DNA from: the human T2T-CHM13v2.0 reference genome, Homo sapiens
Direction: 5' to 3' (one strand)
Assembly (NCBI RefSeq): GCF_009914755.1
Contig: NC_060927.1
Length of the DNA: 64,000 nt
Below, one piece after another: positions 1-64,000 of this stretch (its first letter is position 1; each line of letters begins with the position of its first letter). The notes beneath the pieces are model-generated. The model was given only the letters and a program-made list of their open reading frames with translations. It was not told the origin of the DNA and did no database searches. The position numbers and the translations under genes are program-made.

Positions 1-897
1 CTAGGCCAGGACTTTTATTTAGAGGCTTTTTCCATTTAAGTAGTGAATTTATTCTTAAATAGGTAATTCATGCACATGGTGCTAAATTCTGATGATGTAA
101 AAGGAAATACAGAGAAAAGCAAGCATCCTTCTCCCACTCCTGAGCCTGTAATCATAGGGCCTAGGGCTTCTCTGCAGACAGAACCCAGCCAAGACTTTTC
201 GTAAATGCCATGTGCACTTCAGGGCTTGGTTTGTTCTATTATATTTAGGGATGCGGTGCTGAGATGCTTGCCTGCAGAACAGCAAAAACCTCTGACTTCA
301 TTATTGTTATTCAGAGTAACCAGGGTCATTGCTCTCTGGCTTGCCTTAAAGCCAGCAAAGGCAATTGCCCATCCCTGGGCTTTTGGTCTGGAAGAGACCG
401 TTGGCATCATTATTCAGCCCCCTCACTTTTCAGGTAAGGAGCTAATGAAGACAACATTCCCAGTGACACACGGCAAGTTACTGTGGTGTTGGGGTTTCAG
501 TGTCAGGAGTCTCCTCTCTTCCTCTGGCATTTCTGCTACTATGCCAGGCTGGCTCCTTTCAGTAGACATAACATCATTGAAAAATACCACAAGTGCCCCT
601 GTGGAGAGCAGAGCAGATAGCCATTAAAATTACAAAAGCTTATGCTTTTTGGCCCAACATTTCCACTTCAAGGCATTCAATTCTTCCTATAGATACACTC
701 ATGTGAGGGTAAAATGATCTCTGTATAACCTTATTCTTTGCAACACTGATTGTAATAAGGAAATATTGGAAGCAACCCAGATGCCTATGGGTGGGAGGTG
801 AGTTACATAAATTAGGGACCATCCACACAAACAGAATATGTGCAGCTGTGAAAAGACTGGGCCACCTCTCCATGTGCAATAGGAACAGCTCCATCTT

Positions 898-1034
898 GCC
901 AGGCGTGGTGGCTCACACCTGTAATCCCAGTACTTTGGGAGGTGAAGGTGGGGCGGATCCCTTGAGCCTAGGCATTCCAGACCAGCCTGGGCAATGCAGT
1001 GATATGCTCTCATTGTGTAAATAAAACAAAATAA
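898..1034 (+). mobile_element. Alu left monomer (FLAM-like)
   Basis: gccaggcgtggtggctcacacctgtaatccc...ccagcctgggcaa plus A-rich end. Confidence 0.85.
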
Positions 1035-1048
1035 TACATTATTTGCTT

Positions 1049-1800
1049 TGCAGATGCCACTGCCGCCAGGAGCCCTGTAACATCAGCCATCGTCAACCCC
1101 ACCGTGTTCTTCAACATCACCGTTGACGGCAAGCCTTTAGACCTGCGTCTCCTTCAAGCTGTTTGCAGACAAGGTTCCAAAGCCAGCAGAAAACTTTTGT
1201 ACTCTGAGCACTGGAGAGAAAGGATTTGGTTATAAGAGTTCCTGCTTTCACAGAATTATTCCAGGGTTTATGTGTCAGGGTGGTGACTTCATACGCCATA
1301 ATGGCACTGGTGGCAAGTCCATCTATGGGGAGAAATTTGATGATGAGAACTTCATCCTAAAGCATACAGGTCCTGGCATGTTGTCCATGGCAAATGCTGG
1401 ACCCAATACAAATGGTTCCCAGTTTTTAATCTGCACTGCCAAGACTGAGTGGTTGGATGGCAAGCTTGTGGTCTTTGGCAAGGTGAAGGCATGAATATTG
1501 TGGAGGCCATGGAGTGCTTTGTGTCCAGGAATGGCAAGACCGGCCAGAAGATCACCATTGCTGACTGTGGACAGCTCTTATAAGTTTGACTTGTGTTTTA
1601 TCTTAACCACCAGACCATTCCTTCTGTAGCTCAGGGGAGCACCCTCCACCCCATTTGCTCCCAGTAACCTAGAATCTTTGTGCTCTCGCTGCGGTTCCCT
1701 TTGGGTTCCATGTTTTCCTTGTTCCCTTCCATGCCTAGCTGGATTGCAGAGTTAAGTTTATGATTATGAAATAAAAACTAAATAACAAAATAATAATAAT
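1049..1800 (+). pseudogene. Processed cyclophilin A (PPIA) pseudogene
   Basis: Intronless PPIA 5' UTR, CDS and 3' UTR. ATG is mutated to ATC (1089-1091), with a +1 frameshift near 1140 and a 4-nt deletion near 1485. AATAAA at 1770 and an A-rich tail. TSD tacattatttgctt at 1035-1048 and 1803-1816. Confidence 0.96.
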
Positions 1801-2256
1801 AGTACATTATTTGCTTCTCAGTGCATACAACATCTCTGGAAAGATCTAAAAGAAACTGGTAGTAGGATTCAACAAGGTGGACAGGGGGCATTTTTTTCCA
1901 TTTTGAACCATGTGGATGCATTATATATTCAAAATGTAAAACAAAAAACTCACAAGCATCTCTTACTTTTTCAACTTGAAGAAAAGAGAAGAAGAAGAAA
2001 ACCCTAAAGTCAGTAAAGGTTAGCCTGGGTTCCTAGACTTAAGCTTGATAGTAACCAGAATGTCAGGCCACATGTGGTGTAGGTCATAGGGTCCTGGCTT
2101 TTGGTCACCCACTGTTAGGCTCATATAACAGACAAGGAGGTGCCATTGTCCGTTGTCTGTCCCTTTTACATCAGCTCATCTTGGCTCCTGATTTCCTGGG
2201 TCTGATATGGAAGATTCCGGGATTTTATTATTTCTAATCAACATCGCCTTCCCAAA

Positions 2257-2311
2257 CCCCGCCCCTTGGCAGCCATAGCAAGGCCACATCTAGCCCAGGA
2301 TCACATAAAAA
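2257..2311 (+). promoter_or_regulatory. TGM4 core promoter: GC box (Sp1-type) and TATA-like CATAAAA
   Basis: CCCCGCCCC at 2257-2265 and CATAAAAA at 2304-2311, about 100 nt upstream of the ATG. Confidence 0.75.
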
Positions 2312-2403
2312 GGGCTGTTTCCTCCCCTGAGGACCGACTGTGTGGAAGCACCAGGCATCAGAGATAGAGTCTTCCCTGGCATTGCAGGAGAGAATCTGAA
2401 GGG

Positions 2404-41453
<39,050 letters not shown>

Positions 41454-41999
41454 CCTTGTCTGATGCTGTGGAGCCTTAGTTGAGATTTCAGCATTTCCTA
41501 CCTTGTGCTTAGCTTTCAGATTATGGATGATTAAATTTGATGACTTATATGAGGGCAGATTCAAGAGCCAGCAGGTCAAAAAGGCCAACACAACCATAAG
41601 CAGCCAGACCCACAAGGCCAGGTCCTGTGCTATCACAGGGTCACCTCTTTTACAGTTAGAAACACCAGCCGAGGCCACAGAATCCCATCCCTTTCCTGAG
41701 TCATGGCCTCAAAAATCAGGGCCACCATTGTCTCAATTCAAATCCATAGATTTCGAAGCCACAGAGTCTCTCCCTGGAGCAGCAGACTATGGGCAGCCCA
41801 GTGCTGCCACCTGCTGACGACCCTTGAGAAGCTGCCATATCTTCAGGCCATGGGTTCACCAGCCCTGAAGGCACCTGTCAACTGGAGTGCTCTCTCAGCA
41901 CTGGGATGGGCCTGATAGAAGTGCATTCTCCTCCTATTGCCTCCATTCTCCTCTCTCTATCCCTGAAATCCAGGAAGTCCCTCTCCTGGTGCTCCAAGC

Positions 42000-42240
42000 A
42001 GTTTGAAGCCCAATCTGCAAGGACATTTCTCAAGGGCCATGTGGTTTTGCAGACAACCCTGTCCTCAGGCCTGAACTCACCATAGAGACCCATGTCAGCA
42101 AACGGTGACCAGCAAATCCTCTTCCCTTATTCTAAAGCTGCCCCTTGGGAGACTCCAGGGAGAAGGCATTGCTTCCTCCCTGGTGTGAACTCTTTCTTTG
42201 GTATTCCATCCACTATCCTGGCAACTCAAGGCTGCTTCTG
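42000..42240 (+). repeat. Local ~240-bp direct duplication, copy 1 (in TGM4 3' UTR)
   Basis: About 90% identical by eye to 43433-43670. Confidence 0.92.
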
Positions 42241-42307
42241 TTAACTGAAGCCTGCTCCTTCTTGTTCTGCCCTCCAGAGATTTGCTCAAATGATCAATAA
42301 GCTTTAA

Positions 42308-42313
42308 ATTAAA
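42308..42313 (+). terminator. TGM4 proximal poly(A) signal (ATTAAA)
   Basis: ATTAAA about 855 nt after the stop, followed by GT/T-rich sequence (tctgtggt...ttttttcttt). Confidence 0.65.
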
Positions 42314-42696
42314 CTCTACTTCAAGAAAACTCTGTGGTCCCTGAGTCCTTTTTTCTTTATGCCAATAAGCTTCTTAAATGTGCTGGCGGTTTATGCAGTC
42401 ACTTGGGGAGCCATGGAATCCTTTGATCTCCCCAGGCAAGGTGCTCTGAGGAGTTGGCTTCTTTATTGTCTGTTCAGTACATCCAACCCCTCTCTCAAAG
42501 GCTGTCACCCCAACTGGATACACACCCTGGCAAAGGCACGTAGCTTGAATGAGGGTTATTTTGTGTCTAATTCACAGGAGAGTCATGGGTGGGATACCTG
42601 TCATCCTCTGCCTTTCCAGCTGTCCAAGTGAAAAAAACCTCAATCCTGGTCACCCTTGCCCAAGTTGCCCACATCCCTGGCATACAGTAGGTGTTC

Positions 42697-42702
42697 AATA
42701 AA
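42697..42702 (+). terminator. Possible distal TGM4 poly(A) signal (AATAAA in an L2 3'-end remnant)
   Basis: cctggcatacagtaggtgttcAATAAAtgtttattgaa matches the L2 3' terminus. Confidence 0.45.
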
Positions 42703-43008
42703 TGTTTATTGAAGGAAAGGTGACTGTTCCTTCTGCTGGAAATACCACAAGGGTGGTGACACAAACAAGAGTTTGGTCAGTCACTCCACAGCACAGTGTC
42801 CGATCCCAAGAGGTGATATAGCCCGGCACGGCCACTGTGTGGTGCCGTATGACACTCACTTGTCTCCCACACTGGGAATGGAAGAAAAGTAGCTTTCCTA
42901 GAGGTGCCTTTAGGGTGGCCCATAAGGAAGGACACTGCCCAAGGGTTTGAGCTGGGATCTCTTAATTAAAACAGGAGACTCCAGTCACTGAGGGTGAGCA
43001 AAGAGCTT

Positions 43009-43014
43009 TTTATT
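43009..43014 (-). terminator. ZDHHC3 distal poly(A) signal (AATAAA on -)
   Basis: tttatt on +, just beyond the TGM4 3' end; would end the long UTR or the alternative last exon. Confidence 0.55.
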
Positions 43015-43432
43015 CAAAGAAAGAGGCAAATTGCACCCAATCTCTCTCCCTGTAAGATCTCATCTGGTTTTGACATCAGTTGCAATGCTTTCAGTCTGAG
43101 GCTAAGCAGAATGTTATGCTGTGAATGGTCACCACAGAGAGACCACTGTGTTGCTGGTGTGGGGAGGCGAGGCTCAGGGTTGGACAGGTTAATTACCTAC
43201 ATAACCCTGGCTGTGGCCCAGCCCAGCACCTCCCAGAACAGGGACTGACATGGCTGAGGTCTACCTTGGAGATGGGGTCAGTGAAGAGGGGAGGCAGGGT
43301 CAGCCTCTGTGCAAGTAAAATGCCCCCTCACCCCAGCCTTCCTTTCCAGAGCAACCAATCTGAAAACAGAATTGCCTTTGGGGCTGGTGTTGTACCTCTG
43401 CTTTCAGGCCAAGATGGATTCCCTAGAAGAGG

Positions 43433-43670
43433 AGTTTGAAGCCCAATGTGCAAGGACATTTCTCAAGGGCCATGTGGTTTTGCAGACACTGCTGTCCTCA
43501 GGCCTGAACTCACCATGGAAACCCATGTCAGCAAACAGTGACCAGCAAATCCTCTTCCCTTATTCTAACTGCTGCCCCCTAGGAGACTCCAGGGGGCAGG
43601 CATTGCTTCCTCCCTAGTGTGAACTCTCTGGTATTCCATCCACCATCCTGGCAGCCCAGAGCTGCTTCTG
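43433..43670 (+). repeat. Local ~240-bp direct duplication, copy 2
   Basis: About 90% identical by eye to 42000-42240. Confidence 0.92.
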
Positions 43671-44555
43671 GGTTAGGACAACAAATAGGGGGCCCTACAG
43701 TCAGAGCAGCTCTTACCCAAAGTGGTGAGCGTCAACTTCCTGTCCAGATTGCAAGTTAATGGCCTTTACAGCTGACTCGGGCTCCTATGTCGTCATTAAT
43801 AAATATTAAAGCTGATAAGGACCAAGAAAGTGGGCCTGCAGCCTGAGTGTGGGAGGCCCAATGTCTTTCTGGTTGCTCTGTTGATGTTAGAATCCCACCA
43901 TCACCCCTCTCGTGGGTCATAGTTGGAGAGCTCTGGCAAGGGTTAGGGCAGAGGTGGCTTTGTGAACACTGGGCCCTTTGAGCAATTAACCCCAGGCCCT
44001 AGTGGGTCATCAGTTGTAGAGAGACGGTCTCTGGCAGGATCGTTGCCCTTCACAGAGTGTCCAAAGATGCTGTCCAAGAACCAGGATGCTGCTTGGCTCT
44101 TTTCTTTCTCACGGTCGCCAGTTTCCTTTCTCAGCATCCTGAGGCTGCACCTCCAAACACTGACCTTCTTCTCCTCTGAACTGCAGCCACAGGCCCCTTG
44201 GGGCCAGGACTCATGCCCTTTTGCCTGGAGCTGGAAGGGGGGCCCTAACACTGAGGTCTTGCAGGGGCATGCTCTGCTGAGTGCCTGTGCTCCTGCCAAT
44301 CCTGACGCCAGTAGACGCTGGGGAAATGGGCCAAAGAGAGGAACAAAGGCACGTGGAGGGAGTGGGTGGTGAATCCACTTCTTATACCAAACGGGGATAA
44401 GAACCCTTCTGTTGGGCTTTGTGCAGAAGATGCTGCTTCAGCAACCACTGGAATGGGGTTTAGGAGCACCAGAACGCTGCTCAGACCTTCAGCAGTGGTC
44501 ACAGACACCACAGGCTTCAAATGGGGTGAATAGAGGGCAGACTCATCCTGGTGGG

Positions 44556-44577
44556 GTGTGTGTGTGTGTGTGTGTGT
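44556..44577. repeat. (GT)n microsatellite
   Basis: Seen directly. Confidence 0.88.
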
Positions 44578-45622
44578 TTGTCTATCTTCCTGATTCATCT
44601 GATTCATCAATCAGCAGACCCTGGCCATCACCCATCTTTTCAGAGACAAGATGGGCACCAATTTGGGAGAACTGGCCTTTTCAAACACACAGGCAGGGTT
44701 TATGGTCAGTTCTACCTACATGTGTTATTAGACTCCCTCCAAGAGGTAACATTCAATTAAGTTCTCATGCGAGTGGTTAGGGAGTCCCCAGTAGCTCCAA
44801 AGAGGTCCTTCCCATATCCACATCTGTGAATGGCTAGATATGTAGCCACAGGCAGGACAGCTCCCAGCTGTCTCGCTCAGTGAAGACTCCAGTGTCTGTG
44901 GAATGGGGGCTCATTTTCGGTGCTACTGTCTTAACTCTGGCTCTGTCCATGCTGGACATGTCCTGCACATGTGTGTGTAGAGCTTAATGCAGGGTCCTCT
45001 TTGAACCATGCCTGGCCCTTGCAGGTAGATGTGGCAGCCACCTCTACCTCCTAATTTCGGCAGGCAGCATGGGGAAGCCCTTTCCAGGGAGTAGCTGGCA
45101 GCTCTGCAGTCTTTCCAGGCTAGTCTCCCCTGATGTCAGTGTCCCAACCCAGGTCCCCAAGGCAAGCCCTGCCCGGTCCTTCTGTCACAACCTTACTTCT
45201 CAAAGCCAGGAGCCAGGGGCCCAGCCTTCCCAAGAGAAGACAGAAATCCTGGGGAAAGCCAAAGGCAAGCTCTTTTCTGCCCCTGGGATGCCCTGTTCAA
45301 AAGCTCCCTTTGCTGGGCGGAGAATGTGAAAGCCACCCAGTCTTGGAGAACGGTTCTTGATGAGCCGTCTCAGTGCAGACTCTTCTTAGATGAACTCTGA
45401 GAAAGCCCCCATCCTCCTCTGATGTCCCCAGCCTACTCCCGACCCCCAGACCTGGCCCAACATGGAGAGAAGAAGGAGGGGAAATGGCAAGGCCAAGCGA
45501 GTGGCTAAGGGAAGCACTGGGGGTGCTGGGAGCGCACCATGCCCATAAGCCCCTTTAGCCAAAACCCCAGGATGAAGGTTGACAGCACTTTTTAGTGTTT
45601 GCTTCTCTCCCCACAGCAGCAT

Positions 45623-45871
45623 CTATTCATCTGTCACCTCCACAGAGTCCTCGTCCTTCGTCTCCTCTGATGGATCCTCCATTGTTTCGGTGTCTGACAG
45701 CGATGTCACCTGCCGCACCATGTCTTTGTCACTGGGGATCTCTGGCTGACACGGTCTGGAGAAGGGGTTGAACCAGTTCAGGGAGAAGTCCCCACCAAAG
45801 GTCTCCTTTACTGACTGCCAGCTCCCCATGTGCTCCCTGGGCTGGTTCTTTCGTTTGAGGCGCTCGATGCC
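45623..45871 (-). CDS. ZDHHC3: ZDHHC3 alternative (paralogous) terminal coding exon, 82 aa
   Basis: Pyrimidine tract plus cctgcag|GGC ATC GAG, phase 0; GIERLKRK...WQSVKETFGGDFSLNWFNPF is homologous to the canonical last exon. Confidence 0.8.
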   Translation of the reverse strand, partial: GIERLKRKNQPREHMGSWQSVKETFGGDFSLNWFNPFSRPCQPEIPSDKDMVRQVTSLSDTETMEDPSEETKDEDSVEVTDE

Positions 45872-46829
45872 CTGCAGGGAGAAGGGGATGAAGAACATCG
45901 TCAGCGTGGTGCTGGGCTGTACAGCTCACATAGACACCCCCAGCTATAGCATAGCAGTGGCGGGGGGGGGGCGGGGTGTCCACGGCATGGGTAAGATGGG
46001 GTCTGAGTGGGCAGTCTGTTGTGGCCCAGGTCACCCCCGGGAGGTCCCTCAGAGGACTGCTGGGGTGTGGGTGGACAGCAGCGTGGAGGAACACAGCAAG
46101 CAGGGCCCGCCTGGTGGACTGACGTGTTCTCCACCCACCACCCAGCCCTCCCCTTCTTTCCTTCCACAAGTGCAATGCCAGATGATGGGCAGGGGCTAGG
46201 CTGATGAGTGGCTGAGGCATAAGGGGGACCACACATCCTCTGAGGCCACTACAAACTGGTGATCCCCTCCTAAATATTTTTGGCCACTCCCACCAGGGTA
46301 GATAGGGGCTGCAAACACAGCAGAAGGACGATGGGGTTAAGGAAGGAGTGCAGGACACAAACAGCATGCGAGGTGAAGAAGCGGGTGCTCGTACAGCAAG
46401 TGCCAACATGCATTAGGCAGCCGGAGGGCACACAGGACCACTGTGGGGAGGTAAGGCTGGGCTCAGGCCTGCTCATGCAGCAGATCCACCCTGCAGCCTC
46501 TTCCAAGCTGTCAACTCACCTGCCTCTGGGTGTCGGCTGCAACTCAGCCACCAGGCCACAGAAAGGGTGTTGGGGTGGGGAGATGCCCAGAGGAGGTAAA
46601 GACATGGCCAGGCCAGCTCTCCAGGCCCACAACACCCTGCACAGAGGCCTTTGACCCTCCACTGGGGGCACTGCTTTCTCCATCTCTTCTGGAAGCCAAG
46701 GGAATTTGCTGTGGGTTTGCTGGGCTTGGGCACTGCTCCTTCACATGACTCAAGAAAGATCTCTGTGTATCTAGCACTTTTTCTTCCCACGCCATTTCAG
46801 AGATTTAAGATTCTTGACTTTTGAATAAA

Positions 46830-47580
46830 TTCTAAGTTAAAAAAATTGGATCTCAAAAGTATATCCTCATAAGATACTTATCAATTACAAAGGGAAAAAC
46901 AGTACCTTAATAGCAGGGAAGAAACATTGCACGTACCACCTTCACCCAATGATCAAAGTTAACATCACAATAATGAAACGTATCAACACCATATGCCTCC
47001 TGATACGGTGCAACGAGGACACATTGCTTCAGCAGTGCTCCTGCCCCAAATGCCTAACCTCAATCTAATCATGAGAAAAACATCAAAAACACAATCTGAA
47101 GGACAGCCTACAGAATACCTGCCCTACAATCTTCAAAAGGGTCAAAGATTGATGAAAAGATTTTGGAACCAGACAGACCTGGTGGTTACAAAACATTGTG
47201 AATGCATTAAATGTACACTTTAAAATGGCTAATTTTGTGTTACAGGAATTTCACCTCGATTTTTAAAAAGGGTCAAGGTCATGAAAGACAAAGGAAGACT
47301 GAGGAACTGTCACAAACTGGAGGAGACTAAGGAGACATCGCAAATGATGCAGTGTGGGATCCTGGAACAGAAAAGGGTGTTAATGGGACAACTGGAGAAA
47401 TGTGAATAAGGTACATACATTAGTTAAGGGTATGGTGTTGCCAATGTCCAGGGTTTTATATTTGTATTATGGTTGTATAAAATGTTTACCTTTGGTGAGA
47501 CTGACTGAAAGGTACATGGGAACTCTTTGTACTGTTTTTGTCACATTTTTGTAAGTCTGATTTCACAAAAAGTTTAAAAA
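46830..47580 (+). mobile_element. Old L1MC/ME 3' fragments
   Basis: cctcaatctaatcatgagaaaaacatca...ggagactaaggagacat...gggaactctttgtactgtttttg. Confidence 0.6.
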
Positions 47581-50389
47581 TAATCAATAATCTGAGACAA
47601 AGATTTATGCAATACAAACTTGAACACTGAATTATAATAATGCAAAGCTGGAAATGAGAAATGCCCAATAATGATGGTTAAGCAAATGATTCTATAACAC
47701 TATGCAGCTAGAAAAGATGGTTTAATATGGTTTTACATGACATTAGAACATTTGTCTGAGTGGTTACTTTTGGGGATGGAATTCTAGAGGATTTGTATTT
47801 ATTTCTGTAGACTTCTCACACAATCCAAGTTTTACCAATGAGCCAATGTTACTTTTATAATCAGAACAAAAATAGTTGTTTCAGAAAATGGATCTTGTTG
47901 ACACAAGTCTAAAGGGACCTTCATGTGGGTCATGAGCATGTGATGCCATGCTGCTTCCTGACTGGCCCCTCGCCAGGCCTCCCTTCTTGGCACAGAAGCA
48001 GTGACCAGCTGAGATGGTTTGCTTTGGGCATTCTGCATTCTCTTCCTGGGTGATCATCTGCAGCCTGTTGAGAAAGAGGCTTTAACTTCATAGCACGAGA
48101 GCTGGGACATCACCATATGGCAGACCCGGCTACAGAGGAAACACCCAAAAATGACAGACTGGCTGCATCCACACTGACTTGGACTCAAAGCCATGACCAT
48201 AGGTTTTTATGGCCTCCTTGTGAGGAGGTGGGTATGAGTATTGATGATTGGCAGATGGGGAAGAAACAGAAGTTCCAAGAGGCCATGACGGTGGCCAAGG
48301 CTCATCTAGCTTGTTATGTATCAGAACTGGAACCAGAACTAGTGTCTTTTTTTCTGCCCAACAGGTTTCCAGTTCTACTGCAAATCACCACTGTGCCCAG
48401 GCTGAGCTCAGTCAGAGAGAAGGGGAATGAAGCCAAGAGCCCACAGGATGATTATTTGCCATTCATGTGGCATGCTCCCAGATAGGCACTCTTGGATTAT
48501 ACTCAACCTCCTCACCAACCTCATAAAGTATTCCAGACAGAGCCTGGCCTGTCTACCAGAGGTCTTCAGCAGTAAAGTCGACAAACTTTCAGGGAGTGTT
48601 GACTTTTGAGTCTAGAAAGAAAATATTGCAAACAAATCCGATGTATAAAAATGGGCTGAGGGCTGCTTTTTCCTGGTAGGACTCAATTTTGAGTTTTGTG
48701 TGGATTTAAAGGGATCCTGCAGGCAAAGTTCTTAAGCTTGAGGTTTGCAGAGGAGCAGTAATAGTAGCTTCAGGCTCAAGAGAACGAACAAAAATGGTTG
48801 ATGCCTGGTAAGGGGGTCATAGTCGACACCAGAAGCTCTTGCAGGGTGTGTGATGGGCCTTTTGGCCCAGGTCAGTCTGGGTGACACATGAGCTGTGATC
48901 TGTGAACAAACTCACCAACACTCCAAAATGAATGTATTAGGACTAAGGCTCCCGAGGAAGGAAGAGTCTGTGCAGAACAGACTCAGCTGAGCCCCACAGA
49001 ACGAGAACAGGCTGTTCCCTGCTCCCTGTATCATCAGATGTAGAAAGCCAGAGCCTCAGGGAGCAGCCTATGCAAATGTGTCTCTTCATAGCGGGCCAGA
49101 TAACACTGTCTCTCCTCATCAGAGATTTCATACCTCTATATTGTAACCCACAAGAGGAAACATTTTTCTGTTGCATTCCAGAACACATATACACACAACT
49201 CCCTAAGCTTCATAAAACAATACTTATCCTGCAATATGTAATGCATTAAACATTTTTCTTGAAAAACATGCTGGTTGCAAACCATGAATGGCTGTGACCA
49301 ATGGTTTGAAAAGCACAGCTCCAACACAGCTAACATTTATAAAGCCATACCAGGGCCAGACGCTATACATTCCTATTCATCACCCTCATTTAATCCTTCC
49401 ATTAACTTTGTGATTTAGATTATCATTCCCGTTTTCAGATGAAAAAACTGAGGCTTAAAGAAGTTACTGCTCAAGGTCATATTTTGGTAGTAGGTGCGGT
49501 AATAAGTAGCCAAGCAGACATTTCAACCAAAGACTGAAGCCAGGACCCAAATACTTGGTCACCAGACTATATGGCCTCAGCTGCAGAAATTCAGGGCATC
49601 CTTATGTCCGTGTTAGAGCATGTGCGGCCCCTAGAAGGCTTTTAGCGAACGTCCCTCTGCAGCGCTTGTCCTCACTCCTTGGATCAGCTTCATCGGCTCC
49701 TCCTGTGGGCCCAACAGAGCGGGATCCCTGGGGGCCACTCTGCTTTGCTACGGCAATCACACTGCTCAAGTCAGCAAGATGTTTACTTGAGGGAGAGGGT
49801 GAGAAAAAGAAGGTTCAGGTTGGGAGTACGCTGGTCAGTGGCTTGTTTCTGCTTCACTGTGAATTCTTTCTCTTCTATGAGGTGATCCTAAGCCAGATAC
49901 ATATTTAAAGAATACAAGAAAAAGCCACATGGGTGTTGAAACCCACACGTAGAAAGCAAAGGTCAAGACGTGTTCAGGTCATGTATCCAGGCTGCTACAA
50001 TGCCCCTGGCTCTAGACTACTCACCGGCCGCCGCTCCCATCTGGAGGTCCCTTGGTTCTACTCTTTTCTCTTTCCCTTCCGGGCTGCTTCTTCACCCAAA
50101 GGGCCCTTGGTCTAGAGATGGGTTCCACTGATGAGATGCACAAGGAGTGGTGGGCAGGCTAATAATTTGGATCTGCTTCATACAGACTTTCTTTGATGTC
50201 TTGGCAGTTGTTTGTTGGGGAGGCCGCAGCTTATGAGGGAAGGCAGTCTCAGTGGCTTCTCCGCGGAGGGAACACGTGCCTGTCTCACAATCAGCACACC
50301 CCAACTGCACTATGCTGAGCCCAGCAGCACACAAGACCCATATCACCAGCAGGCATCAGGGACCACCTGAGGGGGGACTCCTGCTAGCC

Positions 50390-50580
50390 CCAACTGGATT
50401 CTCAAACTTGATAGTCAGAATCACCTGGAGGGCTGTTAAGACACGGGCTGCTGGGCCCCGCTCGGTTTCTGGTTCGGTAGCCTGGGGTGGGGACCGAGAA
50501 TGTGCATTTCTAACAAGTTCTCAGGTGATGCTGATGTTGACGTTGCTGGTCTGGCAACCTCAAGAACACCTTTGAGGAGG
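50390..50580. mobile_element. MER5-type DNA transposon remnant
   Basis: ttctcaaactt...agaatcacctggagggc...gcatttctaacaagttctcaggtgatgctgatg. Confidence 0.7.
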
Positions 50581-50715
50581 ATTCTAGCAAAATCTTTCTC
50601 TTTTCACATTTCTTTGATATCTAAGGGCACCTTCTAGGTGGGGCGCCTTCCCCTCTACTGGCTGGCTCACCCTTTAAGCTGATGCACTGCAAGTCTTGAA
50701 AAGAGAGAAATTTAA

Positions 50716-51120
<405 letters not shown>

Positions 51121-51246
51121 TTAAAATGTTTGTTAATTTACCTCACCTAAACGGTTTCTGCATTAGGGGACGGTGGATTCTAACTATTTAAGTGGCCTAG
51201 CCAGATGAGCAAAAGCTAATACTTGGGGCTTTTTCAAGAAGTACAG

Positions 51247-51540
51247 GGCTGGGCCCAGTGGCTCACGCCTGTAATCCCAGGACTTTGGGAGGCTAAGGCA
51301 GGAAAATTGCTGGAGGCCGGGCATTTGAGACTAGCTAGGGCAACACAGTGAGACCCTGACTCTATTAAAAAACAAAAAAATTAGCCAGGCATGGTAGTAC
51401 GTGCCTGTAGCCCTGGATATTCAGGAGGCCAAGGCACAAGAATCACTTGAGCCCAGGAGTTCAAGGCTGCAGTGAGCTCTAATTGTGCCACTGCATTCCA
51501 GCCTGGGTGACAGAGCAAGACCTTGTCTCAAACAAAAAAG
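51247..51540 (+). mobile_element. AluJ, inverted relative to the neighbouring AluY
   Basis: Dimer; TSD-like gaagtacag. Confidence 0.88.
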
Positions 51541-52911
51541 AGGAAGTACAGTATGAAGAAGACAAAATGGTGGGACTAAAAGGAGATTTAGCACATGCAC
51601 TTCTACCCAAATGTGTTTTGTGTACATGATATTACCAAGCCCATGCAAATATGCATAGATTATAGATTTGCTTGGATCTAAGCCTTTTGCATATTCAGTC
51701 TAGTTGCTATGAACACAAACCTGACAGAGTTGACAGAAGGAAAGCAAGCTGGGGATCACAATCCAACAAGCCACATCTTTATTTTTCACTTCCACTCCCC
51801 AGAGCCCAGGCTCTGAAAGACTGTGGCTACGACTGGTTCAATTTCCCATGAGTGCACCAAACAGTACTATCAGAACTCCTGTGACCAAGCCAAAAGTTGG
51901 GGCTGACTTTGTGTAGAAAGATGTCCTCTTTCATTACATCCGGAAATACTGAGGAGAGCTCAGGGATGCTTTCCCTTCCTGTCCTGTGTGGAAGCCAGGC
52001 TGGGAACCAATCACTACCCTGCAAATGATGGCTACATTCCTCAGTCATTGTGCTCTTGGCAAAATATCAGTCTGAACAAAAATGAAATAGGAAAAATGCC
52101 AGGAACCTTGGGGTATTCCTATCTTCTGAGAGCAACTGGTTTGAGAGCTCAGAAACATTGACTCTTTCTAGCCAAGGCCTATACAAAACCAGAGGCAGAA
52201 TCCTATAGGATATCTGAAGGAACCCCACTCTATTGGAAAGATAAGCATAGTATGCACAGCTTTAAAGGAGGAGTTTCTATTTTTAGGACTAAAAAAAAGT
52301 CAGTGCATCTTCAGCACTATCTACTGCATTCCTGAGAAATGCCAGGGGAAAAGAGCTAACCTGGCTCACTTTAAAAAATGCCCTGGAAGATGGAGTATTA
52401 CCAATCTCTTCCCCCTAGGGGAGGGCCAGAGCTGTAGCCCTGCTCTAGTTATTTAATACAATAACACTTCTTTCATACACCTAACTGAGCTGTATGTTAT
52501 GAAAAAATTTTAAAAAAGCATATGGAAAACAAATGCTATCAACTTGATCTAAAACAGCATTCTTTTCTTTTTAATCTTAGCATCTCAGCCTCGCCCGTAT
52601 CGCATGAATAGCACCGTAGACACGAGGTAAAGTTAACTGACTCAGGAAAGCTCTTAGGAGAGCCCATCAGCACAAAGGAATTGATTCAGGCTGCAGAAAG
52701 CAAAGGAAAGAGGCCTGGTGGGGCAAGCTGGTTCAAGAGAGGGACCATAAATGCATTTTAAAACAAAAAAAATAAAGTATCCTCATTCAAGAGACAGAGC
52801 AATGAAACAAACACCCAACCAGAGAAAACTCAAGTAGATTGTGGATAGTCGGCCTCCCACTAAGGGTAACACCTCAAGAGAGAGCTAAATCAGAACAGGT
52901 TTTGGAAAAAT

Positions 52912-52917
52912 TTTATT
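52912..52917 (-). terminator. ZDHHC3 proximal poly(A) signal (AATAAA on -)
   Basis: tttatt on + about 1.5 kb past the canonical stop, with a U/GU-rich region downstream on -. Confidence 0.55.
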
Positions 52918-54415
52918 GCATTTTGTTTCCATGTGGAAGCACTGACAGAATTGAAAAGTGGCAGCATGTTCCACTTACTTTTCTGAAAAATCACATGGCT
53001 AGATTAACTTTCGCCCTACCCAGGACAGGATTGAATAAACCTTAACTCCTACCCCCACCCCAAGCAAAAGCTAAAAAAGGGGGTTTCTGGCAATTGCTTA
53101 AAAAACAAATCAATGTGTGAGAATTCCCCGATGGTCAATAATCATATTTGTTATTTTTGCACTTGGAGGGCACTCCCTACCTCCTTCACCTCTATCCACC
53201 ATCACCACCTCCTTCAAACAAGACTGACACAGGAAGTGCCTCTCAAATGGAAAATCTATTCTGTCCCAGTGCCACAGGCTTAGGTGTGTCTGTGGATTCT
53301 GGCCAATGGGATGGCCATATGTCAACTTTGAAAGGGTGGGGACTGTGAGGTAACCCCAGCATCATGGTCATCTCCATGCCAGGACAACAGTCTCCCAGGT
53401 TAAAATATAGATAAGACACAGGTACGTGCACATTTATGGGGGTTAACTATCAGAAAGTGAATCCACTTTGAGGTTTATAAAATGAGAAGGGGATGATGGT
53501 GGGGCTGTATGTGTTGGGCACTGGTGCCTATTGCAGTCAGAATTCACACTGCTTAATTGACATCTTGCTGGGGAAGAGAGGGAGATGGGGTGGTGAGAGA
53601 GGAAGCAGATGAAACAAAGGAAAACGTAGCTTGCCTGAAATTGTGTAATTTTTTTTCCTCTTGATTGTATAAGGCATTTTGAACTGGAAAAACGTCTTTC
53701 CTACACACTCTTCCAAATAATCACAGGGAATATAATTGCTGATTCAGAATACAAATAAGACCTCTTTCATCTTTCTCCCCACTCCCCCGCAAAATCATTC
53801 TACACACCCCAAGCCCATAAAGTACAAGGCAGGCAATTGCTTTGCGAGTTAGCAGGCAAACCGTGTCCACTTGGGGGATGAGGTCGCTGTGCCAAGGTCC
53901 CTTCTGATCCTGCCCTTCTCAGGCCTCAAGGGGTAAGCATCCATCTTCGGTGAGGTTTTATGTCCCATCGGGGAGCCCGCCACTGCCTCCTGGGCAGTGG
54001 GAGGTCAGGGCCCTCCTGGCTTTCCCATGCATCCCCCACCAGGTGTCCAGACTATTCCATCCACGCACAGCGTCATGTCTCACTCAGTTAGTAGAATGGG
54101 CACAGCGCGAGACAGCGCCCTCTACATTAGTCATGCCAGACAGACAGCAGAGAGAAACCAGAGGCCAGAGAAGTGATTTTAAAAGGAAAAGAGAGCAGCT
54201 TCGGTCACCAAAAGAAATCGAAAGGATGGTTTTTAAAAAATAAAATGTGGGGACTTTTTTTTTTCTCTGCAATGCTCAGCCATTTTACTTGAGACATAAA
54301 AAAAGTTTTAAGAGTAGTTGTTTTGCTTTTTCGATTTAAACATTCATGAGAACGGATGGGACGGTAGTGCTGTGGTGTGGACTTGTGTCTGAGTGGCCAT
54401 GCCGGTCGGGGTCCT

Positions 54416-54574
54416 TCAGACCACATACTGGTACGGGTCTGCCTTCCCTTGGTCTGGCGTGGCAAAGGGGCTGGCCCAGCCTAGAGAGAAGGGGTGGCCA
54501 AAAACGGCTTTCATGTTCATCCATTTTGTTTTTTTAGCCCATCTTCTCTCTTCCTTTTTCAATTGTTCTATTCC
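54416..54574 (-). CDS. ZDHHC3: ZDHHC3 canonical terminal coding exon
   Basis: ttttcag|GGA ATA GAA...GTG GTC TGA; 52 aa [37 protein letters not shown]...YQYVV. Confidence 0.96.
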
Positions 54575-57500
54575 CTGAAAACAAGAACAATCATACTTTC
54601 AGTCAAGCACTGCATTGCTGTGGTTTCTGGGGAGGGATGTCCGCAGCGACAGGTGAATGGAGTAAATGTTTCCTTTTTAAAGCAACAAAGCTATCTACCT
54701 AATATATCTTTCTCATAAAAAGTGTTACTAAAAAAATTTCTCCTTTTTTTGGTGGGCACTCATTCACAAGTCCCTCCAAGAAGGGAGGGAAAAAGAAGCA
54801 CTATCAGCAGCGCAGAAACTGCTGCTTGTAAGTATGCCAGGCCGGGGTGTGTCGCTAAGATAAGGAGCGCGTCTCTCCAGCCCTGGCCCCTTGTTGAGCT
54901 CTGCAGAGGCACTCTTCAGAAACTCTGTGCTGGGCTGTGGATGGAGTACTATGAAGGCTTTGGCGTGAGAGGCCTCAGAGCTGTTGGGGAGCTCGCAATC
55001 ATCATAACCAATGATGGCCATTAATTTGGGATAGGTTCCTAGGAAGTTTGAAGCTACCATGACCACCTTGCAGACAAAAAAAAAGTAACAAATCAAATGA
55101 CTGCTCTGGCGTTGTGTGTCTCACCAGCCTGGGGGATCAAGCAGCACCCCGCTTAGTGGGCCTGGTGAGACACAAACTGAGAAGGTTGAATAGGAGTGAC
55201 AGACCACGAATGAGGGGAGAAGTCACCAGAGGAGGAAGGAGGAGGGATTAGTACAGGTTAGAGGGTGGCATGGCCAGGCCAGCCAGCATGGCATGGCAAA
55301 GGTCCTCCTAGTGGCTCCTTTGGGGAGAAGCATGGCGCAGACCTATGCAGCAGCTGTCACGGAGCCAGCGCTGCTTCCCCTGCTAAGTCTCAGGAAAAAA
55401 CTGGGGCTGGGGAAAGAGCTGCTTCCTCCCTCTCTCTCTTCTTCAGATGGAGCTGGTCAAAGGGCAGGGCTTGAGAACGGGGCCCCTGCCCAGAGGGAAA
55501 GGACAGGAGCAGCCTGGCAGAAGCCTGGCCAGGGGTCTGTCTGCTGTGGTCTCTAGTAAAGGGGTGCTGGGAGGACAGCTGAGTCTGGGTCTTTCTTCAC
55601 AGCCTAGGGACCTGGGAAGGGCACAGGCCAAAGGGAAGACACCCCTTCCCAGGTGGGGCAGGGCCCTCCAGCTTTCTCCTTTCCTTCCAACACAATTCTC
55701 TTTAGGAATGGTCTTCTCAGGGAAGAACGGCTAGGACTGGGGCCGTGAGAGCTTGCCTTCTGGCTCCCCCAGACCGTGGCCCGGCAGTATCCCAATGGCA
55801 GACTGGTCCTGAAAGAATCCCCATCGGGTTCCCCGTATATCTTACGTAGAGAAGTTGGTCACGGTTACTGCTTGGATACAGGGCTGGATCTATACCATTG
55901 GCTACTAGTTTTACAGAAACTCTTTTGCAATGACATCATTTCTTATAAAAGAAAAAAAGTTGCCAAAAGCCCCGCAACCTTCTAAAAGTTGCCGGAAGAC
56001 CCGAATAATGGTGCTCTGGCAGTGGGCAGCACTGTCCCTTCTTTTCTTTGCACGTCCTCCTCTAAGCCCACAGGGGAAGGCGCCCAGCAGCAGTGGGAGG
56101 ATGTTGTCATCCTATGAGCCCGCTTCTAATGCTGACTACCCTGAGGCCCAAACCTTCACCCAGAGCCCTAGACCACTGGTGAAAGCTGACCCTGAGGTGG
56201 CCTCAGGACACCAGGAATCGTACCGGGATGGCTCTCAACCTCATGGCTCTGCTTGTTCCTCACACCCAGAGCTAAGTGCCACCCCTTCTTCCTATGTAAA
56301 TCCCCAGAGAAATGCCCATATTGCAGCCAGGGATTGACCACCTTGAGGTTTTCAGACACCTTAGGAAGGTCAGGAGACAGCAGTAGGGGCACCAAGGGAG
56401 TAGGCCCCAGTCTGGCACAGCCAGCAGCCTCAAAGCTTCCAGCGAAGATGCTGTGGGTAGATGGGAGGTGATGGTAGGGGTGAGGAGAAGGCAGCGGATG
56501 AGGACCAGGGCTGGGCCAGACAGAGATGACCCAGAGGCCAGGTAAAAGCCTGCTGCCCTGGGGGCTCAAGGCAGACCTGTCTCCTGACTCTGCCCTCAGG
56601 ACCCAGGCATGGCTGGCAAGCTGACCTGCCTGTCCCAGCTGGGTTAGGGCACCCTGTCAACCACTCTATTTCAAGCCTGTGGCCCCCAGATGGGAAGGGT
56701 GCCCTCAGTGCCTAGTGGAGTGTCTAATGCAGTACAGTATAAAGGAAGACCTGCCATGGGGGGGATGGAAGGAAATGTGGTAAAGGCAGCCTTTCAGCCA
56801 CGGCTGCTGGGCCGCACTCCTGGTGTGATCTGCTATGGCTGCCCCAAGGCTGGAGGACTTGTGTGTGGATGAAGATGACCCAAGTGTAACTGCAAACAAA
56901 GAACTGTGCCCTGCACACCAGGGGCCTGACCACTGGGCTCCAGTCTGACTGTGAGCAGCTCTCCCAGCAACACTGACCCTGGGTCCTCCCCATCCCCAGG
57001 TGTGGAAATGGTGGGCAGAGCCACCTGCTTACCGTCTCATCTGTGCAGATGGAGTGCACCTGGGTCCCAAACATCACTGATGTGAAAATGAGGAAGAGCA
57101 GGCCCTCAAAGCACAGCAGGATAAGGAGAATCACTGTGGTGGGTGGAGAGAAGGAGCTGCACTCTGAAAGAGAAGCAGCACACAGGGATTGGTACTGTCA
57201 CCCACTGCCTGCTGCCCAGGCTCACTGCCCCACTAGGCGCCCACTCTGCCTCCTGCTTGCAGGCCTTCATTCCTCCTGGGTGCCATAGGTCTCTGGCCTC
57301 CAGGCTACGGTGAGAATCATCCTGGCCCACACTGGCTATCTCTCAATCCCTCAGGGAGGCCTCCTCAACAGGCCAGGCCCCAGCCAGGGCTTCCCTTCCC
57401 TAACACAAATCATTCCTTGTTCACTGCCCCCAGTGCCAAGCACAGTGCCTGACACATGGAAGGGCCCAGGAAGGCCTCTGAAGTGAGGCATGAACGCCTG

Positions 57501-60500
57501 ACGACACCACAGGGGACCCTGCTCTCCTCAGAGAGCACAATGCAGGTACACAGGTGGAGAGGCCTGTCCAGTCCTGCTATGGCCATAGGTTTTCTGGGCA
57601 TTCCTGTATGACGTGCTGCCCCTCTGTGCCCCATCAGCTCACAGGCAGCTGTGGAGGATCACTTGGTGGCTTTGGGATTTTAAGCTTGGCAGGGGCAGCT
57701 GAACTACTGGGTCTCAGCCTTGACCACAGTGTGAGGTAATGCACTGCCCCCGCTCCCAGGGACATTTGCAGCACCGAGGCCAACAGTGCCAAAGGCCAGG
57801 GAGTCGACCAAAGAGGCATGGGCCCAGAGTAGGCACTTTCACTGTCCTGGCCTCCAGCCCCGGGGACCTGAGGCCAGTCCTGCCATCTTCAGGCCTCCAC
57901 CCACTGCACTGTGAAGCAGTGAGATTTGACTAGAGGTATGGTTTGCTTTTAAGCAGAATCTTTTGTCTGAACAAAGTCTAAGTCAGAAACCCAGCGCATG
58001 GAAGAGAAAGGCAAAGGTGCTGTGGAGATGGTGGGGGTGAGCAGGGAGGGGAAGGCCCTGAAGCAAGGTGGCCTGGGAAATGCCAGGCCTGGAAGATGGT
58101 GCTGACAGACAGGCTAGGCCCCTTGGTTGGCACTCTTCACCTAAGGACTTCTGTGCCTCAGTGCAGCGGCCCATGCTGGCTGAGCCTGGGCTGTGGTTTA
58201 TTTCTCGTTGCTTCCATACTTGTGCCTGTTTCCCTGGCTGGAAAGATCAGATCCTGGAGGGCAGAGTCGGGCTTCATTAATTCTGGGAATTAAGGGAGTA
58301 AGCACTCCATCCAAGCTGTCCTGCTGGCTCCCCCACGGGAATGTCAGGAGGGGCAAGGGAGGTCAAATGTGGGAATGAGCTTGGAAAGATACCAAGCACC
58401 ATGTGGGTGACAGGTAAGAAACATCTCATCCACAATGCATATCTCCTCAGGTTTCCCTGGGAACTTATCGATGCCTCAGAATGATTTCTCTTCTTGGCTC
58501 CTTGTGGGGCAGGGCTTGGTTGGGGTGGCCACCAGCCTGATGGGCTGGCCGTGGGTGGCTACAAGTATGGGTGGCCTTGGGCTGGGCAGGGTATTGGGGA
58601 GAATGAGAGGCTCTGACATCTGGCAGACACCACGAGGTACAAATCCTGGCACCAATTCCTGATCATGAGCTCTAACTACAAGGCCCATACTAATATTCTG
58701 TTCCAGCCCCTGTGTCTTTCCTGTCCTTTGCATTGTGGAATTACCTGTTTCTTTCTGTACTGGTTTGATAGGTGCCTCTCCCACTACACTTCAAACTCCA
58801 GGAGCGGGGAGACTTTGTTTTGCTTACTGCTGTACAACCAGCCTTGGGACAGTGCCTGACAACAAAAGGATCTGGGCAAGAGGTTTGGGCTTTCTGAGAT
58901 TTTGTTTTCCTTTCTGTACAGGGGAATACTTAAGAATTCATGAAAGAACATCTGCACAGTTCGGCCTTGGCCTGGCAGGAGCACATGGGGGTGCCTGCTG
59001 GACAAAGCACCTCCTTCTTACCTACCTCTGCTGCCCTGGAGCTGGTGGAAGAGCCCAGGGCCATGGCCTATTCTCCCTCCTTGCAAAGCAGCAAGCATCA
59101 TTCCTCTGTAGGCTGGGCCCCAGGAATTACCAATGGAGTTTGGGGAGGTAGGAATCAGATCAGGGAGTGTGGAACCACCTCCCTACCCTTCTTTAAATAT
59201 CAACTCAAAGTGCCCTAATCCTGGGGGACAGCCCTCTGCCCCCACTCACACCAGCTCCTATGGCCCAACAGCTCCACCAGGGCTGAGCAGTGAGGGCAGT
59301 AATGGTCATATACAGTCAACTCTCAGGCCTCAACTTTGGGTACTGACCTGTGCCTTCCCAGCCTAGCTGCCATAGAAGCTGGGTGCCTGAAGCTCACTCC
59401 ATCAGGAATTTTGACCACAGTTAATCAAGAGCATGGCTGGGAGGACCCTGACCACTGGAGTCAACCAGACAGGGCTAAAAATCTTGCTCCAGACCTAGGC
59501 TTGAACTACAGACCCTCTTGTTAGCTGAGTGATCCTGGAAACTTGTTCATCCTCTGTGAGCCACAGCTTTTGTCATCTGCAAAGTGGGAAGCATCTCTCC
59601 TACCTTGCAGGCTTGTTATAAGGGCGAAACAATGCACTGCTCAAAAAGCCCTTTGGGCCATTCCTGGCTCCCAGTAGGCATTAATGCAATGGTGCCTTCC
59701 AGCACCATTACAACAACAGGGACATTTTGCCTCACTGACAGTCTGTGCTACCCCTATCACCTGCCCAAGTCTGTTAACTTGACGAGAGGTGGGAGGTGTT
59801 TGGGATGATAAAATATCCTAATTGGACTCCCTTGTCAAGTAACCAAGGCCACATCTGGAGTAGATCTGGTTCCCCAGGCCTAGCAGAAGGCATGTACTTC
59901 AGAATGCTCACCAAGTGATCAGGAACTTGCTGGCGACTCACCTAGATATGCAGAATGGCAAGTTCTGCACATACCCACTCACCCCTACCCTCCTCTCCTA
60001 TCTCTATTGTCTGCTGGCTTGACCTCTGCCATTTGACTTATGCCAGAATTGTGGGAAGAAGTCAGCATGTATAGGAAGAGCAAAAGTTCTAAAGACAGTG
60101 AAATAAAAAAAAGGAGGCCCATGGAGGGAAAAGCTTAGGAAATACAATGTTCCTTGCTCAAGACGTTTGTCTCACAGATTGTGAGTATGAAAGAGCCAGC
60201 CCAGCAGGTGGCCTCTTATTTCTTTTCCTCCAGCATCTATTGTTTTCCTTCAGGATCTGTGCAATCTTCTGGCTGGAGTTTCTCCCTCAGTATTTGCACA
60301 TTTCAGTGGGAAGCCTCTAAAGCAGGAAGAATTATCTACAATCTTAATGTAAATTCACGATTATCAGTGTAAGCAGTTAAAAAACACCATCACAAAAACC
60401 AAAGAAATTAATAAAGAAACTCCATGTCCTAGCCAGAAAGTAAAAAATGAATCTCTGCAAGACTGGAATAAAATGATCTTTGATTTAAGTGCCTCATGGA

Positions 60501-61711
60501 AAGACAGAAAACAAAACTTCTCTCCCAGCATGGCTCCCACGCATTGGAACCGGCCTCTGTGCTTGCTTGGGGCCTGCATTCTCCCTGGGCACGCTCAGTC
60601 CAGAGGGTCTGTCTGTCCAACTCATGACTTTACCTGTCGAACTGAAGTTAAGGGGCTGCATTTTTTCATGAAGAGAGATTCCAGTCTCTGCCATTTCTTC
60701 CCTGTTCAGTCCATAGGCTTTCAGGAGATTTAATAAAATGAGGTTGGCCCCTGGCACCATGAAGGAAACAAAGAGCCTCCCCGCCCCCCACTCAGGTCAC
60801 ACACCCACCCTGGAGCAGGGAGGAAAGCCTCAGCACATACTCACTTGTCCAATCTTCTTCAAAGCAATGCAGGAAGTGGAATCCCACCATGATGAGGGCG
60901 TGCAAGGAAATGAGAGCTATGTACATCTGAAACAGGAAACCAGTGCAGACACCATTGTTGTGAGAATCCTCTGACCTCACGGGCTCCCGGGACAGGGGCA
61001 CTCAGAATTTGCCACTCAGGAACACTTAGTCAGGACAAGGCCTGACCAGGAGGGACCAGAGGGCCAGCTAGCGATTCCCTACAGATCCGTCTACCCACCA
61101 GCCCTGGGTCAAGTGAGCAGCCACCTCCGGGAGTACGTGGAACCAGAACAGAAGCAAGCCCGTCACCAGGCATGACCTGGGCTCCAGGCAGTATGAGCTG
61201 CCTGGGCGGGGGGTTCAAGCCTGCTGTACCTCCTCCCTTGAAAAGCCAGGGTGCTGACTGCTGAGGGCCCTTCTAGTCCTTGCACTAAGTAGACTCCACC
61301 TACCTGCACCTCAGGATTTGAGGTCATCACCCAAACTGCCTTCTTGAGCTACTTAGGTCCAACACTTGGAATGGGAGCCCAGAATACAGCCCTTGCTCAT
61401 AGCTAATCAACTGAAATCAATTTTCTAAACGCTCAAGTGAAGGGCTTAGGTACAGGCACTTGTTGAGCCAGAGAGATCTTTGGCAGGAAGGCAGAGATCT
61501 ACAGGGCCAGGCAGTATTCTGAGCAAAGAACATCGTGAATGCTGAGAATTTTCAAAGGAACAAAGTGCTCCATTGCTTCATGGGGGGCAGGGCAGAATTT
61601 GCAAGCTGACTTACTGTAAACAGGACGAAGTACTTCTGGTTGTTCTCGCCTACACAGTTGTTGACCCAGGGACAGTGGTGGTCCATCTTCCGAATGCACC
61701 GCTTACAAACA
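54416..61711 (-). CDS. ZDHHC3: Palmitoyltransferase ZDHHC3 (GODZ), 3' coding exons; 5' exons lie beyond the window
   Basis: Exons 61615-61711, 60845-60926, 57033-57163 and 54416-54574 splice in frame to ...[28 protein letters not shown]...CTDETGIEQLKK...ADPYQYVV*. Confidence 0.97.
57033..57163 (-). CDS. ZDHHC3: ZDHHC3 exon encoding TM4
   Basis: cag|AG TGC AGC...GAG ACG|gtaagc; [43 protein letters not shown]. Confidence 0.96.
60634..60717 (-). CDS. ZDHHC3: ZDHHC3 alternative 84-nt cassette exon (28-aa insert)
   Basis: aag|CC TAT GGA...ACA G|gtaaag; [28 protein letters not shown]; phase 1-1; matches my recollection of the 327-aa isoform. Confidence 0.8.
60845..60926 (-). CDS. ZDHHC3: ZDHHC3 exon encoding TM3
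   Basis: [27 protein letters not shown]; cag| acceptor, |gtgagt donor. Confidence 0.96.
61615..61711 (-). CDS. ZDHHC3: ZDHHC3 DHHC-motif exon
   Basis: Minus strand cag|T GTT TGT AAG...TTT ACA|gtaag; DHHC codons at 61672-61683. Confidence 0.97.
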
Positions 61712-62227
61712 CTGAAACAGCCCACAGGTCAGACCTTTAGGGCATCCCCATGGTGTTGGGAGGGCCCCGGGGGAACGCAGAACCCATGGCTCCTGCTCCA
61801 CTCCTCTGAAATGGCTTCCTTGGGCACTGCCAGGGGTTTTGCTGGGTGTGTGTCACGTGGGGCTTGGGAGGCAGGGTCAGGACCCCAGGGGTGGCAGTCA
61901 TTCCAAACGGGTACAGAGTCATTCTCCAAAGCCCCTTAGCTTAACACATACATAGGACGGAACTGACATGGTTACATGGCTAAGATAGAACCTGCTCTCC
62001 TGAAGTAATGGGGCTTACGATTTGGTTTCCCGAGAGAAAAAGAATGAAGCAGTTTCAAAAACTTGACCAAGTGGGCTAAGATTTGGAGAATGGCTGCTAC
62101 CTATTTCCCCAAAAGACCAAACCACCAAGGGATGGGTGGAAGTTCTAGAAGCACTATGAGGTGCTACCAGGGAGGGCCAGGTACCTCCACCATGGAAGGA
62201 CAAAGGACAGAAGAGAGGGCTATTTCA

Positions 62228-62644
<417 letters not shown>

Positions 62645-62679
62645 TCATTTGAGCTTAACTGTCGACCAGATCAGTTCAT

Positions 62680-63484
<805 letters not shown>

Positions 63485-64000
63485 TGGGGAAAAGACTCCC
63501 TATTCAATAAATGGTACTGGAGATAACTGGCCAGCCATATGCAGAAGGTTGATGCTGGACCCCTTCCTTACACCATATACAAAAATCAACCCAAAATGGA
63601 TTAAAGACCTAAATGTAAAACCCAAAACTATAAAAACCCTGGAAGACAATGTAGGCAATACCATCCTGGACATAGGGCAAAGATTTCATGACAAAGATAC
63701 CAAAAGCAATCGCAACAAAAGCAAAAATTGACAAATGGGATCTACTTAAACTAAGAAGCTTCTGCATAGCAACAGAAACTATCAACAGAGTAAACAGACA
63801 ACCTACAGAATGGGAGGAAATATTTGCCAACTATGCATCTGACAAAGGTCTAATTATCTGGCAACTATAAGGAAATTAAACAAATTTACAAGAGAAAAAC
63901 AATCCCACTAAAAAGTAGGCAAAGGACATGAACAGACACTTCAAAAGAAGACATACATGTGGCCAAGAAGCATATGAAAAAAAAGCCCAATATCACTATC
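63485..64000 (+). mobile_element. 5'-truncated primate L1 (L1PA/PB), ORF2 3' region; continues beyond the window
   Basis: Translates to L1 ORF2p motifs ([12 protein letters not shown]...[13 protein letters not shown]; [16 protein letters not shown]...) with frameshifts. Confidence 0.92.

What the first reader, a model, noticed from the sequence alone, without database searches (positions are those of the whole stretch)
42000..43670. 240-bp duplication makes the TGM4 and ZDHHC3 3' UTRs complementary without genomic overlap
Seen: 42000-42240 and 43433-43670 are direct copies (about 90% by eye, including a 40-nt perfect run tgcaaggac...gcagaca) that I cannot match to a known repeat. Copy 1 lies in the TGM4 3' UTR upstream of ATTAAA 42308. 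Copy 2 lies upstream (on -) of the minus-strand AATAAA at 43009-43014, so it would be transcribed antisense within long ZDHHC3 mRNAs. Inference: the two convergent mRNAs could form a ~240-bp intermolecular duplex (ADAR, Staufen or Dicer substrate, or masking of miRNA/RBP sites). This would couple a broadly expressed palmitoyltransferase to a prostate-restricted transglutaminase.
Basis: partly seen in the sequence, partly recalled or inferred. Interest (0 to 1): 0.75.

Follow-up and report, generated by a model that had tools for sequence, protein, structure and literature searches.

The report
Unique 244-bp duplication spanning TGM4/ZDHHC3 ends
A real, genome-unique 244-base copy-and-paste duplication sits on either side of the tail-to-tail ends of TGM4 and ZDHHC3, so their mRNAs could in principle pair, but it looks most like an old neutral repair scar and nothing yet shows that the pairing happens or matters.

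Summary
Copy 1 (41997-42240) and copy 2 (43430-43670) are direct repeats, 221 of 245 aligned columns identical (90.2%), with a 40-nt perfect run. They are the only two copies in the 3.1-Gb genome, so this is not an interspersed repeat. The edges are sharp, and the 1189-bp spacer has no homology to the sequence after copy 2. It is therefore a short local insertional duplication, not a tandem one.

By the supplied annotation, copy 1 lies in the TGM4 3' UTR and copy 2, antisense, in the ZDHHC3 3' UTR. The gene ends are 270 bp apart. In silico the two RNA segments form 229 intermolecular base pairs.

Nothing supports function:
- The copies are no more accessible than the rest of the UTRs.
- Substitutions do not favour pair-preserving changes (8 of 13 transitions, p=0.29).
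- No paper links the two genes at RNA level.

TGM4 introns hold a second genome-unique duplication of the same divergence, and it has no antisense geometry. One of its copies interrupts an Alu, a templated-insertion scar.

Best reading: a neutral, primate-age repair product, with complementarity as a by-product. Interest is modest.

The parts
41997..42240 (+). Copy 1 of the duplication (244 nt). It lies in the TGM4 3' UTR, 543 nt after the stop codon, 67 nt before ATTAAA 42308 and 478 nt before the annotated mRNA end at 42718.
   Evidence: hub annotation for the exon and CDS
43430..43670 (-). Copy 2 (241 nt). At DNA level it is a direct (+/+) repeat of copy 1. It is transcribed from the minus strand within the ZDHHC3 terminal exon, 441-681 nt upstream of the annotated 3' end at 42989 and about 10.7 kb after the stop codon of NM_001135179.2.
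   Evidence: hub annotation
42016..42055 (+). The 40-nt stretch identical in both copies (partner 43449-43488). It is the longest perfect helix of the putative duplex.
42241..43429 (.). The 1189-bp spacer, unique DNA holding the 3' ends of both genes. It has no homology to 43671 onward, so the structure is A-X-A and not a tandem duplication.
42308..42313 (+). ATTAAA, a candidate middle TGM4 poly(A) signal downstream of copy 1.
42697..42702 (+). AATAAA 16-21 nt before the annotated TGM4 end (42718). It lies in a short multi-copy stretch, 42673-42717, that looks like a MIR tail (family name recalled).
41530..41535 (+). Proximal ATTAAA in the TGM4 3' UTR. Transcripts ending here would lack copy 1.
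43009..43014 (-). AATAAA on the minus strand, 20-25 nt upstream of the annotated ZDHHC3 3' end (42989).
   Evidence: hub annotation

Best explanation
This is a fixed, primate-age, short local insertional duplication. A ~244-bp piece of unique DNA was copied once and pasted 1.43 kb away in the same orientation. The most likely route is templated repair of a chromosome break or replication template switching (MMBIR/FoSTeS-type or polymerase-theta-type templated insertion). The donor and recipient sites happen to lie on opposite sides of the 270-bp gap between the convergent 3' ends of TGM4 and ZDHHC3. The annotated mRNAs therefore carry a gene-pair-specific ~240-nt complementarity. I read that complementarity as a neutral by-product. 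A duplex is thermodynamically possible, but there is no sign it was selected or has an effect. Shown here: the repeat, its uniqueness, its sharp edges, the transcript geometry (from annotation) and the in-silico duplex. Inferred: the repair mechanism, the age and neutrality.
For: The repeat has two copies only in 3.1 Gb. Within the window both copies have exactly one partner, whereas 13% of the window has 3 or more.

The edges are sharp. The 100-nt flanks on each side align no better than shuffles: left flank score reached by 282 of 1000 shuffles, right flank by 479 of 1000. A low-stringency self-comparison of 39000-47000 finds no other homology between the spacer and the sequence after copy 2. 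TRF finds no tandem array in 41000-45000 (0 rows).

The copies are not coding: every one of the 6 frames of each copy has at least one stop. There is no Rfam family match: 2 chance-level hits, far below gathering score and outside the copies.

There is an internal precedent for the mechanism. TGM4 introns hold a second genome-unique direct duplication, 17026-17198 versus 18908-19082 (158 of 176 columns identical, JC 0.086, 2 copies in the genome). Its upstream copy sits between two pieces of one Alu-like element whose matched positions are nearly contiguous. 16922-17029 matches 19824-19931 and 17201-17246 matches 19949-19994, with about 17 Alu positions missing. That is the signature of a templated insertion with a small deletion at a break. 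Its divergence equals that of the main pair (JC 0.084).

There is no selection signal for pairing. 8 of 13 transitions would keep a G:U pair, binomial p=0.29. The mean probability that a 10-nt stretch is unpaired is 0.061 in copy 1 versus 0.051 in the rest of the TGM4 UTR, and 0.022 in copy 2 versus 0.034 in the rest of the distal ZDHHC3 UTR.
Against: Neutrality is argued from absence of evidence. I had no orthologous primate or mammalian sequences, no expression, editing, crosslinking or population data. Constraint on either copy was therefore not measured.

The duplex is strongly favoured in silico: cofold -450 kcal/mol, 229 intermolecular pairs, and a net gain of -298 kcal/mol versus -7.6 to -21.8 for 20 other 241-nt pieces of the ZDHHC3 3' UTR. 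It is the only complementarity above chance level (one other 22-nt match, E=0.88) between TGM4 mRNA and the ZDHHC3 exons in the window.

The two templates are 1.4 kb apart, so nascent transcripts would be unusually close.

Intermolecular 3' UTR pairing that triggers Staufen-mediated decay is reported for Alu pairs (PMC6426291, passage read).

For the main pair I could not tell which copy is derived. I also could not show junction microhomology, because the pre-insertion allele is not available.
Confidence: 0.72

Rival explanations
1. One reading: the two mRNAs form a ~240-bp imperfect intermolecular duplex in prostate luminal cells, perhaps co-transcriptionally at the adjoining 3' ends. The duplex recruits a dsRNA-binding factor (STAU1/UPF1 decay, ADAR editing, or Dicer) and so couples ZDHHC3 long-isoform output to TGM4 expression.
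For: The geometry is correct under the annotation. The in-silico duplex has 229 bp and a net gain of -298 kcal/mol, versus at most -21.8 for 20 control pieces. Perfect helices of 40, 31 and 25 bp exist. One jointly accessible perfect 10-mer nucleation site lies near 42121-42135 / 43554-43568, with joint probability about 0.09. This is the only complementarity above chance level (one other 22-nt match, E=0.88) between the two mRNAs in the window. mRNA-mRNA pairing through 3' UTR SINEs is reported to trigger Staufen-mediated decay of both partners (PMC6426291, passage). A 2026 preprint argues for editing through intermolecular sense-antisense dsRNA (10.64898/2026.03.25.714158, abstract only).
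Against: There is no direct evidence of any kind. The copies are not unusually accessible, and the substitutions are not biased to preserve pairing. PMC13445718 (abstract and Discussion read) finds editing rare even in perfect cis-antisense overlaps and mostly explained by intramolecular structure. Copy 2 is present only in ZDHHC3 isoforms that run to 42989. Seven upstream minus-strand AATAAA/ATTAAA hexamers (47721-52912) and an annotated alternative end at 47703 could yield shorter forms (annotation). TGM4 transcripts using ATTAAA 41530 would lack copy 1. An equally old duplication in TGM4 introns has no such geometry. No paper links the genes at RNA level: the two names co-occur in 3 papers, all about synteny or GWAS.
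Confidence: 0.08
2. Remnant of a larger tandem duplication with a 1433-bp unit. The second unit was later mostly deleted or diverged, leaving only the 244-bp homology.
For: The A-X-A layout with 1433-bp spacing is formally what a tandem duplication truncated just after A would leave.
Against: No residual similarity exists between X (42241-43429) and 43671 onward, even at word size 7 and E<=10. The flanks are indistinguishable from shuffles. At about 8% divergence inside A, the neighbouring sequence should still be about 90% identical if it had been duplicated. An exact secondary deletion would therefore be needed.
Confidence: 0.05
3. RNA-templated origin: a fragment of TGM4 mRNA (or of ZDHHC3 mRNA) was reverse-transcribed and captured at a nearby break. 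The complementarity would then descend directly from a transcript.
For: Both copies lie wholly inside mature 3' UTR exons of expressed genes (annotation). The orientation fits TGM4 sense RNA as donor.
Against: There is no poly(A) tail and no shared flank at either copy. The parallel duplication at 17026/18908 copies intronic sequence, which points to a DNA (or at most pre-mRNA) template. Nothing in the sequence separates RNA from DNA templating for the main pair.
Confidence: 0.08
4. The 244 bp is a low-copy or ancient interspersed repeat (transposable-element fragment) that happens to occur twice here.
For: No repeat library could be consulted. Ancient families can escape BLAST. A MIR-like fragment lies nearby at 42673-42717.
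Against: Only 2 matches exist in the whole genome, even at E<=10. The 40-mer allowing 3 mismatches gives 2 forward and 0 reverse hits, and 0 for the reversed control. Two independent insertions of an otherwise extinct family 1.4 kb apart, in the same orientation, with identical end points and 90% identity, is far less likely than a local copy.
Confidence: 0.02

Closest known systems
Intermolecular Staufen-binding sites formed by partially complementary 3' UTR Alu elements of two mRNAs, or of an mRNA and a lncRNA (Gong & Maquat 2011; Gong, Tang & Maquat 2013, as summarised in PMC6426291; passage read)
   Same: Two different polyadenylated RNAs carry imperfectly complementary segments of about 250-300 nt, and both segments lie in 3' UTRs. 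The identity level (~90%) is in the range of Alu pairs or better.
   Different: The segment is not a SINE and exists only twice in the genome. The pairing would be specific to one gene pair instead of a many-to-many network. The partners are adjacent convergent genes. No STAU1 binding or decay data exist for them.
Trans-natural antisense transcripts created by duplication, e.g. pseudogene-derived trans-NATs (Muro & Andrade-Navarro 2010, PMC2984423; abstract read)
   Same: Duplication of a transcribed segment into a place where the opposite strand is transcribed creates complementarity between RNAs from two loci.
   Different: Here the copy is a 244-bp UTR fragment, not a gene or pseudogene. 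Both partners are protein-coding mRNAs. The two loci are only 1.4 kb apart.
Tail-to-tail cis-natural antisense pairs (overlapping convergent genes)
   Same: The genes are convergent neighbours with closely spaced 3' ends. Read-through of either gene would produce true antisense RNA to the other.
   Different: The annotated transcripts do not overlap; the gap is 270 bp (annotation). The complementarity is paralogous (90%) rather than perfect.
Templated insertions / local copy-paste scars of break repair or template switching (MMBIR; e.g. PMC8421209, seen only as search listing and start of abstract)
   Same: A short stretch of nearby unique sequence is re-copied at a second site with sharp edges. 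The sister event in TGM4 introns replaces about 17 positions of an Alu with a 173-bp copy taken from 1.9 kb away.
   Different: At 244 bp and 173 bp these are at the long end for such insertions (my recollection). They are old fixed germline events rather than somatic ones. Junction microhomology could not be assessed for the main pair.

Membership tests
Interspersed repeat / transposable element | Many dispersed copies in the genome | tested here: not met
   2 of 2 matches are the two local copies. The 40-mer with up to 3 mismatches gives 2 forward and 0 reverse hits. Caveat: the tool scores best candidates only, and no Dfam library was available.
Interspersed repeat / transposable element | Own target-site duplications, terminal repeats or a poly(A) tail at each copy | tested here: inconclusive
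   Reading the flanks shows no poly(A) tail and no evident short direct repeat around either copy. This was not tested statistically.
Tandem duplication | Head-to-tail adjacent copies of the whole unit | tested here: not met
   The 1189-bp spacer has no homology to the sequence after copy 2. TRF gives 0 rows in 41000-45000.
Templated insertion (break repair / template switching) | A copy of nearby unique sequence with sharp boundaries at a second site | tested here: met
   for the main pair. for the sister pair, where the copy interrupts an Alu-like element.
Templated insertion (break repair / template switching) | Junction microhomology or a small deletion at the recipient site, judged against the pre-insertion allele | not testable with these tools
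   This needs outgroup primate genomes, and none are held. For the sister pair, about 17 Alu positions are missing at the insertion point.
Cis-natural antisense pair | Genomic overlap of transcripts from opposite strands | tested here: not met
   The annotated ends are 42718 (+) and 42989 (-), a gap of 270 bp (annotation). Read-through transcripts could not be examined.
Trans-natural antisense pair | Extended complementarity between RNAs from non-overlapping loci | tested here: met
   229 predicted intermolecular base pairs. This is the only complementarity above chance level (one other 22-nt match, E=0.88) between TGM4 mRNA and the ZDHHC3 exons in the window. It depends on the supplied annotation.
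Trans-natural antisense pair | Co-expression and physical pairing in cells | not testable with these tools
   No expression, crosslinking or editing data are available. TGM4 is prostate-restricted (PMC8246381).
Intermolecular Staufen-binding site (SMD) | Both pairing elements lie in 3' UTRs downstream of the stop codons | tested here: met
   Copy 1 begins 543 nt after the TGM4 stop. Copy 2 lies about 10.7 kb after the ZDHHC3 stop (annotation).
Intermolecular Staufen-binding site (SMD) | Pairing elements are SINEs (Alu) | tested here: not met
   The sequence is genome-unique. In the window self-comparison it matches none of the multi-copy elements (depth 1).
Intermolecular Staufen-binding site (SMD) | STAU1 binding and UPF1-dependent decay of the partners | not testable with these tools
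   This needs wet-lab work.
ADAR substrate | Clustered A-to-I editing in the paired region | not testable with these tools
   No editing database is held. The paper search 'ZDHHC3 + A-to-I + UTR' returned 8 papers. I opened one, where ZDHHC3 appears for m6A, not editing. The other 7 were seen as listings only.

The most novel reading that the evidence does not exclude
A gene-pair-specific, non-repeat trans-antisense module. The 240-nt complementarity, held 1.4 kb apart at adjoining convergent terminators, lets the very abundant androgen-driven TGM4 transcript pair co-transcriptionally with the long-3'UTR ZDHHC3 isoform in prostate luminal cells. Pairing would lower or relocalise that isoform through STAU1/UPF1 or ADAR. 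This would be a primate-specific, tissue-specific tuning of a palmitoyltransferase by a neighbouring gene's UTR.
Probability: 0.06. Interest if true: 0.65.

Novelty: new member of a known kind. Interest (0 to 1): 0.3.

Why it matters
If the duplex formed and acted, it would be a clean, non-Alu example of mRNA-mRNA regulation between two protein-coding neighbours. It would also be unusually easy to test. There are only two copies in the genome, one partner is switched on by androgen in one cell type, and deleting 244 bp of a UTR should be harmless otherwise. That test would bear on the open question of whether intermolecular dsRNA between endogenous mRNAs has any role in human somatic cells.

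As it stands, the finding is a well-defined small duplication with a curious geometry. It is useful mainly as a candidate test case. Together with the sister event in TGM4 introns, it is also an example of old germline templated insertions. The direct repeats are a possible substrate for a 1.43-kb deletion that would remove both genes' poly(A) sites (inference, not tested).

Tried and rejected
- **Extended homology.** Low-stringency self-BLAST of 39000-47000 and a flank alignment against 1000 shuffles found none.
- **Tandem array.** TRF on 41000-45000 gave 0 rows.
- **Common repeat.** Four genome searches on the copies and their surroundings were run. The surroundings are unique except for a MIR-like tail at 42673-42717 (8 short hits) and a (GT)n run. 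The 10 short hits fall on that (GT)n run.
- **Structured RNA family.** Rfam at E<=1 over 41000-45000 gave 2 chance-level hits, bits 21.7 and 19.8 against gathering scores of 67 and 100. Neither lies in a copy.
- **Coding potential.** All 12 frames (6 per copy) contain stops.
- **Selection for pairing.** The wobble-versus-mismatch test gave 8 of 13, p=0.29. It is underpowered.
- **Accessibility.** A local-folding unpaired-probability scan shows the copies are not special.
- **Which copy is derived, and dating by presence or absence in primates.** Not possible; no eukaryotic outgroup genomes are held.
- **Literature.** 'TGM4 + ZDHHC3' gave 3 papers, none on RNA interplay; one was opened and concerns synteny only. 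'ZDHHC3 + A-to-I + UTR' gave 8 papers; one was opened and concerns m6A. 'TGM4 + antisense + polyadenylation' gave 1 paper, on TGM6, seen as listing only. The search does not cover the supplementary tables of editing or RNA-interactome papers, and I did not open any.
Full report
**Observation**

The window holds a direct repeat at 41997-42240 (244 nt) and 43430-43670 (241 nt), start-to-start spacing 1433.
- A gapped alignment has 245 columns, of which 221 are identical (90.2%).
- There are 19 substitutions (13 transitions, 6 transversions) and 5 gap columns. JC distance is 0.084 and K2P 0.084.
Further perfect runs are 31, 25, 18, 16 and 15 nt.
- The match is far beyond chance: E 8e-76 within 8 kb and 1.1e-86 genome-wide.

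**Uniqueness**

The window's own 3.1-Gb assembly contains only these two copies.
- BLAST with copy 1 at E<=0.001 gives 2 matches. BLAST with copy 2 at E<=10 gives 2 matches.
- The 40-mer with up to 3 mismatches occurs twice forward and never reverse. The reversed control occurs 0 times.
- In a self-comparison of the whole window, both copies have exactly one partner. By contrast, 15.7% of the window has at least one partner and 13.0% has three or more, which are the Alu-like families.
- The neighbouring DNA is also unique: 41300-41996 gives a self hit only.
- 42241-43429 gives a self hit plus 8 short hits confined to 42673-42717. 43671-44600 gives a self hit plus 10 short hits on a (GT)n run.
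- Caveats: the genome tool scores only its best candidates and skips very common words, and no Dfam or RepeatMasker library was available.

**Anatomy**

Homology stops abruptly at both ends.
- The 100 nt to the left and to the right of the copies align no better than shuffled sequence: 282 of 1000 and 479 of 1000 shuffles reach the observed score.
- The 1189-bp spacer has no similarity to what follows copy 2, even at word size 7. TRF reports nothing in 41000-45000.
- The structure is therefore A-X-A: one short segment re-copied 1.43 kb away in the same orientation. It is not a tandem duplication and not a transposon.
- All six frames of both copies contain stops.
- Rfam gives only two chance-level hits outside the copies.

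**Transcript geometry**

This section depends on the hub's RefSeq table.
- The TGM4 last exon is 41312-42718, with coding ending at 41453. Copy 1 begins 543 nt into the 3' UTR. It ends 67 nt before ATTAAA 42308 and 478 nt before the annotated end, which follows AATAAA 42697.
- A proximal ATTAAA at 41530 could give transcripts without copy 1.
- The ZDHHC3 selected transcript has a terminal exon 42989-54574 on the minus strand. AATAAA (-) at 43009-43014 lies 20-25 nt from the annotated end. Copy 2 lies 441-681 nt upstream of that end.
- Minus-strand AATAAA/ATTAAA hexamers in this UTR are at 43009, 47721, 47798, 49389, 51778, 52452, 52570 and 52912. None lies between copy 2 and 47721.
- Transcripts that pass the annotated alternative end at 47703 should therefore contain copy 2; shorter isoforms would not.
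- The annotated ends of the two genes are 270 bp apart. The genes converge, so a direct DNA repeat gives complementary RNAs.

**Could the RNAs pair?**

In silico, yes.
- The TGM4 segment and the ZDHHC3 segment co-fold to -450 kcal/mol with 229 intermolecular pairs. Their self-folds are -69.7 and -82.4 kcal/mol, a net gain of -298.
- The same TGM4 segment with 20 other 241-nt pieces of the ZDHHC3 3' UTR gains only -7.6 to -21.8.
- This is the only complementarity above chance level between the 3391-nt TGM4 mRNA and the ZDHHC3 exons in the window. The next hit is 22 nt at E=0.88.
- This only restates 90% identity. It says nothing about cells.

Two sequence-level tests for something beyond a by-product were negative.
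- The copies are no more accessible than the rest of their UTRs. The mean probability that 10 nt are unpaired is 0.061 versus 0.051 for TGM4, and 0.022 versus 0.034 for ZDHHC3. The best jointly open perfect 10-mer is near 42121-42135, with joint probability about 0.09.
- Of the 13 transitions, 8 would leave a G:U pair and 5 an A:C mismatch, p=0.29. Both tests are weak.

**A sister event points to the mutational mechanism**

The window contains a second genome-unique direct duplication in TGM4 introns flanking the exon at 18334-18463.
- It is 17026-17198 versus 18908-19082, with 158 of 176 columns identical, JC 0.086 and spacing 1882. Only these two copies exist in the genome.
- The upstream copy lies inside an Alu-like element. 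16922-17029 matches 19824-19931 and 17201-17246 matches 19949-19994 of a nearby Alu. The same holds for the inverted Alu at 20072-20403.
- The two flanks are thus nearly contiguous Alu positions with about 17 positions missing. An Alu cannot insert around a segment, so the upstream copy is the derived one: a 173-bp templated insertion with a small deletion at a break.
- This event is the same size class, distance class, orientation and divergence as the main pair. It has no antisense transcript geometry.
- That is my main reason to treat the TGM4/ZDHHC3 duplication as a product of the same neutral process: break repair or replication template switching that copies nearby DNA. Templated insertions of the MMBIR kind are described (PMC8421209, seen only as listing and start of abstract).
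- For the main pair I could not tell donor from recipient.

**Age (inference)**

A K2P of 0.084 between paralogues means about 4% per copy.
- Set against recalled genome-wide divergences (human-macaque about 6-7% over two branches), the event falls around or before the catarrhine ancestor, roughly 25-45 million years ago.
- Sampling error is wide, with only 19 substitutions. Gene conversion between the copies could make the estimate too young.
- Presence or absence in other primates would settle it. No such genomes are held here.

**Literature**

- TGM4 and ZDHHC3 co-occur in 3 papers. The one I opened uses Zdhhc3 only as a conserved flank of Tgm4 in rodents and human (PMC7556508, passage). 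The other two are GWAS papers seen as listings.
- Searches for ZDHHC3 with A-to-I editing (8 papers; one opened and it concerns m6A) and for TGM4 with antisense and polyadenylation (1 paper, on TGM6, listing only) gave nothing relevant. In the searched library, the pairing idea is therefore not in print. Supplementary tables of editing or interactome studies were not searched.
- For the mechanism class: intermolecular pairing of 3' UTR SINEs between mRNAs is reported to create Staufen-binding sites and to target both mRNAs (PMC6426291, passage). Duplication as a source of trans-antisense RNAs has been proposed for pseudogenes (PMC2984423, abstract).
- Against: a 2026 transcriptome-wide study finds editing rare even where perfect sense-antisense pairs are co-transcribed, and mostly explained by intramolecular structure. 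The authors note that strong expression asymmetry could hide editing of the rarer partner (PMC13445718, abstract and Discussion).
- A 2026 preprint argues the opposite for antisense lncRNAs (10.64898/2026.03.25.714158, abstract only).
- TGM4 is androgen-dependent and prostate-restricted (PMC8246381, passages). If pairing occurs, I infer that the scarcer ZDHHC3 long isoform would be the affected partner, not TGM4.

**Verdict**

- The segment is a genome-unique, old, short local duplication, best explained as a templated-insertion scar.
- The resulting 3' UTR complementarity is real on paper but has no support as a functioning duplex, and background knowledge makes function unlikely (about 6-8%).
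- It is a tidy, cheaply testable candidate, not a discovery. Interest 0.3.

Noticed in passing
window 17026-17198 and 18908-19082: A second genome-unique direct duplication lies in TGM4 introns on either side of the exon at 18334-18463. It has 158 of 176 columns identical and JC 0.086, the same divergence as the main pair. The upstream copy splits an Alu-like element (16865-17029 | 17201-17246) with about 17 Alu positions missing, so it is the derived copy: a templated insertion at a break.
   Followed up: yes
window 42673-42717: The stretch carrying the distal TGM4 AATAAA (42697) and the annotated mRNA end has 8 short (33-41 nt, 90-97%) matches elsewhere in the genome. It resembles the tail of a MIR element (family name recalled, no library check). 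The selected TGM4 poly(A) signal may therefore be repeat-derived.
   Followed up: partly
window 21637-22141: A C-rich minisatellite with a 20-bp period and about 24 copies (76% matches) lies in the TGM4 intron after the exon at 21306-21424. Higher-order periods of 48, 108 and 148 are also reported.
   Followed up: partly
window 19706-20399: An inverted pair of Alu-like elements (self-inverted match, 79% over 711 columns) lies in a TGM4 intron. This is an intramolecular dsRNA candidate in the pre-mRNA, and so a more conventional ADAR substrate than the trans-duplex.
   Followed up: no
window 9117-9225 and 11149-11257: An inverted repeat pair (81% over 111 columns) has only one partner within the window. 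It lies near the alternative TGM4 exon 9811-9945 and the RefSeq enhancer 11624-12301. Genome copy number was not checked.
   Followed up: no
window 44557-44579: A (GT)n microsatellite lies in the ZDHHC3 3' UTR and accounts for the 10 short genome-wide hits.
   Followed up: partly
window 43798-43810: Plus-strand AATAAA (43798) and ATTAAA (43805) lie about 130 nt downstream of copy 2. A read-through TGM4 isoform ending there would carry both copies in tandem orientation and overlap the ZDHHC3 3' UTR by about 830 nt. No transcript evidence was available.
   Followed up: no
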